This document shows, piece by piece, positions 1 through 64,000 of a stretch of DNA of 64,000 nucleotides. The first letter of the stretch is position 1. Each line of letters begins with the position of its first letter. The position numbers and the translations under genes are program-made. This DNA comes from Minisyncoccota bacterium. GTDB lineage: Bacteria > Patescibacteriota > Minisyncoccia > Phycocordibacterales > JAQTLZ01. Location of the stretch: positions 7,656-71,655 of the forward strand of contig JAQTSY010000005.1 of NCBI GenBank assembly GCA_028711065.1. Direction: 5' to 3'. The notes below the pieces were generated by a model, which searched no databases, was not told the origin of the DNA, and was given only the letters and a program-made list of their open reading frames with translations.

Positions 1-244
1 TGGAAGGCTCGCCTGCGCCTCGAAAAGAATAGCCTTGCTTCGCTATGTCTTCATACCAGACTGAATCCCACCGAGCATGGAGTCCTGCCAAATCCCAACT
101 CTGCGCTTCCAGAGCTTTCGCCGGATCAATCCAAGAATAAGCAGTATCTCCCTTGAGGTTGAACCTATTGAGTGCAACGATAGCGAAAATATTTACGACA
201 ATGAGCCAGAGGAAAAAGAGTAAAAAAGTCTTTTTAAAATCCAT
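1..244 (-). CDS. N-terminal part of a membrane protein. The gene continues past the window start.
   Basis: Reading the minus strand from the ATG at 244-242 gives MDFKKTFLLFFLWLIVVNIFAIVALNRFNLKGDTAYSWIDPAKALEAQSWDLAGLHARWDSVWYEDIAKQGYSF... with no stop before position 1. It has a hydrophobic N-terminus. It is not in the ORF track because it is open at the window edge. Confidence 0.4.
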   Translation of the reverse strand, partial: MDFKKTFLLFFLWLIVVNIFAIVALNRFNLKGDTAYSWIDPAKALEAQSWDLAGLHARWDSVWYEDIAKQGYSFRGAGEPS

Positions 245-321
245 ACGTAGAGAGAATTATATACTATGACTATACACAAAAGCGCGGTGTTCCTCAAAGA
301 AAGCCTCTGGGGACAACATTT

Positions 322-1530
322 TTGAGACCGTTCGTTATTGGCAGTATAATAAAGCGCATGAGACACGTAATAGCTCATCTGCAGAAAGAAAAATACTTCA
401 GTTATATCTACCTCTGTGCCTTTCTCCTCTCTCTCCACTACGCTTTTGTTTTGTATATAAACTCAAGTTTTCTAGAGCAATTTTTAGGAACTCAAACAAT
501 AGCATTTCTCTTCATAGGAAGCGCTCTCATTAACATCGTCATTCTTCTCAATATCACGACGCTTTTGCGTCGGTTCGGGAATTGGAGACTCATGCTTTCA
601 TTTCTAGTGCTTGAGATGATAGGAATGCTCGGTATGTCTCTCTCCACAAATGCGGCGAGTGCAAGCATTTCATTTTTACTCTTTGGAAGCATGGCATCCA
701 TCCTCCTTTTTAATTTGGATATTTTTCTCGAGACAGAAATAAAAACGGAAACGCATACCGGCGGGATACGAGGAATTTTTCTCACCATGTGTAATTTGGC
801 CTTCGTTCTTTCCCCATTCGTGGTCGGCCATCTGATTGGCGAAAATAATTACATGAGCGTTTACACACTTTCATTTATTTTTCTCCTGCTCCTCCTTCCT
901 ATCGTCATGTCGAAATTTAAAGGGTTTAAGGACCCCGACTACTCTCCCATGCATGTAGGAAATGCTCTCTCGCATTTCAAAGGAAACGGGAACTTATTCC
1001 ATATTTATGTGACAAATTTTCTCCTGCATTTTTTCTACGCGGTCATGATCATTTACACCCCGATCTACCTGCACCAATACATTGGTTTCTCATGGGGAAC
1101 AATCGGAGAAATGTTTAGCATCATGCTTATTCCATTCATCCTTTTTCAGATTCCCGGAGGAGAAATTTCTGATCACTTTGGAGAAAAGGGCATTCTCATC
1201 CTGGGACTCATTGTTATGGCGATCTCAACTCTCTTCCTCTCATTCGTCGGACAAAATGTAGTGGCATGGACGATACTCCTCTTTTTCACCCGATGCGGAG
1301 CATCACTCGTAGAAATTATGACGGAAACATATTTCTTCAAGCACGTCAAAGGAAAAAACTCCAATATCATTGGATTTTTCAGGACAGCAAGTCCTCTTTC
1401 ATTCGTCATTACTCCAATCGTAGCAACGCTCTTTTTGCTTGTTTTCCCAATGCAGTATCTCTATCTCCTTGTTGGCATTATGCTCCTTCTCGGGATACAG
1501 TTCGCTTACAACATAAAAGACACTATTTAA
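322..1530 (+). CDS. MFS-type transporter (multi-pass membrane protein)
   Basis: 402 aa with about 12 hydrophobic segments. It is Gly/Leu/Phe-rich, as MFS permeases usually are. The start may be at an internal Met. Confidence 0.55.
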   Translation: MRPFVIGSIIKRMRHVIAHLQKEKYFSYIYLCAFLLSLHYAFVLYINSSFLEQFLGTQTIAFLFIGSALINIVILLNITTLLRRFGNWRLMLSFLVLEMIGMLGMSLSTNAASASISFLLFGSMASILLFNLDIFLETEIKTETHTGGIRGIFLTMCNLAFVLSPFVVGHLIGENNYMSVYTLSFIFLLLLLPIVMSKFKGFKDPDYSPMHVGNALSHFKGNGNLFHIYVTNFLLHFFYAVMIIYTPIYLHQYIGFSWGTIGEMFSIMLIPFILFQIPGGEISDHFGEKGILILGLIVMAISTLFLSFVGQNVVAWTILLFFTRCGASLVEIMTETYFFKHVKGKNSNIIGFFRTASPLSFVITPIVATLFLLVFPMQYLYLLVGIMLLLGIQFAYNIKDTI

Positions 1531-1547
1531 TTCTTGAGTTGAAAATC

Positions 1548-2498
1548 TTATACGGCAGCTTTTTGTCTGCAAGCGTTTGAAGCCCTCACTCCTTCATTAT
1601 AGACCGCTGCATCGGCTTGTCTTGTCTCCACGAGTGAGTCGTACTCTGTCACGAGAGCGTTATATTCGACTACTCGCTTGTTGTATGTAGAATCATCGGA
1701 CGAAGCGTCTATCTCTGCTTTTTTGGCAATAAGGGTTTTCTCCAGACTGGCTATTTCTCCATCTTCAGATTCGATCTTGGCTTTGAGCGTTATGGAAGGT
1801 GCTGGGCAAGCAGTAGCAGGCAAGCCAAAGCTTTGCACTGCGATCCATGTTTCTTGTCCCTCGTAGAGACCTTTCCCGACAGCTACTCCGATTTCTTTGT
1901 ATTTTGGCTGCAAGATATTCTCCTTATGTCCCTCCGACGCCATCCACGCGGCGAGAAGTGTGGCGTCATCTTTAAAATTTCCAAGCGCGAGATTCTCTCC
2001 TACAATAATATAATCGTAGCCAACGCTTTTCGCCAGATCTCCCGGACCTACTCCGGAAGGAGAGACATGTTCAAAGTATTGTTTTGCGAACATATCCTGC
2101 ATTTTTTTCTGTGCATCGATATCAAGCAAAGAGTTTTCTTTGAGAGCAGGTACGGAAACCTTTGCTCTTTCAGCATTGGTGAGAGAGATAACTCCGCTTC
2201 GCGTGAGATTTCCGGTTTCCTTGTTGGAGGCAATCCGAAGCGGAGAAGGAGCGAAAATTTTCTCCGAAAGACCCTGGAGCGCAGGAATGATGCCGAGAGG
2301 AGACGTGGAGGGGCTTGGATTTTTAGTATTTTTGTTTCCTGTCTGTCCTAGAAATGTCAGAACTTTTTCAGGCACAAGGGCGCGTACATTTTCTAGTGCT
2401 CCTTGAAGACGCGACCACGAAAGGGGGACGTGTAGAAAATATGCGAGAATTATTATAACGAATACGATCGACAGTAAAAACTTGAAAAATTTCCACAT
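1548..2498 (-). CDS. Secreted CAP/SCP (PR-1/YkwD-like) domain protein with an N-terminal membrane anchor
   Basis: N-terminal TM helix. The C-terminal region carries a CAP-domain-like GENLALG...WMASEGHKENIL motif (compare SPGHR.NIL in YkwD). Confidence 0.6.
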   Translation of the reverse strand: MWKFFKFLLSIVFVIIILAYFLHVPLSWSRLQGALENVRALVPEKVLTFLGQTGNKNTKNPSPSTSPLGIIPALQGLSEKIFAPSPLRIASNKETGNLTRSGVISLTNAERAKVSVPALKENSLLDIDAQKKMQDMFAKQYFEHVSPSGVGPGDLAKSVGYDYIIVGENLALGNFKDDATLLAAWMASEGHKENILQPKYKEIGVAVGKGLYEGQETWIAVQSFGLPATACPAPSITLKAKIESEDGEIASLEKTLIAKKAEIDASSDDSTYNKRVVEYNALVTEYDSLVETRQADAAVYNEGVRASNACRQKAAV

Positions 2499-2552
2499 TG
2501 TATATTCTTCAACATATTATATGCCAACCAAATACAAAGGAAAAGGAAGTAC

Positions 2553-3239
2553 TTAGTGTATACGAGTTCCTTTAAATGGTTCCCCCTTGAGATACGCGTC
2601 GAGATTAATGAGGTTATTACCATTCATGACTACAACTTCGAGACCGAAACTTTCAGCCTCCTTTGCAGCAATAGGATCAAAGGGAGAACTCATTCCCGGC
2701 TCCCATTTTTCAGGAATAATTTTTCGAAATTCAGCCCAAGAAATATCCTCGATTATTTTTGCGTTTGGAAATTTTCTCGGATCTTTATCATACACATAAT
2801 TGATATTTGAAAGGTTGATGAGCTTTTTTGCGCCAATATTTTTTGCCATAAGGACGGCATCTTCGTCAGTACTGCAGCCCGGCTCATATCCAGCGCCAAT
2901 GAGAATGGCTTCTTTAAAATCGACAGGGGTGCTCGGATTATCTACAACATGAGGATGGGAAAGAGGCGCGAATATGGCACGCAAAAGCTCTGCATTTAAT
3001 TTCGTCGCTCCAATTCCAACCCAATCCGCGTCCGTTGCGCTCACTTCCGGAGAGATCGCACGCGCCGCTTCCTGGTAATTTCGAGCAGTCTTTCCGCCCC
3101 CGGCAACAATAGCAAAACGTATACCGTTTTTCGTATGGCGGATGATAAGTTCTTTAAATTTTTTTATAGAATCAACATCAATCTGCTGCGGGACCAAGAT
3201 CGAACCGCCAACAGAGATAATAATTGGGCTTTTGTCCAT
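2553..3239 (-). CDS. pyrH: Amino-acid-kinase fold protein, probably an archaeal-type UMP kinase
   Basis: 228 aa with IISVGGSILVP...VAGGG...GYEPGCSTDEDAVLMA...NINYVYDKDP, which matches the architecture of short archaeal-type uridylate kinases. Confidence 0.6.
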   Translation of the reverse strand: MDKSPIIISVGGSILVPQQIDVDSIKKFKELIIRHTKNGIRFAIVAGGGKTARNYQEAARAISPEVSATDADWVGIGATKLNAELLRAIFAPLSHPHVVDNPSTPVDFKEAILIGAGYEPGCSTDEDAVLMAKNIGAKKLINLSNINYVYDKDPRKFPNAKIIEDISWAEFRKIIPEKWEPGMSSPFDPIAAKEAESFGLEVVVMNGNNLINLDAYLKGEPFKGTRIH

Positions 3240-3264
3240 TTCTGTATGTTAGCAAAAAAAGCCC

Positions 3265-3837
3265 CTATAAGCTAGGCTTTTTGCCCCTTAATGCTTCTCC
3301 ATCTCGAATAACAATCATTTTATCTCCCTCGAATCGAACTATCGCGGACGGATCTGCGGTTAATTCTCCCCCGTCCTGATAGAAATCAACTTTTGTAGCA
3401 AAATATTTTTCTGCTTCTTCAACTGTCCTTGCAGGAGGGAGACCTTGGATATTCGCGCTCGGAGCGACGAGTGGGCCTGTTTCTTTGAGAATTGCGATGA
3501 GATCTTTATTCTGGGGTAATCGAAAAGCCAGCGACTTTCCACCTCGGTGAAGATACGCAAATTTTTCATCTGGCACTGGAAATATAATACTCACTGTCCC
3601 GGGCCAAAATTCGGGGAGATGAAGTTCAAGTTTGGGCGGGAGCGTGATCCCAAATGCCGCCAAATCGGCAACGGAAGAAATGAGAACGATGCAGGGTTTA
3701 TCTTTATCTCTCTGACGTAATTCATAGATCCGCTCGACGGCTCCGGGAGAATATGCAGAACCGACAAGTCCATAGAGGGTATCTGTTGGCATAACTCCCA
3801 CTCCGCCATTCTTTAAGCTTTTCACTATGGTATCCAT
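3265..3837 (-). CDS. tsaC: L-threonylcarbamoyladenylate synthase (Sua5/YciO/YrdC family; t6A biosynthesis)
   Basis: 190 aa with PTDTLYGL near the N-terminus and SANIQG, both YrdC-family hallmarks. Confidence 0.85.
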   Translation of the reverse strand: MDTIVKSLKNGGVGVMPTDTLYGLVGSAYSPGAVERIYELRQRDKDKPCIVLISSVADLAAFGITLPPKLELHLPEFWPGTVSIIFPVPDEKFAYLHRGGKSLAFRLPQNKDLIAILKETGPLVAPSANIQGLPPARTVEEAEKYFATKVDFYQDGGELTADPSAIVRFEGDKMIVIRDGEALRGKKPSL

Positions 3838-3896
3838 ATGGGAAAGATTCTAGCACGCGCTCCTCTTAAGAAAAAGAATATGCTAGGATAGGCTTC

Positions 3897-4529
3897 ATGG
3901 AAAAAACCCCGAAAGTCGCTTGCATCGCCCTTGATTTTGACGAAACGCTCGCTTTCATAAACAATCCGAAAACAGAACTTTTCAATACATGGGAAAAACG
4001 CGGAGTACCGAAAGAGATCGGAGAAAAAGCGTACGAAGAGATTCATGATGGAGAAGGTTTTTCTTATCCGGGAATGAAAATTGTACTCAAAAAATACGGA
4101 TACGACATGGACGAGGGATTTGAAAAAGAATTGTGGGAACGGCTCGAGAGAGGACTTCAGACATTTACGGAAGTGAAGGAAACTATCGAGAGATGGAAGA
4201 AAATGATACCTGTTGTCATTGTCACAGCAGGAGAAGAATCATTTCAGAGAGAGAAAATAAAGAGAACCGGTCTCTCCGATCTCCCCTGCATAGTCACCAG
4301 AGTTGGAAATAAAACAAAGGCGCTTCGTACTTTTATCGAAAAATATGGCGAACCAGTTGCCTTCATTGATGATAAAATAAGCGAACTAGAAACACTTAAA
4401 AATGCTGGTTTTTCAGAGAAAGAGTTGATTCCAGTGCTTCTTGATAGAACTGGGAAAACAAAAAAGAGCCAGTTTGAGACGATCTCTAGCCTCGATGATC
4501 CAAAGCTCTCTGTGATTCTAGGATTTTAG
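3897..4529 (+). CDS. HAD-superfamily hydrolase
   Basis: N-terminal IALDFDETL (HAD DxD motif I). Size 210 aa. Confidence 0.55.
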   Translation: MEKTPKVACIALDFDETLAFINNPKTELFNTWEKRGVPKEIGEKAYEEIHDGEGFSYPGMKIVLKKYGYDMDEGFEKELWERLERGLQTFTEVKETIERWKKMIPVVIVTAGEESFQREKIKRTGLSDLPCIVTRVGNKTKALRTFIEKYGEPVAFIDDKISELETLKNAGFSEKELIPVLLDRTGKTKKSQFETISSLDDPKLSVILGF

Positions 4530-5348
4530 GCTGAGCTTTTGGCGAAGATATGCAAGAGAGCCGATAAGACCTCCGGAATCAGCGAGCTCTGCTTTTTTGA
4601 TAACGGGTACGGTCGGAAATGCTTTGAGAAGCTTCTCAACGTGTTTCGCAACATTGTCCACAGATATGCCCACCTTCTTTACTACCATACTCCCACCAAT
4701 GATAACGGCATCTGGAGACCAGAAAAGAAGGGCGTTGTGGACCCCAACAGCAAAAGTCTTTTCAACTTCGTTCCACACTTTTGGATCCGTAATCTCAGCC
4801 GGATGTTTGCCGTATTTTGCCGCAATTGCCCTACCGGAAACCAAATCCCCCAGAGAAGAAACTTCGCCGTTATAATCAACAATCTGATAACCTGGCTCGA
4901 AATTAAAATGAGTCCGATCTATTTTGCCATCGACGACGCGAGATCCTCCGACACCGGTCGAAACGGTAATGTAAGCGACAATGGGAAATCCTTTGCCGGC
5001 TCCATCCATTGCTTCGCCAAGACCAACCATCGCAGTGTCATTTTCAATGAAAACAAATGATTTTGTGATATCCGCTATTGTCCGATGAAGGGGTTGATTA
5101 ATCCAACCTTGCAGATTTTTACAGACCAAGAGCTTTTCATGGGCTTCATCCAAAGTACCGGGCACACCCCCGGCGACAGCAAGAATTTTTTCTCCATTGC
5201 TAATCTCATCAACTGCTTTCTTAAATAAATTTTCGAATTTTGAAAAATCCTTCGGAGTATCGACAATAACCGGAGTCGAAAGTTCCTTCCCATCTTTAGA
5301 CCCCGCAATTCTCATTTTTGTCCCGCCAATGTCAAATACAATATACAT
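4518..5348 (-). CDS. ROK-family sugar kinase (glucokinase-like)
   Basis: MYIVFDIGGTKMR... ATPase N-terminal motif, then a ROK-like GVGGS and ENDTAMVGLGE. Confidence 0.7.
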   Translation of the reverse strand: MYIVFDIGGTKMRIAGSKDGKELSTPVIVDTPKDFSKFENLFKKAVDEISNGEKILAVAGGVPGTLDEAHEKLLVCKNLQGWINQPLHRTIADITKSFVFIENDTAMVGLGEAMDGAGKGFPIVAYITVSTGVGGSRVVDGKIDRTHFNFEPGYQIVDYNGEVSSLGDLVSGRAIAAKYGKHPAEITDPKVWNEVEKTFAVGVHNALLFWSPDAVIIGGSMVVKKVGISVDNVAKHVEKLLKAFPTVPVIKKAELADSGGLIGSLAYLRQKLSLKS

Positions 5349-5350
5349 AT

Positions 5351-6316
5351 TTATGAGATGAGTTTTTTAAATTCTTCTACCATTGGAACCTGCTCCGCTT
5401 CAACTCCATACAGCATTGCCGTATGATAGGCGGTCCAATCGGCAAGAAGAAGCGAGCTGAAAACTTTTTCACTCCTCGTCGCGCCGGTGAGAGAATATTC
5501 GAATACAGTAATTCCTCGATCTTCGTAGAGTTTCTTCGTGACCTTAAATCGCTTGCGGTTTTGCGGATGGTCAGCATCATCAGAGAGAAATACAAAAACA
5601 AATTTTTCTGAAAGTGATTTCGTCTTCCCCGCACGATCAAATCCCGTCATCTCATTATGATTCAATTCTGGAAAAACGTTGCAAAATGAGGGTATTTTAC
5701 CCGTTTCGTTGAGTTTTATTTTCCAGTTGTACGCGACGGACATGTTCTTGTCGGACGCATAGATGACCGGTACAAATCCCGACAGCTTTTTGGCCAGCTC
5801 TTTTCCTTTTGTTTCGAGAGCCTTCGGATCAAGCTTTGTTGCGAGAGTATTGAGCTCTTTCAGCAATTTTTTATTTCCCAAAAGCGTGACGAGAGCAAGC
5901 AAAGAAAAACCAAGAGCGCTTCTCGGTTGAATTCCAGTATCAGGTAAGACAATTCTCGGAATATCATTTTTCGCTGCAAATTCAATGAGATTTCCTCCAA
6001 CAGCGATGACCGCAAGATTCAACCCCTTGTCAAAGGCTGATTTTGCAAAATCAATTGTCTCTTCGGTATTTCCAGAATACGAGGATGCAATGTAAAGAGT
6101 TTCGCTTCGTTGCGCTTCGGTATAAAAAGGTAATCCGTAATTTCTGTGGATTGTGATGGGAATTTCGACATCAAGTGCCGATAAAAGATCCGCCGAAAGA
6201 TGCGAACCTCCCATTCCCCCTACTACTACCTGCCCAAACACCTGCAACTTCTCCTCATTCTCTATCTTCGGCTTCCAAGCAAACTGTTTTGCAAAATCTC
6301 GAATCGCTTTGTCCAT
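5351..6316 (-). CDS. Bifunctional phosphoglucose/phosphomannose isomerase (SIS domain, archaeal type)
   Basis: 321 aa with GGMGGSHLSADLL, SYSGNTEET and an SIS-domain layout typical of PGI/PMI. Overlapping stop/start with the upstream kinase. Confidence 0.7.
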   Translation of the reverse strand: MDKAIRDFAKQFAWKPKIENEEKLQVFGQVVVGGMGGSHLSADLLSALDVEIPITIHRNYGLPFYTEAQRSETLYIASSYSGNTEETIDFAKSAFDKGLNLAVIAVGGNLIEFAAKNDIPRIVLPDTGIQPRSALGFSLLALVTLLGNKKLLKELNTLATKLDPKALETKGKELAKKLSGFVPVIYASDKNMSVAYNWKIKLNETGKIPSFCNVFPELNHNEMTGFDRAGKTKSLSEKFVFVFLSDDADHPQNRKRFKVTKKLYEDRGITVFEYSLTGATRSEKVFSSLLLADWTAYHTAMLYGVEAEQVPMVEEFKKLIS

Positions 6317-6328
6317 GTTTATAAAAAA

Positions 6329-7228
6329 TTATTTTTTAGTTTCTATTGAATGCCCGCCAAATTGATTACGGAGAGCCGAAAGAATCTTGCCGATGTAACT
6401 CGGAGTAGCTCCGGACTCAACTCGAAATTTGAATGAATCTTCAATGACTTTTGCCGGGATACCCAATTCTTTCCCAGCATTCACTGTCCATTCTCCTTCT
6501 CCGGTGTGAGAAACAGTTCCAGAGACTTCAGCCAAGTTCTTACCAAATTTTCTATACGCATCGGAAAGCCAGCCGACAAGACGTGATTCGATAACAGAAC
6601 GATGATTATAGATTTCAGTCACTTTCAAAAGATCGAGATCAAATTCTGATTTTTCGAGAATGGCAAAACCTTCTGCAAGCGATTGCATCATGCCGTATTC
6701 GATTCCGTTATGCACCATTTTGGTAAAATGTCCTGCTCCGGCTTTTCCTAAATATGCGTAGGCTTCCGGCGCAGCAATATCTTTAAATAAATCTTCATGT
6801 TTCTTAAACACTTCTTCCTCTCCGCCAATCATAAGGCAAGCGCCTTCGCGAGCTCCTTTCGGTCCCCCGGAAGTACCAACATCAAGAAAATGAATCTCTT
6901 TCCCCGCGAGTTCTTTCGCTCTCCGCATCGAATCTTTATAAAAAGAATTTCCGCCGTCTATGATAGTATCGCCTTTTTCGAGAAATCCGATAAATTCGGC
7001 AATGACAGAATCAACAACGTTATTTGGAACCATGACCCAAACAGTACGAGGAGTGGGAAGTTCGGCAAGAAGTGCTTCATACGAATCTGCCACGCGGAGA
7101 CCGGCTTTCTTACCCTCTAGACGAGGCTCTGGACTTCGATTATACGCAATGACGTCTTGCTTCTTTTCATGCAGCCGCAAGACCATATTCATTCCCATTT
7201 TTCCGAGTCCGATATATCCAAGTTTCAT
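6329..7228 (-). CDS. gnd: 6-phosphogluconate dehydrogenase, decarboxylating, short (about 300 aa) form
   Basis: MKLGYIGLGKMGMNMVLRL NAD(P)-binding N-terminus, then GGNSFYKDS and GTSGG. Typical of the YqeC-like short 6PGDH. Confidence 0.8.
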   Translation of the reverse strand: MKLGYIGLGKMGMNMVLRLHEKKQDVIAYNRSPEPRLEGKKAGLRVADSYEALLAELPTPRTVWVMVPNNVVDSVIAEFIGFLEKGDTIIDGGNSFYKDSMRRAKELAGKEIHFLDVGTSGGPKGAREGACLMIGGEEEVFKKHEDLFKDIAAPEAYAYLGKAGAGHFTKMVHNGIEYGMMQSLAEGFAILEKSEFDLDLLKVTEIYNHRSVIESRLVGWLSDAYRKFGKNLAEVSGTVSHTGEGEWTVNAGKELGIPAKVIEDSFKFRVESGATPSYIGKILSALRNQFGGHSIETKK

Positions 7229-7252
7229 AGGGGTTATTGTAGCATAAACGCT

Positions 7253-8248
7253 TTATTTACCAGTAAAAACCTCCTTCGCTCCATCCCAAAATTCAGGATG
7301 ACCGTTTTGCTTCATGTAATACCACCACTCTGCTCCCCAGAGATATTGCTCACCGAAACCTGTGGTTTTTGCGAAAGAAATAATTGTGTTGAATTTGTTA
7401 ATATCCATTCGCGACAATTGATCAGAAATCGAGGTGTCAACAATTGGATGGAGAAGCCAAGGTTCGAGACCGAGTTCACTCAAAATATCTTTTTTCTTCC
7501 CAGCGATAATGTCAGCTACATTTTCTCGAATTCGATAGTATGCGGGAGTGATTGGATAACGGATTTTGCCAAAAATCGGGCTGTCTACGTAGAGGTAAAG
7601 GCTGGAGCCGAATACATCGCCCGCTTTGTGCGCACCATACCACACTCCAAGCTCTCCACTATCTGTCACCAACACCTGCCTCGCCGGATCAAGTTTTTTT
7701 ACCAGAGCAATTTCTTTACCGAAAAAAGCTGTATCGAGAGGTTCGCACGTCTGTCTTGCAAATACAGAAAGAAAAGGCTCATTCTCAACTTGCCAATAAG
7801 TAATATTGGGATAATTTTTATAACGATTGACGACTGTCGTAATGTAATCGAAAATTTTCTCCTGCCGTGTTGCTGTATCAAGTTTACTGGCCCAATCTGG
7901 CACATGGCATTCTGGCCAGCCAGGCAGACGCTCCCCAACAGCAAAAATCACCCCGGCATCGCGTAATTTTGCTTGCTGCATCTGAAAATCAAGCACAGAG
8001 AAATCATACATCCCCTCCTTCGGCTCTGTTCCTGGCCAATGCGCCGAAAGACGGAAATTTCTGACTTTTAGATCGTCAAGAAGCGCAAGATAGACCGTCT
8101 TCCAAGGAAGTCCGAGCTCATCTGAATGGAATTTGCTAAATGAAACTCCATAGACTATGTTTTCAGGAACCACTCGAAACGATAGGAGAGAGAGAAACAG
8201 AACGAGTGCGATGACTATTATGAGGAGAAATTTAAAAAAACGTCTCAT
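7253..8248 (-). CDS. Membrane-anchored TIM-barrel glycoside hydrolase (GH-A clan, GH5-like)
   Basis: N-terminal TM/signal segment and a WQVENEP catalytic acid/base-type motif. 331 aa. Confidence 0.5.
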   Translation of the reverse strand: MRRFFKFLLIIVIALVLFLSLLSFRVVPENIVYGVSFSKFHSDELGLPWKTVYLALLDDLKVRNFRLSAHWPGTEPKEGMYDFSVLDFQMQQAKLRDAGVIFAVGERLPGWPECHVPDWASKLDTATRQEKIFDYITTVVNRYKNYPNITYWQVENEPFLSVFARQTCEPLDTAFFGKEIALVKKLDPARQVLVTDSGELGVWYGAHKAGDVFGSSLYLYVDSPIFGKIRYPITPAYYRIRENVADIIAGKKKDILSELGLEPWLLHPIVDTSISDQLSRMDINKFNTIISFAKTTGFGEQYLWGAEWWYYMKQNGHPEFWDGAKEVFTGK

Positions 8249-8254
8249 GGGGTA

Positions 8255-9145
8255 TTAAATGAAGAGAAGGAAAAAGCCGGCAACAATAAACGATACCGAA
8301 ATTATTTTATGAAATATTTCATACGAATGTTTCGGATTGTAAACAAATTCCGAAAATTTCTTCCCGAAGAGAAGACCGAGCAAAAGCAAGAATACATACT
8401 GAAGTCCCACAAGCGCATTTACCAAAGACGCACTTGAAAGCTTTATTACGTAGAGAAAAAGCACCGCAGTAATGCCGGCAAGTACTTTATTGGATACGAT
8501 CATAAGCTTGGTCCCTCGGCTGGAACTTTTAAAACCTTCTCGAATAAGACGCAAATTTTCCGGCCAAATAAATAACATAATTGCTCCAAAGACATTTCCG
8601 ATCCGCGTCCAGAAAAATCCATTCACAAATGTCGTATCAGAAAGAACCATTTTTACAAGTACAGAGGAAATTCCAAGAAAAATCCCGGATGCGAGGATGT
8701 AAAACATGATTTTCGGCTTGAAACTGAAGTGCGACGTGAGAAGCGTACCCAAAACAAGAAAAATTGTTGCAAGAATAAAAAGGCTCGGCAAAAGTTCTTT
8801 CAGAAAAATAGACGAAAGAATAAAGGTGGATATTGCCGTCATGGCACCCACAACAGGAATAACGTCCAGTGGATCCGGAGAGCGCCGGAGTGCTTTATAA
8901 AGATATACAATCGCTTGAATATACGTAAAACCGCACAGAAGCGAGAAGATAATGATTTTGGTAGTGGGAACAGTAATATTTCCGGTGGGAATAAGGACAA
9001 GGACAATCGAAGAGAGAGCGCCGACAAAAAACGCATAAACTACCGAGTGAGGGAGTCTCTTTGTGACAACATATTTATCGATAAGAACGATGACGGCATT
9101 CAGAAGTTGAACGAAGACGACAAGAAGAAGCCAAAAGTATTGCAT
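8255..9145 (-). CDS. Integral membrane protein (about 10 TM segments; DMT/EamA-like fold possible)
   Basis: Highly hydrophobic. The start was moved to the internal Met (MQYFWLLL) to remove the 77-nt overlap with the GH1 gene. Confidence 0.4.
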   Translation of the reverse strand: MQYFWLLLVVFVQLLNAVIVLIDKYVVTKRLPHSVVYAFFVGALSSIVLVLIPTGNITVPTTKIIIFSLLCGFTYIQAIVYLYKALRRSPDPLDVIPVVGAMTAISTFILSSIFLKELLPSLFILATIFLVLGTLLTSHFSFKPKIMFYILASGIFLGISSVLVKMVLSDTTFVNGFFWTRIGNVFGAIMLFIWPENLRLIREGFKSSSRGTKLMIVSNKVLAGITAVLFLYVIKLSSASLVNALVGLQYVFLLLLGLLFGKKFSEFVYNPKHSYEIFHKIISVSFIVAGFFLLFI

Positions 9146-9149
9146 AATT

Positions 9150-10322
9150 TTAGAGAATGGTATTTGTCTCGCAGATTTTTTTATAAAGCAGGGCGGAGGG
9201 GCGAACGATACGTTCCATTGTATCATAATTTATTTTCACCAAGCCGAAGCGTTTGGTAAATCCTTCCGCCCATTCGTAGTTATCAAGAAGCGACCAGTAG
9301 AAGAATCCTTTTACATCCGCACCTTGTTCTATCGCCTGATGAACTGCGATAAGATGATCTCTGATGAATTTCCCTCTCTGGCTGTCATTTGCGTCTGCAA
9401 TGCCGTTTTCTGTTATATAGAGAGGTTTTTTGTACTCTTTCAGTTCCAGGAGCACATTTCGCAGTCCGTCCGGATAAACAGTCCATCCCATATCCGTGCG
9501 AGGCAAATTTTCAAGCTTCCCAAATGCAATATGTCGATAATAATTGACGCCGATAAAATCCTGGCACTCCCGGATGCCCTTCAGAAATTTATGATTCCAG
9601 AATTTGCGGGAAAAATTTGCCCGAACATCATTCCACCATCCTCCGCCAGAGCCGAAATCCATATTTTGTTTTGCAATGCCGATCTGGATCGAAGGATTTT
9701 TCTTTTTCATTTCGATGTATGCAAACCGGTGAGATTTCATCAAAATCTTGAGTGCTCTCCAATATTTTAAAATATCCCTTTTGAATGGTGGCCAGCCTCC
9801 GCGAAGATATCCATTCCCAAGCCAGACCATCGGCTCATTCATTGTCATCCAAAATTTCGCTTCGCTTCCAAGTTTTTCCACCACATATGCGCAATATCTG
9901 CCGAAAATTTCCGGTGCTTTTTTATTTTCAAATCCGCCCTTATCCCGAAACCAAAGAGGCAGAGTAAAGTGCCAAAGCGTCACAAAAGGCTCAAGCCCTC
10001 GCGCTTTGAGTGCGTGAAGAACTTTTCGATAATGCTCAATTTCTGCATCATCAAATTTCCCTTCTTCTGGCTCGATGCGGGCCCACTCGATTGAAAATCT
10101 GTGCGTGTTTTGAGAAAGTGATTTCGCAATATCAAAATCTTTTTCGTACAAATTGTAGTGATCGCAAGCTCGCCCGGTAAGAGGCACTTTTTTCTTCCGC
10201 CCAGCTTCAGCCCAATCCACATTCTCAATCCCGCCTTCTACCTGGTAAGAAGCCGTTGCACTCCCCCATAAAAACCCTTTCGGAAATTCTCGCGCTTGCG
10301 GAGCTGAAACATTTTTTTTCAT
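9150..10322 (-). CDS. GH1 beta-glucosidase
   Basis: FLWGSATASYQVEG near the N-terminus, TMNEP and ITENG catalytic motifs, and C-terminal WSLLDNYEWAEGF. The start was set at the internal MKKNVSAP. The 26-aa upstream extension in the ORF track looks spurious. Confidence 0.85.
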   Translation of the reverse strand: MKKNVSAPQAREFPKGFLWGSATASYQVEGGIENVDWAEAGRKKKVPLTGRACDHYNLYEKDFDIAKSLSQNTHRFSIEWARIEPEEGKFDDAEIEHYRKVLHALKARGLEPFVTLWHFTLPLWFRDKGGFENKKAPEIFGRYCAYVVEKLGSEAKFWMTMNEPMVWLGNGYLRGGWPPFKRDILKYWRALKILMKSHRFAYIEMKKKNPSIQIGIAKQNMDFGSGGGWWNDVRANFSRKFWNHKFLKGIRECQDFIGVNYYRHIAFGKLENLPRTDMGWTVYPDGLRNVLLELKEYKKPLYITENGIADANDSQRGKFIRDHLIAVHQAIEQGADVKGFFYWSLLDNYEWAEGFTKRFGLVKINYDTMERIVRPSALLYKKICETNTIL

Positions 10323-10420
10323 TATTGAATTATACAAGAAGTCTGTGATTTTGGCATACAAATCATACACAGCAAAACAATGTATTGCTTGTATCACTAG
10401 CCAAATCCAATTGAAATCCT

Positions 10421-10879
10421 TTATTCGCGGATAGAAATGGCCTTTTTAGTCACCTGAATCCATCGAAAAAAGAAAAAACCTATCACTGAAAAGAGAAGAC
10501 CTATACAAAAGAAGGTAATAGGAGTTCCCCAAAGCCCACCAAATGTATAAATTTTGTGCTGAGAGAAATCAGCAGAATAAATTACTTGAACCCTATCACC
10601 AATCTGATAAGGTTCCGCATTAATGCTAGACCCTGAATCGGAGGAGAAAGTCGTCTGATGCCCATCCACGATAAAAGAAACCTGTGGATAATAAGTATAT
10701 ACTGCGATACTCGAATTAGCAGATCTTGATATGACCTGCTTATATCCAACGACCTGTCCGCTTGTAACACTACCTCCCTGAAGAAGTCTGAAGCTAGAAA
10801 ATGCTACAAAGATAGATACGGAAAGAAAAACTACACCAACAGCACAGAAACAGACCATAAAAATCTTGAGAAATGTCAT
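10421..10879 (-). CDS. Small membrane protein with two terminal TM helices around a beta-rich core (DUF3592-like)
   Basis: 152 aa, TM at both ends, central ...SGQVVGYKQV...YTYYPQVSFIVDGH...IGDRVQVIY.... Confidence 0.4.
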   Translation of the reverse strand: MTFLKIFMVCFCAVGVVFLSVSIFVAFSSFRLLQGGSVTSGQVVGYKQVISRSANSSIAVYTYYPQVSFIVDGHQTTFSSDSGSSINAEPYQIGDRVQVIYSADFSQHKIYTFGGLWGTPITFFCIGLLFSVIGFFFFRWIQVTKKAISIRE

Positions 10880-10958
10880 GGATTGGAAAAGATAATTATG
10901 CTATTAGTTTAACATAAAATAGATAAAAAACTATCTGTTTACAAATCCGTACCCTATT

Positions 10959-10992
10959 CCTTAAATACTATCATATATGATAGTATTTAAGG
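10959..10992. promoter_or_regulatory. 34-bp perfect palindrome (core AAATACTATCATATATGATAGTATTT) in the divergent promoter region. Candidate operator or RBS-sequestering hairpin.
   Basis: CCTTAAATACTATCATATATGATAGTATTTAAGG is its own reverse complement. It ends 10 nt before the ATG at 11003, and the AAGGA Shine-Dalgarno lies inside its 3' arm. An identical 26-bp core recurs at 11439-11464. Confidence 0.5.
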
Positions 10993-11002
10993 ATACACAC
11001 AC

Positions 11003-11410
11003 ATGACACACGTATCAAGAAAACCGATGAAAAGTAAGGTTTCGAAACGACTCGAAAAAGAACTCTTGGCAGCTCTTGAACTCGCTTTTCATTCCAAACA
11101 ATCTAAGCCCCTCCTCCAATTACTTCTCACTCATACCGAGAAAATCATGTTGTCGAAACGCCTGGCAATACTGCACATGCTCGGACAAAATATACCGCAA
11201 GCAAAGATAGAGAAGGTATTGAAAGTCACAGCAGTTACTGTTTCGCGCTATACTCAAATTCTGAAAAGGGGTAAAAATGAATTGCCGGAAAATAAGCTGA
11301 AATTGAAGCGAGGCAGAAGAAAATCAAATGAACCAAACCTCTATAACGCTTTTGGACTCATGCCACCAATCGTCGGCCCAGGACGATGGGATTTTCTTGA
11401 TCGGTTGTAG
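11003..11410 (+). CDS. TrpR-like / YerC-YecD family small DNA-binding protein
   Basis: 135 aa. ...EKIMLSKRLAILHMLGQNIPQAKIEKVLKVTAVTVSRYTQIL... looks like the helix-turn-helix of the TrpR/YerC family. Confidence 0.55.
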   Translation: MTHVSRKPMKSKVSKRLEKELLAALELAFHSKQSKPLLQLLLTHTEKIMLSKRLAILHMLGQNIPQAKIEKVLKVTAVTVSRYTQILKRGKNELPENKLKLKRGRRKSNEPNLYNAFGLMPPIVGPGRWDFLDRL

Positions 11411-11433
11411 ACATTCAAATCAAAACTAACCCG

Positions 11434-11469
11434 ACAGAAAATACTATCATATATGATAGTATTTTCTGT
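11434..11469. terminator. 36-bp perfect palindrome (same 26-bp core as at 10959). Candidate bidirectional terminator and/or second operator.
   Basis: ACAGAAAATACTATCATATATGATAGTATTTTCTGT lies between the convergent gene ends 11410 and 11526. T-rich sequence follows it on the plus strand. Confidence 0.5.
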
Positions 11470-11525
11470 ATATTTTGAGTTTAAGGGTTTTATTCAATTT
11501 AATCGTATCTTTCTCTCTTAAAAAA

Positions 11526-12809
11526 TTAATACTCCAGAGCCTGTTCCATCTTTTTTTCGGCGAGGATCTGCGGAATGCCGTATGCCAGGCGATTCAATGT
11601 GACAATTTTATCTTTTATGCGAGAGGCGTATTTTTCTGATTCGGGAGGAATGCCGATGCCAGAGAAAGCGGTGCTTGTTTTCCCGTCGATCATGAGTTTT
11701 ATATAAAAATGAAAACGAGGAAGCCCCAAAAAGTCATCGACGGTCATCGGTTCAAATTCTTTCTCCAAAATCTCCGCGTCCTCGGCGCCAACTTCAAACG
11801 CGAGCATTGTGCCGATGTTTCCAAGCACGGCCTTCATAATCCCTTCTGGAAGTTGCGCCAAATACTGATTGGTAATGTGAATTCCCAACGCATATTTTCG
11901 GGATTCACTCAGGAGGCTTGTGAACGTGTCGGTCGTAAAATTTTGAAACTCATCGACGTAAAGATAGAACGGCACACGCCTATTCGCAGATTCATTCGCC
12001 CGTCTTTGAATCGCCCCCTGAAGACGCGAAATGAGAATGAGACCGAGCATATGCGCGTTTATATCTCCAATTTTTCCTTTTGAGAGATTCACAAGCAAAA
12101 TTTTATTACTGTTCATCAAGGTATCGAAATTGAAACTGCTCGTGCGCTGACCGATGATATTTCGCATCAGCTTATTGTTCATAAAATGCCCGAATTTGGA
12201 GAGGAAATAGTTGAGCATTTCACTCTTGTGGAAATCCGAAGTCTTCGCCATCTGTTTCGTCCAGAAATCAATCACCATCGGGTCTTTCAATTCTTTCCGC
12301 TTTTTCATCTCGAATTCTTTATCAACAAAAAGCTTTGGAATTTCCAATAGGCTTCCACCCTCCGGCCCCGCCATAACAGTCAAAGCGGCATTTCGAAGCC
12401 AATGCTCGAATTGAGGGCCGATGATTCCAGTTTTTTCCGGATCAAATAATTTATAGAATATTTGAATACATTCCCCCACCAAAAAATCTTTTTCCTGGTC
12501 ATCCCGTGCTTCCAAAAGATTTAATCCAAAAGGAAATTCCGTATCGCTTGGGTCAAAAAGGATGACATCTTCAAGCCGCTCTTTCGGAATATGTGAAAGA
12601 AGCCAATCAACAGACTCTCCATGCGGATCAATAAAACAAACCCCATGACCCTCTTTGATATCCTGAAGGCACATGTTTTGAAAAACGGTGGACTTCCCCA
12701 CTCCGGTTTTCCCAATCATATACATGTGTCGAAGACGATCTTTCTCATTCATTCCGATGAGGGTACGTCTGCCGTGATATTCATTTGCGCCGATGGTAAT
12801 AAATGACAT
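11526..12809 (-). CDS. P-loop NTPase of the VirD4/TraG/TrwB-like (FtsK-HerA superfamily) type; the kind annotated as type IV secretion system DNA-binding domain protein
   Basis: Walker A MIGKTGVGKST, DPHGE motif, Walker B YLYVDEFQNF. The start is set at the internal Met (MSFITIG). The upstream 21 codons in the ORF track fall inside a palindromic repeat. Confidence 0.5.
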   Translation of the reverse strand: MSFITIGANEYHGRRTLIGMNEKDRLRHMYMIGKTGVGKSTVFQNMCLQDIKEGHGVCFIDPHGESVDWLLSHIPKERLEDVILFDPSDTEFPFGLNLLEARDDQEKDFLVGECIQIFYKLFDPEKTGIIGPQFEHWLRNAALTVMAGPEGGSLLEIPKLFVDKEFEMKKRKELKDPMVIDFWTKQMAKTSDFHKSEMLNYFLSKFGHFMNNKLMRNIIGQRTSSFNFDTLMNSNKILLVNLSKGKIGDINAHMLGLILISRLQGAIQRRANESANRRVPFYLYVDEFQNFTTDTFTSLLSESRKYALGIHITNQYLAQLPEGIMKAVLGNIGTMLAFEVGAEDAEILEKEFEPMTVDDFLGLPRFHFYIKLMIDGKTSTAFSGIGIPPESEKYASRIKDKIVTLNRLAYGIPQILAEKKMEQALEY

Positions 12810-12822
12810 GTTAATTGTAGAT

Positions 12823-12987
12823 GAAATTATGAAAATGATGTTTTTTAAAATATTGCGCAAACTCGCGTGCACGGTCTGTCAACGACCCGCCTCGGGCGGG
12901 CTTATTGACAGACGCGAGTTGAGCATAGCAAAAATTCTCGCAGGGAATTTTATGTCGTATTTTAAAAAACATCATTTTCATAATTTC
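12823..12987. repeat. 165-bp MITE-like palindromic element: 30-bp perfect terminal inverted repeats around a 105-bp core with nested inverted repeats and a GC hairpin
   Basis: GAAATTATGAAAATGATGTTTTTTAAAATA (12823-12852) is the exact reverse complement of 12958-12987. Inside are ACTCGCGT..TCTGTCAA / TTGACAGACGCGAGT and CCCGCC-TCG-GGCGGG. The two mirror-image artefact ORFs (12793..13035 + and 12811..13005 -) come from this symmetry. Confidence 0.6.
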
Positions 12988-12997
12988 GTAAGTCATA

Positions 12998-13315
12998 TTA
13001 TTCAAAAAAAGTTAGGTCAAGCGATTTTTCCGTAAAATAATTCTCATCCAAAACTCGTTTTCGATTTTTCTTTGCCTCCTGAAGCTCTTTTTCTTTTTGG
13101 ATAATAAGAGCAAATTCTTTTGCTTCCCTGCTTATTTTTTCGATAAGCGATTTCTGAAGAGGAATGGAAATATACTCGGAAAGCGAAGAAAGCATTTCTG
13201 TTCGTTGTGCGTGCATTTTTTCAAGAGAAGGAGATGCGGCAAGTTTCCCGTCGATTTTCGCCTCCTCCAAACTCATCCCCACTTCCACTGAATGTAATTT
13301 TTCGTTTTTTCTCAT
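12998..13315 (-). CDS. Small coiled-coil protein (hypothetical)
   Basis: 105 aa, charged and helical (EKELQEAKKNRKR...). Its start is 2 nt downstream of the end of the Clp-like gene, so it is probably co-transcribed. Confidence 0.35.
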   Translation of the reverse strand: MRKNEKLHSVEVGMSLEEAKIDGKLAASPSLEKMHAQRTEMLSSLSEYISIPLQKSLIEKISREAKEFALIIQKEKELQEAKKNRKRVLDENYFTEKSLDLTFFE

Positions 13316-13316
13316 C

Positions 13317-14981
13317 CTATTTTTTGTTTAAAAGGGAGCGGGCAAGAAGCGATTCACATGTTTCCTCAATAAATCGCTTTACTGGACGTGCGCCGAAACG
13401 CGGGTCAACCATGGTTTTTATTCTTGCTTCGAGAAGTTTCGGATCAATATCAAACTGCACTCTATGTTTCGAAAGTCGTGCTTCAATTTTCTTGATTTCA
13501 AGCTGTGCAACCTCGACAAGACCCTTGAGAGAAAGCGGATTGAAAATGAGAATGCTGTCGAAGCGATTCAAAAATTCAAGGCGGAAAGTCTTCGCAAGTG
13601 CTGGTATTATTGTTTCTTTGAGAAAGGCTTCGCTTCCCAGATCAGTTCCCTTTTCGAATTCTTTCAGAATTTCATCCACAGCAATATTCGAAGTCGCCAT
13701 AATGATAGAGTGGCGAGCGTCTACGGTTTCATTTTGTCCTGAAGTGAGACGCCCGTCATCGAGAACCTGAAGAAAAATATCGAATACTTTTGGGTGTGCC
13801 TTTTCAATTTCATCGAGAAGAATGAGGCTGTGAGGTTCTTCGCGAAGCGCGTTGGTAAGAGCTCCTCCGTTTTCATATCCGATGTATCCTGCCGGAGCGC
13901 CGATAAGCCTCTGTACAGTGTGATCCTGCCCAAATTCCGACATATCAAAACGAATAAATGTTTCGCTTCGTCCGAACATATTTTCTGCAATAAGTTTTGC
14001 TGTTTCCGTTTTCCCCACACCGGATGGACCGAGCATAAGGAATGAACCGAGAGGCTTATTCGGATTTCGAATTCCTAGTTTCGCTCTTTGGAGCGTCGCA
14101 GCGATTTTCTTTATTGCTCCTTTTTGGTTGATTATTCTTTCGCTCAAAACAGATTCAAGATTTTTGAGCACATGAAGTTCATCGGGCTTTAATTGCGCTT
14201 TAGGAATTCCTGTTTTCCCAGCAACAACAGAAGCAATAATGTCGTCCGAAAGCTCTTTCTTTCCAAGCGACACCGCAAAGCCGAGGCTTTCATCAAGAAG
14301 ACTGACTGCTCCCCGAGGCAATTGCCCTAGTTTCGGAAATCGTTCTACAAAGCCAACAATTTCCTTGAGCACCGTAGCCGAAACCAAAATATGCTCCCCA
14401 TTCAAATTCGGCAGTGCTCTTTCGAGAATTTGTGCGTATTCAAGCGAAGTTTGATTCTTCACCTGTATCGTTTCAAAAGATTTCACAAACGCTGGATGTT
14501 CCCGCTCGAGCCAAGCATATTCATTCGGTTCAAGGGCCAAAACGATTCGCACGTGAGACTTTTTCAGAAGTATCTGGTAGAGGCGAAAAATATTTTTCAA
14601 AAGTGAACCGTTGCCAAATACCGCTCTGCCAAAATTATCAATAAATAAAACCGAAGGAGGCAAAGTGATCAGCGCCTGCTCAAAATATTTCGCGTACGTT
14701 TCATTTTCAAGTTCGTATAAATGCTCCGCATCAAGTTGGACGAATTGGAGCGAATCAAACTCTTTCTTCCCTGCCATTTTTTTCATCCAGCCATAGACAA
14801 GGGTAGTTTTCCCAATGCCATTTGAGCCAACAACAAGTACATTGTTGCTTATCTTTCGAGTTACAACACGAGTCAATCTCTCCATTTCTTCGGTACGACC
14901 AATCACATTCGGTAACTTTCCCGCTCGCACTTCTTTGCGAAGATCAAAATATTCAATTTTTTTAAAGTGAAAGTCAGTCAT
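13317..14981 (-). CDS. Clp/Hsp100-family double-AAA+ ATPase (ClpB/ClpC-like core without N-terminal and middle domains)
   Basis: D1 has Walker A GSNGIGKTT and an atypical Walker B VLFIDNFGR, with DN where DE is expected. D2 has Walker A GPSGVGKTE, Walker B LILLDEIEKAH, and sensor/arginine-finger context (HSIIMATSN). Confidence 0.7.
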   Translation of the reverse strand: MTDFHFKKIEYFDLRKEVRAGKLPNVIGRTEEMERLTRVVTRKISNNVLVVGSNGIGKTTLVYGWMKKMAGKKEFDSLQFVQLDAEHLYELENETYAKYFEQALITLPPSVLFIDNFGRAVFGNGSLLKNIFRLYQILLKKSHVRIVLALEPNEYAWLEREHPAFVKSFETIQVKNQTSLEYAQILERALPNLNGEHILVSATVLKEIVGFVERFPKLGQLPRGAVSLLDESLGFAVSLGKKELSDDIIASVVAGKTGIPKAQLKPDELHVLKNLESVLSERIINQKGAIKKIAATLQRAKLGIRNPNKPLGSFLMLGPSGVGKTETAKLIAENMFGRSETFIRFDMSEFGQDHTVQRLIGAPAGYIGYENGGALTNALREEPHSLILLDEIEKAHPKVFDIFLQVLDDGRLTSGQNETVDARHSIIMATSNIAVDEILKEFEKGTDLGSEAFLKETIIPALAKTFRLEFLNRFDSILIFNPLSLKGLVEVAQLEIKKIEARLSKHRVQFDIDPKLLEARIKTMVDPRFGARPVKRFIEETCESLLARSLLNKK

Positions 14982-14991
14982 TGCGAATTAT

Positions 14992-16827
14992 TTATGCGGC
15001 TCGTCTCATTGTAATACCGCTCGATGGATCACTTTCGGTATAATTTCTCTCCACTTCTACCTCATCTCTTGCCGGAGATTGTGAGCCCGCTGCGCCTCCC
15101 AGAATCCCAGTCCTCTCTCGGGATTCCGCAAAACTTACAATTTTTTCTTGCCCGCCTCCAGTCGCAGGCATCTCTAGAGCCATTTGAGACCCATCTTGGT
15201 TTTCATTTTCTCGTTCCCGCTCCACACCAACCTTTTGCAGAGATTCTTGTCTTACTTCAGCACGAGAAATGTAAGGAGAAATAATAGGTGCTTTTTCAGA
15301 AGTTTCCTTCGCTTCAGATTTTTCAGTTTTTTCTCGGCTTTCAACTTCCGGTTTCTGTTCTTTTACTGGAATAATCTTTTCCTCTTTTATTTGAGGTTTT
15401 TCAGCAACAGTTTCTTCGGACTTTTCGACTTTTTCAAGCTTTTTGATTTCTGGTTTTACTAATTTTACTTTTTCAATGACAGGAACGATTTTCACTGGCT
15501 CTAATTCTTCTTTAGACTCTTCCATCTTCCTCTCTCGAATAATCGGTTCTTCTTTTGGAATTTCATCCTTAATAACAACATCCTGGGCCTCCACGACGGG
15601 AGACACTTCAACTTCTTTCTCCAACACTTCAGGAAGTATCTTTAACTCGATACCCGTAGGCATTTCTTCTTGCACCCGAACGTCAATAATAACCTTCTCA
15701 ACTTTATCCGTTTCTAATACAACTTCTTCAGGTGTAGTTTGGTCTTGAGAAATTATAGTTTCTTTATCCTCTTCAATTTTTACTTGCGGTTCTTTGGTTT
15801 CGATTTCTGGCGCGACATCCTCTATAATAATTTCTTCATCTTTGATTTCAGACATTTCTACCGCAACAACCTTTGTTTCTTCAGTTCTTTCAGTCTTTTT
15901 TGTAACAGCAGAAGTATCTGCTTTTTCTTGAGGCTTGAGAACCTCTTTTTGAACTGCTTCTGGTTTAGAAACGGTTTCCGGAGAAGATAGCTGCGCTTTC
16001 AAAGTATTAAAGTACGATGTGCCGTTAAACAAAGAGGCGATAGAAAAAGTATCGATGGTATTGGCCTTTTCTACTTCATCGTGTGTGGTTTGGCCTTCTT
16101 GAGCATTTGAAAAAGTCCCCACAGAATTTTCCATTCCCAACTGCCCACGCAATTCAGCATTTACATCAATAACAAGCGGTTCGGCCTGCATGAAAGGATC
16201 TCCATTATCAAAAGGCATACTTCCTTCATCAGAACCATCATCTTGATTGGCTTCAGTGAGCTTTACGAGTTCTTGTTCTGGATGTAAGTAATGGGAATAT
16301 TTAATCTCATTATTCTGGCCTTCAAGACGAACAAAAGTTACATGGGTACCTTTTTCATCAACAATTTTAAAAGAATAAGATCCTTTTTCAGCCAGACCCC
16401 TTCTCATCTCTTCATCTATCTTTCGAAAATTCTCATTCTCGTTCACAGAACCTTTCCCCTCCTTATCAGTCAGACACTCTTCGGTCGCCAAATCATAGAT
16501 TTTTCCATCTGTTTCATTTAAGTAAGTTTTATCACCGGAAATATTTATTTCATCATCTACCCCCCACTCCTTACCCCTTCCCCCATGTTCTTTCGCGATA
16601 ATTGCTCGAATATCTCCGTCTCTCCACTCTCCTCTTTCGTCTTTTCGTGAAGGCTTTTCTCCTAATTCTGTTTTAGACTCTCCTTCGGCCCCAGTCTCTT
16701 CAACACGCGAAGCTTCAGGATTGCCAAAATCTTCTCTGTAATCAAAAGCACGAAGAGGCTCTTCCGCGACGAAAGAACCTAAACCTGCCTGTTCTTCTAA
16801 TTCTGCTGTTGGAGCTGGCTCATCCAT
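14992..16827 (-). CDS. Large hyper-acidic E/K-rich low-complexity repeat protein (hypothetical, about 610 aa)
   Basis: Long runs of EKxxEVKP-type repeats (KEEPIIRERKMEESKEELEPVKIVPVIEKVKLVKPEIKK...). No signal peptide. The start is set at MDEPAP. The 28 upstream codons in the track are hydrophobic junk. Confidence 0.5.
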   Translation of the reverse strand: MDEPAPTAELEEQAGLGSFVAEEPLRAFDYREDFGNPEASRVEETGAEGESKTELGEKPSRKDERGEWRDGDIRAIIAKEHGGRGKEWGVDDEINISGDKTYLNETDGKIYDLATEECLTDKEGKGSVNENENFRKIDEEMRRGLAEKGSYSFKIVDEKGTHVTFVRLEGQNNEIKYSHYLHPEQELVKLTEANQDDGSDEGSMPFDNGDPFMQAEPLVIDVNAELRGQLGMENSVGTFSNAQEGQTTHDEVEKANTIDTFSIASLFNGTSYFNTLKAQLSSPETVSKPEAVQKEVLKPQEKADTSAVTKKTERTEETKVVAVEMSEIKDEEIIIEDVAPEIETKEPQVKIEEDKETIISQDQTTPEEVVLETDKVEKVIIDVRVQEEMPTGIELKILPEVLEKEVEVSPVVEAQDVVIKDEIPKEEPIIRERKMEESKEELEPVKIVPVIEKVKLVKPEIKKLEKVEKSEETVAEKPQIKEEKIIPVKEQKPEVESREKTEKSEAKETSEKAPIISPYISRAEVRQESLQKVGVERERENENQDGSQMALEMPATGGGQEKIVSFAESRERTGILGGAAGSQSPARDEVEVERNYTESDPSSGITMRRAA

Positions 16828-17066
16828 TTTGTATAAAAAAATAAAGACAAAAAATCCTTCTCGATGAAAGAAGGTGACGAAGAGACGCACGCGCGCACTC
16901 TTTAATCTCACATCCTTTACTCGAGGACTGACGAAACATACTTTCGTGCGCGGTATTCGGACTTCTCTTTTTCAAGAGTTACCGTAGCGGTACTGTGCCG
17001 GAATTACACCGGACTTCCCCAACGCAACGAAATAATTTTTCAAACACAACAATCAAAACCGGAAAC

Positions 17067-17105
17067 GTATATGGATATTATATGTCACGGAGAAACACGT
17101 GCAAG
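17067..17105 (-). promoter_or_regulatory. Candidate sigma70-type promoter (TTGCAC - 16 nt - TATAAT) for the acidic-protein gene, giving a roughly 240-nt leader
   Basis: On the minus strand: TTGCAC (plus 17099-17104), a 16-nt spacer, then TATAAT (plus 17077-17082). Confidence 0.35.
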
Positions 17106-17192
17106 AGTGGATTACTACGCACAGCACAGATTAAAATAAAAGCTAGGGAAAAATTTTTAAAGCTCATAAAATAAGGAGATTCCTGGAATTAG

Positions 17193-18077
17193 CTAAGAAC
17201 ACATCTCTTCAATCACTCCGTCCGTTAGATCATTATTACTAGGAAAAATCTCTGTGGCACCGACTTTCTTTGCAATTGCAAGATAAACAGATTGTCCAAC
17301 GGCAATATTGTCGCAAAACGCCGGATCTTTCGGATACATCTTTTTTAATTCATCGATTGGTGTTCGCCTTAATTTCTGAACATAATCAGAAAAACCATCC
17401 GGAGAAAACAGTATTGTGTGCACAGGAAATGTGCCTTGTGTAAAAGATAACTTAAGAGGAGAACTGATTAATTCTACGAAATGCAAGATTCCGGTGACAA
17501 AAATAATATCTGCCTTTTCGTTTATGATCATTTCCGCCTCTAAATACTTGTCGAGACTATCCCAATCAATAGCGCCATCACTCCGTAAAAATTTTGCCTT
17601 CAAAAATTTAACTCCGAAAGGGAATTTATTAAAGCTTTTTAGATCTTTCTTATATCCAAAAACTAATTCTGTACTTCCTCCGCCAATATTTACTGCTGCA
17701 AACTGGATTTTTGATGGAATCATATTAACAAACCCTTTATAGAGATAAAGAGCCTCTTTCTCTTGAGAAATAACCTCTGGCGTCACAGAAAGAATGTCCT
17801 CAACCATTCGGCAAAACTCGGGAGCATTTTTTGCTTTTCTCAAAGCCTCTGTGCCAAGGACTTTTAGCATTTTCACGCCTTCTTTTTTATTTCGGGCCAA
17901 AGCAACCGAAAGAAGCTCTGAAGCTCTCTGAAATGCCTCGGGAGCAATATTTTCAGCTACACCGAGACCAACATCGGAATATCGTTCAAAATGTATAAGT
18001 TTTTTGGGACCTTTTTTTACTTCAAAAATATAATGTTTGAGACTTTGAGTTCCAATATCAATGATCGAGATTTTCAT
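17193..18077 (-). CDS. Ppx/GppA-family phosphatase (exopolyphosphatase / pppGpp phosphohydrolase-like)
   Basis: MKISIIDIGTQSLKHYIF... and VNIGGGSTEL actin-like ATPase-fold motifs typical of Ppx/GppA. 294 aa. Confidence 0.7.
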   Translation of the reverse strand: MKISIIDIGTQSLKHYIFEVKKGPKKLIHFERYSDVGLGVAENIAPEAFQRASELLSVALARNKKEGVKMLKVLGTEALRKAKNAPEFCRMVEDILSVTPEVISQEKEALYLYKGFVNMIPSKIQFAAVNIGGGSTELVFGYKKDLKSFNKFPFGVKFLKAKFLRSDGAIDWDSLDKYLEAEMIINEKADIIFVTGILHFVELISSPLKLSFTQGTFPVHTILFSPDGFSDYVQKLRRTPIDELKKMYPKDPAFCDNIAVGQSVYLAIAKKVGATEIFPSNNDLTDGVIEEMCS

Positions 18078-18502
18078 GAATTGAAATAAACTCTTTTTTT
18101 CTGGTAATTTTCTAAAATAACTTTCGATCCCGAGAAAAGGGGCTCTGGCAGATTATCGAGCGGATACCAATCCCATTCTCCGCTTTTTTCTGGCTCCATC
18201 ACCCGCGGCTCTCCGCTTGACCAATCTGCCGACATTCCGATATGAACATAATGCCGAGGGGGATATAATTTCGTCGTACCAACCGAAACAAATCGAATAT
18301 TTTTTATTTCAATATCGCATTCCTCTTTCGTTTCGCGCATTGCGCACTCTTCAAACGTCTCCATGTACTCCAAATGTCCCCCGGGAAATTGATATTCCCC
18401 ATTCCCAAATTGCCCTTTTCTTTTAGCTAAAAGAATTTTGCCATCTTTGAAAACAATGACGCCCATCCCCACTCTGGGTTTTAATTCTTTTGAATCAGCC
18501 AT
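18074..18502 (-). CDS. NUDIX hydrolase
   Basis: Nudix box GGHLEYMETFEECAMRETKEECDI. 4-nt overlap (ATGA) with the downstream Ppx/GppA gene. Confidence 0.8.
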   Translation of the reverse strand: MADSKELKPRVGMGVIVFKDGKILLAKRKGQFGNGEYQFPGGHLEYMETFEECAMRETKEECDIEIKNIRFVSVGTTKLYPPRHYVHIGMSADWSSGEPRVMEPEKSGEWDWYPLDNLPEPLFSGSKVILENYQKKRVYFNS

Positions 18503-18506
18503 AAAA

Positions 18507-19052
18507 TTAAAACTTCATATGGAACCAATCAAGCCCGTAAATGTCGTTTATAAGCGCTCTTTCTCCCTTAGCCCATGTTTTATTTTTTGAAAGACCGAGA
18601 AGCGCGATTGCTTCTTTCACGTGTTCTTCGCTATTTCCTTCAATTTCGAGATACGCTGGCATTTGGGGATATTGATCGATATCAAATACCCAGTCTTTCA
18701 AAACAAAAGAGATCCTATCTTTTTCTTGATGTCCGTACAGTTCAAGACCAAGCTCTACAAAAAGATCGGCTAATTTTTCGGATTCCTCAATATTAAAATT
18801 AATTTCTTTGTGCTTGCGAGCAGTTCCCAAAATTTCCGATTTGGCTTTCCACGTCACTTCGCGTTTCCCTTCTGAATTCTGCCTAATTCGAAGAAACCAC
18901 GGATCATCACCTGCATGAGTAAGTCCCTTCGGGCCGAACCAATCGACAATAAGACGAGTTTCTTTAGTCTTCTTTGCGCCTAATTCTTTGAGCTTCGCGA
19001 TCAAATCCTTGCTGTCGATATCCAAAACCTTCGTCTCAATTTCATGCGCCAT
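18507..19052 (-). CDS. CYTH-domain protein (triphosphate-tunnel metalloenzyme; CyaB/ThTPase-like)
   Basis: N-terminal EIETKVL (ExExK), LRIRQ, and C-terminal YLEIEG acidic motifs of the CYTH fold. 181 aa. Confidence 0.6.
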   Translation of the reverse strand: MAHEIETKVLDIDSKDLIAKLKELGAKKTKETRLIVDWFGPKGLTHAGDDPWFLRIRQNSEGKREVTWKAKSEILGTARKHKEINFNIEESEKLADLFVELGLELYGHQEKDRISFVLKDWVFDIDQYPQMPAYLEIEGNSEEHVKEAIALLGLSKNKTWAKGERALINDIYGLDWFHMKF

Positions 19053-19057
19053 AAAAA

Positions 19058-19684
19058 TTAGGAGAAAATTTTAGCTACCGTGTCTGCAAAAGAAACATCC
19101 TTCAGCATGTCCTTTTTCCAACCCTGAACAAACTGTGTGAGAAATTTCTTCGCGATCTTGTCTTCCATGCCTTGTATCATTTTGATAAAAGTCGAGCTAA
19201 TGAGCTCTACATCAGATTTCATGAATTTATTGGCATACATTTTAAAATGCACAGCCTCAATATAATCAGCAATTTTTGCAATGCGTGATTCGTCTGATTC
19301 AAACGCCTGTTCTTCTTTTAAAAGATCTGCAAAATATCCTTTCTGTGCGCCAAAAAGACCGGAAAGATAGCGCTGATTTTCTATTTCAAATTTCTTCGCG
19401 TGCTTATAAGCTTCGGGATTTGCTTTCCTGTATCGCATAGAAATATCGCCTCCGAAAAGTTCCCCCAGATCATGCACGAGCGAAAGTTCAAGAACTTTTT
19501 TTATGTCGATCTTTGCGCCTTTCGTATTGAGAGAAGCGGCGATCTGCCACGCAAGCATTGCTACCAAATATTGATGCTCTGCCAGATTCGAAAGCGGCAT
19601 GTCTCCGCCATTTACGGCATACCCATACTGCGGCTGTTTGCGGGTAAGTTCCAAAATATGAAAAAGTTTCGTAAGGTGTTCCAT
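19058..19684 (-). CDS. HD-domain phosphohydrolase (YfbR-like)
   Basis: ...HQYLVAMLAW...LVHDLGELFGGD... is an H..HD-type metal-binding pattern. Confidence 0.65.
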   Translation of the reverse strand: MEHLTKLFHILELTRKQPQYGYAVNGGDMPLSNLAEHQYLVAMLAWQIAASLNTKGAKIDIKKVLELSLVHDLGELFGGDISMRYRKANPEAYKHAKKFEIENQRYLSGLFGAQKGYFADLLKEEQAFESDESRIAKIADYIEAVHFKMYANKFMKSDVELISSTFIKMIQGMEDKIAKKFLTQFVQGWKKDMLKDVSFADTVAKIFS

Positions 19685-19745
19685 GCCGATTATAGTAGCA
19701 AAAATTTAAAAAACAGTCTCAAAATGCTAAGCTTATCTAACACTC

Positions 19746-20306
19746 ATGGAAAATGACGATATCATTCTCATAGAAAAGTCCCTCGAGGGAGATACCTCTG
19801 CATTTGAAATTTTGGTAAGTCGATACCTGAAGCATATCTATAATTTCGTTTACCACCTCTCTGGAAACGTCGACGAAGCAAACGACATCTCCCAAGAAGT
19901 CTTCGTAAAAGTCTGGAAAAACCTCAAAAAGTTCGACCCAGAGCAGAATTTCAAGACTTGGCTTTTTTCCATTGCAAGAAATACTACGATCGACTATTTC
20001 CGAAAGAAAAAGAGTATCTCGTTCGGAGATATGGAAATCGGCGAGAGCACTTCGTTTGAAGATTCTCTAACAGATGAGGAACCGCTTCCTGATGAAATCT
20101 TTGAACGGAAAGAGCTCGGAACATTCTTGGAAAAAGCCCTTGAAACCCTGCCTCTAGAGGGGCGGACTATTATTCTTCTCCACGACAAAGAAGACCTGAC
20201 ATTTGAAGAGATATCGAAAATCCTTAAGAAACCCATGAACACCGTGAAAAGCCAGTATCGGAGAGCAATTCTTGCGTTTAGAAAGACAATGAATGCACCA
20301 AAATAA
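19746..20306 (+). CDS. ECF-type RNA polymerase sigma-70 factor
   Basis: Region 2 (YLKHIYNFVYHLSGNVDEANDISQEVFVKVWKNL) and region 4 (LPLEGRTIILLHDKEDLTFEEISKIL) signatures. Confidence 0.85.
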   Translation: MENDDIILIEKSLEGDTSAFEILVSRYLKHIYNFVYHLSGNVDEANDISQEVFVKVWKNLKKFDPEQNFKTWLFSIARNTTIDYFRKKKSISFGDMEIGESTSFEDSLTDEEPLPDEIFERKELGTFLEKALETLPLEGRTIILLHDKEDLTFEEISKILKKPMNTVKSQYRRAILAFRKTMNAPK

Positions 20307-20330
20307 GGCCTTTTATCGTATACTTACAAA

Positions 20331-20729
20331 ATGAAAACGTATCGAAATCTTTTTAATAACCTCTCTGAAAAGACTCCTCCTCAAGGATTATGTTTGTCCA
20401 TTATAAAAAAAGTAAGATCCATCCAAAGCCGTAATGCAAAAATTCGCTTTACACTCTCTTCGATCGTGACTCTGGTGTCTCTTGGCGGTATTTTTGAATC
20501 CATTCTCAAACTTATCGAAAGTTCAAACCAGTCAGGCTTTTCACAATATTTCTCTCTCATTTTTTCTGATAGCACCCTCTTCTTTTCATATTGGAAAGAA
20601 TTCGGGCTTTCTCTTGTCGAATCGCTTCCACTCGTCAGCCTCGTGTTTCTCCTTGGGATTGTCGTCGTCTTTCTTTGGTCAGGAGCTCGGGCACTCAAAG
20701 ATGCGCGCAGAACTTTTTTACCAGCATAA
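20331..20729 (+). CDS. Putative membrane-bound anti-sigma factor
   Basis: Directly follows the ECF sigma gene. 132 aa with TM segments. Confidence 0.4.
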   Translation: MKTYRNLFNNLSEKTPPQGLCLSIIKKVRSIQSRNAKIRFTLSSIVTLVSLGGIFESILKLIESSNQSGFSQYFSLIFSDSTLFFSYWKEFGLSLVESLPLVSLVFLLGIVVVFLWSGARALKDARRTFLPA

Positions 20730-20738
20730 TTTTTCATC

Positions 20739-21227
20739 ATGGATATTAAAAAGATATACGAATCAAAGACGGCACGCTCTATTTTCTTTGGGATCTGCAT
20801 AGCGATCGTGGCTCTTCTTATTTTTCAAGCGGGAATATTCGTTGGTTTGAGGAAAGCCGAATTTTCAGAGCGATTAGGAGAAAATTATTATCGAGCATTC
20901 GGACCATCACGGGACAGAGTGATGGGATTTTTCCGAGAAGAGATAGAGGGAGGTCATGGCGCGTCCGGGAAAATCGTCCGGATAGATCTGCCAACATTTG
21001 TCGTAGCTCAGGCAGATAATACTGAAAAGATCGTGATGATCGATAAAACGACAATACTTAGGCGCTTTCGAGAGGAAATAAAAGATACGGACCTCAAAGT
21101 TGATGATTCCGTAATTGTACTCGGCTCCCCCAACGAAGCAGGACAGATAGTAGCAAAATTCGTGAGACTCATCCCGGAAATGGCCACAAGTTCTCCCACC
21201 TCGACACAGCCAATTATGCATAACTAA
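20739..21227 (+). CDS. Membrane-anchored hypothetical protein
   Basis: N-terminal TM then a soluble domain. Same operon as the sigma/anti-sigma pair. Confidence 0.35.
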   Translation: MDIKKIYESKTARSIFFGICIAIVALLIFQAGIFVGLRKAEFSERLGENYYRAFGPSRDRVMGFFREEIEGGHGASGKIVRIDLPTFVVAQADNTEKIVMIDKTTILRRFREEIKDTDLKVDDSVIVLGSPNEAGQIVAKFVRLIPEMATSSPTSTQPIMHN

Positions 21228-21239
21228 CAATACCGCTCA

Positions 21240-22961
21240 ATGAATCAAACGATTAAAAACATAAAAAAATATTTTGTCGCGCACAAAGTAATCGGAACAA
21301 TAGTTGTTCTTGTTATTCTCTTAGGCGCCTACCGGATCTACAAGCATTATACTGCTCCATCGACAGCCCCCCGCTATGTGCTCGGAACTGTGTCGAGAGG
21401 AACTATCACCACATCAGTTACGGGTACCGGGCAAGTATCGGCTTCAAATCAAATCGAACTGAAAGCAAAAGCTTCCGGCGATATTGTCTATCTCCCTGCA
21501 GCAGTCGGACAGGAAATTCCGGCTGGCACACTTATCGCCCAAATAGACTCTCATGATGCGGCAATTGCTTTGGAAACCGCGCAATTGGCGCTCCAGAAGC
21601 TTGTAAAACCAGCTGACGCTGTATCTCTCTCTGAAGCCGAAAATGCCTTAGCAGATGCAAAAGACGCAAACAAGAAAGCGACGGATGACCTCGCCAAAGC
21701 ATATGACGACAGTCTTAGTGCTATTGCAAATTCTTTTCTTGATTTCTCTCCCACTCTTACAGGTATAGATGATATTTTGGGAAAACAAGACCTTTCTGAC
21801 AATAACGCACGCATAAGCGGAAGAACTGCACTTGATTTTAGAAATAAAGCTTCAGCTGCGTATTATCTCGCAGATAACGCCGTGCAAAAAGAGACTCGGG
21901 ATTACCGCACCTTTGACCATAACGCTTCTCCGGAAACAGTTGAAAATATTTTAAATGAAACCTATGATACGGCAAAACTCGTCTCTGAAGCCACAAAAGA
22001 TACGAGAAATTTTGTCGATTACATGGCTGAAGATTCGCAGAGGAGTTCCGACTTTTCCGGCTACCAGAATACGCTCGCAGGCTATACGGCGGAAATGAAC
22101 GGGCACGTAGTTGATCTTCTTTCAATTCAAAATACTATTTCGGACGCGAAAAATACTATTTCCAGTTCGGCTCGAAGCATTCAGGAGAAAACTGAAGCGC
22201 TCCAGAAGATCAAAGACGGCACAGACGAACTCGATGTCCGTTCACAGGAGCTTTCCGTTCAGCAAAAAGAGTACGCGTACGAAGATTATTTCATCCGAGC
22301 GCCTTTTGACGGAGTCCTCGCGAAACTGGATGTGCGAAAAGGAGATTCGATAGGTTCTGGTGGTAGCCTCGGCACATTTTTAAGCAAGAATAAAATCGCC
22401 GATATTTCACTGAATGAAGTCGACGTTGCCCGCATAAAAGACGGACAGAAAGTCATGCTGACCTTTGACGCTATTGACGGTCTTACCATTTCAGGAGAGG
22501 TGGTAGAAACAGATCTGGTTGGCACAGTCACGCAAGGAGTCGTGAATTACAATGTGAAGATCGCCTTTGATACGGAGGACGATCGAGTGAAAGCGGGAAT
22601 GAGCGCGAACGCTGCCATTATTACTGACGTAATCCAAGACGTATTAATTGTTCCGAACAGCGCAGTGAAAACTCAAGGAAACACTCATTACGTAGAAATG
22701 TTTACAACGCCAATAACAAGCGCAAGTGCAGATACTGCGCAAGGAATTACTTCCGCTACATTGCCCAGTCAACAGGTAGTGGAAATCGGAACCTCAAATG
22801 ATACTCAAACCGAAATTACTTCGGGACTCAAAGAAGGAGATCAGATCGTAGTGCGAACTATCACCCCTTCAACCACAACTACGACAGCCCAGGCTCCAAG
22901 CCTCTTCGGAGGAAATACCCGCGCTGTCACAACTGGCGGAGCGCGCGGAGCCGGAAGATAG
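21240..22961 (+). CDS. HlyD/MacA-family periplasmic adaptor (membrane fusion protein)
   Basis: N-terminal TM, a lipoyl/beta-barrel-type start (GTVSRGTITTSVTGTG...ELKAKASG), a long coiled-coil, and a C-terminal beta domain. Confidence 0.7.
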   Translation: MNQTIKNIKKYFVAHKVIGTIVVLVILLGAYRIYKHYTAPSTAPRYVLGTVSRGTITTSVTGTGQVSASNQIELKAKASGDIVYLPAAVGQEIPAGTLIAQIDSHDAAIALETAQLALQKLVKPADAVSLSEAENALADAKDANKKATDDLAKAYDDSLSAIANSFLDFSPTLTGIDDILGKQDLSDNNARISGRTALDFRNKASAAYYLADNAVQKETRDYRTFDHNASPETVENILNETYDTAKLVSEATKDTRNFVDYMAEDSQRSSDFSGYQNTLAGYTAEMNGHVVDLLSIQNTISDAKNTISSSARSIQEKTEALQKIKDGTDELDVRSQELSVQQKEYAYEDYFIRAPFDGVLAKLDVRKGDSIGSGGSLGTFLSKNKIADISLNEVDVARIKDGQKVMLTFDAIDGLTISGEVVETDLVGTVTQGVVNYNVKIAFDTEDDRVKAGMSANAAIITDVIQDVLIVPNSAVKTQGNTHYVEMFTTPITSASADTAQGITSATLPSQQVVEIGTSNDTQTEITSGLKEGDQIVVRTITPSTTTTTAQAPSLFGGNTRAVTTGGARGAGR

Positions 22962-22976
22962 TTTTTCCCTTATTGT

Positions 22977-23687
22977 ATGATCGAAATCAAAGATGTCACA
23001 AAAACATACTCATCAGGAGATCTCGCCTTTCAAGCTCTTCGCGGAGTGAGCTTTACTATTGCCGACGGAGAATTCGTGGCCATCATGGGACCATCTGGGT
23101 CTGGGAAATCAACACTCATGCATATTCTTGGCGCTCTTGATACGCCGACCTCTGGGAAATATTTTCTTGACGGAAAAGATGTTTCAACATTAACCGATGA
23201 TGAACTAGCGGACATCAGGAGAGACAAAGTCGGTTTCGTTTTTCAAGCTTTTAACCTCCTTCCGCGGGCAACAGTTCTGCGAAATGTAATGCTCCCGCTT
23301 GTGTATGAAGGAATAGAAAAAGAAGAACGGGTGAAGCGCGCTGAATCGGCACTCAAAGCAGCAGGGCTCGACGAAGCTCATTTTTCACATCTTTCCAACC
23401 AGCTCTCCGGCGGACAAATTCAACGCGTTGCAATTGCCCGGGCGCTTGTGAATAATCCCACCCTCATTCTGGCAGACGAGCCTACTGGAAACCTCGATAC
23501 AAAAACGGGGGAAATCGTGCTCGGAACATTTCAACGCCTCAATGAAGAACAAGGACGCACGATCATTCTCATCACCCACGAACCCGACGTGGCAGAACAC
23601 GCAGAAAGAATTATTCATATTAAAGACGGGCTCATTCTAAGCGACAGCAAGAAACATACCCGAAAAATCATTAATAAAAAGCAATGA
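22977..23687 (+). CDS. ABC transporter ATP-binding protein (MacB/LolD-like)
   Basis: Walker A GPSGSGKST, ABC signature LSGGQIQRVAIARAL, Walker B ILADEPTGNLD. Confidence 0.9.
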   Translation: MIEIKDVTKTYSSGDLAFQALRGVSFTIADGEFVAIMGPSGSGKSTLMHILGALDTPTSGKYFLDGKDVSTLTDDELADIRRDKVGFVFQAFNLLPRATVLRNVMLPLVYEGIEKEERVKRAESALKAAGLDEAHFSHLSNQLSGGQIQRVAIARALVNNPTLILADEPTGNLDTKTGEIVLGTFQRLNEEQGRTIILITHEPDVAEHAERIIHIKDGLILSDSKKHTRKIINKKQ

Positions 23688-24895
23688 CTTCGCTCGACAT
23701 TCTTCAAGAAACATACATCGCTCTCTCTTCGAACAAAGTCCGAACAGGACTCACCATGCTCGGCATTGTGATCGGAATTGGCTCTGTCATTGCCATGGTT
23801 TCTATCGGCCAAGGCGCAAAAGCGCAGATCCAATCTTCGATCGAGGGACTCGGATCAAATCTTCTCACTATTCTTCCCGGCGTGGTCCAACCGGGGCGAG
23901 GACTTGTTTCATCTGGCAGAGGTTCGGCCCAAAGCCTGAAAAATGAAGATGCTACTGCCATCCAGCAAATTGACGGAATTGCAGCGCTTTCTCCGGAACT
24001 TTCACGAAGATTCCAGGTGAGCGCCCCAACAGGAAACAACACCAACACAACAGTGAACGGCGTTCTGCCGGCTTACATTACCGTAAGAAATCTTACCGTC
24101 GCAGATGGAAACTTTTTAACTGACGCGAGCGTTCGGAGCATCTCGCGCGAGGCGGTGCTCGGAGCGAATGTTGCAAAAGACCTCTTTGCAGACGCGGAAC
24201 CAGTCGGCAAAACGATTCGAGTTAATAATGCAATTTTCCGAGTTGTCGGAGTGCTTACCGCCAAAGGCGGAGCGGGATTTTCCGGGCCGGATGATCTGGT
24301 GATCGTCCCCCTCTCGACCATGCAGAAAGTATTAAGCGGCGTTGATTATCTTTCAGCATTGTACGTGAGCGTTACGGACAAAGACCAGATGAATTCGGTG
24401 CGGGATGTGATAACAGAAACACTTCTTGAAAAACACCGGGTCTCCGAAGCTGATTTCTCAATTATTTCTCAAGAAGATATTCTTGGCACACTTTCACAGG
24501 TGGTAAATACCTTTACCCTCTTTCTTGCCTCTATCGCGGGCATTTCGCTCGTCGTCGGCGGAATCGGCATTATGAATATGATGCTCACCACCGTAACAGA
24601 ACGAACGAAAGAGATCGGACTTCGCAAAGCGATCGGAGCAAAAAGCAGCGACATCAATACTCAATTTCTGGTGGAAGCCATCATGCTGACTTTCATTGGA
24701 GGGTTTGTGGGAATCGTCCTTGGATGGTCTATTGCATCGGCTGTAACTTACCTCGGTATTGTGCAGACCCAAGTGTCACTTTCTTCGATATTGCTCGCTT
24801 TCGGTGTTTCTGCAGCGATCGGAATTATCTTCGGATATTACCCCGCTCGTCGTGCCGGAAAATTAAATCCGATCGAGGCTTTGCGATACGAGTAA
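23684..24895 (+). CDS. ABC transporter permease (MacB/FtsX family)
   Basis: N-terminal TM, large periplasmic domain, C-terminal FtsX-type 3-TM bundle. 4-nt overlap with the ATPase gene. Confidence 0.85.
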   Translation: MTSLDILQETYIALSSNKVRTGLTMLGIVIGIGSVIAMVSIGQGAKAQIQSSIEGLGSNLLTILPGVVQPGRGLVSSGRGSAQSLKNEDATAIQQIDGIAALSPELSRRFQVSAPTGNNTNTTVNGVLPAYITVRNLTVADGNFLTDASVRSISREAVLGANVAKDLFADAEPVGKTIRVNNAIFRVVGVLTAKGGAGFSGPDDLVIVPLSTMQKVLSGVDYLSALYVSVTDKDQMNSVRDVITETLLEKHRVSEADFSIISQEDILGTLSQVVNTFTLFLASIAGISLVVGGIGIMNMMLTTVTERTKEIGLRKAIGAKSSDINTQFLVEAIMLTFIGGFVGIVLGWSIASAVTYLGIVQTQVSLSSILLAFGVSAAIGIIFGYYPARRAGKLNPIEALRYE

Positions 24896-24923
24896 AAATT
24901 TAATAAATAATGTAATAAAAGAT

Positions 24924-25325
24924 ATGAATAAAAAAATTGTAGGAGTTATTGTAGTCATTATCATCGCAGGAGCGAGTTTCTATGGAGGGATGCAATATGG
25001 AAAGAATAGCGTTACAAGCGCATTCAGCGCTCGATTTGGACAAGGTGGAGCGGGTGGAGGACAAAGAGGTGCTCGAGGAGGCGCAAATGGAGGAGGATTT
25101 GTGACGGGAACAGTATTATCGCAGGATACGAATGGCATCACTGTTCAACTGCGAAGCGGCGGTTCTCAAATCATTCTCATCTCTTCAAGCACGCCAATCA
25201 TGAAAAGTGTCGCCGGCGGAGAATCTGACCTGCAAAAAGGACAAAACGTAATGGTCATGGGAACCACAAATCCGGACGGCAGTCTCACTGCTGAGTCAGT
25301 TCAGATACGACAAGCGAGCAATTAA
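24924..25325 (+). CDS. Small Gly-rich secreted protein (hypothetical)
   Basis: Signal/TM segment, then GQGGAGGGQRGARGGANGGG and a beta-rich C-terminus. Confidence 0.35.
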   Translation: MNKKIVGVIVVIIIAGASFYGGMQYGKNSVTSAFSARFGQGGAGGGQRGARGGANGGGFVTGTVLSQDTNGITVQLRSGGSQIILISSSTPIMKSVAGGESDLQKGQNVMVMGTTNPDGSLTAESVQIRQASN

Positions 25326-25327
25326 CC

Positions 25328-26956
25328 TCACGAGGAAGTAAAGAGCACACCTTCGTATGGCCGGAGGGTAACAGTATTCTCTTTTGAAGAAAGAGGCGTG
25401 TTCATGTACGTCGAACATGCAATTTGTAATTTCCTTCCTTCGACAACAAGTTCTTCATTCACTATTTCATTTGAAAAGTTGAGCATGACAAACCACTCTT
25501 CTTTCGATGTCTTTCTGCTGTAAAAGAATACATCGGATGATTTCGCGTTTCTCGGAACGTATTCGCCATAGCGAAGAGCCTCCGATGCGTTCCTATAGTA
25601 GAGAAGCATTTTATAAAGATAAAACATTGATTCCGGATTCGCCCTTTCTGTTTTCACATTCACCTTCGCGTAGTCTTCAGAGACGGGGAGCCAAGGTTCC
25701 ACTTCTGAAAAGCCTGCGTTCAAATCATCCGACCATTGCATCGGCGTCCTTTCCGGATCACGAAGAATGGAAGGATTTTCAATGAGCGTGGCGAAGCCGT
25801 CTTTCATTTTGTGTTTTGGTATTTCCACATTTTTCATGCCTATTTCTTCTCCGTAATAGACAAAAACAGTACCCCGAAGCGTAAGAAGCATGAGAGCGAG
25901 AAGCCGTGTACGAGTCTCTCCAAAGCGCGTAAGTACTCTCCTATGATCATGGTTACCCAGCACATAGGTCGGAACTCTTTTTGGTCCAACAAGCTTATCG
26001 AAAGCGTTTATAAATGCTCTGTAAATTTCTGCAGACCACGGCTTTTTAAATAATTCAAAAAGATTGAAATTAAAAGGAGTATGATTCCGATACGTACACC
26101 CGTCATAGATCTTTATAAGCTGTGTAAGATCGACATACGATTCTGTCACAATAAAGATGTCCCGATATTTTTTCGAGGATTCGCATATTAGATTAATAAC
26201 TCCGATTACTTCCGGCTGATTTTCATCATACATATGAAGATACTCATCGTATGGCAAATCAACCCCCTTCACGAAATGAGTATTCACAGGGTCATCCCGA
26301 AAACGCTTGTCTTCAACTGTATGCGCGACAGCATCCACACGAAAACCATCGACTCCCCTTTTGAGCCAGAAATCAATTATCTTTTTAAATTCTTTGCGCA
26401 CCTCATCGTTTCTCCAATTCAAATCTGGCTGATGCGGAAGGAAATGATGAAGATAGCATTGTCCAGTCGATGGGTCAGGTGTCCATGCAGAACCGCCGGA
26501 AACAGCAAGCCAATTATTCGGTGGCAAACCTCCTGGAAGCGGATCCTTCCAGACATACCAATCTCTTTTCGGATTGGTTTTCGACATTCTAGCTTCTTGA
26601 AACCAAGGATGCTCGCGGGAAGTGTGATTGACCACCAAATCCATAATAATTTTAAGTCCCCGCTTATGCGCCTCCGCAACAAGCTTGTCAAAAATCTCGA
26701 GCGTCCCGAATCGAGGATCTATATCGCAATAATCGGTCACATCATAGCCAAAATCTTTCATCGGCGATGGGTAGACGGGTGAAATCCACAAAGCATCAAC
26801 TCCTAATGAATGCGGGCTGCCCCGGAAATAATCGAGTCTTGAAATAATACCTTCAAGGTCGCCAATACCGTCTCCGTTGGAATCTTGAAAGCTCCACGGA
26901 TAGATCTGATAGATAACCGCGTTTTCGTACCACTTCGGCCGTTGAAACCAAAACAT
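25328..26956 (-). CDS. GH13 alpha-glucosidase / oligo-1,6-glucosidase-like
   Basis: YQIYPWSF, DGIGDLEGI, GVDALWISP, DLVVNHTS, GFRVDAV. These are the canonical GH13 regions. Confidence 0.85.
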   Translation of the reverse strand: MFWFQRPKWYENAVIYQIYPWSFQDSNGDGIGDLEGIISRLDYFRGSPHSLGVDALWISPVYPSPMKDFGYDVTDYCDIDPRFGTLEIFDKLVAEAHKRGLKIIMDLVVNHTSREHPWFQEARMSKTNPKRDWYVWKDPLPGGLPPNNWLAVSGGSAWTPDPSTGQCYLHHFLPHQPDLNWRNDEVRKEFKKIIDFWLKRGVDGFRVDAVAHTVEDKRFRDDPVNTHFVKGVDLPYDEYLHMYDENQPEVIGVINLICESSKKYRDIFIVTESYVDLTQLIKIYDGCTYRNHTPFNFNLFELFKKPWSAEIYRAFINAFDKLVGPKRVPTYVLGNHDHRRVLTRFGETRTRLLALMLLTLRGTVFVYYGEEIGMKNVEIPKHKMKDGFATLIENPSILRDPERTPMQWSDDLNAGFSEVEPWLPVSEDYAKVNVKTERANPESMFYLYKMLLYYRNASEALRYGEYVPRNAKSSDVFFYSRKTSKEEWFVMLNFSNEIVNEELVVEGRKLQIACSTYMNTPLSSKENTVTLRPYEGVLFTSS

Positions 26957-26989
26957 GGTTTTATTATAACGCAGATTGTAAAATCTATC

Positions 26990-28138
26990 TCAGCCGTTTT
27001 TATGGTCTTTCCAGTGTTTCTCCCAGATGATTGTATGCAGTTTTGCAAAAAGCTTTTCGGCTTTTAATTTTGTCTTTTCATCAGCATTTGCCAGTGAGCG
27101 CACCGCGAGAAGAAGCTGTTTCGCTCCCTTCTCTATTTCTGTCGGGTTCCAAGAGACTGGAGAAAATGGGCCAATTTTTCTCTCGCTTGCCCACCACCAT
27201 GCACAGCTAGCTACTCCTTTGTCGGCATACTTTCTTGCTTTCCCATATTCTAGATCTCCCTGCGCACCCTCGACGGTTTTAAGCACAAAATTCCTAAACA
27301 GATTGAGGCGTTTATGAATTATATTTCTCGGGTCGTCCCAGAGCCCAAAAGGAATTTTTTCGGCAAGTTCTTCTTTCGTGGATTCCCAGCTTGCTTCGCG
27401 AACCGAAATCGTTTCCTTTTTCGAAAGACGGGAAAGATATTCTGAAGCGGTAAGATTTTGTACCTCTTTGTCAGTGAAGATACGTTCATAAAATCCCCTG
27501 TCATCTGTATGCCAATGGCCGTAAAGTTCTCCATCATGAAGGGTGATAATATAATTTGCGAACTTCTCTTTATTTTTTGAAATATATTCGGGAGGAAATG
27601 TTTTCGAGAACTCGGAGTTTCGAAAAATGACATTCAGCCCGTTGCCTTTCAAAACGTATCTGACTTCCGGATCCACTTTAACTTCTGCATGGGTTTCATC
27701 GAGAACGAGAAAAGTAAATCCAAGCTTTTTCAAGAGAGATGCAATTTTAGGCCCATAGGCAAGTTCAGGCAGATAAAAACCGGCCATTTTGTAGGCGTCT
27801 CCGAAATATTTTCTCAAAACATCCTCGTTGAGGCGTATCTGCCGCTCTATCTCTTTTTTCGACAAAAGCGGAAGTATTGGATGATACATCGCACTCCCGA
27901 GAAGCTCGATTCTCCCCTCGATGGCATATTTTCGAATACCATCGATGATGTCAGCCCTTCCATATTTTTCTAAAAGCTCCACAAGCGAGCCGTTAATATT
28001 CAAAGTAATTTTAAGAGTCGGGTATTTTTCAAGAAGCTTCAAAATAAGCGAGTAGCTTTCGTTTGAAACTTTTTCTATCACCTCCTTTTCCTGCGTCGGC
28101 GGCTGATAAATATGCAATATGTTTACCCAATACTTCAT
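26990..28138 (-). CDS. GH57-family glycoside hydrolase
   Basis: N-terminal ILHIYQPP (GH57 HxHQP-type motif). 382 aa. Confidence 0.6.
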   Translation of the reverse strand: MKYWVNILHIYQPPTQEKEVIEKVSNESYSLILKLLEKYPTLKITLNINGSLVELLEKYGRADIIDGIRKYAIEGRIELLGSAMYHPILPLLSKKEIERQIRLNEDVLRKYFGDAYKMAGFYLPELAYGPKIASLLKKLGFTFLVLDETHAEVKVDPEVRYVLKGNGLNVIFRNSEFSKTFPPEYISKNKEKFANYIITLHDGELYGHWHTDDRGFYERIFTDKEVQNLTASEYLSRLSKKETISVREASWESTKEELAEKIPFGLWDDPRNIIHKRLNLFRNFVLKTVEGAQGDLEYGKARKYADKGVASCAWWWASERKIGPFSPVSWNPTEIEKGAKQLLLAVRSLANADEKTKLKAEKLFAKLHTIIWEKHWKDHKNG

Positions 28139-28146
28139 ACAAGAAA

Positions 28147-29649
28147 TTATTTGCCATTCCCTCCTCCATTCCGCATAAATTTCTTCTTGAGCCGTATGGT
28201 GGTCTTGTAAAGCTCAATATATTTTTGCGCTGGAATGATCCATGAATTCGCCTGTTGGAGGCAGAAGACGACAAGGTCTCGCCATGTATCTTTGTATTTA
28301 TACGTTTCAAGGGCCCGGACGATGGCGATCAAAAGATTTCCGGAGTCGTATCTCGGAAAAGTAAAGCCATTTCCAGTCTGCTCGTACGGATCAAAATCGG
28401 TGATGGTATCAGCAAGCCCGCCGATATGGTGAACGATCGGGATACAGCCGTAGCGGAGGGCGATGAGCTGATTGAGACCGCACGGTTCAAAACGCGATGG
28501 CAAAAGAAACATATCGGAGCCGGCGTAGAGAGACGTCTCCATATTACTATCAAAAGGTATGAAAGCGAATTTCTTGGGAAATTCTTTTTCGACAGACAAA
28601 AGCATATCGCTCAAAGCCTTATCTCCATCTCCCATGATGATGATCTGCGCATTCAAGCGCAAAATAGTAGAGACCACCAAAGAAAAAAGATCGAATCCTT
28701 TCTGATTGGTAATGCGGGACGTCATGCAGATGAGCGGGACTGACTCATCGACTTCCAGACCGTACTTTTTCTGAATATAAAGCTTATTATCTTTTTTTCT
28801 TCCAGCAGACTTGTCACTGTAATGCTGAACGAGACCGGGATCAGTCAGGGGGTTGTAGTCGTCGTAATCAATACCGTTTACGATTCCAAAGACAATTTTC
28901 TCGCGATTTTTAAGAACACGATTCAATTCCTGGCCGAAGTCCTTGGTCATGATTTCCTCTCGATACGTCTCTGATACGGTATTGATCGCATCGGCGTTCA
29001 TAATTGCTCGTTTGGCGAAATTGATCTTTTCAACCCTATCCACGTCGTCGAAAGTCGGCAATGAAGAAGTTCCGGGATCTCGCTCCCCTTCAGGAATTGC
29101 CCACCAGTCGTGGCCCAGCTGGAATGCAAGATTATGTATCGTGAAAAGGCATGCGGTGTCATGCCAAAATTCGTCTTTTTTATATCTGCCTCGCAAAAAA
29201 TAAGGAATGAGCCCTGTGTGCCAATCGTGACAATGAAGCACATTCGCTTTCAGATTGAGAAGTTTCAGAAGATGGAGCGCTGCCACATCGAAGAAAAAGA
29301 AGCGGGCGTTGTCGTTTACGGCACCGTAGAGAGTATTTCGTTCGCCGAAAAATTTCTTGCTCGCGACGAAATACACGGGAACATCGCTTGAAGGAAGCAT
29401 TCCCTTCAAGAAACTAACTTCTTCCCAAATGCCGGGAGAAAGTTCTACGTGTTCATTTTCTGCAACAACCTCAAGCGTCTGACCTTCGACGTTGATGATA
29501 TTCTCGTAGTAAGGAGTGATAATGAGAACGTTATGGCCAAGCTCTCGATGAGCGCGAGGAAGGGAGCCTCCAATCGTGGCTAAACCGCCGCTTTTGGAGA
29601 ATGGCTGGACTTCAGAGATGATATGGGCGATCGTAAGTCGTTGGCGCAT
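28147..29649 (-). CDS. glgA: Glycogen/starch synthase (GT5)
   Basis: Conserved KSGGLATIGGSLP motif (compare K[TS]GGL.DV), about 490 aa, and the GT-B C-terminal region. The start is at the internal Met (MRQRL). Confidence 0.8.
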   Translation of the reverse strand: MRQRLTIAHIISEVQPFSKSGGLATIGGSLPRAHRELGHNVLIITPYYENIINVEGQTLEVVAENEHVELSPGIWEEVSFLKGMLPSSDVPVYFVASKKFFGERNTLYGAVNDNARFFFFDVAALHLLKLLNLKANVLHCHDWHTGLIPYFLRGRYKKDEFWHDTACLFTIHNLAFQLGHDWWAIPEGERDPGTSSLPTFDDVDRVEKINFAKRAIMNADAINTVSETYREEIMTKDFGQELNRVLKNREKIVFGIVNGIDYDDYNPLTDPGLVQHYSDKSAGRKKDNKLYIQKKYGLEVDESVPLICMTSRITNQKGFDLFSLVVSTILRLNAQIIIMGDGDKALSDMLLSVEKEFPKKFAFIPFDSNMETSLYAGSDMFLLPSRFEPCGLNQLIALRYGCIPIVHHIGGLADTITDFDPYEQTGNGFTFPRYDSGNLLIAIVRALETYKYKDTWRDLVVFCLQQANSWIIPAQKYIELYKTTIRLKKKFMRNGGGNGK

Positions 29650-29704
29650 AAAATGTGCAAGTGGGTACAATAATACCACATTTTCGGCCTATTTCAAAGG
29701 AGCA

Positions 29705-30148
29705 TCAACGAGTGCGGATCGGGTGGAGATGAGCAGCAATACCTATAGCTGCCGCAATAATAGCGATGTTTTTGATGATATATTGGCCTTCGAGAGTGGG
29801 GACCAAAACTGACGTCCAGACCATTTTCGGCAAGATAAAAAGGGGAAGAACGGTGGTGATCATGTGGATGAAAAGAAGCGGAATGACTACCCTCTCGAGT
29901 CCAGGGATAAGAAAAAGAATTCCGATAAGCATTTCAAAGAGGCCAAAGAATATAAGAAATGTCGGCGGATCCATGAAAGGCATGGTTGAGTGAAGGAGCG
30001 TCTTCACCATAACTGACGCTGGACTAAGCCCCAGAACTTTTAAAGCTCCGAACCAAAAGAAAACCAGAAAAATAGAAAACCTTGCGAGAGGAATAGAAAT
30101 CTTCCTAAGAAAATGAAGGATCTTAAGGTCAATTTTCCTAATGTTCAT
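29705..30148 (-). CDS. Small integral membrane protein (hypothetical)
   Basis: Four predicted TM helices. The start was trimmed to MNIRKIDLK to avoid overlap with the divergent bcp gene. Confidence 0.35.
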   Translation of the reverse strand: MNIRKIDLKILHFLRKISIPLARFSIFLVFFWFGALKVLGLSPASVMVKTLLHSTMPFMDPPTFLIFFGLFEMLIGILFLIPGLERVVIPLLFIHMITTVLPLFILPKMVWTSVLVPTLEGQYIIKNIAIIAAAIGIAAHLHPIRTR

Positions 30149-30170
30149 GCTTTTATTGTATACTGTCCTT

Positions 30171-30611
30171 ATGCTCGAAACAAACACACAAGCCCCAGAT
30201 TTCACCCTCCCCGATCAAAATGGAAAGGTACATACTCTTTCGGGGTATAAAGGGCAGTACATTCTTGTGTATTTCTATCCCGAAGATGATACCCCAGGCT
30301 GTATCAAGGAGGCCTGCGCAATCAGAGAGGTGTACGGAGATTTTGAAAAAAATAATATAAAAGTTTTCGGAATCAGCGCCGATACAGTAGACAGCCACAA
30401 AAAATTTGAAGAAAAATATGGACTCCCCTTTACACTTCTTTCCGACCCAGAGAAAAAGGTCATTCTGCCCTATGGCTCGGGCACAATTCTGACAAAAAGA
30501 ATTTCATATCTCATTAATCCTGAAGGAGTAATCGTCAAAGCATACCCGAAAGTGGATCCCGTCCATCACGGAGAAGAAATACTGAAAGACGTTTATGCTC
30601 TCTCAAAATAA
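30171..30611 (+). CDS. bcp: Peroxiredoxin Bcp (thiol peroxidase, AhpC/TSA family)
   Basis: FYPEDDTPGCIKEAC with the peroxidatic Cys in a TPGC context. About 146 aa. Confidence 0.8.
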   Translation: MLETNTQAPDFTLPDQNGKVHTLSGYKGQYILVYFYPEDDTPGCIKEACAIREVYGDFEKNNIKVFGISADTVDSHKKFEEKYGLPFTLLSDPEKKVILPYGSGTILTKRISYLINPEGVIVKAYPKVDPVHHGEEILKDVYALSK

Positions 30612-30624
30612 AACGGGAGGAGAT

Positions 30625-31020
30625 CTAAATCACACCTTGCCTCTTTTTCGCAAGAAACATATCGAAAGATAATTCCGGAGCATCTGCCATTGCGATAGAG
30701 AGTGTCGCCAGTGCTAATCCGACATCTCTTATCGCGACCGAGCCATATCCTAGCGTGTATGCGATATCAAAAATATGAAGCGCTAAAACAAGAGCGACAA
30801 TTCTTGTTTGAAATCCGACGAGAAGCGCGATACCAAAGATGATCTCAAACCAGCTGTTTATCGCAATGAGAGTAAGCGGAGCGAATGGCAGAGATGTCGT
30901 CCAGGGAGGCAATATCTTCACCCACATTTGAGGATGGAGAAGCTGTTGCGTTCCGAACCACAAAAGCACGAAACTAATCGCAATACGAAGCACAAGTGGA
31001 GCATATTTTTTCATATTCAT
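30625..31020 (-). CDS. DoxX-family membrane protein
   Basis: 131 aa, 4 TM segments, LRIAISFVLLWFGTQQL-type DoxX start. Confidence 0.55.
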   Translation of the reverse strand: MNMKKYAPLVLRIAISFVLLWFGTQQLLHPQMWVKILPPWTTSLPFAPLTLIAINSWFEIIFGIALLVGFQTRIVALVLALHIFDIAYTLGYGSVAIRDVGLALATLSIAMADAPELSFDMFLAKKRQGVI

Positions 31021-31033
31021 ATTATAAAATACA

Positions 31034-31447
31034 TTACTTCAAAACTCCAATAAGAAATGTCGCAAGCTCTCTCTCCGGACGTCCTTGTCCTCCATGCATA
31101 GCCATAAAAGCACTCGTACCATCTTTCCCGCAGATGGAAAGAATCGCATCACGCCCACCAGGGTGCTGGTCTATCCACATTGTCAAATCATACACATTGC
31201 CATTAATTGTCGTATAACAGCTAGTCGCGTCACTATGCGCCGATACATCTGCCAAAGTGTACTGTTTCGGACCACTCGAGACAGGAGAAGCTGCAGTAGT
31301 CGCCCCCGGAGTAGAGGAAACTGCAGGCACTTGAGTTGGAGTTGGCACCGTAAGATCAGGAGGAATGGAAGTTTGATTTGAAAACAAAAAGATACCCCCA
31401 ACGAGTAGAAGCACGACGATAATGGCTACAATGACATAAGATTTCAT
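31034..31447 (-). CDS. Membrane-anchored cytochrome b5-like heme-binding domain protein
   Basis: N-terminal TM, Thr/Pro linker, then YDLTMWIDQHPGG (b5 HPGG motif). Confidence 0.65.
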   Translation of the reverse strand: MKSYVIVAIIVVLLLVGGIFLFSNQTSIPPDLTVPTPTQVPAVSSTPGATTAASPVSSGPKQYTLADVSAHSDATSCYTTINGNVYDLTMWIDQHPGGRDAILSICGKDGTSAFMAMHGGQGRPERELATFLIGVLK

Positions 31448-31495
31448 AATAATAGCGAATATGTATACGATTATACCAGAAAATATGGTGCAAAC

Positions 31496-32125
31496 TTATT
31501 TCCTACTTGAGAGAGCAACTTTGATACCGAGAAGAATAAGCACGGCACCAGTAACTCGCTCAATATGATGCTGTACTTTTGAAATCTTTTCTTTGATAAG
31601 CGGATTTGAGAAAAATACAGAAACGAGAGAGAACCAAAGGAAGGTCATCACCACCATCTCTACGCCGTAAAGGCCTTCAATAAGTCTTGGTGTCCCGGGA
31701 TTTATGACTTGAGTGAAAAGGGCCAGCATGAAAAGTGTTGCTTTCGGATTTAATACATTCGTAAGAAATCCGATTCGAATCGCAGACAGTGGACTGATTT
31801 CTTTTTCTGCTTTCAGAATCTCTTCCGCTTTTTCTGCTTGGGGCTTTGCTCGGAGAGATTTATATCCAATATAAATAAGATACCCCGCGCCCAGATATTT
31901 TATAACATTAAATAAAAGAATGGATTGTGAAATGAGAAGCCCAATACCCAAGAGACAATAGGTGACGTGTACTGCAATTCCAAACCCCAACCCAAGAGAG
32001 GTATAGACTCCCACTTTCCTCGAATAAACAAGGCTGTTTCTTGTTACCATGACAAAATCAGGTCCGGGACTCATGACCGCAAGAAGATGGACTATAACAA
32101 CAGTAAAAAATTGGGCTAAATACAT
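31496..32125 (-). CDS. LysE/RhtB-family amino-acid exporter
   Basis: 209 aa, 6 TM segments, SPGPDFV motif near the N-terminus. Confidence 0.75.
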   Translation of the reverse strand: MYLAQFFTVVIVHLLAVMSPGPDFVMVTRNSLVYSRKVGVYTSLGLGFGIAVHVTYCLLGIGLLISQSILLFNVIKYLGAGYLIYIGYKSLRAKPQAEKAEEILKAEKEISPLSAIRIGFLTNVLNPKATLFMLALFTQVINPGTPRLIEGLYGVEMVVMTFLWFSLVSVFFSNPLIKEKISKVQHHIERVTGAVLILLGIKVALSSRK

Positions 32126-32167
32126 ATTTTTATCATAAAGATATTTCCAACAAGAGTCAAAGAAAGA

Positions 32168-32848
32168 CTAAGACCACGCTGGCTTTATGCCAAGTTCAGG
32201 TATCGCAAGATGCTCCGGAGTTTCAAGTATAAATTCCATAGCGCGTGCTACTTCTTCCGGTTCCATGCCACTTGTGAGATCTCTTTTTGAATTCTGTTTT
32301 TTCCAGAAAGCAGTCTTTATGAGCCCTGGGAAAAAGCCGACAACAGAAATCCCGAAGGGTTTGCAATCCATAGTAAGCGATTTTGTAAATCCGGTAATAG
32401 CCCACTTGGAAGTGTTATAGACAACGCGCTCGCTCGTTGCCGTGAGCCCCGCTTGAGAAATCACATTAATAATTCTTCCTTTTTTCTCTTTTTTCATGAA
32501 GGGTAAGACTGCTTTCGTAAGAAACATGGTTCCGACTGTATTCACATTCATCACCCGCTGAATATCTTCCGGAGTATTGTTTTCGATAGAACCTTCAACC
32601 AATATTCCTGCGTTGTTGATAAGATAATCGATCGTTTTATATTTCCCGATCACTCCTGCGACAGCTTTCTCAAGAGTTTTGTAATCAGAAACATCGCCAA
32701 TTACATGATCACAGCCGATTTCTTTCGCTACTTCAGAAGTCTTCTTTTCATCTCGGCACAAAATGATCACCTTATATTTCTTTGCAAACTTTTCTGCCAT
32801 AGCTCTCCCCAACCCTTCGCTTCCGCCGGAAATAAGAATTGTCTTCAT
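32168..32848 (-). CDS. Short-chain dehydrogenase/reductase (SDR)
   Basis: ISGGSEGLG cofactor-binding motif and NNAG. Confidence 0.8.
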   Translation of the reverse strand: MKTILISGGSEGLGRAMAEKFAKKYKVIILCRDEKKTSEVAKEIGCDHVIGDVSDYKTLEKAVAGVIGKYKTIDYLINNAGILVEGSIENNTPEDIQRVMNVNTVGTMFLTKAVLPFMKKEKKGRIINVISQAGLTATSERVVYNTSKWAITGFTKSLTMDCKPFGISVVGFFPGLIKTAFWKKQNSKRDLTSGMEPEEVARAMEFILETPEHLAIPELGIKPAWS

Positions 32849-32849
32849 A

Positions 32850-33362
32850 TTATTTTATGACTTTATAATGCAGCTGAATTTCATTATCGGTGATCTTCTT
32901 AGAATCGATAAATTCAAGTTTCTTCTCGAAATCCAAACCATTGAAAAGAGGGATACCTTTCCCTAAGAGGGTCGGCTCGATATCAAGATACATTTCGTCT
33001 ACCAAATTCTCTGAGAGAAATGAGGCGTTGAGAACCCCGCCGCCAGCAACGATGACTGTCTTAAAATTTCTTAATAATTCAAGAGCTTCTTTGGGAGAAT
33101 GCGCAATCGAATGACTAGCGCTTAAAAGTTTAAAATCATTATGCGAAACGGCAATTATTTTAACTCCCGCTTCAAGAAATTCACGAAACTCTGAACCCTT
33201 TGAAAGTACCTCATAAGTTCTCCGTCCCACAACAAGGGCGCCGGACTGAGAAACCACGGCCACATAATTCAACAACTCTTCTTTTGTTAAGAAATCGGCC
33301 GAATCATCTTTTTTAGCAATCAGACCATTCGGAGTTATGCCCATATAGAGAATTACTTTCAT
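32850..33362 (-). CDS. Dihydrofolate-reductase-like protein (RibD C-terminal domain family)
   Basis: 170 aa, MKVILYMGITPNGLIAKKDD... typical of the RibD_C/DHFR-like family. Confidence 0.65.
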   Translation of the reverse strand: MKVILYMGITPNGLIAKKDDSADFLTKEELLNYVAVVSQSGALVVGRRTYEVLSKGSEFREFLEAGVKIIAVSHNDFKLLSASHSIAHSPKEALELLRNFKTVIVAGGGVLNASFLSENLVDEMYLDIEPTLLGKGIPLFNGLDFEKKLEFIDSKKITDNEIQLHYKVIK

Positions 33363-33391
33363 GATAGAAAATTATAGCAGATAGGTCATTT

Positions 33392-33964
33392 TTATGCTTT
33401 TTGCCGGCCAAGAAGTATTGCGCCAGTAATCGCAAGATTAATTAAAAATATGTAGACAGGAAAGGCAAGAAGAACGAGATTAAAATTCCCAACTGCAAGA
33501 ATTGCGAAAAAACCACTTAAAAAATTTAGAACCCAGGCTAATATCGGTTCAGTAGTCGGATGTTCATAAGACTTAATCATTGTGAGCAAGCCCCCAGTAG
33601 CATCAATGAAAATGGCGACAAAAAGCGCTACAGCTGGTTCATTGGTTACATACCAAAGTATCAGACTTATGACAACTGCACAGAGTGCAATTTTATCTCT
33701 CTTTTGCATGCCCCCCATTCCGTATTTTGTTGCGAAGAAAAAGACCACAAGATCTCCCAATCCTTGGGTAGCGGGAAGCCAAAGAGAATGAGTTGCTCCT
33801 TTCACTAATTGCGTAAAAAAAGAAATACCTCCAAGGAGCGCCCAAATAAACCAAGAAGCTCGCTCCGGTCTCGTCTCATGCCTCAAAATCCCCACAATGT
33901 AGGGAATAAAAGCCACCGTCATGAAAATACCAGAAAGGTAACCGGAGTACTGGCTAAGCATCAT
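33392..33964 (-). CDS. Integral membrane protein (hypothetical)
   Basis: 190 aa with about 6 TM segments and no recognisable motif. Confidence 0.3.
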   Translation of the reverse strand: MMLSQYSGYLSGIFMTVAFIPYIVGILRHETRPERASWFIWALLGGISFFTQLVKGATHSLWLPATQGLGDLVVFFFATKYGMGGMQKRDKIALCAVVISLILWYVTNEPAVALFVAIFIDATGGLLTMIKSYEHPTTEPILAWVLNFLSGFFAILAVGNFNLVLLAFPVYIFLINLAITGAILLGRQKA

Positions 33965-34401
33965 TTGATTATACCATCCCCAAAAGGAAGTCTTTTCAAG
34001 AATAATTCAATCTGATTTTTATGACCAAAAAAGAGTTCTTTCGGAAGATTCTTCAAATCAAACCATTTCCATTCGTAACAAAGTTCTGGTTCGGTAAGCT
34101 TCACTTCCCCCTTTACCCCTTCTGCGATCATGCCAACTTGAACATAATGGCGATTGTTCGTCGGGCCATTGTCGTTCGCAAGATTTGTAAACGTAAATTT
34201 CTCCGCTTCAAGCGAGGTCTCTTCTTTGAGTTCCCTCCTAGCGCAGTCAATCATATTCTCCCCAGTTTCAAGATGTCCTCCGGGAAGTCCCCAGAGTCCG
34301 TCGCCAGAAGTGTTCTTGCGCTGACCAAGCAAAAGTTTTCCGTCTTTTATAACGAAGACGTTTACACCAACTGGAAAAGTGGGACGTTCCTGCATAAACA
34401 T
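33961..34401 (-). CDS. NUDIX hydrolase
   Basis: Nudix box GGHLETGENMIDCARRELKEETSL. Confidence 0.8.
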   Translation of the reverse strand: MFMQERPTFPVGVNVFVIKDGKLLLGQRKNTSGDGLWGLPGGHLETGENMIDCARRELKEETSLEAEKFTFTNLANDNGPTNNRHYVQVGMIAEGVKGEVKLTEPELCYEWKWFDLKNLPKELFFGHKNQIELFLKRLPFGDGIIK

Positions 34402-35309
34402 TAATTCGAATTTGCTAGTAAAAGCTCCGTGAGATTTTCTCCTTTGAGATATACATCCATGATCTTCTCATGTAAAGTATACCTCCATTTTTGTATGTTC
34501 GGCCACTTTTCCATTCGGACTACCGACCAAACGCTTCGGCAAAAAATAAAGTCGTTTGCATAATCAGATAGTTTCGGAAGTCCTTTTGATTCATAGAGAG
34601 CGTCAATTTCGCTCCAGTAAAGTCCGACCTGCTGTTTTGAAAAAACATATTTCCCCATGTATTCATAATTCCCTTCGTGTGGAAAGAAAAAGATCTGGGT
34701 TATATTCGTCACCAAATCATAGCCAGCAGGAGCATGCGCGGTGCGTTCCCAGTCAATAACACCTTTCTCGAAAATATTGTGCGGATTAAAATCACCATGA
34801 GTAATGACGGTCGGTAGTTCTTTAATGTGGCTTTCCACTTTTTTCATGCAGCTTTCCGATTTCTCTTTAAGATGCGGAGCTTCTTTGAGAATAGTTTCGA
34901 ATTGAATAAGTTTCTGAAACGCTTCTTCATTGAAAGGATCTTTTGAAGCGGTTTGAAGCTGTGCTTCGGCATACTTTTTTGTTATTGCCAGGAGGCTCTG
35001 GAAAAGAAAGTCTGAAACTGATCCATTTTTAGCGAAATCTTCGGCGCAAAGCTGGCCGAAATGAAATTCGCCGAGAGAATTTTCGATAAAATAGCTTTTG
35101 TCTTCGTACTGCCCCTCAGAAATGATTCTTGCCATTGGGTAGCCAAAATGGACCAACTTTTTATGAAATTGAACTTCCTTCTCGATCAATTCTTTCGGAC
35201 CAATACGAAGGAATGTCCCGTTCCCTTTATAAATAGAAACGGGGACTTGATGCCTTGTACGCACATGAGTGTAGGACTTTCCTAGAACCGTAATTTCAGG
35301 TTTTTCCAT
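34401..35309 (-). CDS. Aminoglycoside/choline-kinase-like phosphotransferase (APH fold)
   Basis: ITHGDFNPHNIF catalytic-loop motif and DWERTAHAPAGYD. Confidence 0.6.
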   Translation of the reverse strand: MEKPEITVLGKSYTHVRTRHQVPVSIYKGNGTFLRIGPKELIEKEVQFHKKLVHFGYPMARIISEGQYEDKSYFIENSLGEFHFGQLCAEDFAKNGSVSDFLFQSLLAITKKYAEAQLQTASKDPFNEEAFQKLIQFETILKEAPHLKEKSESCMKKVESHIKELPTVITHGDFNPHNIFEKGVIDWERTAHAPAGYDLVTNITQIFFFPHEGNYEYMGKYVFSKQQVGLYWSEIDALYESKGLPKLSDYANDFIFCRSVWSVVRMEKWPNIQKWRYTLHEKIMDVYLKGENLTELLLANSN

Positions 35310-35336
35310 TGGAACACAATATCACATTCCCGGAAA

Positions 35337-36668
35337 TTACTGATACTGTATGAAGCTTGGCCGAGGAATAAGCTTTAGAACTTCAGCAGGCGTCATCATT
35401 CGAGGACTCGGCGGTAAAATATCATTTTTATAGAAAAGTTTGAAGCCGGTGAATTGCACTGGGTTTAGATATTCATACGCATTATAGGTACCCATTTTTT
35501 TCCCTGGAGAGCCCCAACCGTCCATATCCATGACAACCTGCACTTCAGGAAGCGGTTTGATCTGCTTATAATTCGTCACCATTGCTTGGGTGTAGCGATG
35601 GACGATGAGCACTTTTGGCGGCAAATTATTTGCGCGGACTAGTCCCGCCAAATAATTTGCCGCCCAGTTTATATCTGTCGCATCCACAGTTCCCACGACA
35701 GTCCCCGGTCTCGCCTTGCTTGGCGCCATGGCAAATTCTGGATCAATCGCCAAGTGCACCTGTGGCATTTTCAAATATTTTTCAAGAAGCGGGACTTCTG
35801 TCTGTACCGTCGAGAGCCCGACTTGAACTTCGAGAATCACGATACCATTCACTTGGGAAGCAAGGTCAAGCGCGTGATCCATCTGGCTCGAAGGCATTCT
35901 CGCTCGATATTTTCCATCCGCCCCCGCACTTCCCTGCGCCGTCACGGCAATGTAGTCGATAGCGGGCATTACAGGGGTAACTGGATCGGCAATCTCCCAC
36001 TTGTGTATTTCACCTTGGAGCTTTGCGAGCATTTCAGCAGGAGGATACTGGCCAAGAACTCCCATGCCTTTCGCGTAGAAATTTCCGTAGTAAGCGATGA
36101 TGCGCTTGAATGGCAAGATGGCCCCACCAAGCGGGTAGAGAGGCTTTCCATCTGCATTTAGAATTTTTACCGGCCACAATTTGGGAACAACCCTCGGCAC
36201 TGTGGTGGTAGCTTTTTTTGTCGTCGAAGTGCCCACAAGGGTAGGCGTGGGAATAGTAGAAGAACCAATTTGAGTTCCATTATTCGCGAGTATCGCCATT
36301 CTTCTGTCGTAATCAACAAAATCTAGAACAATCGGGGTTGGGGTAGGCGAATCAGTAGATTCGGGGCTTGGCCCAAAACTATTTCTGATTTTCGAAATCG
36401 GCTTATAGTCAGCTACCACGTAGTTATTTTGACCAGGCAGCCAATTGGTATACCCCACAACGTATACGACAAAAATACCCACAAGAGAACAAAATGCCAC
36501 TATAAGAATAGGGAGCAGAACTTTCCTCGCTTTATTCTTCTTTTTCTTTTCCGTAGAAATAGTAAATGAAAAAAAATTTGTAAATGCTTTGCTTAGTGTA
36601 CCATATCTTTTTCCGCAACTGCCTTTCGCAAATACTCTTTGCATTCCTTGAAACACTCTTCGCAGCAA
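35337..36668 (-). CDS. Membrane-anchored extracytoplasmic protein (hypothetical; TIM-barrel-like C-terminus possible)
   Basis: TM helix, then a Pro/Thr-rich linker (SPTPTPIVLD...TTKKATTTVPR), then a conserved-looking C-terminal domain. The annotated start overlaps trhO by 76 nt, so the real start is probably a downstream or non-ATG codon. Confidence 0.35.
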   Translation of the reverse strand: MLRRVFQGMQRVFAKGSCGKRYGTLSKAFTNFFSFTISTEKKKKNKARKVLLPILIVAFCSLVGIFVVYVVGYTNWLPGQNNYVVADYKPISKIRNSFGPSPESTDSPTPTPIVLDFVDYDRRMAILANNGTQIGSSTIPTPTLVGTSTTKKATTTVPRVVPKLWPVKILNADGKPLYPLGGAILPFKRIIAYYGNFYAKGMGVLGQYPPAEMLAKLQGEIHKWEIADPVTPVMPAIDYIAVTAQGSAGADGKYRARMPSSQMDHALDLASQVNGIVILEVQVGLSTVQTEVPLLEKYLKMPQVHLAIDPEFAMAPSKARPGTVVGTVDATDINWAANYLAGLVRANNLPPKVLIVHRYTQAMVTNYKQIKPLPEVQVVMDMDGWGSPGKKMGTYNAYEYLNPVQFTGFKLFYKNDILPPSPRMMTPAEVLKLIPRPSFIQYQ

Positions 36669-37468
36669 AGAAGTTTCGGAGAAGGGCGAAGCCTCGTATC
36701 AGAGCAATAATTTTCAGTTTGGGCTCCGCAAGAAAAACACTCTCCTATCGTAATTTTCTTCTCGGTTGGCGCGACATCAGTCGTCATTCTGTTATCAAAA
36801 ACAAAAAGCGTGCCCTTGAAATGTTTGCCGGGGTATTCTTGCATGTAGGTATGAATACCGTCTTTCAATTGATACACATTCTTGAACCCCTCACGTTTTA
36901 AAAGACATGTCGCCTTCTCGCATCGGATGCCTCCTGTGCATACTGTTACCACTTTTTTATCTTTAAGATCCGCGAGCTTGCCGAGCTTTTTCGGCAAATC
37001 ACGGAAATTCGATAATCCTGGATCGATCGTCTTGTCGAATTTCCCGCTTGCGATTTCATAATCATTGCGGAGATCAAGCACAACAAAATCTTCTTGGTCT
37101 TCGTACCATTTCTCTAATTCTGCCGAAGGAAGTGCTGGCGCTGTTTCATTTTTCACGTCAAATGTCCCCGCGCCGAGCGTGATGACCTCACTTCGAATTT
37201 TTATTTTTAATTTAGGAAATGCTTTTCCATCCCCTGCGCTTTCTTTTACCAAAATGTCGGAAAAAAATGGTTCGCTCCGAAGAAACGCTTTGTAAGCATC
37301 TATTGCTCCCCGAGTACCCTCGAACGTTGCATTGACGCCTTCTTCTGCGAGAAGCATGCGCCCAGAAAGTGAGAGCTCGGTACATTTTTCCCTGTGTGCC
37401 TCTGCTACTGTCTCCAGATTTGAGAGAGATCCAAATTTATAGAAAAGGATAACGACGTATTCTTTCAT
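36593..37468 (-). CDS. trhO: tRNA uridine(34) hydroxylase TrhO (rhodanese-domain, UPF0176/YceA family)
   Basis: N-terminal ILFYKF...LLAEEGVNATFEG and a rhodanese active-site CTGGIRCEK. Confidence 0.75.
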   Translation of the reverse strand: MKEYVVILFYKFGSLSNLETVAEAHREKCTELSLSGRMLLAEEGVNATFEGTRGAIDAYKAFLRSEPFFSDILVKESAGDGKAFPKLKIKIRSEVITLGAGTFDVKNETAPALPSAELEKWYEDQEDFVVLDLRNDYEIASGKFDKTIDPGLSNFRDLPKKLGKLADLKDKKVVTVCTGGIRCEKATCLLKREGFKNVYQLKDGIHTYMQEYPGKHFKGTLFVFDNRMTTDVAPTEKKITIGECFSCGAQTENYCSDTRLRPSPKLLCCEECFKECKEYLRKAVAEKDMVH

Positions 37469-37506
37469 ACCCGTACTCTAGCAAAATTTCAGCGAAACAG
37501 CCACAC

Positions 37507-38250
37507 TTATTTTTCTTTCATATAACTCTCGAATCCTGTGGTCATAACAGCCTGTCCGTCTTTGTCTATTTGATACGCCTCAAACCCAGGAAGTTTTTCT
37601 AAAAACTCAATTCCTCTCGTCCCCATTGCAAACGCGGCAGTGGCAAAACGATCAGCCTCATATACATTTGGTCCTATCACAGTAAGACTTAAAATTCCGT
37701 CTGAAGGTGCGGCTTTTTTTACGGGATCATAAATATGCGTCCCTCTTTTGTAAGTGCCAGATGTGGCCACTCCTTTATCGTCTAAATAAATAATCTTCAC
37801 AATATCCCCTCCTCTCTCGTCCTTTCTTTTAAATGGGTTTTCTATACCGACACTCCACAATCCTCCTACAGAATTCTTTCCGCTTACTTGGATATCTCCG
37901 CCGATCTCAACGTAAAAGTTTTTAATGCCTTTGCTTTTTATGATCTCTGACGCCTTCCATATCGCCCAGCCTTTCACCATCCCTGAGGGATCAATAAATC
38001 CTTTGGGCGTTACGATATCAAAGTATCCTTCTGTCTCTTTTCTTGTTTTTTCAGACAGAGCGATAACTTCTTTCATATCCGCGCTCCATTTCTCTTTTGG
38101 AATTTCTCGGCGATTGATGGCGCTTATCTCACTTGTAGTTTTATAAGTGCTAAACTTTTGATCAACATAAGTAAAATAGGAAAAAACTTCCTCGAAAATC
38201 CCCGGAATAATTTCCCTATCGTTTATATCGATGCCAACTGGCATTCCCAT
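37507..38250 (-). CDS. apbE: FAD:protein FMN transferase (ApbE family)
   Basis: IMGMPVGIDI, DPSGMVKGWA, EIGGDI, VATSGTYKRG are the ApbE motifs. The start was moved downstream to avoid overlap with the VOC gene. Confidence 0.7.
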   Translation of the reverse strand: MGMPVGIDINDREIIPGIFEEVFSYFTYVDQKFSTYKTTSEISAINRREIPKEKWSADMKEVIALSEKTRKETEGYFDIVTPKGFIDPSGMVKGWAIWKASEIIKSKGIKNFYVEIGGDIQVSGKNSVGGLWSVGIENPFKRKDERGGDIVKIIYLDDKGVATSGTYKRGTHIYDPVKKAAPSDGILSLTVIGPNVYEADRFATAAFAMGTRGIEFLEKLPGFEAYQIDKDGQAVMTTGFESYMKEK

Positions 38251-38281
38251 AATTATCTGTTTCTCTCGCATCAATTTTTCT

Positions 38282-38671
38282 CTACTTAGGCTTCCACTCC
38301 GTCGGTTGCATAAGACCGAGACGATTTCCTTCGGTATCTTTGGCCCCAGCAAACCAGCCGACGTGCGGAATTTCCATCTTTTCTTTGGTTATAGTGCCCC
38401 CATTTTTTTTGATTGCTTCCATTGCCTTATCGAGATCCTCAACTTGCACGGTACAATCATAGAGATAAAATTTCTCTCCTTTTTGAGGCCGCTCGTACAT
38501 CCCGCCGTTTATTCCGGGCCCTTTCCCCGTTTCAATTCCCCAATAATCCATCCCGCCCTCCTCTTTTTTCATCATAAGGCTTATTTTCCAGCCTAATGCT
38601 TTCTCGTAAAATTTCTTTGCCCGCTCTACATCATCTGCTTGAATTTCAAAATGTATAACTCTATTGTTCAT
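38282..38671 (-). CDS. VOC/glyoxalase-family protein
   Basis: About 130 aa. VIHFEIQADDVERAKKFYEKALGW looks like the start of a glyoxalase beta-alpha-beta-beta-beta module. Confidence 0.6.
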   Translation of the reverse strand: MNNRVIHFEIQADDVERAKKFYEKALGWKISLMMKKEEGGMDYWGIETGKGPGINGGMYERPQKGEKFYLYDCTVQVEDLDKAMEAIKKNGGTITKEKMEIPHVGWFAGAKDTEGNRLGLMQPTEWKPK

Positions 38672-38696
38672 AGGAGTAAAGTGAGAATTGATAAAA

Positions 38697-38981
38697 TTAC
38701 TCAAAGACCCTTAAGACCTCCCGGCGACCAGTTAGATAGAGATCGTGATAACCCTTCATTTTCTCTTTCCATTGTTTTTCTTCATCCGCCGTATAGCTTT
38801 TCATTCTTGCTTCAAATTCAGCCAGGTCTTTGAATTCGGTCTCCAAAATCACTTGGTTGAAATCGCTCACGAAATCCGTCAAAACTCTGAAATTCCCTTT
38901 CATCTTCATACCCTTAAACATCTTTGCCAAGGTTGAAGCTTTCCCAGGCTTCGCAATAAAAATTTCTCGAATGATTATCAT
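38697..38981 (-). CDS. Small alpha+beta protein (Dabb/ABM-like?), hypothetical
   Basis: 94 aa with no clear motif. Confidence 0.3.
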   Translation of the reverse strand: MIIIREIFIAKPGKASTLAKMFKGMKMKGNFRVLTDFVSDFNQVILETEFKDLAEFEARMKSYTADEEKQWKEKMKGYHDLYLTGRREVLRVFE

Positions 38982-39011
38982 TGTAGTGTTTAATTAAACT
39001 AATAATAAAAA

Positions 39012-39422
39012 CTATTTTTGTATCATTTTCGGATCCATCCACATCACCTCCCAAATATGACCATCGAGGTCATTTACTGATCTCCCATACATAGAATCTC
39101 CCACGTTCATCTCTGGCACAATATTTTCTTTCCCACCCATCGAAATCGCCTTATTCACCCATTCGTCTACTTTTTCTTTGCTTTCGGCCGAAATGCAGAT
39201 GGCGCACTCAACGTCGGAACTATTATCAACCACACCTCGCTTCGCTAATTTTTTAAAGAAATCATGAACAACAAGCATGACAAAAATATTTTCATCTACA
39301 ATCATGCATGTCGCATTCTGGTCGGTGAACTGTTTGTTAAACGTATATCCAAGCCCCGTAAAAAACTCGATGGAGTGATTCAAATCTTTCACAGGCAAAT
39401 TCACAAATATATTTGTTTTCAT
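39012..39422 (-). CDS. VOC/glyoxalase (bleomycin-resistance-like) family protein
   Basis: 136 aa. NLPVKDLNHSIEFFTGLGY... is a VOC-fold signature. Confidence 0.6.
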   Translation of the reverse strand: MKTNIFVNLPVKDLNHSIEFFTGLGYTFNKQFTDQNATCMIVDENIFVMLVVHDFFKKLAKRGVVDNSSDVECAICISAESKEKVDEWVNKAISMGGKENIVPEMNVGDSMYGRSVNDLDGHIWEVMWMDPKMIQK

Positions 39423-39458
39423 ATACGAATGCTCATATATTTCTAATAAAGACCTTTG

Positions 39459-39482
39459 GCCCCGCGCCCGAAGGGCGGGGGC
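39459..39482 (-). terminator. GC-rich hairpin downstream of the FAD oxidoreductase gene (candidate terminator; weak U-tract)
   Basis: GGCCCCGCGCCCGAAGGGCGGGGGC stem-loop sitting in AT-rich surroundings. Confidence 0.3.
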
Positions 39483-39502
39483 ATTTCTTTCCCCTTCCCT
39501 TT

Positions 39503-40804
39503 TTATTTCCCTCCTCCAGAATACTTGAAAATATTTTTAACCGCCCCACCAAAAAATTCCTTTGAATAATCGATTCCTTTTTCGAAGAGCATGATAAATC
39601 CTGGGCTTCTTCCTACATCATACAATGACGCCCAAATATTATGTCTGCCAAACACTTTGTCGACAACTATCTGCGCAGTAATACCTGCATAGGTCATCCC
39701 ATTCCCTGAAAATCCGAATGCATACATAACACGCTCACCCGGATGGAGTTCGCCAATGTATGCCAATCCATCAATGGATTCGAGGATCGGCCCGCTCCAT
39801 CTTCGTACTATTTTATAGGAAAGTTTTGGAAAAGTCGTGGCCACAAAATCCTCGAGAGCTTTGAAACATTTTTCTTCGTTTATATGAATGTCAGCACGAT
39901 GATCTTCGCCCCCGACAATCATCCGGTCAAATTTTTTCCCTGCATCAACTCTCCAATAATGATAGGGACTTTTCAAATCCTCATATATGCCTTCCGGTAA
40001 AACTCCCTTTTCTATTTCAAGTTCAAACACATAGGACGTATAGAGGGCTTTTTTGAAATACAGAGAGGATGGATGCTTGAACGGCTCATACGTAGAAGCG
40101 ATGACCCAATCCGCTCTGATGTTTCCTGAAGCTGTCCTAACCGCCTGCGCCTTTCCGTGCGAGTTATGCATAATCGAAAGTGCTTCAGTATTCTCATATA
40201 TTTCCACGCCAAGTTTTCTCGCTCGTTCGAGAAGCGCGCCGATAAATTTCATAGGATGAAACTTTGCTTGGCCCTCTGTTAACAAGTATCCTTCATTTTT
40301 AAATCCAAGTTCATTCTCTTCTTTCCCGACAAAAGAAGCTTCTCGCCCAAGAGTCTTCAGCACTCTTAATTCCTCCTTAAGCAGATTTTTTTCTTTGACA
40401 GTGGTGGCATAGATACGATTTTCACAGCGAGTGAAATCGCAGTCAATCTTTTCATCGCGGATGATGGATTCGATAAGAAGAATAGCTTCTTCATGAGAAT
40501 TGAGAATAATACTTGCAGGAATCGTTCCCAAACCTTTTACGAGCTCTGAGGGCCTGGTATCCAAAGATTCAGTAATAAAAGCGGTGGTAACACCCGTAGC
40601 GCCGAAGCCAACTTTCCCCTTCTCAACAAGGACAACTTTTTTTCCCCCTTTGGCGAGGAGATACGCCGAAAGTGCTCCAGTAATTCCGCCCCCAATAATG
40701 ACGACGTGAGCGGAGGTGTCAGCATCGAGCGCAGGATATTTCCTAAGAGTAACGCCTTCATCCCAGGTCAGAACATCCGTTGTGTTTTGATCTTCTCTCT
40801 TCAT
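39503..40804 (-). CDS. FAD-dependent oxidoreductase (DAO family)
   Basis: VVIIGGGITGALSAYLLAKGGKKVVLVEK dinucleotide-binding motif. 433 aa. Confidence 0.75.
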   Translation of the reverse strand: MKREDQNTTDVLTWDEGVTLRKYPALDADTSAHVVIIGGGITGALSAYLLAKGGKKVVLVEKGKVGFGATGVTTAFITESLDTRPSELVKGLGTIPASIILNSHEEAILLIESIIRDEKIDCDFTRCENRIYATTVKEKNLLKEELRVLKTLGREASFVGKEENELGFKNEGYLLTEGQAKFHPMKFIGALLERARKLGVEIYENTEALSIMHNSHGKAQAVRTASGNIRADWVIASTYEPFKHPSSLYFKKALYTSYVFELEIEKGVLPEGIYEDLKSPYHYWRVDAGKKFDRMIVGGEDHRADIHINEEKCFKALEDFVATTFPKLSYKIVRRWSGPILESIDGLAYIGELHPGERVMYAFGFSGNGMTYAGITAQIVVDKVFGRHNIWASLYDVGRSPGFIMLFEKGIDYSKEFFGGAVKNIFKYSGGGK

Positions 40805-40918
40805 GCTTTACAAAACGTATGAGAAAGATGTTCATTACAAAATTGCAAAATTACAACACTAAAAAACATCTGGCACTATAGTGCCAGATGTTTTTTCTTT
40901 CCTCATCGAAATTCCCGC

Positions 40919-41110
40919 CTATGCATGTACTTTGGATTCAAACATTTTCATCATATCAGCATCCGACATTCCCATTTCCTTCATCTTGTCGGTGTGTGCC
41001 TCTTTCATATGCTTCATCATTTTCCCAGCTACCTCTTTCGTGGAATTTCCTGTTGCCTCAAAATGGCAATCTGTCTCGGGATCAAGATCCTTGCATGCAA
41101 GTTTCATCAT
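40919..41110 (-). CDS. DUF1059-family small protein
   Basis: 63 aa. MMKLACKDLDPETDCHFEATGNSTKEVAGKMMKHMKEAH matches the DUF1059 pattern (KxxCxDxGxDCxFE...H..H). A paralogue lies at 44524..44739. Confidence 0.55.
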   Translation of the reverse strand: MMKLACKDLDPETDCHFEATGNSTKEVAGKMMKHMKEAHTDKMKEMGMSDADMMKMFESKVHA

Positions 41111-41164
41111 GGTAGTTTTAGCTTAAAGGCTGATAACGACCACAAAACTCTCTTCGAAAAAGAA

Positions 41165-41467
41165 TTAATGATTTTGTGTCTGTTGATAGCAAGCGACATC
41201 ATACTGGGACACCGCATGGGTGCTATTTGAATGTTCTGCCGACGCTGACCCGTCGCTTCCCGCATACACAGTTTCTGCGTGCGCAAAACCGCCGCTACTG
41301 AACCCTTTCGGAGCCATCGTAGCGTTCTCTGCTCCGCACTCAGCTCCAGGTTGTCCGGTGCCAGATGGATTTGGAGCTGCTAAAACTAAAGTCGCCGCAA
41401 TAAGAGATCCCGCAACGGAAAGACCGACAGCTGTACCAAGAGTGGTAAGAAGTTTTTTTGTTTTCAT
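41165..41467 (-). CDS. Small secreted protein (hypothetical)
   Basis: Signal peptide MKTKKLLTTLGTAVGLSVAGSLIAATLVLA, then a Gly/Ser/Ala-rich segment. Confidence 0.35.
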   Translation of the reverse strand: MKTKKLLTTLGTAVGLSVAGSLIAATLVLAAPNPSGTGQPGAECGAENATMAPKGFSSGGFAHAETVYAGSDGSASAEHSNSTHAVSQYDVACYQQTQNH

Positions 41468-41638
41468 ATTTTTAAAAATAAATTAAATCCGCGGATAATT
41501 CCGACCTTTGCTATACAGACGCGGGCTTTTATCTTTCATGACATCTTTCAAAAAAATCGACACAAAAATTCTGCGACCGCAACTGTTTCAGTTCACTGTC
41601 ATGGGTCAAGGCTCTCGCACGTCATAAGGGAAGAGGCT

Positions 41639-41929
41639 ATGAATACCATCCTACAAACCAATATCTTCTTCATCATTACCTCTGTAGCAGTTGTAGTAGT
41701 CCTTTTGTTTCTCATCGTGATTCTCTCGTTCACAATCTTGATCTTGAAGGACCTGAAACACCTCACAAAGAAAGGAAAAGAAGAGGGAGAGAAGATCTTG
41801 GATGATATAGGAGGCATGCGAAGCGAAATTAAAGCCAAGAAAACGGCAATTGCTCTTTTTCTTTTCTTCTTAGGACAAAGGATTAAAAAGTTTTTCCATC
41901 GAAGACCGCGTGAAGAAGAATATTACTAA
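41639..41929 (+). CDS. Small membrane protein (hypothetical)
   Basis: 96 aa, one TM helix and a charged C-terminus. Confidence 0.25.
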   Translation: MNTILQTNIFFIITSVAVVVVLLFLIVILSFTILILKDLKHLTKKGKEEGEKILDDIGGMRSEIKAKKTAIALFLFFLGQRIKKFFHRRPREEEYY

Positions 41930-41949
41930 CTTAATTTCTTAAACACACC

Positions 41950-42291
41950 ATGAAAACAGTAACAAAATTAGGACTCTTAGGAGCTGTAGCGGGAGTTGGA
42001 TATTATTTGTATGGAAGCGAACATGCAAAAAAGCACCGGGAGGCTGCCAGCTCTTGGATGAAAAAAGCTCAAAAAGAAGTTGCCTCGCAAGTTAAAAAAC
42101 TGAAAGAGGAAACGTTAACAAAAGAAAATTACGAAAAAATAGTGGAAGAAGTGGGCAAAAAATACCAGCTTCTCCTTTCGCTCAAAAATGAGGAAGTAAC
42201 AAAATTTGTGGATATCTTGGATGGCGCCTGGGAAGATCTCAAAGGCCAAGCTCACACTACAGCAAAAGTCATCAAAAGAGGGATGAAATAA
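41950..42291 (+). CDS. Small membrane-anchored coiled-coil protein (hypothetical)
   Basis: 113 aa, N-terminal TM then a K/E-rich helix. Confidence 0.3.
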   Translation: MKTVTKLGLLGAVAGVGYYLYGSEHAKKHREAASSWMKKAQKEVASQVKKLKEETLTKENYEKIVEEVGKKYQLLLSLKNEEVTKFVDILDGAWEDLKGQAHTTAKVIKRGMK

Positions 42292-42303
42292 AAGGGATTC
42301 GAT

Positions 42304-42777
42304 TTATCCAAGCAAATCTCGAAGCCGAGGATATTTAGAAAAAATCGAAAGTCCAGAGAACCAATGCTGGAAGCCAAAGGCTCGTCCAGCATTATGGTAT
42401 GCCAATACCAGAAGCCCAGCTGCATAGATGATATGGTCGTCGACAATAAGTGAGTGAGCGTCTGGATGGAGAATCCCGAGTGGAAGCCAATAAAGAACCA
42501 TAAGAAGCGCACCCAATTTTGCAGACAGGCGTACGCCAATTCCCAAGATAAGAGAAACGCCGAGAAGCGTGAGTCCCCAAACATTTACAAAATTAACGAT
42601 CGGGAGAATGCTTGGAGTGGCGAGAAAATGATAAAATCCGACAAATGTCTTTGCTCCGGCAAGATAGCCGCCGGCTGAAAAATTCGGATCAAGAAGATGG
42701 GTAATACCGGCATAGAAAAACATCCATCCCATCGTTATCCTCAAAAGAAACAACGAGAGTTTATGAAAATGAGTCAT
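42304..42777 (-). CDS. DoxX-family membrane protein
   Basis: 157 aa, LLRITMGWMFFYAGITHL DoxX start, 4 TM segments. Confidence 0.65.
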   Translation of the reverse strand: MTHFHKLSLFLLRITMGWMFFYAGITHLLDPNFSAGGYLAGAKTFVGFYHFLATPSILPIVNFVNVWGLTLLGVSLILGIGVRLSAKLGALLMVLYWLPLGILHPDAHSLIVDDHIIYAAGLLVLAYHNAGRAFGFQHWFSGLSIFSKYPRLRDLLG

Positions 42778-43165
42778 GAAATAAATAATAATGAATTAGA
42801 AATAATGCCCGGAACCTTTTTCTTCTGTAGTATGAGTTTTGTCCTCCTCTCTTCTCTTTGGTCTCATTTGCTCCTTCGGTTTCTTTTGTTTGCGCACTGG
42901 ATTCATCATCGCGTTTTTCACTTTTCCTTCAAGACGGGGAGGGCGAGTAAGATGCCACCCCTCACGAAGCAGTCTTTTTTTATCAATCATGGAAGTAGGA
43001 GTTTACAAATAACCCGGCTATAGCAATGCCGATTCGGCCTAGGCGTGGGAGAGAGGTGGTGAGTAGATTTCCTGCATCATCGACTGCCCTCGTCATTCGG
43101 CAATACCTGATACATCGTCATCTCTATTATATTCTTCGACCTTTAGATCCGCAAGAAGTTACCCC

Positions 43166-44164
43166 CTAGCGAATTCCTGTATCGCAAGAAATATTCACCC
43201 CGTTTGTAGTCGGAGCTTTTACTGAAACTGTGAGCGGAGAACACCTTGGGTATGGATTTCCGCCAGTGGCTTGAATTGTGTAGTCTCCATACGGAAGGGT
43301 GAGACTGAAGCTCCCGTCACTTCCGCTTTGTGTGGTCTTCACTGTTCTTGTATTTGTTGTTGAGTCTGCTTCAATCGTCGTTTGATACGGCTTTGGAGCA
43401 CAAGCAGGATCAGGCGGGATTTTTTCTACAGGACAAACTGGAGAAAGCGTTACGGAGCCATTCACAACACTTTCTCTTGCACATGTTCCCCCAACATCGC
43501 CGAAAGGAAGATGCGACGCAGGATCAGGTACACATTGAAGACCTGCCTGACAGACAGGTGCATTCAGCATATTTCCTCCACAGCGCTCTCCAAGTCCGGC
43601 AAGTTTTTGACTCGTAACGTGAAAAGTAATTCGATACTGGCCCGCTGAAATCTCCTTTTGACTTTCTCTAGCTGGAGTTACCGAAGTTATTGATACTTGG
43701 TATTTCCCAAAAGAATAGGGTGCGTCGGAGAGAGACATAGTTCTCGTTAGTGTTTGTGTTCCGTCTGAAAGGGTGACGCTTACATTTACTGTACCAGCCT
43801 GGATACAAACTACATCTGTAGGACATCGGCTATCTCCGATAATAATGTTGAGAGTAACAGCGAGCGCTCCGATATTTCCTTTTTGTCCAATGCTAAGTGT
43901 TACATCTCCACTTGCTGGAGGTATTTGGGTTGAAGTTGGAGTACCTGGACACTCTGCAAATTCACAATTTGGGCCAACACGTCCAACGGAGCTCCCATCA
44001 GGACAAATTTTTGCTTCCATTGTGCAGGCGACTGGCGAAGGTGTCGGCGTTCCAATAGGTGCGGTGCCATTCTTCGGCCAGAAAAGAAAAACTGCTCCAA
44101 TGATGATGAGAAAGATAAGTATCGTAATTGTAAGAGGATTTTTCATGCGATTTCGGAAAAACAA
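43166..44164 (-). CDS. Secreted Cys-rich protein (hypothetical)
   Basis: Signal/TM, then many paired Cys (CTMEAKICPDG...CEFAECPG...), and a beta-rich C-terminus. Confidence 0.4.
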   Translation of the reverse strand: MFFRNRMKNPLTITILIFLIIIGAVFLFWPKNGTAPIGTPTPSPVACTMEAKICPDGSSVGRVGPNCEFAECPGTPTSTQIPPASGDVTLSIGQKGNIGALAVTLNIIIGDSRCPTDVVCIQAGTVNVSVTLSDGTQTLTRTMSLSDAPYSFGKYQVSITSVTPARESQKEISAGQYRITFHVTSQKLAGLGERCGGNMLNAPVCQAGLQCVPDPASHLPFGDVGGTCARESVVNGSVTLSPVCPVEKIPPDPACAPKPYQTTIEADSTTNTRTVKTTQSGSDGSFSLTLPYGDYTIQATGGNPYPRCSPLTVSVKAPTTNGVNISCDTGIR

Positions 44165-44168
44165 CCTT

Positions 44169-44411
44169 TTATTTTTTAGTAAAAAGTTCTGAAGCCTTAA
44201 GCTTGATGACCAAAAAAAGATAAATAATATCGAGAATGCCTGCTGTGTTCACCAAAAGAAGTATTACGAACCACCATTCCTGCCCGCGCCGTCCCGAATG
44301 CCAAAGCGCCAGTCCTTTCCAGAAAATACTCCAGAGAGCGAGAAGAATAAATACTGGTCCAAATGGACGGATCCAATTCGGTCCCAAACCCATTCCATTA
44401 AAGTTATACAT
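44169..44411 (-). CDS. Small two-TM membrane protein (hypothetical)
   Basis: 80 aa with two hydrophobic helices. It begins 5 nt downstream of the end of the Cys-rich protein gene. Confidence 0.35.
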   Translation of the reverse strand: MYNFNGMGLGPNWIRPFGPVFILLALWSIFWKGLALWHSGRRGQEWWFVILLLVNTAGILDIIYLFLVIKLKASELFTKK

Positions 44412-44523
44412 AGGTTGAGTTGTTAAAATGAGTAAATCTCTCTACACATAAGCCGTACAAAAAGCGAAATTCTTACAAAATTATTTCTGCTTCCAGAGGA
44501 GGAAAAACTTAAAAAAGTTTCAT

Positions 44524-44739
44524 TTACATATCAGGCGTTCCAGCCCAGGTTTTCATAAAATCTTCACTCCATTTTTTCATCATCGGGTCGTCCTTCGGCA
44601 TCTTCTTTACATCAGCTGCCATTTTAGGATGCGCTTTTTCTAAGTGCTTCATCCCATTTGCCATAAGCTCCTCCGGAGTCGTGCCTGTTATAGGTTCATC
44701 GCACTCACCCCCCATCGCCCTACATGTTATTGTTTTCAT
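44524..44739 (-). CDS. DUF1059-family small protein (paralogue of 40919..41110)
   Basis: MKTITCRAMGGECDEPITGTTPEELMANGMKHLEKAHP has the same C..C...H..H pattern. Confidence 0.55.
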   Translation of the reverse strand: MKTITCRAMGGECDEPITGTTPEELMANGMKHLEKAHPKMAADVKKMPKDDPMMKKWSEDFMKTWAGTPDM

Positions 44740-44779
44740 GAGTTTACAAAAATTAATTTTTAATATTATTATTCTATCA

Positions 44780-44977
44780 TTATTTTCTCTTTCGGAGTTT
44801 TTGTCTCGGCACTTTATCTCCTCCCCTGCGCGCTTCTGAAATTGCGATAGCCACTGCCTGTTTTTGGCTTGTTACTCTTTTGCGAGATGTGCCGCTTTTA
44901 AGTTTTCCTTTTCCAAACTCATGCATAACTCGGCTAATTTTCTTTTGGGCTTTTGGTCCATACTTTGTCATATCCAT
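44780..44977 (-). CDS. Small basic protein (hypothetical)
   Basis: 65 aa, Lys/Arg-rich (KGKLKSGTSRKRVTSQKQAVAIAISEARRGGDK). Confidence 0.35.
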   Translation of the reverse strand: MDMTKYGPKAQKKISRVMHEFGKGKLKSGTSRKRVTSQKQAVAIAISEARRGGDKVPRQKLRKRK

Positions 44978-45091
44978 AACGACGAGAAGGAAAGAAAAAA
45001 TTTACAGCACATATCACCCGCAACATTGTTTGACTATTATTTTTGAATATTGTATTTTAAGTTTCGGCAAACGAACCTTAGGAGGGACTAA

Positions 45092-45685
45092 ATGCAAGCT
45101 GGAGAATTGTACGACCTTGCGTACAGTGCGCTAGGAGATACTCTCACACTCGAACCTGCTGTCGCTACGACAATCGCGGTAAAACACGCGGCCAAAGGAA
45201 AAGCTTTGGACATAGGATGCGGTCAAGGCAGGGACACTCTGTTCCTTGCCGAGAGCGGGTTCGATGTGGTCGGTATCGACATTTCGAGGGTAGGCATTGA
45301 GAGGCTGAACGCAAGAGTTAAGGGCAAGAACCTCAAGCTGAAAACTGTAGTGGGAGACGTCCGCCAGGAGCTTTTAAAAGACGAATACACCCTTATCGTC
45401 TGCAATCGCGTCCTACAGGACATCCCGCAAAAAGACAGCTTGTGGATGATCGAGCGTATGCAGTCTAAAACATTGCCTCGAGGCGTCAATTTCATTGCTG
45501 CCTACGGCCATGGTACGCTCGAAACAAATCGGCTTCTGGACGAAGAAGGTCATTTTTTTGGGAGTAGTGAGCTCCGCAAGCTCTATGTTGGATGGGAAAT
45601 ACTTTATTACTCATCCGACATGGAGCAGATCGGCAGAGCAACATACAACCCTTTCTTTACCATCGTCGCACAGAAACCAAAGTAA
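45092..45685 (+). CDS. Class I SAM-dependent methyltransferase (TehB-like)
   Basis: ALDIGCGQGRDTLFLAESGFDVVGIDIS SAM-binding motif I. The DNA is clearly GC-richer than its surroundings. Confidence 0.75.
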   Translation: MQAGELYDLAYSALGDTLTLEPAVATTIAVKHAAKGKALDIGCGQGRDTLFLAESGFDVVGIDISRVGIERLNARVKGKNLKLKTVVGDVRQELLKDEYTLIVCNRVLQDIPQKDSLWMIERMQSKTLPRGVNFIAAYGHGTLETNRLLDEEGHFFGSSELRKLYVGWEILYYSSDMEQIGRATYNPFFTIVAQKPK

Positions 45686-45726
45686 CCGAAATGAATGCAA
45701 CGCAAATTCCCGCGTTGCGTTTTTAT

Positions 45727-46284
45727 TTAACGAAAGAGTCTGCCGAAAAAGCTTTTCGCGCGACCCCAGGCTGTTTGAGGACGGCTTGGCATTGGCATAG
45801 TTGTCGGTGCGTCCTCTATTTTTTTAGTTGGAGAAATTTCCCTCAGTTTTGCTCGGGTAAATTCGAGTTCCAAACGCCTTCCTACCTCCGCGCTTTCTGG
45901 ATTAAAGCTGTAGAATTTTGCTTTTTTCGGGTATTTTTCTATAAAACCTCTTACAGCTTGTTCGATAACTTGTTCTTTGGAGTGTTTTCCTCCTTCGCCT
46001 ATAACAATACGCGCCACCTCTTTAAAAGCCGGGTCGTCAAACGGATCAGGGTAAATTTTCTCCTTTTCTGGGATATCAAGCTTTTGCCCACGAGATTCAA
46101 CTTTCGCCCGACGCTCTTTGGCAAATTTCAGAAATTCGGGATCTTCGTTGGGGTTATCACGTACTTTCATTTTCTCCCCCGTAAACGTACCTTCCGTAAC
46201 CGGAGTCACAAAAGCCTGTGTGTCGGAAAATGTTTCGCCTTCCGCGCCACTCTCCGTTTTAGTATCAAGATTTTCTAGGGGCAT
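45727..46284 (-). CDS. Hypothetical protein
   Basis: 185 aa, acidic N-terminus, no recognisable motif. Confidence 0.4.
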   Translation of the reverse strand: MPLENLDTKTESGAEGETFSDTQAFVTPVTEGTFTGEKMKVRDNPNEDPEFLKFAKERRAKVESRGQKLDIPEKEKIYPDPFDDPAFKEVARIVIGEGGKHSKEQVIEQAVRGFIEKYPKKAKFYSFNPESAEVGRRLELEFTRAKLREISPTKKIEDAPTTMPMPSRPQTAWGRAKSFFGRLFR

Positions 46285-46353
46285 AAGATGTTTAATTATT
46301 AGAGATAATTATAGTAAAGAATCAGACAAGGGACAATGCGCCGAAAATGGAGC

Positions 46354-46382
46354 GAAAAAAAACGGAGCCACTTCGTGACTCC
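46354..46382 (-). terminator. Rho-independent terminator downstream of the histidine phosphatase gene
   Basis: On the minus strand: GGAGTCACGAAGTGGCTCC hairpin followed by GTTTTTTTT. Confidence 0.55.
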
Positions 46383-46403
46383 AGTTCGTAAACACTCTGC
46401 GAT

Positions 46404-47186
46404 CTACGCAACCAGCTCGTAATACCGCTTGTTGTAGTAGGTCAATTTGAGCCGGCCGTTGGACCCTTCATTGGGATAACCCGTGTACAGGGTCGCTCCA
46501 CAATTAATCGGCTTCTCCTCTTCATCAAGCCGGATGAATTCTTTGTCACCAAGCCGTTCGAAATTCGCCCGAATTCCAAGGATGTTGAGGTGATGAGTTA
46601 CCGCCAGCACATCCTTTTGGGCAAAATCTCGAATCAGCGTAGTGGTCCAAGACCGATTCCGCTCCCGAACGTCGGGCACATTCTCGCCCTGCGGATACCG
46701 ATACCAGTACGGTCCCTCCAGTTCGTAGAGAGCGGCTTGATCAGGGTGAAGAGCGTGGAAAACCCGCCAGTCGTTGTAGAGAAGCGCGAGACCGTGTTCC
46801 TGTTCTCTGATTCGCTCCTCTTGATAGACCTTGACCGATTTTAGCGCCGGCCAGCCCCGCATCATGTGCTCCAGAGTAAGACACGCGCGAAGGTAAGGCG
46901 AGACAAAAATGACATGAGGTGTCGTCTCACAGGCAGACAACGCTCGGCCAGTTTCGAACGCCTGCCGACCCTCGAGGTCAGCGAGCGGTGTATCGGCATC
47001 GCCAACGCCGAGCGCGAACTTCTCCTTCACTTTCCGTGCCAACTTCTGCGTCCTCCCGGAATGCTTATCGCGTTCCCAGGCGACAAGGAAATCCTGATAC
47101 AGCGGATCCTCTTTCTTCTTGCCCCGGAGTTCGTTGAACACCGAGGTATCATGACGAAAGAGACGTATGGAATTCGGCCATTTCAT
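46404..47186 (-). CDS. Histidine phosphatase superfamily (phosphoglycerate-mutase-like) protein
   Basis: N-terminal RLFRHDTS (RHG-type catalytic motif) and a later VTHHLN His. The DNA is markedly GC-rich. Confidence 0.6.
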   Translation of the reverse strand: MKWPNSIRLFRHDTSVFNELRGKKKEDPLYQDFLVAWERDKHSGRTQKLARKVKEKFALGVGDADTPLADLEGRQAFETGRALSACETTPHVIFVSPYLRACLTLEHMMRGWPALKSVKVYQEERIREQEHGLALLYNDWRVFHALHPDQAALYELEGPYWYRYPQGENVPDVRERNRSWTTTLIRDFAQKDVLAVTHHLNILGIRANFERLGDKEFIRLDEEEKPINCGATLYTGYPNEGSNGRLKLTYYNKRYYELVA

Positions 47187-47353
47187 GGCTATTGCTCCTT
47201 TCTTTCAATGAGTCTCCAAAATGAATGATTGCCTCCTTTTCTTAATACTACACAAAATTAATGATGTGTCAATATATAATTTCGGGCACAACAAGAAACC
47301 AGCCCCGTTTCCTTTAGGAAACGGGGCTGGTTTTAGAGACTCTGTCGAACAAA

Positions 47354-48031
47354 TTATTTCGTCGTCTTGCCGAAGATAAGTCGTGCAGCTGCCCCAAGAG
47401 CAAGAAGGACAAGCGCTCCGAGAATATAAGAAGTATAATTTCTTGCTCCGCTTGTTTCTATCGCAGCCAAATCTTTCACAACCAAAGGAGTTGCAGTTGT
47501 CGAAACTCCCTGTCCTGCGTTATTCGTTTCCCCCGCGACAGAATTATTTGTTGCTACTGTCGCATTTGAAATTGTGATTTGAACTGGTGCTCCTCCATTA
47601 GCAGAGAATACATTTTTGTTTTGAGCGTTGTAAATCTCTGTATCATTCGCTACTGCGAGAGATGCGGTACCCGACTTGAGCGCAGTAAATGTTACTGTAC
47701 CGAAAATCTTTCCAGCGGAAATTCCTCCGGGATATCCAGCTGTCTTTACAAGCGATCCAGAATCCATACTGTCATAGCCGGGCTGTGAAAGCGGGAGCCA
47801 TACTGGAGCAAAATTGAACGCGGTCGCTTTCAAAAGATCTTTCGAATAGGAAAGTGCAACTTTAGAAGTATAGACGCTCTCGCCTGCTGGAATCACTGAA
47901 ACCTGCACAGTAACTGTCTGGCCAGCTTTTACATTGAATGTTGAAGGTATAAGAGAAACATTAGCCGCTGCAGAAGCAAAAGCTGGAACAGCCAGCGCAA
48001 GAACAATAAGTGAAAAGATAAATTTCTTCAT
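47354..48031 (-). CDS. Cell-surface protein with N-terminal signal peptide and C-terminal TM anchor (hypothetical)
   Basis: MKKFIFSLIVLALAVPAFASAAA signal, beta-rich body, C-terminal LGALVLLALGAAARLIF anchor. Confidence 0.4.
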   Translation of the reverse strand: MKKFIFSLIVLALAVPAFASAAANVSLIPSTFNVKAGQTVTVQVSVIPAGESVYTSKVALSYSKDLLKATAFNFAPVWLPLSQPGYDSMDSGSLVKTAGYPGGISAGKIFGTVTFTALKSGTASLAVANDTEIYNAQNKNVFSANGGAPVQITISNATVATNNSVAGETNNAGQGVSTTATPLVVKDLAAIETSGARNYTSYILGALVLLALGAAARLIFGKTTK

Positions 48032-48036
48032 GATAA

Positions 48037-49095
48037 TTATTTTGCCCAGTTAATGAGTAATTGATTAAAATCCAAAATATCTACGGCACCGTCGAGGTTA
48101 AAATCTGCAGGATTTCCCTTCCCTTTCTTACCCCAATTTACTAGAAGAAGATTGAAGTCGAGGATGTTGTATGTATGCGCACCCAAAACTTTTCCTGAAC
48201 CGCCAGAAGAACCACCGCTGGCTGCATGATGAGTCGGCGTCGGAGATGGAGTCGCTTCGGGAGTAGGTGAAGGCGTTGGAGTCGGCGTAATTTCTGGGGT
48301 TGGACTTGGTGTCGGCGTTACTTCAGGAGTCGGCGAAGGTGTGGGTGTAACTTCCGGTGTTGGAGAAGGAGTTGGTTCTGGCGTGACAGTCGGTGTAGGA
48401 GTTGGTGTCACTTCAGGCGTTGGTGTTGAAGCTGGAGCGGGATCATCTAAAGTAATGGTACAAGTTTTTGTCTCATCTTTGATGAAAGTCCCTGTACAAT
48501 CTTCCGAAAAACTTTTTACATAGCCATGAGCATCTACGACATCGATCGTATAGCTCCCCGGATGAATTTGAAAAAGTTGTCCGGGATCCTCTTTCCCTGC
48601 CGCATTGCCACTGGTTACAGAATCCGTCGATCTGGTCTGAAAGCTAGGAGCAGTAAGCGTACCGGAATCATCATTAACAACATGAGTAATAACATGAAGC
48701 TTTCCACTGCAAGGAGTAGAATTGCTAGAGTAATCGGTTACGTATGAATCATCGGAACCGTGTTCAAGAATTGCCGTCGCTATGCAACCAACGACATATT
48801 TATCCGGAGTAGTAGAGAGAAATCGAAAATCATTTGCTCCAGAAGAGAGAGGAAGAAAGTTAGGATGAATAATAACATCTGGTTCACTAGTATGGAGGAC
48901 GATACGAACTCTGTAGGTACTGATATCAGCAGATGCTGTCAAAAATCCTGAAACAGATATGGCGATAGGGTCAGTGCCTGCTGTGCTCGAAGTGATAAAG
49001 ACTCTCGGTAGGAGAGCTGCTGCTCCTGCAGTATGAGCAAAAGCGAACACTCCTAGAATAAGAAGACCTGCTGAAATCAATTTGTAACTTTTCAT
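48037..49095 (-). CDS. Secreted protein with a Pro/Thr-rich linker and C-terminal dockerin-like repeats
   Basis: Signal peptide, then a ([14 protein letters not shown])n linker, then C-terminal ...[13 protein letters not shown]...[23 protein letters not shown], which looks like two dockerin type I Ca-binding segments. Confidence 0.5.
48235..48440. repeat. Imperfect tandem DNA repeats (about 24 nt unit) encoding the PT-linker
   Basis: Reiterated GGTGTCGGCGTTACTTCAGGAGTCGGCGAAGG-type units, corresponding to [12 protein letters not shown] on the coding strand. Confidence 0.5.
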
Positions 49096-49240
49096 AATTT
49101 CGATTAAATAGTAATAAAAGGCATTAAAAAAGGCTCTAAAGAGCCATAAAAACAGATTCGTGTCTAACGGTACTACTATACACTAACAAATATGAAAAGT
49201 CAACTAATTCTCTGGATGAGAAACTAGGCTGTTTTGAACG

Positions 49241-50416
49241 CTATCCGCACGAAGAAATTATTTTTCTGTAGTACTCCTCATACTGCGCGACGATTTTTTC
49301 AGAACAAAAGTTTGATCGGGCCCGTTCTTTTGCATTTTCTCCAATTTTTTTCACGAGAGATTCATCATAGGAAAGTTCCAGAAGCTTTTTTGCAAAATCA
49401 TCTACCTTCCCCACTCCAAATAAATACCCCGTTTTGCCGTCTTGCAGAACTTCTGAAATTCCTCCGGCATTTGTTGCGAGCACTGGCTTACCATATGACA
49501 TCGTTTCAAGAATTCCCATTCCAAAACTTTCTGTTTCAGAAGTATAGATGCCGATGTCAGCGGCATTAATATAATTTTCGATATCTAGAACATTTCGTTT
49601 TATAATTATTTGGTCGCCTATACCTAACTCCTCAACAAGAGGCTTAAAGGGAGCAAAGTCCGCCCCCGCGAGAATTAAAAGCTTTATTTTCTTATTTTCT
49701 TTGACCTTTCCGAGAATCGCCAAAAGATCCGGAATTCTTTTCACTTTGCGCAAATTAGAAAGATGGATCGCTAGGAAATCTGTATCCGCCACACCAATCT
49801 CTTTTCTTACTTCTTCAGCACTTTTTGCGACAGGTTTCGGAGTATAGAAATTATGAATAACCTCGATATGTTTCTTGGTATCAAGATTTTTTATCGTATC
49901 TTTTTTTAAACTTTCTGAAACTGCCGTAACCCCGCATGAACTTTCAATGGAATATTTGATAACCGGCATCACCGTTTTATCCCGCGCGAGAAGGGTAATA
50001 TCAGTACCGTGAAGGGTCGTGATTATGTTTGGAAAAGGAATTTTTTCTTCATCCGCAATATCTTTTGCCAGAAGTGCGGCGGTAGCATGAGGCACAGCAT
50101 AATGCACGTGTAAAATATCGAGCTTGAATTCTTTGCAGACATCCACAATTCGGACCGCGAGCGGGAGGGTGTAATCGGGGTATTTGAAAAGCTCGTAGCC
50201 GTTGAAATCGACTTTATGGAAAAAAATATTCGGTAATTTCCTATCGAGCGCGAAGGGCGGATCATAGCTTAAAAAATGGACCTCGTGTCCCCTCTTCGCA
50301 AGTTCGCTCCCGAGTCCAGTCGCGACAATCCCGCTCCCACCAACAGATGGGTAGCAGACGATTCCTATTTTAAGAGACTTTCCCGTCCCCTTTTTCGAAG
50401 TAGTAAAAAATCCCAT
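49241..50416 (-). CDS. bshA: GT4 glycosyltransferase of the BshA type (N-acetyl-alpha-D-glucosaminyl L-malate synthase-like)
   Basis: KIGIVCYPSVGGSGIVATGLGSELAKRGHEVHF, LDILHVHYAVPHA, TTLHGTDITLLA, HLSNLRKVKRI and EKIVAQYEEYY are very close to the conserved blocks of Bacillus BshA. The start is set at MGFFTTSKK. Confidence 0.8.
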   Translation of the reverse strand: MGFFTTSKKGTGKSLKIGIVCYPSVGGSGIVATGLGSELAKRGHEVHFLSYDPPFALDRKLPNIFFHKVDFNGYELFKYPDYTLPLAVRIVDVCKEFKLDILHVHYAVPHATAALLAKDIADEEKIPFPNIITTLHGTDITLLARDKTVMPVIKYSIESSCGVTAVSESLKKDTIKNLDTKKHIEVIHNFYTPKPVAKSAEEVRKEIGVADTDFLAIHLSNLRKVKRIPDLLAILGKVKENKKIKLLILAGADFAPFKPLVEELGIGDQIIIKRNVLDIENYINAADIGIYTSETESFGMGILETMSYGKPVLATNAGGISEVLQDGKTGYLFGVGKVDDFAKKLLELSYDESLVKKIGENAKERARSNFCSEKIVAQYEEYYRKIISSCG

Positions 50417-50417
50417 T

Positions 50418-51116
50418 TTAATAATTTCTCGCGGAAGATCCCAATTGAGAAAGAGTATCGGCTCGAATAGCATCATTGACCCAAAGCACTGTTGCATATT
50501 TCACATCAATCGAGGCGCCATAGGCTTTTGCCCGGCTCTCGATCATATTCACATAATTTTTCGTCTTCATTTGGCTTTCATGAACTGCGACAGCTTTCAT
50601 CCATGTATCATACTGCGCCGAGACATCGATAATGATATCGGGTTTTTTCTCAAATCCATGACTTGATGGATAGAAGTAAAGACTTTCGATAGAATGCGAA
50701 GGAAGTTTTTTTAATTCTTCTAATCCGCCGTAGCGGGCGAGACGAGATGCAGAGCGAGCCATTTGAGAGAGAGCATAATGATCTGGATGCTGATTCTCGA
50801 AATAAGAAGTTGAAAGAACAATGTTTGGTTTGTATTCGCGGATGATCTTTGCGAGTTTGAAAGCGTTTTTGGGAGTGTTTTCCATATGTGAATCTCCCCC
50901 TAAAGATATGAATTCTATTTCGGCACCAATGATTTTCGCTGCCATTTCTGCCTCTTTCTGGCGGCCTTCCGAAGTCCCATTCGTCCCCGCTTCCCCAAGT
51001 GAGCAGACAACAATTTTCACCTGCGAACCTGCTTCAATCTCTTTGATAAGGAGGCCTGCGCAGCCAAATTCGACATCGTCTGGGTGAGCACCAAATGCAA
51101 GGATTTTTTTAGACAT
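50418..51116 (-). CDS. bshB: LmbE/PIG-L-family N-acetylglucosaminyl deacetylase (BshB-like)
   Basis: ILAFGAHPDDVEFGCAG zinc-binding motif and HPDHYA. Its stop abuts the bshA start. Confidence 0.7.
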   Translation of the reverse strand: MSKKILAFGAHPDDVEFGCAGLLIKEIEAGSQVKIVVCSLGEAGTNGTSEGRQKEAEMAAKIIGAEIEFISLGGDSHMENTPKNAFKLAKIIREYKPNIVLSTSYFENQHPDHYALSQMARSASRLARYGGLEELKKLPSHSIESLYFYPSSHGFEKKPDIIIDVSAQYDTWMKAVAVHESQMKTKNYVNMIESRAKAYGASIDVKYATVLWVNDAIRADTLSQLGSSARNY

Positions 51117-51149
51117 ACAATTTAATGGCAATCTCTATTAATAAGTTTA

Positions 51150-51923
51150 CTACACTTCACCAATATAGGCATACTCGCTTTTTTCTATTTCCTGTCGATC
51201 TACAAAAACGACTTCTGGAAAATCTGATTTTTTAAGATATGCGCCTTCTCCTGCTCCAGAAATATAATGTGTGCTGTGAATCACTGATTGCATCCAGGCA
51301 AAGCGCTCATCACGTCCTGGATTTTTCTGCCATTTTTCGATTTTTGCAGGCGCAGGAATTGTAAAATATTTTCCTCCGCCTTCATGGAGCCGAAAGTCCC
51401 CCTCATGCATTTCAGCGCGAACAATTTCTCCTTCGTATGGGATATCGGCAAAAAACTCTGATAACTCTGACGCTTTCGTTCGGAAATCTTTATCGGATGA
51501 GCGCATGACTTCAATTCCCTCGAGAAGTCCCATTCGTGTATACATATCGAGACAGAAATCTGCAGCATTGTCTCCAGCGGCACCCGCGAAAATATCTATC
51601 ATTTTTTTGCCGACAAAACGGGGCAATTTTCGTAAAGTTTCTTCTTTCCAACCGACAGGAATCTTTTTGAGATACAACGGAGAATATTTCTTTTGAATTT
51701 TGTTCTCTTGGGTGAAATTCAATCGCCCTTCCTCCTTCGTTTTCAAATCTTCAAGGATAGTGATTGTTTCCCGATAATCAGCGTCACTGTCGTGATAGAA
51801 AAAGACAATTCTCCCTCCGATCTCTTTTTGTAATTTCCGAGCAGTCTGGATTTTGGCATAGAGAAAACGCTTGGGGAAAATCCCGCAGGGTTGCTGGCCG
51901 AAGGCTATGATTGGTGTGGACAT
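51150..51923 (-). CDS. Hypothetical protein with resemblance to the N-terminal domain of BshC (bacillithiol cysteine-adding enzyme)
   Basis: IIAFGQQPCGIFPKRF resembles BshC VVGGQQAGLLTGPLY, and IVFFYHDSDADYRE resembles BshC IPIFWVAGEDHDLDE. At 257 aa it is about half the length of BshC. The BshC call is weak. Confidence 0.4.
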   Translation of the reverse strand: MSTPIIAFGQQPCGIFPKRFLYAKIQTARKLQKEIGGRIVFFYHDSDADYRETITILEDLKTKEEGRLNFTQENKIQKKYSPLYLKKIPVGWKEETLRKLPRFVGKKMIDIFAGAAGDNAADFCLDMYTRMGLLEGIEVMRSSDKDFRTKASELSEFFADIPYEGEIVRAEMHEGDFRLHEGGGKYFTIPAPAKIEKWQKNPGRDERFAWMQSVIHSTHYISGAGEGAYLKKSDFPEVVFVDRQEIEKSEYAYIGEV

Positions 51924-51926
51924 ACA

Positions 51927-52745
51927 TTATTTCTTAATAAGAGCGGATTCGCTAAAACCATGAGTCCAATAAACCTTTGAATAGAGTTTTGTATAGTCCG
52001 TCAATTCTCTTATAAGCCTCTTCCTTCTTTCTCGACTCACTTTTCCAAGCAGTAAAGCCGTTTCGGAAGGAGAAAGAGAAAGGATAAGCGATAAGAGGCG
52101 GGAGGTGATGATGTTATCTTTATTATTCATTAATTGCACAAGATACTTTATTCCTTTCTGTTTATATTGATACGCGGTAATTTCTTTCTCGATATTATTT
52201 TCAAGCTTCAGGTAAACAAATAAAGAAAGAGATTTTGGCTTCTTTCCAAGAAGCAACTTGCTAGACATTTTCAGGGCAGAGCCAGTCGCAGAAATGTCGT
52301 CTATAAGAATAATTCTCTTGTTTCGAACGCGAGGCCCGTAATAATGAAGTTTCTTTTCTAAAATCTTTCTCTTTGCAGTTGGCGAAAGGTCGTAATAAGA
52401 AGTGTTTCCAAAATAAATATTTTCTAGTACAATTTCCCCTTTTTGCATTTGTAAGATCCTTGCAATGGAATTGACCAAAGATACGGCAACGCTTGTTTGA
52501 GTCGTGGCAGGATGATTGATGATAATATAATCTTTTCTATTCTTACGGAAATCCTTTGGCAGAGTTGACGAAATAGCTTTGGCCATTTCTCGAGCACACT
52601 TTTCCACTGCATGGACGTCCCCGAGCTTAAGGGCGGAGAGGAAAAGAAAAAAATCTTTATCCAAGCGAAGATCCCTTCGAGAACATTTTCTTAATGCTGT
52701 GATTGGATATTTTTTGCCTTCGATACGAATGTTACTCGGTGACAT
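51927..52745 (-). CDS. Phosphoribosyltransferase-domain protein (type I PRTase/ComF-like)
   Basis: RIILIDDISATGSALK PRPP-binding motif. It is the first gene of the 4-gene operon. Confidence 0.55.
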   Translation of the reverse strand: MSPSNIRIEGKKYPITALRKCSRRDLRLDKDFFLFLSALKLGDVHAVEKCAREMAKAISSTLPKDFRKNRKDYIIINHPATTQTSVAVSLVNSIARILQMQKGEIVLENIYFGNTSYYDLSPTAKRKILEKKLHYYGPRVRNKRIILIDDISATGSALKMSSKLLLGKKPKSLSLFVYLKLENNIEKEITAYQYKQKGIKYLVQLMNNKDNIITSRLLSLILSLSPSETALLLGKVSRERRKRLIRELTDYTKLYSKVYWTHGFSESALIKK

Positions 52746-52855
52746 GATTCTTTGCGGGTCAGGGAGTGTCGGTCGTTACACGACCAGTATCCCGATTCGT
52801 TTTTTCTTTCAGAAAAAAGCTGAATCGGGCTTCGAGTCCCTGGGCCAGGAAACTC

Positions 52856-52919
52856 TTTCCCTACGGGAACAGTATCCCCGATGGATTTTTTAGACGCGCT
52901 CACGCGCTTTAAAAAATAC
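52856..52919 (-). repeat. Copy 1 of a conserved structured repeat module (candidate ncRNA or miniature mobile-element end), downstream of tRNA-Gln
   Basis: Minus strand reads GCCCCGATGAGTA-[TTTTTTAAAGCGCG-TGA-GCGCGTCTAAAAAA]-TCCATCGGGGATACTGTTCCCGTAGGGAAA. The 30-nt 3' block is identical to 61674-61703. It is flanked by antisense copies of a tRNA T-arm (GGGACTCGAAGCCCC). Confidence 0.45.
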
Positions 52920-52991
52920 TCATCGGGGCTTCGAGTCCCTGCCGAAGTAACCCCCGTTACTTCGGGCAGAAAATTTCCTTCGGAAATTTTG

Positions 52992-53062
52992 CTGCGGGTC
53001 AGGGACTCGAACCCCAATAACATCCTCCAGAGGGATGTGTCCTACCATTAGACGAACCCGCA
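52992..53062 (-). tRNA. tRNA-Gln (anticodon CTG)
   Basis: Manual cloverleaf: acceptor TGCGGGT/ACCCGCA (U1-A72, G73, as in bacterial tRNA-Gln), D-arm GTCT-AATGGTA-GGAC, anticodon stem CATCC/GGATG with loop CTCTGGA, T-arm TGGGG-TTCGAGT-CCCTG. No encoded CCA. Confidence 0.75.
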
Positions 53063-53083
53063 ATATTATAAATTCTCTAAAAT

Positions 53084-53139
53084 TGTCCTACCATTAGCCT
53101 GCCCGCGGACGGGCTTTGCCGGCCAGGGACGAACCCGCA
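53084..53139 (-). pseudogene. Partial duplicate of the 5' 25 nt of tRNA-Gln, interrupted by a 31-nt palindromic insert
   Basis: Minus strand: TTGCGGGTTCGTC + CCTGGCCGGCAAAGCCCGTCCGCGGGCAGGC + TAATGGTAGGACA. Compare the tRNA: TGCGGGTTCGTCTAATGGTAGGACA. Confidence 0.45.
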
Positions 53140-53283
53140 ATTCAATTACAGAAACAGAACTAAGCCCATAATACTAAACCAGCTTATACGAAAAATGACG
53201 AAAAATCCAATCCGCTCAAATAAAAACATGTAATCGAGTAAACCCGACTGCACGCTCATTTCCCAGAAGATGATTCTGTTCAC

Positions 53284-53655
53284 CTAAACGGCAACGCTCT
53301 CCCACCTCGAACGCTTGTTCTTCGAACCCGGCGGCCGTCCGCGGCGCGGCTTCGCCGGAAGCACAGGGGCCGAGGTTTCTTCCACGACTGCAGGAGCCGG
53401 CTCTTCCGAAACCGTAGCAGACGAAGTTTCCGGCACACTTGCACCCGAATCTTCAACCACAGTGACCTCCGAATCTGTAGCCGATGCGGTCGGCGAATCC
53501 GGAACTCCAAGAACCGCTCCCCGCCTGCCCTGAATAGAGCAACGCCCCTTTGCGTGGCGATTGCCCCCAGATGCCACGGGTTTGCGGCACAAATCACATG
53601 TACCGTTTGCCAATTGACCCTCCCTCTTGAAATGCGCTCCCATGATTAGGAGCAA
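53284..53655 (-). CDS. Small GC-rich ORF: Cys-containing N-terminus, acidic Ser/Thr/Glu-rich middle, C-terminal AT-hook (PRRGRPPGSKNK), hypothetical
   Basis: The DNA is far GC-richer than its surroundings. All frames are open here, so the coding call is uncertain. The RGRP AT-hook motif favours this frame. Confidence 0.3.
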   Translation of the reverse strand: MLLIMGAHFKREGQLANGTCDLCRKPVASGGNRHAKGRCSIQGRRGAVLGVPDSPTASATDSEVTVVEDSGASVPETSSATVSEEPAPAVVEETSAPVLPAKPRRGRPPGSKNKRSRWESVAV

Positions 53656-53733
53656 GAACCCCTCGTCTCCGGATCGCCAGAGACAGTAAAATCAAGCCAC
53701 TTTATAGCAAATTTTGAGAAAAATGTCGATGCA

Positions 53734-53759
53734 ATAAAACTGGCCGGGGCCAGTTTTAT
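53734..53759 (-). terminator. Perfect 12-bp-stem hairpin (bidirectional terminator) just downstream of pyrG
   Basis: ATAAAACTGGCC-GG-GGCCAGTTTTAT, followed on the plus strand by TGTTTTTATTTTTT. The pyrG stop codon is at 53765. Confidence 0.55.
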
Positions 53760-53764
53760 TGTTT

Positions 53765-55414
53765 TTATTTTTTGGTCTTAAGACACGCTGTGATAAACGC
53801 TGAGAACAGAGGATGCGGAGACAGGGGCCGTGCGAGAAATTCCGGATGGAACTGCGTTCCAAGAAAGAATGGATGCACTGACTCCGGGAGCTCTGCGATT
53901 TCCATAAGTTTTCCTGACGGAGACATACCTGAGAAAACAAGACCTTGTTCTTCGATTTGCGTTATGAATTCAGGATTCACTTCGTAGCGATGACGATGCC
54001 GTTCGCTTATTTTTGCCTTTCCATACGCTTTCATTGCAACAGTGCCTTTTTTTAAATGTGCTGGATAAGAACCCAAGCGCATCGAACCTCCATAATTCCC
54101 ATTCGCGAGAAGGACTTTTTGGTCAGACATAATATCAATAACAGGATATTTTGTTTTTGGATTGATTTCTGTAGTATTCGCATCTTTGAGTCCGACAACA
54201 TTTCGAGCGAATTCCACGACCGCAAGCTGCATCCCGTAACAAAGTCCGAAATATGGAATGCCTTTTTCACGAGCAAAGCGGATAGTTTCGATGACCCCTT
54301 CGATACCGGAAGAACCGAAGCCTCCGGGAACGATAATGCCGTCGTACGCTTCCAATGCTTCAATTTTTAATTTCCCTGTTTCAAAATCTTTCGAATTTAT
54401 CCATGTGAGATTTGCTTTCGCATTCTGCCAATACGCGGAAAACTTCACTGCTTCAATAACAGAAATATACGCGTCAGAAAGAAAGAAATCTCCTGTATCA
54501 AAATATTTCCCAACGACCGCAATATTCAAAGTTGAAGTGCCATTTTTGGTCTTAGCAACGAATTTCTTCCAATCTTTGAGAACGTCTCCTTTCTTCGGCG
54601 CCGTTAGACCGAGATTTTTAAGAATGATCTCTCCGATTTTATCTTTTTCAAAATTGACCGGAACATCATAGACGCTATCAACGTCGGGAGCCGAAATAAC
54701 ATTTTCCTCTGAAATACTGCACCAAATCGCTATCTTTTGCTTTCTCTTTTGATCAAGCGGAATATGGCTTCGCGCAATGATCATGTCCGGCTGAACTCCG
54801 TAGGAATTGAGCTGATGAACAGCATTTTGCGTTGGACGCGTTTTCATCTCGCCGAGTTTTGAAGGGACAGGAAGGTAACTCACCAAAATAAAGAAAACGT
54901 CATGAGGATTTCTAATCTTCAATGTTCGAGCCGCTTCGATGAAAAGAATGTTCTGGTAATCCCCAACCGTTCCGCCGATCTCAATGAGAGAGATATCTGA
55001 TTTATTCACTTTCGCCGAACGAACAATTCTTTCCTTGATTTCATTGGTGATATGCGGAATTGCTTCGACAAATTTACCGCCATAACCCAAGCTACGCTCA
55101 CGGTCGATCACGGTCTTGTAAACCATCCCGCTTGTCATGTAATCCTCAGGGGTCAGATCTTTTTCCATGAAGCGTTCGTAATTTCCCATATCCTGATCGG
55201 TCTCAAGGCCTGAATTTAAAACGAAAACCTCACCGTGTTCAGTGGGGTTCATAGTACCAGCATCGACGTTCAAATACGGATCGATTTTGATGGGATTTAC
55301 ATTGAAGCCTTTGGCTTCAAGAATCCGGCCGATAGAAGATGTGGCAATCCCCTTTCCTACTCCGGACATAACCCCACCTATCACAAATACGTATTTGTGG
55401 TTTTGTTTTTTCAT
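53765..55414 (-). CDS. pyrG: CTP synthase
   Basis: N-terminal YVFVIGGVMSGVGKGIATSS, a C-terminal glutamine amidotransferase domain (GLCYGMQ), 549 aa. Confidence 0.95.
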   Translation of the reverse strand: MKKQNHKYVFVIGGVMSGVGKGIATSSIGRILEAKGFNVNPIKIDPYLNVDAGTMNPTEHGEVFVLNSGLETDQDMGNYERFMEKDLTPEDYMTSGMVYKTVIDRERSLGYGGKFVEAIPHITNEIKERIVRSAKVNKSDISLIEIGGTVGDYQNILFIEAARTLKIRNPHDVFFILVSYLPVPSKLGEMKTRPTQNAVHQLNSYGVQPDMIIARSHIPLDQKRKQKIAIWCSISEENVISAPDVDSVYDVPVNFEKDKIGEIILKNLGLTAPKKGDVLKDWKKFVAKTKNGTSTLNIAVVGKYFDTGDFFLSDAYISVIEAVKFSAYWQNAKANLTWINSKDFETGKLKIEALEAYDGIIVPGGFGSSGIEGVIETIRFAREKGIPYFGLCYGMQLAVVEFARNVVGLKDANTTEINPKTKYPVIDIMSDQKVLLANGNYGGSMRLGSYPAHLKKGTVAMKAYGKAKISERHRHRYEVNPEFITQIEEQGLVFSGMSPSGKLMEIAELPESVHPFFLGTQFHPEFLARPLSPHPLFSAFITACLKTKK

Positions 55415-55424
55415 ATAAATTCGA

Positions 55425-56351
55425 TTAAATTTTCAAATACTTCCTCGTTGCTAAAAAACTTGATACTGCACTAATGAAAATCCCTGACAGCGTAATGATA
55501 AGGAAAATCTGTAAAAAATTCGCTTTATAGTAATCAAAAATATTGATTCCCGTAAAGAAATTCTCTGTCTTCGGCCCAAGCCAAAACGTAATCGGATAAA
55601 AAAGAACAAGGGTAACCAGCGCGGAGATAAGTCCGTAGAAAATTCCCGTAACAACGAACGGTCCCCGGATGTAGCGGTTGCTTGCACCCACAAGCCTCAT
55701 CACGGAAATCTCTTCGCGAGCAGTATAGATTGCCAAGCGAATAGTGTTGAATGTGATAAGCACCGATATAATAACTAAAATAATCGTAAGAGTAAACCCA
55801 AGCTTCTGCCCGGCCTGGATAATGCGGGTAAGCCTATCGATAGCGATTTTATTTTGAAGATAATTTACTTTATCAATAATGGTGTTTCCATCACTTGAAA
55901 GAGCGTTTTTTCCATTAAGGAACGTTGCAATGCCTTCATATTGAGAAGGATCTTTGGCCTTAATATTCAACACTGCACCAAGCGGATTGTCCCCAAGCTC
56001 GTCGAGTGCTTGAAGAGTCAGCTGATCTGTTTGATGTTTCGCTTTGAAATTGGCGAGAGCCTGATCTCGAGAAATGTAATCAATGTGGGCAACTTCCGGC
56101 AAAGCTTCGAGCGTCTTTTTGAGAGAAAGAATGTCGTCTTCGCTCGCCGTTGTTACAAGATAAACATTAATATCAACTTTATTTTGAATCTGAGTGAGAG
56201 TTGATGAAAGGGTTGCAGAAGCGAAAATAAGAGAACCGATTACAAACAAGGTCACGATGAGAACTAGAACCGAAGCGAGAGAAACAAAACCATTTCTCCA
56301 GAAACTGGTGAACCCCGCTCGAAATACTCTCTTTATTTTTGTCCAAATCAT
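55425..56351 (-). CDS. ftsX: Cell-division ABC transporter permease FtsX
   Basis: N-terminal TM, periplasmic domain, C-terminal 3-TM FtsX bundle. It sits immediately downstream of ftsE. Confidence 0.85.
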   Translation of the reverse strand: MIWTKIKRVFRAGFTSFWRNGFVSLASVLVLIVTLFVIGSLIFASATLSSTLTQIQNKVDINVYLVTTASEDDILSLKKTLEALPEVAHIDYISRDQALANFKAKHQTDQLTLQALDELGDNPLGAVLNIKAKDPSQYEGIATFLNGKNALSSDGNTIIDKVNYLQNKIAIDRLTRIIQAGQKLGFTLTIILVIISVLITFNTIRLAIYTAREEISVMRLVGASNRYIRGPFVVTGIFYGLISALVTLVLFYPITFWLGPKTENFFTGINIFDYYKANFLQIFLIITLSGIFISAVSSFLATRKYLKI

Positions 56352-56374
56352 GAATGATTTTTTATATAGTAAAT

Positions 56375-57055
56375 TTATAGAATATATTTGCCATCTTTAT
56401 CGTCTCGAACGATCTTGCCCGTATCCATGGTAATTACCCTGCCTCCCACAGAATCAACCACTCCTCTATTATGGGTGGTGAGAATAACCGTTGTACCGAG
56501 TTCATGGATCTTCTTCAAAATCTGGACAATGTCGAGCGTGTTTATGGGATCAAGATTTCCAGTCGGTTCATCGGCGATCAAAATATCGGGTTGATTGACT
56601 ATCGCCCGAGCGATAGCTACACGCTGTTTTTCCCCGCCCGAGAGCTCTCGCGGGAAATTCAATACTTTATCGCCAAGCCCCACAAGCTCAAGCACATGGG
56701 GAACATCAGCGGCAATTTCTTCATCTGTTCTTCCCGAAGCTTCCATGGCGAACGCAATATTTTCGTAGGCTGTTTTGTCAGGAAGAAGCCTGAAATCTTG
56801 GAAAACTGTGCCGATTCGGCGACGAAGCTGGCTTACCTCTTTTCTCCTGAGCCTCTGAAGATCGACAGATTCGAGAAAAACCCTGCCGGAAGTTGGCCTC
56901 TCTTCAGCAAATATCATCTTGAGAAGGGTCGTTTTGCCCGCGCCAGAATGTCCGACGATAGATACAAATTCTTTAGGGTGTACTTTAAAACTCACATCCG
57001 AAAGAGCCACTGAATTATCGCCATATACCTTCGAGACTTTTTCAAAATATATCAT
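56375..57055 (-). CDS. ftsE: Cell-division ATP-binding protein FtsE
   Basis: Walker A GHSGAGKTT, signature LSGGEKQRVAIARAI, Walker B ILIADEPTGNLD. 226 aa. Confidence 0.9.
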   Translation of the reverse strand: MIYFEKVSKVYGDNSVALSDVSFKVHPKEFVSIVGHSGAGKTTLLKMIFAEERPTSGRVFLESVDLQRLRRKEVSQLRRRIGTVFQDFRLLPDKTAYENIAFAMEASGRTDEEIAADVPHVLELVGLGDKVLNFPRELSGGEKQRVAIARAIVNQPDILIADEPTGNLDPINTLDIVQILKKIHELGTTVILTTHNRGVVDSVGGRVITMDTGKIVRDDKDGKYIL

Positions 57056-57155
57056 GAAAGAAAAGCTTCGCGAGTTAGAGAAGCCCCTTTAGTTTAACAT
57101 GTTTTGCATCCATGCCAAACCTCTTTTATAGACTATCGGAACCGAAAAAATCCTT

Positions 57156-58037
57156 TTAAAGAGCCTTTTCTGCTTCGATAAAAAGATCGAGGTCGCCTGC
57201 AAGCACTTTGTCAGCATTCGAGGTTTCTGCTTCGGTACGATGATCTTTCACCATCTTGTACGGATGGAGCACATACGAGCGAATCTGGCTTCCCCATTCA
57301 ATATCTGTTGAAGAGCTTATTGCCATCCCTTTTTCTTTTTTCTTCCTGTCATCTTCCTGTTTTTTGTAGATCTTCGCTTTTATCATTGCGATAGCTTTCT
57401 CGCGATTTTGCTGCTGGCTTCGCTCGCTCGTTACGTGCACGGAAAATCCTGTTGGAATATAGACTGCACGAACCGCAGTCTCCCGCTTATTCACATTTTG
57501 TCCTCCAGGACCGCCAGCTTTTGCAGTTTCAATTTTAATATCCTGCGCAGGTATTTCGATCTCATCCATTTTTTCGAATTTCGGCAAAACTTCAACAAGC
57601 GAAAAGGAAGTTTGTCGTATGCCTTTTGCACCAAAGGGTGAGATGCGAACGAGACGATGCACTCCCGATTCATTCTTCAGCGTTCCGTACGCCCCCTTCC
57701 CTTCAATCTCGAAGGAAATATTGCGGTATCCGCCGTGGTCATTTTCATTTTGAGAGAGAATTGTCATTCCCCATCCCTTTTTGTCGGCATATTTGGTGTA
57801 CATCTGAAAGAGCATTCCAGAAAAATCTTCCGCGTCATCTCCGCCGGCGCCGGAAAAGATGGTGATGATAGCATCGCCCTTGTCGAATTTCCCCACACCA
57901 GAAAGCTCCTCTTTGAGCGTTTGGATTTCTTTAATGACCACCTGAGCCCGATTTTTGTCAGCCCAAAAATCGGGCTCTGACATACTCGCCTCGAGTTCCC
58001 TTATTTTCTCTTCTTTTGTCTGTTTTATTTCTGGCAT
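57156..58037 (-). CDS. prfB: Peptide chain release factor 2
   Basis: SPF tripeptide (RISPFGAKG), GGQ motif ([10 protein letters not shown]), and the C-terminal RF domain. 293 aa. There is no upstream frameshift segment: a tRNA gene ends 10 nt upstream. Confidence 0.85.
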
Positions 58038-58047
58038 ATTTTTCCGG

Positions 58048-58120
58048 AGCCATCCCCGAGGATCGAACTCGGGACCCCCACTTTACGAAAGTGGTGCTCT
58101 ACCAACTGAGCTAGGATGGC
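58048..58120 (-). tRNA. tRNA-Thr (anticodon CGT)
   Basis: Cloverleaf: acceptor GCCATCC/GGATGGC, D-arm GCTC-AGTTGGTA-GAGC, anticodon stem CCACT/AGTGG with loop TTCGTAA, T-arm CCGAG-TTCGATC-CTCGG, discriminator T. 73 nt. Confidence 0.85.
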
Positions 58121-58127
58121 GATATGG

Positions 58128-58393
58128 AGCCGATGTCCGGGATTGAACCGGAGACCTCGTCATTCATCTATACCTTTATTTCACCTGACTGGGCTTATAA
58201 AAGGATTAGACTGTATCTTGCGCATACCTTTTCGGTTTAGCGTCCCTTGTCAGTCGTTCGAGCGCGTAGAGCGCTACGGTCTTATCCACTTGAATGGACT
58301 TTAACCGTAATTCGGGTTTCAACATTTCGTTTCCAAAATGAAGGGCAATTTTTGTTTACCAATGACGTGCTCTACCAACTGAGCTACATCGGC
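58128..58393 (-). tRNA. tRNA-Thr (anticodon GGT) interrupted by a roughly 193-nt intron between positions 36 and 37
   Basis: 5' exon GCCGATG-TA-GCTC-AGTTGGTA-GAGC-A-CGTCA-TTGGT (58393..58358). 3' exon AA-TGACG-AGGTC-TCCGG-TTCAATC-CCGGA-CATCGGC-T (58164..58128), with CCA encoded at 58127..58125. All stems are perfect once the insert is removed. Confidence 0.7.
58165..58357 (-). ncRNA. Candidate group I self-splicing intron in the tRNA-Thr(GGT) anticodon loop. No ORF.
   Basis: The 5' exon ends in U and the insert ends in G (GGTATAGATG|AA). The insert contains a GAACGACTGACAAGG block (like the P7 5'/R element GUUCAACGACUA) and an AAGATACAGTCTAA block (like the P7 3'/S element AAGAUAUAGUC), with GACTG/CAGTC able to form P7. 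The 193-nt size is near the known minimum (about 205 nt). Confidence 0.5.
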
Positions 58394-58513
58394 TTATAAA
58401 TTCACATGTAAAGAACTACGTAAGAATAGTCTATTTATGCTACATTTTCAATCAATACAAAAACCGCCTTCGGGCGGTTTTCGTACATCTCTCTAAGATG
58501 GAAATCAAAGATT

Positions 58514-61180
58514 TTACTTATCCACTTCCGAGGGTACGACTTTGCAGTTTGCTGTGGCAGTTTGTGTCACTCTGTCACCGTCCCGCACGGGATTCGGCGA
58601 TTCCACTCCATTCCAAGAAGTACATGAGAGTGAGTAGACTTGCGCATTCTGAATCCCTCCACTCACATTAGACGCTCGAGCGTCAGAGAACTTAAATCCT
58701 GGAGGAGGAATGACAACAGCATCTCCTTTTGTCGCAGAGAAATTAGCATTTGTCGAATCGAATCCGACCCCAGTTATGGTGCAGGTTGGAGTATAATTGC
58801 TTTCGAGATTTGTCAGAAGATTACATTGATCGCCTTTCGGAATGAGCGCTGGATCTGCTCTGAATGTCATATTTTGAATCACCGCAGGAGCTGGTCTCGG
58901 TACACATACGTTGTTGACGATAATATGGTCATCAAAATCACACGGAGGTGGTGTTGGGGTTGGCGATGTGGCACAGCTATTGTCTGCTTCGCATCCCGGC
59001 GTCGGGGTAATCTCATCCGTAGGTGTTGGAGTAGGACCGTCATAACTACAAGGTGCTGGTTCTCCTTCGTTGTTAGCATTGGCATCGGTACAGAGATCGT
59101 CATACGTACAGTCTCCCACTTCACCGTTATTGTTCGCCTGTGAATCGGTACAAACATTCTCCGCGGGAACAGTAATAGTAAGATGGAAATCGGTAACCCC
59201 CACTCGTTGTCCCAGATTCACTTTATTCGTCACCCTACCGACAATATCGTTGTCTCCTGGGGTAGTCGGCATATCAAATGGTCCGAAAGAGAATGTGGAC
59301 TGGCTTACGATAAACGAATGTCCCGAGGCTCTTTTTGTTTTCGTCTTGAGTGCTGCCGGCACAGAATTCCCGGGCACGCTCAGAAGTTCCGCTGTAATAT
59401 CTCCAGGAGAGTTTCCGCAAGCAGGGCTGAAGACAGAAAGAAGGACGGTGAATTTCGTACCGTCGGCACTCGGTACCACTGTGCCATATACTGCAGGAGC
59501 GATTTCATGAGCGGTCGCTTTTCCATTTTTCTGATTCACGCTTTCAGTACTATCAACATCAGCCGGCGGCACCCCCAAGCCTGCCTCTACGCTTGCAACA
59601 ATATCTTCCCAGGCTGGTTTTTTGCCTTTTGCAACTTGTTTTGTCGTTGCAGCAAATACTTTCTTCCCATCCACTTTCAGAAAAGTAGCGAGAATGGGTT
59701 TCGATGCTGCCTTCGCCGCCTTCTTTGCCGCTGCAGCATCTTTTCTTGCTTGAATTGCCGCCGCCCTCTCTGCCGCAGTCAGGGCTGCCACATTGGAATT
59801 TCTACTCGCAATTCCATTTACCGCTTTCAGTGAGGGAGACCCGCCAAAGAATACAAGACCTAAAACTCCGACCGCGAAGAGAAGTACAAGTGCTGTTGGT
59901 TCTACTTTTTTCTTGAAGACAGCGATCACAATCAAAATCCCCAGAAGAACGATGCCCCCAACTACCACGATAGGCAGAATAGGCAATCTATTGGCTTCCT
60001 TTATAAGTGCATTTGCCTTTTCCTCATCATAATTGCTCGATAAAGGCTGATTATAAGAAGAAAGAACTGTACCGTGAGAAGAAAGGGTTGCTTCTACCCG
60101 TAAAGCTTTTGCGGCTACGTCTGCTTCAATCTGAACAGCCTGAGCAATAGAATCACTTAAATCTATAGTAGTTGGAGCGTTTTTTCCGACAAGCTCATCT
60201 TTCTCATTAAAAAGTAAGATGCTTAGCTGTGCTGTACCCGTCGCAATACTCTCTCCCGTTTCAATATCATAAGGAACACCGGTAATGTTTGCTACAAGAG
60301 AGATGGTGTCTCCAGGCTGTGCAGAAGTTGTCTTGGCAGTAATCGACTGAATGCTGCCGATATCCCCCGCTACGATGTAGCGAAACGATACTGTCGGAGC
60401 TCTCGCAACGCCACTCTGATCAAGAAAAGAAACGCTTCCTGCATACACCCCACCGGCATAATTAAAAACCGGCAACAAAAGAGTCGCTGTTTTTCCGCTC
60501 TTTGCGGGCAGATCAAGAGGAGTCCCGGTTTGCGTGGTGAGTTCTTTTCCAAGCATTGATTTTTCAAAGATTGAAACGTGAGGGGTAACAGAAATCGCGG
60601 TGGTGCCAGTATTAGAAAGAGCGACAACTAACGAAATTGACTGATCTCTTTTCACTACCGGACCTTCCTGCACGCCAAATTGTCTCTGTCCAATCGCCAC
60701 ATACGCATCAGTCACTTTTGCAAAAGCGCTTCCGCCAGTTACCGTGATGAGAGCATCTTTCCAGCCCATAGGCACGCCACTCTTTAAAAAGTTTTGAATC
60801 TGAATGCCAAGATTGGTACCGCTTATGGCTTCAGGAAGTTTGTAAGAAAAAGGAACACTTCTGACTTCTTGCGCTTTCAACGAAATCGGTCCGAATGTTT
60901 TTGTGTCGTAATTGTCTGTCGGAATTCCATCTTGATAATTCCCCATGAGTGAAATGGTGTAAGAGATTTGAGATACAGCGAATGCGTTGGCATTTACGAT
61001 AGTAAACGTACCAACAACAGTGTCCCCGCTTTTAAAAGAGTCGGAAAGAAGGTTGATATTAGCAACATTCACTTGCGGATTGTCGAGATAGTCGTCAGCA
61101 AAGACAGGAGATGCCGACTGGACAAAAACAGAGCCAGTGACCAAAAGAGAGAGAAGAGATACGAAGAATAGTTTTTTCAT
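58514..61180 (-). CDS. Large (888 aa) surface protein: signal peptide, beta-rich repeats, internal TM pair, Ala/Lys-rich segment, Cys-rich C-terminal domain (hypothetical)
   Basis: MKKLFFVSLLSLLVTGSVFVQSASPVFA signal. Hydrophobic stretch LPILPIVVVGGIVLLGILIVIAVF. C-terminal CTDSQANNNGEVGDCTYDDLCTDANANNEGEPAPCSY.... Confidence 0.45.
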   Translation of the reverse strand: MKKLFFVSLLSLLVTGSVFVQSASPVFADDYLDNPQVNVANINLLSDSFKSGDTVVGTFTIVNANAFAVSQISYTISLMGNYQDGIPTDNYDTKTFGPISLKAQEVRSVPFSYKLPEAISGTNLGIQIQNFLKSGVPMGWKDALITVTGGSAFAKVTDAYVAIGQRQFGVQEGPVVKRDQSISLVVALSNTGTTAISVTPHVSIFEKSMLGKELTTQTGTPLDLPAKSGKTATLLLPVFNYAGGVYAGSVSFLDQSGVARAPTVSFRYIVAGDIGSIQSITAKTTSAQPGDTISLVANITGVPYDIETGESIATGTAQLSILLFNEKDELVGKNAPTTIDLSDSIAQAVQIEADVAAKALRVEATLSSHGTVLSSYNQPLSSNYDEEKANALIKEANRLPILPIVVVGGIVLLGILIVIAVFKKKVEPTALVLLFAVGVLGLVFFGGSPSLKAVNGIASRNSNVAALTAAERAAAIQARKDAAAAKKAAKAASKPILATFLKVDGKKVFAATTKQVAKGKKPAWEDIVASVEAGLGVPPADVDSTESVNQKNGKATAHEIAPAVYGTVVPSADGTKFTVLLSVFSPACGNSPGDITAELLSVPGNSVPAALKTKTKRASGHSFIVSQSTFSFGPFDMPTTPGDNDIVGRVTNKVNLGQRVGVTDFHLTITVPAENVCTDSQANNNGEVGDCTYDDLCTDANANNEGEPAPCSYDGPTPTPTDEITPTPGCEADNSCATSPTPTPPPCDFDDHIIVNNVCVPRPAPAVIQNMTFRADPALIPKGDQCNLLTNLESNYTPTCTITGVGFDSTNANFSATKGDAVVIPPPGFKFSDARASNVSGGIQNAQVYSLSCTSWNGVESPNPVRDGDRVTQTATANCKVVPSEVDK

Positions 61181-61362
61181 TATTTTTTATGAGCTCTTTA
61201 AAAACGCCGACGAGACGTTCTTTTTTTCTCTTTTATTATACCGTGATACCCTACTGGGACAAAGGAAAGCTGTGGAAAGAAAAAAGCTTAGCTGACTTCA
61301 TTTAAGAGCAAAATTGTGCTACTCTCTCGTATGTTCAGGCACAAGATCGCGATATTTAAAAT

Positions 61363-61433
61363 GTCGGTGTAGTTCAATGGTAGAACGAGGGACTCATAAG
61401 CCCTAGACAGTGGTCCGATTCCACTCATCGACA
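61363..61433 (+). tRNA. tRNA-Met/CAT-anticodon tRNA (elongator Met or Ile2; not an initiator by the 1-72 criterion)
   Basis: Acceptor GTCGGTG/CATCGAC, D-arm GTTC-AATGGTA-GAAC, anticodon stem AGGGA/GCCCT with loop CTCATAA, T-arm AGTGG-TCCGATT-CCACT (C at position 55), discriminator A. Confidence 0.7.
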
Positions 61434-61481
61434 CCTTTTTGCGAAAGAGCAGTAAATCTGCTACATTTATATTCCACGAAT

Positions 61482-61553
61482 GCGGCTGTAGTTCAACGGT
61501 AGAACGCTCCCCTGTCACGGGAGAGGTCGTGGGGTCAGCACCCATCAGCCGCG
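61482..61553 (+). tRNA. tRNA-Asp (anticodon GTC) with a non-canonical T-loop
   Basis: Acceptor GCGGCTG/CAGCCGC, D-arm GTTC-AACGGTA-GAAC, anticodon stem CTCCC/GGGAG with loop CTGTCAC, T-arm GTGGG-GTCAGCA-CCCAT (not TTCGAAT-like), discriminator G, CCA encoded. Confidence 0.65.
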
Positions 61554-61556
61554 CCA

Positions 61557-61581
61557 ACAAAAACCCCGAAAGGGGTTTTTC
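61557..61581 (+). terminator. Rho-independent (bidirectional-type) terminator after the tRNA-Met/Asp pair
   Basis: AAAAACCCC-GAAA-GGGGTTTTT perfect hairpin with flanking A and T tracts. Confidence 0.6.
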
Positions 61582-61629
61582 GTTTGGCGCGGCTAGAAAG
61601 CGCGGGACGCTTTCGTGATGGGTGCTGAC

Positions 61630-61704
61630 GCCCCGATGAGTAGATTTTGTCGCGCGAAGGCGCGAACAAAATCTCCATCGGGGATACTGTTCCCGTAGGG
61701 AAAA
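61630..61704 (+). repeat. Copy 2 of the conserved structured repeat module (candidate ncRNA or miniature mobile-element end), downstream of tRNA-Asp
   Basis: GCCCCGATGAGTAG-[ATTTTGTCGCGCG-AAG-GCGCGAACAAAAT]-CTCCATCGGGGATACTGTTCCCGTAGGGAAAA. It is flanked by GGGTGCTGAC (61621-30 and 61722-31), which is antisense to the unusual tRNA-Asp T-arm GTCAGCACCC. Confidence 0.45.
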
Positions 61705-61863
61705 GCACCCGTGGGTGCTGACGACCTTTTGAGCCTAAAATTTGCGAAGCAAAATTTTAGCCAAAAGGTGTACTGCGGCTGTAAGCCGAAGCGCCCATCT
61801 AATTAAAAGCACCCATCAGTCAACCGACCACATTCAAAAATTATTTCCTGCTATAATGAATCA

Positions 61864-62235
61864 ATGAAAAAAGTACATATTGAAATAGCACTAAGCGCGA
61901 TGTTTGTCGTTTTGGGTACTCTTTTTGTCTACAGCCGCCTAGTCGGATTCAATATTTTTTGGAACTCCCAGGTCATTTGGAGCCTTGTACTTGCTTTTGG
62001 TTGGGTAATTGTAGCCATCGGATATTACAACCAGGGCTGGATAGTCCACACAAGTAAAAGCGCCGATCATGTTTCGATTATTCTGCCCGTGGCGGTTTTC
62101 ATCGTCCAATGTGTTCTTTTTGTAAAAGGTATTTATTACCACGATTGGTCTCTCACTACTGGCGCGGTTATGGTAAATTCAGGAGTTGTCTTCAGCTTGT
62201 ATCAAATTTTGAAAGTGAGACGAAAACGAAGATAA
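61864..62235 (+). CDS. Small 4-TM membrane protein (hypothetical)
   Basis: 123 aa, hydrophobic, C-terminal KVRRKRR. Confidence 0.35.
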   Translation: MKKVHIEIALSAMFVVLGTLFVYSRLVGFNIFWNSQVIWSLVLAFGWVIVAIGYYNQGWIVHTSKSADHVSIILPVAVFIVQCVLFVKGIYYHDWSLTTGAVMVNSGVVFSLYQILKVRRKRR

Positions 62236-62898
62236 TCACTCCAGGACAGTCACGGTACTCTCCGAAAGAGCGAAATCCTTTTTGAAAAAGACTTGGGCAA
62301 TATGATGAATCGAGTAGGTAATGAAAAATGCTGAAAGTACATCAATCGTGTAATGGAGATGCGCGAGAAGCACTACGCCTCCAAAAAAGATCGCGGAAAG
62401 CACAAAAAATATTCTGAGGAACTTATTCTTCCAGAAGATGAGAGCCATAAGAAACGGAATGCCTGTGTGAGCGGAAAAGAAGAGATCTCCGCCAAAGGTA
62501 AAATCATACACGATACTCTGCGGACTCACATCGAGCATAGCGTGTGCTGGAAAAGGACCGATATGAGTAAGAGTAATAAAAAGTGCGCGAATGGCTACAA
62601 AGAGAGCTATGCTTTTGAGCGTAAATGGAATTTTCTGCGGGGCGTAACTTATAAGCACCAAAGCTATGAATATCCAAAAACTGACAAACCCATAGATAAA
62701 AAGTCCATCAAGATCATAGCTTCGGGTATTGCTCAAAATGATATCGGTAACCGAACTGCTCGCCTTCTCTGCCGCATAAGTGCCGGCATAAAAATTGATG
62801 AAAAGACTTCCTATGAGCAATAGAAAACCAAGAATTACAGAAAAAAGAAATCCTTTATTCTGAAGACAAAGTCTGTATTTTCCAGTAAATGTTTTCAT
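62236..62898 (-). CDS. PAP2_C / sphingomyelin-synthase-like membrane phosphotransferase-fold protein
   Basis: FTFGGDLFFSAHTGIP (GD...S-x-H-T) and LAHLHYTIDVLSAFFITYSIHH (HYTxDV...Y..H) match the PAP2_C/SMS-type motifs. 6 TM segments. Confidence 0.55.
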   Translation of the reverse strand: MKTFTGKYRLCLQNKGFLFSVILGFLLLIGSLFINFYAGTYAAEKASSSVTDIILSNTRSYDLDGLFIYGFVSFWIFIALVLISYAPQKIPFTLKSIALFVAIRALFITLTHIGPFPAHAMLDVSPQSIVYDFTFGGDLFFSAHTGIPFLMALIFWKNKFLRIFFVLSAIFFGGVVLLAHLHYTIDVLSAFFITYSIHHIAQVFFKKDFALSESTVTVLE

Positions 62899-62951
62899 AA
62901 AAAGAATTATCTTATCTTACCCCATGACAGATGTTCTTCAAAACAGTGAAA

Positions 62952-63980
62952 TCATCTCACATCTTTATATTCCTTTGTCACCGGCCTGTGAAGAACCGCC
63001 TCTGAAAGAAAATTGGAGACATAGAGTTTCGCGGTTTTTATAATTCCATGATGAGTAAGGCGCCGGCCGGAGGTATGCATAGCGAAACTTGGCTTGAATT
63101 TTACTTTGCCAAACTTATACGCCCGCCTAGCGATATCAGTATCTTCTCCGTAAAATTCGATCGAGGTATCGAAGCCTCCCATTTTCTCAAGTACCTCTCT
63201 CCGAATCACAAAATTACCTCCCACAAGCATATAGCGAGTGAACAGATATGCCGGATAAGCAAGTATCATCCACCAAAGAGAGACGAGGGTTCTCTGCCAC
63301 ATCGGAAGATCGTAATAGATATAAGGGCCGCTTAATGAGGCGAGATTTGCATTTTTTTCAAACTCCCTGAGAGCTGATTCGATCCATCCTGCGGACATTT
63401 TGGTGTCAGCATCAATATAAGCGATAATGTCCCCTTTTGCTTCTTCAAATCCGCGCTGGCGGGCTCGAGTAAGTCCTTTCCTCTTCTCATAAACCACCCT
63501 AACGCCGGGAAAACCCTCCGCGATATCTTTTGTCCTGTCGGTACTTGCGTTGTCGATCACAATAATCTCGAAGAATCGGTCTTTTGAATTCTTCTTCACA
63601 TGCTCCAAACATACTCCAATATGCTTTTCTTCATTATGAGCACAGATGACGAGACTCGAAGAAGGTTGCTTATTCTGTCGGCGAGTGGAATACTCTTCTA
63701 TTCCCTTGCGGAAAATTTCCTCCCAAGCATCTGCGATTTTTGATGGAGCAAGTTCGTGTGTGTAGGCAATACCAGCTTCTCCCATTCTTTTCGCTACTTC
63801 ATTATTCTCAAAAAGGAATTTGATTTTCTCTGCAAGCACCTCGTCATCATTTGGCTCGATCTGGTAGCCACACTCCGGTTTCAAATATTCTTTGAGTCCA
63901 TGTGCACTCGCTCCGATAGACGGAAGACCTGTGGCGAAAGCTTGCATGAGAGCGAGAGACTGAGTTTCAGCAGTGCTCAT
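62952..63980 (-). CDS. GT2 glycosyltransferase domain protein, preceded by a GT4-like C-terminal segment. The gene probably extends beyond the window end.
   Basis: FFEIIVIDNASTDRTKDIAE...IAYIDADT are GT2 DxD-region motifs. The N-terminal approximately 100 aa (SLALMQAFATGLPSIGASAHGLKEY) look like the C-terminal end of a GT4 domain, and there is no stop within 63981-64000. Confidence 0.65.
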   Translation of the reverse strand: MSTAETQSLALMQAFATGLPSIGASAHGLKEYLKPECGYQIEPNDDEVLAEKIKFLFENNEVAKRMGEAGIAYTHELAPSKIADAWEEIFRKGIEEYSTRRQNKQPSSSLVICAHNEEKHIGVCLEHVKKNSKDRFFEIIVIDNASTDRTKDIAEGFPGVRVVYEKRKGLTRARQRGFEEAKGDIIAYIDADTKMSAGWIESALREFEKNANLASLSGPYIYYDLPMWQRTLVSLWWMILAYPAYLFTRYMLVGGNFVIRREVLEKMGGFDTSIEFYGEDTDIARRAYKFGKVKFKPSFAMHTSGRRLTHHGIIKTAKLYVSNFLSEAVLHRPVTKEYKDVR

Positions 63981-64000
63981 GATGACAAAAATATCAGATG

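Follow-up and report, generated by a model that had tools for sequence, protein, structure and literature searches.

A tRNA-Thr(GGU) gene was located at positions 58393-58125 on the minus strand of the window, which is the whole 64-kb stretch of DNA that was analyzed, and an insert of 193 nt separated its tRNA position 36 from position 37 (Table 1). The minus-strand orientation of the gene had not been given in the original prediction. The 5' exon (58393-58358 on the minus strand, 36 nt, GCCGAUGUAGCUCAGUUGGUAGAGCACGUCAUUGGU) has ...CAUUGGU as its last bases, with U36 at position -1 relative to the 5' splice site. The insert (58357-58165 on the minus strand) runs from AAACAAAAAUUGCC to UAUAGAUG (also given as AAACAAAAAUUGCCC...GGUAUAGAUG), and the 3' exon (58164-58125 on the minus strand, 40 nt, AAUGACGAGGUCUCCGGUUCAAUCCCGGACAUCGGCUCCA) reads AAUGACG...GGCUCCA, with the CCA encoded at 58127-58125. 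When introns were allowed (option -i), ARAGORN reported tRNA-Thr(ggt) i(37,193), and the spliced product was a 76-nt tRNA-Thr(ggt) with all four stems fully paired. The cloverleaf that had been proposed to form once the 193 nt at 36/37 were taken out was therefore recovered, and the final U of the upstream exon and the final G of the insert were both confirmed in the sequence. Neither default ARAGORN nor the Rfam tRNA model called this gene; both reported the neighboring tRNA-Thr(CGU) only. As predicted, the latter was intact and lay 4 nt downstream, at 58120-58046 on the minus strand, with UAUC as the spacer after the CCA of tRNA-Thr(GGU). The two genes are probably cotranscribed. No open reading frame (ORF) of more than 63 aa overlapped the split gene on either strand, and the gene therefore carries no homing endonuclease.

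Table 1. Features of the split tRNA-Thr(GGU) gene and its surroundings, in window coordinates
Feature	Coordinates	Strand	Basis
tRNA-Thr(GGU) 5' exon, positions 1-36, anticodon GGU at end	58358..58393	-	ARAGORN -i and cloverleaf
tRNA-Thr(GGU) 3' exon, positions 37-76, starts AAUGACG	58125..58164	-	Spliced cloverleaf
Group I intron, 193 nt, no ORF; terminal G (omegaG) at 58165	58165..58357	-	
tRNA-Thr(CGU), uninterrupted	58046..58120	-	ARAGORN and Rfam tRNA model, 63.9 bits
Promoter-like TTGAAA-17-TATTCT, ~30 nt upstream of tRNA-Thr(GGU)	58423..58451	-	Consensus match only
P1 hairpin	58344..58360	-	Alignment covariation
P2 hairpin, intron nt 15-38, GAAA tetraloop nt 25-28 (58333-58330)	58320..58343	-	Covariation
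P3 5' strand CCC, intron nt 42-44	58314..58316	-	Compensatory sets
P3 3' strand GGG, intron nt 112-114; closes P3-P7 pseudoknot	58244..58246	-	Covariation
P4-P5 domain	58276..58308	-	Covariation
P6 hairpin AGCGC-UCUAC-GCGCU, intron nt 83-97	58261..58275	-	5/6 pairs compensatory
P7 5' strand GACUG, intron nt 103-107; then J7/3 ACAA	58251..58255	-	Invariant; complementary to 58213-58209
J8/7 AAGAUA (58219-58214) and P7 3' strand CAGUC (58213-58209)	58209..58219	-	Invariance
P8 hairpin ACGCUAAACC-GAAAA-GGUAUGCGC	58220..58243	-	4/4 closing pairs compensatory
P9.0 and P9	58166..58206	-	Covariation

The insert contains the blocks GAACGACTGACAAGG and AAGATACAGTCTAA, which had been likened to the R and S elements of group I introns, together with the complementary pair GACTG/CAGTC. 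Every statement of the original prediction about the sequence itself proved correct. A match to the Rfam group I intron model, to which the original prediction had looked for support, was not obtained. RF00028 scored the intron at 12.9 bits, below its gathering score of 50 (E about 0.7-1.5), and the alignment was misregistered, with only the AAGAUACAGUCU block and P9 placed sensibly and the remainder shifted into the 5' exon. When three sub-windows were searched, the best score was again 12.9 bits, and the match was lost in the narrowest of them. RF00028 misses tRNA-Thr(GGU) introns that are detected by tFind (PMC13011429). A negative RF00028 search had been named in the original prediction among the signs that would speak against an intron, but the low score was not counted as such here, given that this model is documented to overlook the family.

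Homologues were collected with two scans. The genome scan covered one genome per species and used two core blocks, AACGACTRAC and AAGATAYAGTCT, separated by a gap of 15-45, as a query. It gave at least 120 matches, and among the matches listed, those with names came nearly all from Patescibacteria MAGs. The lineages comprised Paceibacteria/Parcubacteria, Saccharibacteria, Moranbacteria, Peregrinibacteria, Uhrbacteria, Daviesbacteria, Doudnabacteria, and others, and the complete genome CP011209 was included. Of 121 regions (the 120 matches listed plus the window), 115 contained a split tRNA according to ARAGORN. This program often assigned the homologues to the wrong tRNA (Arg(GCG), His(GUG), Pro, or Leu) and displaced their introns, an error that is also reported in PMC13011429. 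The homologue in CP011209 (Wolfebacteria GW2011_GWB1_47_1; our L053), for example, was miscalled as Arg(GCG) with an intron at 34/35. ARAGORN behaves in the same way with GCA_001029635.1 in Table 1 of PMC13011429, and the two accessions are probably the same genome. Splice boundaries of the homologues were rederived from the pairing of the anticodon stem. After this, all 114 resolved genes among the matches listed were tRNA-Thr(GGU) split at 36/37, with U at position -1 and G at the end of the intron.

The metagenome scan relied on the P4/J5-4/J6-7 blocks only and left P7 and J8/7 unconstrained. It also gave at least 120 matches, and the resolvable genes (110/110) again proved to be tRNA-Thr(GGU) interrupted at 36/37, their 5' exons closing with U and their introns, of 169-254 nt, with G. 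In total, at least 224 homologues from genomes and metagenomes had the same site in the same tRNA. Among the matches listed, the 114 genome-derived introns ranged from 158 to 266 nt; 54 of them were below 193 nt, which is close to the median. The family was also present in a cultured Niastella isolate, Niastella populi CCTCC AB 208238, whose member is 181 nt long. Among the matches listed, the nearest relative of the window intron was found in a Parcubacteria group MAG (L117), the whole gene (exons and intron) being 89% identical to that of the window, and some of the differences in the pairwise alignment were compensatory, both in the acceptor stem and in P8. We then derived a covariance model from 62 introns, a set that left out the window and its closest relatives. 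This model matched the window at 58365-58157 on the minus strand over its full length, with 164.1 bits and an E value of 1.9e-60, and no second match was found anywhere in the 64 kb. A match of this strength to an independent model excludes chance. The intron alone had a folding z score of -3.0 relative to shuffled sequences.

The secondary structure was examined with a MAFFT alignment of 73 sequences, folded by RNAalifold without guidance. The program returned the anticodon stem, P1, P2, P4, P5, P6, P7, P8, and P9 in canonical group I order, with compensatory changes in 31 of 47 pairs. When P3 and P9.0 were added, 95.7% of the cells were paired, compared with 77.7% for shuffles and 32-43% for slid partners. 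Changes on both sides were seen in 36 of 52 pairs, and none of 500 shuffles matched any of these measures, although kinship within the family means that such a test overstates independence. The P3-P7 and P4-P6 arrangement named in the original prediction as a point to test was thus present in the comparative alignment. The anticodon stem, whose strands lie on either side of the insert, had compensatory changes at all three of its pairs (3/3).

P1 is formed by exon nucleotides G34 G35 U36 and intron nucleotides A1 A2 (58360-58356) with intron nucleotides U10 U11 G12 C13 C14 (58348-58344). The pair U36-G12 is the splice-site wobble and was U-G in 73 of 73 sequences, GCC being the internal guide. 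The two pairs on the intron side of P1 varied (AU, GC, GU, or UA), with the sets AA/UU, UA/UA, and GGG/CCC. Compensatory changes were found in eight of the nine pairs of P2, and among the 114 genome-derived introns, the P2 loop was of the GNRA type in 100 (GAAA in 39, GUAA in 35, GCAA in 20, and others). P3 is only 3 bp long; it was paired in 99.5% of cases, and each of its three pairs showed compensatory changes. The sets CCU/AGG, CUC/GAG, UCC/GGA, and UCU/AGA occurred in the genome and metagenome samples alike. Neither pairing nor covariation was found at the positions flanking P3, where G/A was invariant. The pairing CCCUU (nt 13-17)/AAGGG was considered as the P3 of the family and rejected, since it is unconserved outside the window's subgroup and covariation favors CCC at nt 42-44. 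In the minimum-energy single-sequence fold of the window's subgroup, this pairing competes with P3.

The P4-P5 domain is preceded by J3/4 (GAAUU, 58313-58309 on the minus strand) and consists of P4 ACGGU(U)/(G)ACCGU, J4/5 UAAAG, P5 UCCA(U)/(G)UGGA with its loop, and J5/4 UAAG. P4 was nearly invariant as ACGGU/ACCGU, with a single compensatory double change to ACAGU/ACUGU, and P5, P6, P8, and P9 were rich in covariation. After P6, J6/7 (CGAAC, 58260-58256 on the minus strand) leads into P7. The P7 context, A-C(bulge)-GACUG/CAGUC-U with the bulged C on the 5' side and with AAGAUA as J8/7, fits the consensus, and G103 is presumed to be the partner of C149 in the guanosine-binding pair. Among the matches listed, GACUG/CAGUC was complementary in all 224 sequences, and the 5' strand of P7 was identical in 114 sequences from genomes and 120 from metagenomes. 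Covariation in P7 was sought in the metagenome sample, where P7' and J8/7 had been left free, and none was found, P7 being invariant. Similarly, AUACAGUCUA was invariant in 109 of 110 metagenome sequences, which had been collected without any constraint on AUACAGUCUA.

At the 3' end, P9.0 is formed by the dinucleotide that follows GUCUA and the dinucleotide that precedes the terminal G. In the window, these are AU at 58206-58205 and AU at 58167-58166, the latter directly before omegaG, and they enclose the P9 hairpin at 58204-58173. P9.0 was paired in 111 of 114 introns, with the fully Watson-Crick combinations GC/GC, AU/AU, GU/AC, AC/GU, and UC/GA as well as G-U variants. No clear P10 was found: pairing of the guide with the 3' exon was looked for, but it did not follow the type of exon (AAUGACG versus AAGGAG). 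Two further relationships involved loops. First, the internal loop of P8 resembles the 11-nt tetraloop receptor (CUAA/UAUG), and a GAAA loop on P2 co-occurred with a receptor-type P8 (GCUAA...UAUGC) in 35 of 39 introns, compared with 7 of 75 for the remainder (Fisher test, 5.6e-18, a statistic that ignores kinship). The other GNRA loops on P2 went with a plain helical P8; the window intron has the GAAA loop together with the receptor-type P8. Second, loop L1 was complementary to the last 3 nt of the intron, including the terminal G, in 65 of the 114 genome-derived introns. This complementarity, seen in members with a long P1, puts L1 in competition with P9.0 for the same nucleotides. Together, the at least 224 homologues and the helix-by-helix covariation bear out the original prediction of a group I intron without an ORF at 36/37 of tRNA-Thr(GGU).

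With this anatomy, the 193-nt insert is very likely a genuine group I intron in a Patescibacteria-type genome, a member of the widespread "divergent group I" tRNA-Thr(GGU) family that would follow the standard group I pathway. The pre-tRNA would be transcribed, probably along with the downstream tRNA-Thr(CGU), and the intron would fold into P1-P9, with G34 G35 U36 on the guide GCC and the U36-G12 pair marking the 5' splice site. P3 (CCC/GGG) and P7 (GACUG/CAGUC) would build the pseudoknot of the core, and the GAAA loop of P2 would dock in the receptor-like P8 loop. A free guanosine bound at P7 would then attack after U36, and the terminal G at 58165 would take its place in the P7 site. The 3' splice site would be positioned by the 2-bp P9.0 and by the anticodon stem of the tRNA, which would hold the exons together. 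Finally, U36 would attack the 3' splice site, joining U36 to A37 and releasing the mature 76-nt tRNA-Thr(GGU). We infer that catalysis is carried out by the intron itself and proceeds without a protein. On the other side stand the 3-bp P3, a P7 whose invariance gives it no covariation within the family, and the lack of a clear P10. In a table of PMC13011429, with the column order as we read it, three complete genomes with the intron have one tRNA-Thr fewer by tRNAscan than most of the others listed, and the split gene appears to be their only copy of tRNA-Thr(GGU). The exons are conserved and covary in 224 lineages and the split gene is apparently the sole tRNA-Thr(GGU) copy, both of which speak for accurate removal of the intron.

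It is conceivable, although we consider it improbable, that the tRNA-Thr(GGU) introns are a distinct, naturally minimized branch of group I in which the 3' splice site is perhaps handled differently. The traits that may define such a branch are the 3-bp P3, the G-C closing pair in P7, a dispensable P9, and sizes down to 158 nt. If this were the case, competition between L1 and P9.0 could time or switch the passage from one splicing step to the other, or else control how much tRNA the sole tRNA-Thr(GGU) gene supplies.

An improbable alternative explanation is that the intron derives from group I but no longer self-splices, so that a protein cofactor, a chaperone, or special conditions would be needed and would gate the tRNA-Thr(GGU) supply. 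Its divergent core, with a P3 of 3 bp and an RF00028 score of 12.9 bits, would fit such a loss, as would the competition of CCCUU/AAGGG with P3 in the minimum-energy fold of the window's subgroup. The complementarity between L1 and the last 3 nt (65/114) could likewise sequester the 3' splice site. However, the canonical core is complete and invariant (P7 with the bulged C, J8/7 AAGAUA, an A-rich J4/5, J6/7, and P9.0), the related Asn and Asp introns of Patescibacteria self-splice in vitro (PMC13011429), and the genomes of Patescibacteria are small, with the intron itself encoding no protein. That the gene is a disrupted pseudo-tRNA, with the remnant of an insertion that is never removed, is highly improbable, and this explanation is effectively refuted. 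The failure of standard tRNA finders and of the Rfam tRNA model to call the gene is what would be expected of a pseudo-tRNA, but both exons are intact in 224 independent lineages, all three anticodon stem pairs (3/3) show compensatory changes across the insert, and the acceptor stem does so in the comparison with L117. Moreover, the insert itself is under structural selection, and in the complete genomes of the published table the split gene is apparently the sole tRNA-Thr(GGU). An intron of another type has next to no probability: the anticodon loop position is superficially like that of archaeal or eukaryal tRNA introns, but an endonuclease-cut bulge-helix-bulge intron would have 37/38 as its canonical position and not 36/37, a group II intron had no match in Rfam scans of the window and would be far larger than 193 nt, and neither accounts for the U-G wobble with its guide, the terminal G, and the P3-P7 pseudoknot core.

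Introns of this class had already been described. A set of 15 introns that had the size and structure of group I introns and were undetected by Rfam was named "divergent group I" by Castelle et al. (2018, Nat Rev Microbiol), according to a later preprint (bioRxiv 10.1101/2025.07.03.662931). These introns are said there to be confined to tRNA-Thr(GGT), in candidate-phyla-radiation bacteria, to have a final G, and to be spliced immediately 3' of the anticodon. Williams (2020) built gpI_bact_tRNA.cm and tFind, which brought the bacterial tRNA classes with introns to 21, compared with 4 before (bioRxiv 10.1101/2020.01.27.920355), and Nakagawa et al. (2026) reported Thr(GGU) introns at 36/37 in three complete Patescibacteria genomes (PMC13011429). 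The window intron agrees with the tRNA-Thr(GGU) introns published for candidate-phyla-radiation bacteria in the tRNA, the 36/37 site, the final G, the absence of an ORF, the similar size, and the negative RF00028 result, and we found no difference of substance. Judged by these sequence features, it is another member of the published family. The original prediction knew of no bacterial tRNA-Thr interrupted in this way, a view superseded by the tRNA-Thr(GGT) introns in the literature since 2018 (bioRxiv 10.1101/2025.07.03.662931; PMC13011429). The intron in the window is therefore real and not new. The related claim that it would be among the smallest group I introns, below a known minimum of about 205 nt, did not hold either, given that bacterial tRNA group I introns have lengths of 184-894 nt (PMC13011429) and the family itself spans 158-266 nt. 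In the published descriptions of the family that were consulted, we could not find the covariation of each helix, the shortness of P3 (3 bp), P9.0, the co-occurrence of P2 loop and P8 types, sizes down to 158 nt, or the copy in the cultured Niastella isolate.

The window intron is one more copy of a published family and is ordinary for its probable host phylum. The family is very common in Patescibacteria (at least 120 matches per scan), and at 158-200 nt it has some of the smallest group I cores found in nature. For annotation, the lesson is that standard tRNA finders and RF00028 miss the gene, and the genome would seem to be without a tRNA-Thr(GGU). The copy in the cultured Niastella isolate would make an in vivo test easy.

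The Asn and Asp introns of Patescibacteria, the only ones covered by the splicing assays in PMC13011429, were self-splicing in vitro and are reported as the nearest phylogenetic neighbors of the Thr introns (PMC13011429). They resemble the Thr class in the phylum, the location in a tRNA anticodon loop, the U at -1, and the final G, but differ in that they lie at 35/36 of other tRNAs and are detected by RF00028. Among the introns listed in PMC13011429, they are also longer (about 225-575 nt), and HNH endonuclease genes occur in some of them. A further difference lies in P7, whose closing pair is G-C in the Thr class (GACUG/CAGUC) and A-U in the Patescibacteria Asn intron (GACUA/UAGUC; agagacta ... 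gatagtcc).

The window intron also has features of the Azoarcus-type introns of subgroup IC3, namely, the position after U36, the U-G wobble, the compact P1-P9, the absence of an ORF, and a size of about 200 nt. An intron of this type, in the pre-tRNA-Ile(CAU) of Azoarcus sp. BH72, was reportedly described by Reinhold-Hurek and Shub in 1992, and the IC3 tRNA introns include one in tRNA-Arg(CCU) at 36/37. Azoarcus-type IC3 introns lie in the anticodon loop directly after U36, with a U-G wobble in a short P1. They have a compact P1-P9 of about 200 nt without P5abc, P2.1, P7.1/7.2, or an ORF, a GAAA tetraloop on P2 with its receptor in P8, and a P3 of about 6 bp. The Thr family is like IC3 in having P2, in lacking P5abc, and in combining an L2 tetraloop with a receptor-like P8; it is unlike IC3 in its P3 of 3 bp rather than about 6, its 5-nt J3/4, its failure with RF00028, and its different tRNA and phylum. 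Subgroup IA typically has the extra helices P7.1/P7.2 between P3' and P8. This IA trait was absent from the Thr family: in every aligned sequence, P8 (from column 167) follows directly on P3' GGG (columns 164-166). In the published tree, the Thr(GGU) introns are placed in an IA clade and not in IC, on a long branch among the IA-type tRNA introns of Patescibacteria (PMC13011429).

Of the 114 genome-derived homologues among the matches listed, 65 (for example, those in the homologue regions L003, L031, and L053) have a CGY or CAY at intron nt 5 to 7, in L1, that is exactly complementary, in antiparallel orientation, to the 3 nt at the intron 3' end, terminal G included. This complementarity belonged to introns whose P1 is long (GGGUCGCAAACCC type), and none was found between L1 nt 5 to 7 and the last 3 nt of the window's intron. 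When an exact match anywhere in L1 was counted, 71 of the 114 introns among the matches listed had one, versus 29.5 +/- 3.9 in permutations. The 2 nt preceding the terminal G also pair with J7/9, which makes up P9.0. Therefore, two partners, L1 and J7/9, would compete for the intron 3' end.

An alternative to P3 appeared when the window's intron was folded as a single sequence. The CCCUU at nt 13 to 17, overlapping the final 2 nt of the guide GCC, paired with an AAGGG that includes the 3' strand of P3 (window positions 58341 to 58345 with 58244 to 58248, minus strand). This gives 5 bp as an alternative to the 3-bp P3 supported by covariation, and it is possible solely in the subgroup with GCCCUUC.

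The window's intron, at 193 nt, was longer than 54 of the 114 genome-derived introns among the matches listed. In a 158-nt member (see the table), the entire P9 hairpin was absent, with P9.0 alone remaining, and GC-CAAAA-GC-G was found directly 3' of GUCUA.

One family member interrupts the tRNA-Thr(GGU) of Niastella populi, a cultured Bacteroidota isolate, which could serve as a host for an in vivo splicing test. An ORF for a XerC/D-like tyrosine recombinase lies immediately downstream of this split tRNA gene, and TraD-like and serine-recombinase ORFs are found farther downstream; the tRNA gene therefore adjoins an integrated mobile element. The intron was also present in a few MAGs labeled Gammaproteobacteria, Bdellovibrionales, or Pedobacter, the labels being taken at face value.

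The ORF immediately downstream of the tRNA-Thr pair in the window looks like release factor 2, judging from its translation. It is short, at 293 aa, and the space upstream of it is too small for the usual frameshifted N-terminal part of that protein. A search of the assembly collection gave no record of this protein. On the other side of the pair, the hairpin AAAACCGCCCGAAGGCGGUUUUU follows an 888-aa ORF (58514 to 61180, minus strand) and is probably the intrinsic terminator of that gene. Weak matches to Rfam sRNA models arose from this hairpin.

Features located in the window and in homologue regions
Feature	Location	Strand	Basis or remark
AdoCbl (B12) riboswitch aptamer	window 16903-17044	-	60.5 bits vs gathering score 50 (Rfam)
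ORF, release factor 2-like, 293 aa	window 57156-58037	-	SPF and GGQ motifs in translation
Hairpin AAAACCGCCCGAAGGCGGUUUUU	window 58457-58480	-	between 888-aa ORF and tRNA promoter-like site
158-nt tRNA-Thr(GGU) intron, family member	L038:5925-6082, contig CAZCNP010000001.1	+	homologue scan
181-nt family intron in tRNA-Thr(GGU)	L056:5234-5414, NZ_LWBP01000002.1	-	Niastella populi CCTCC AB 208238
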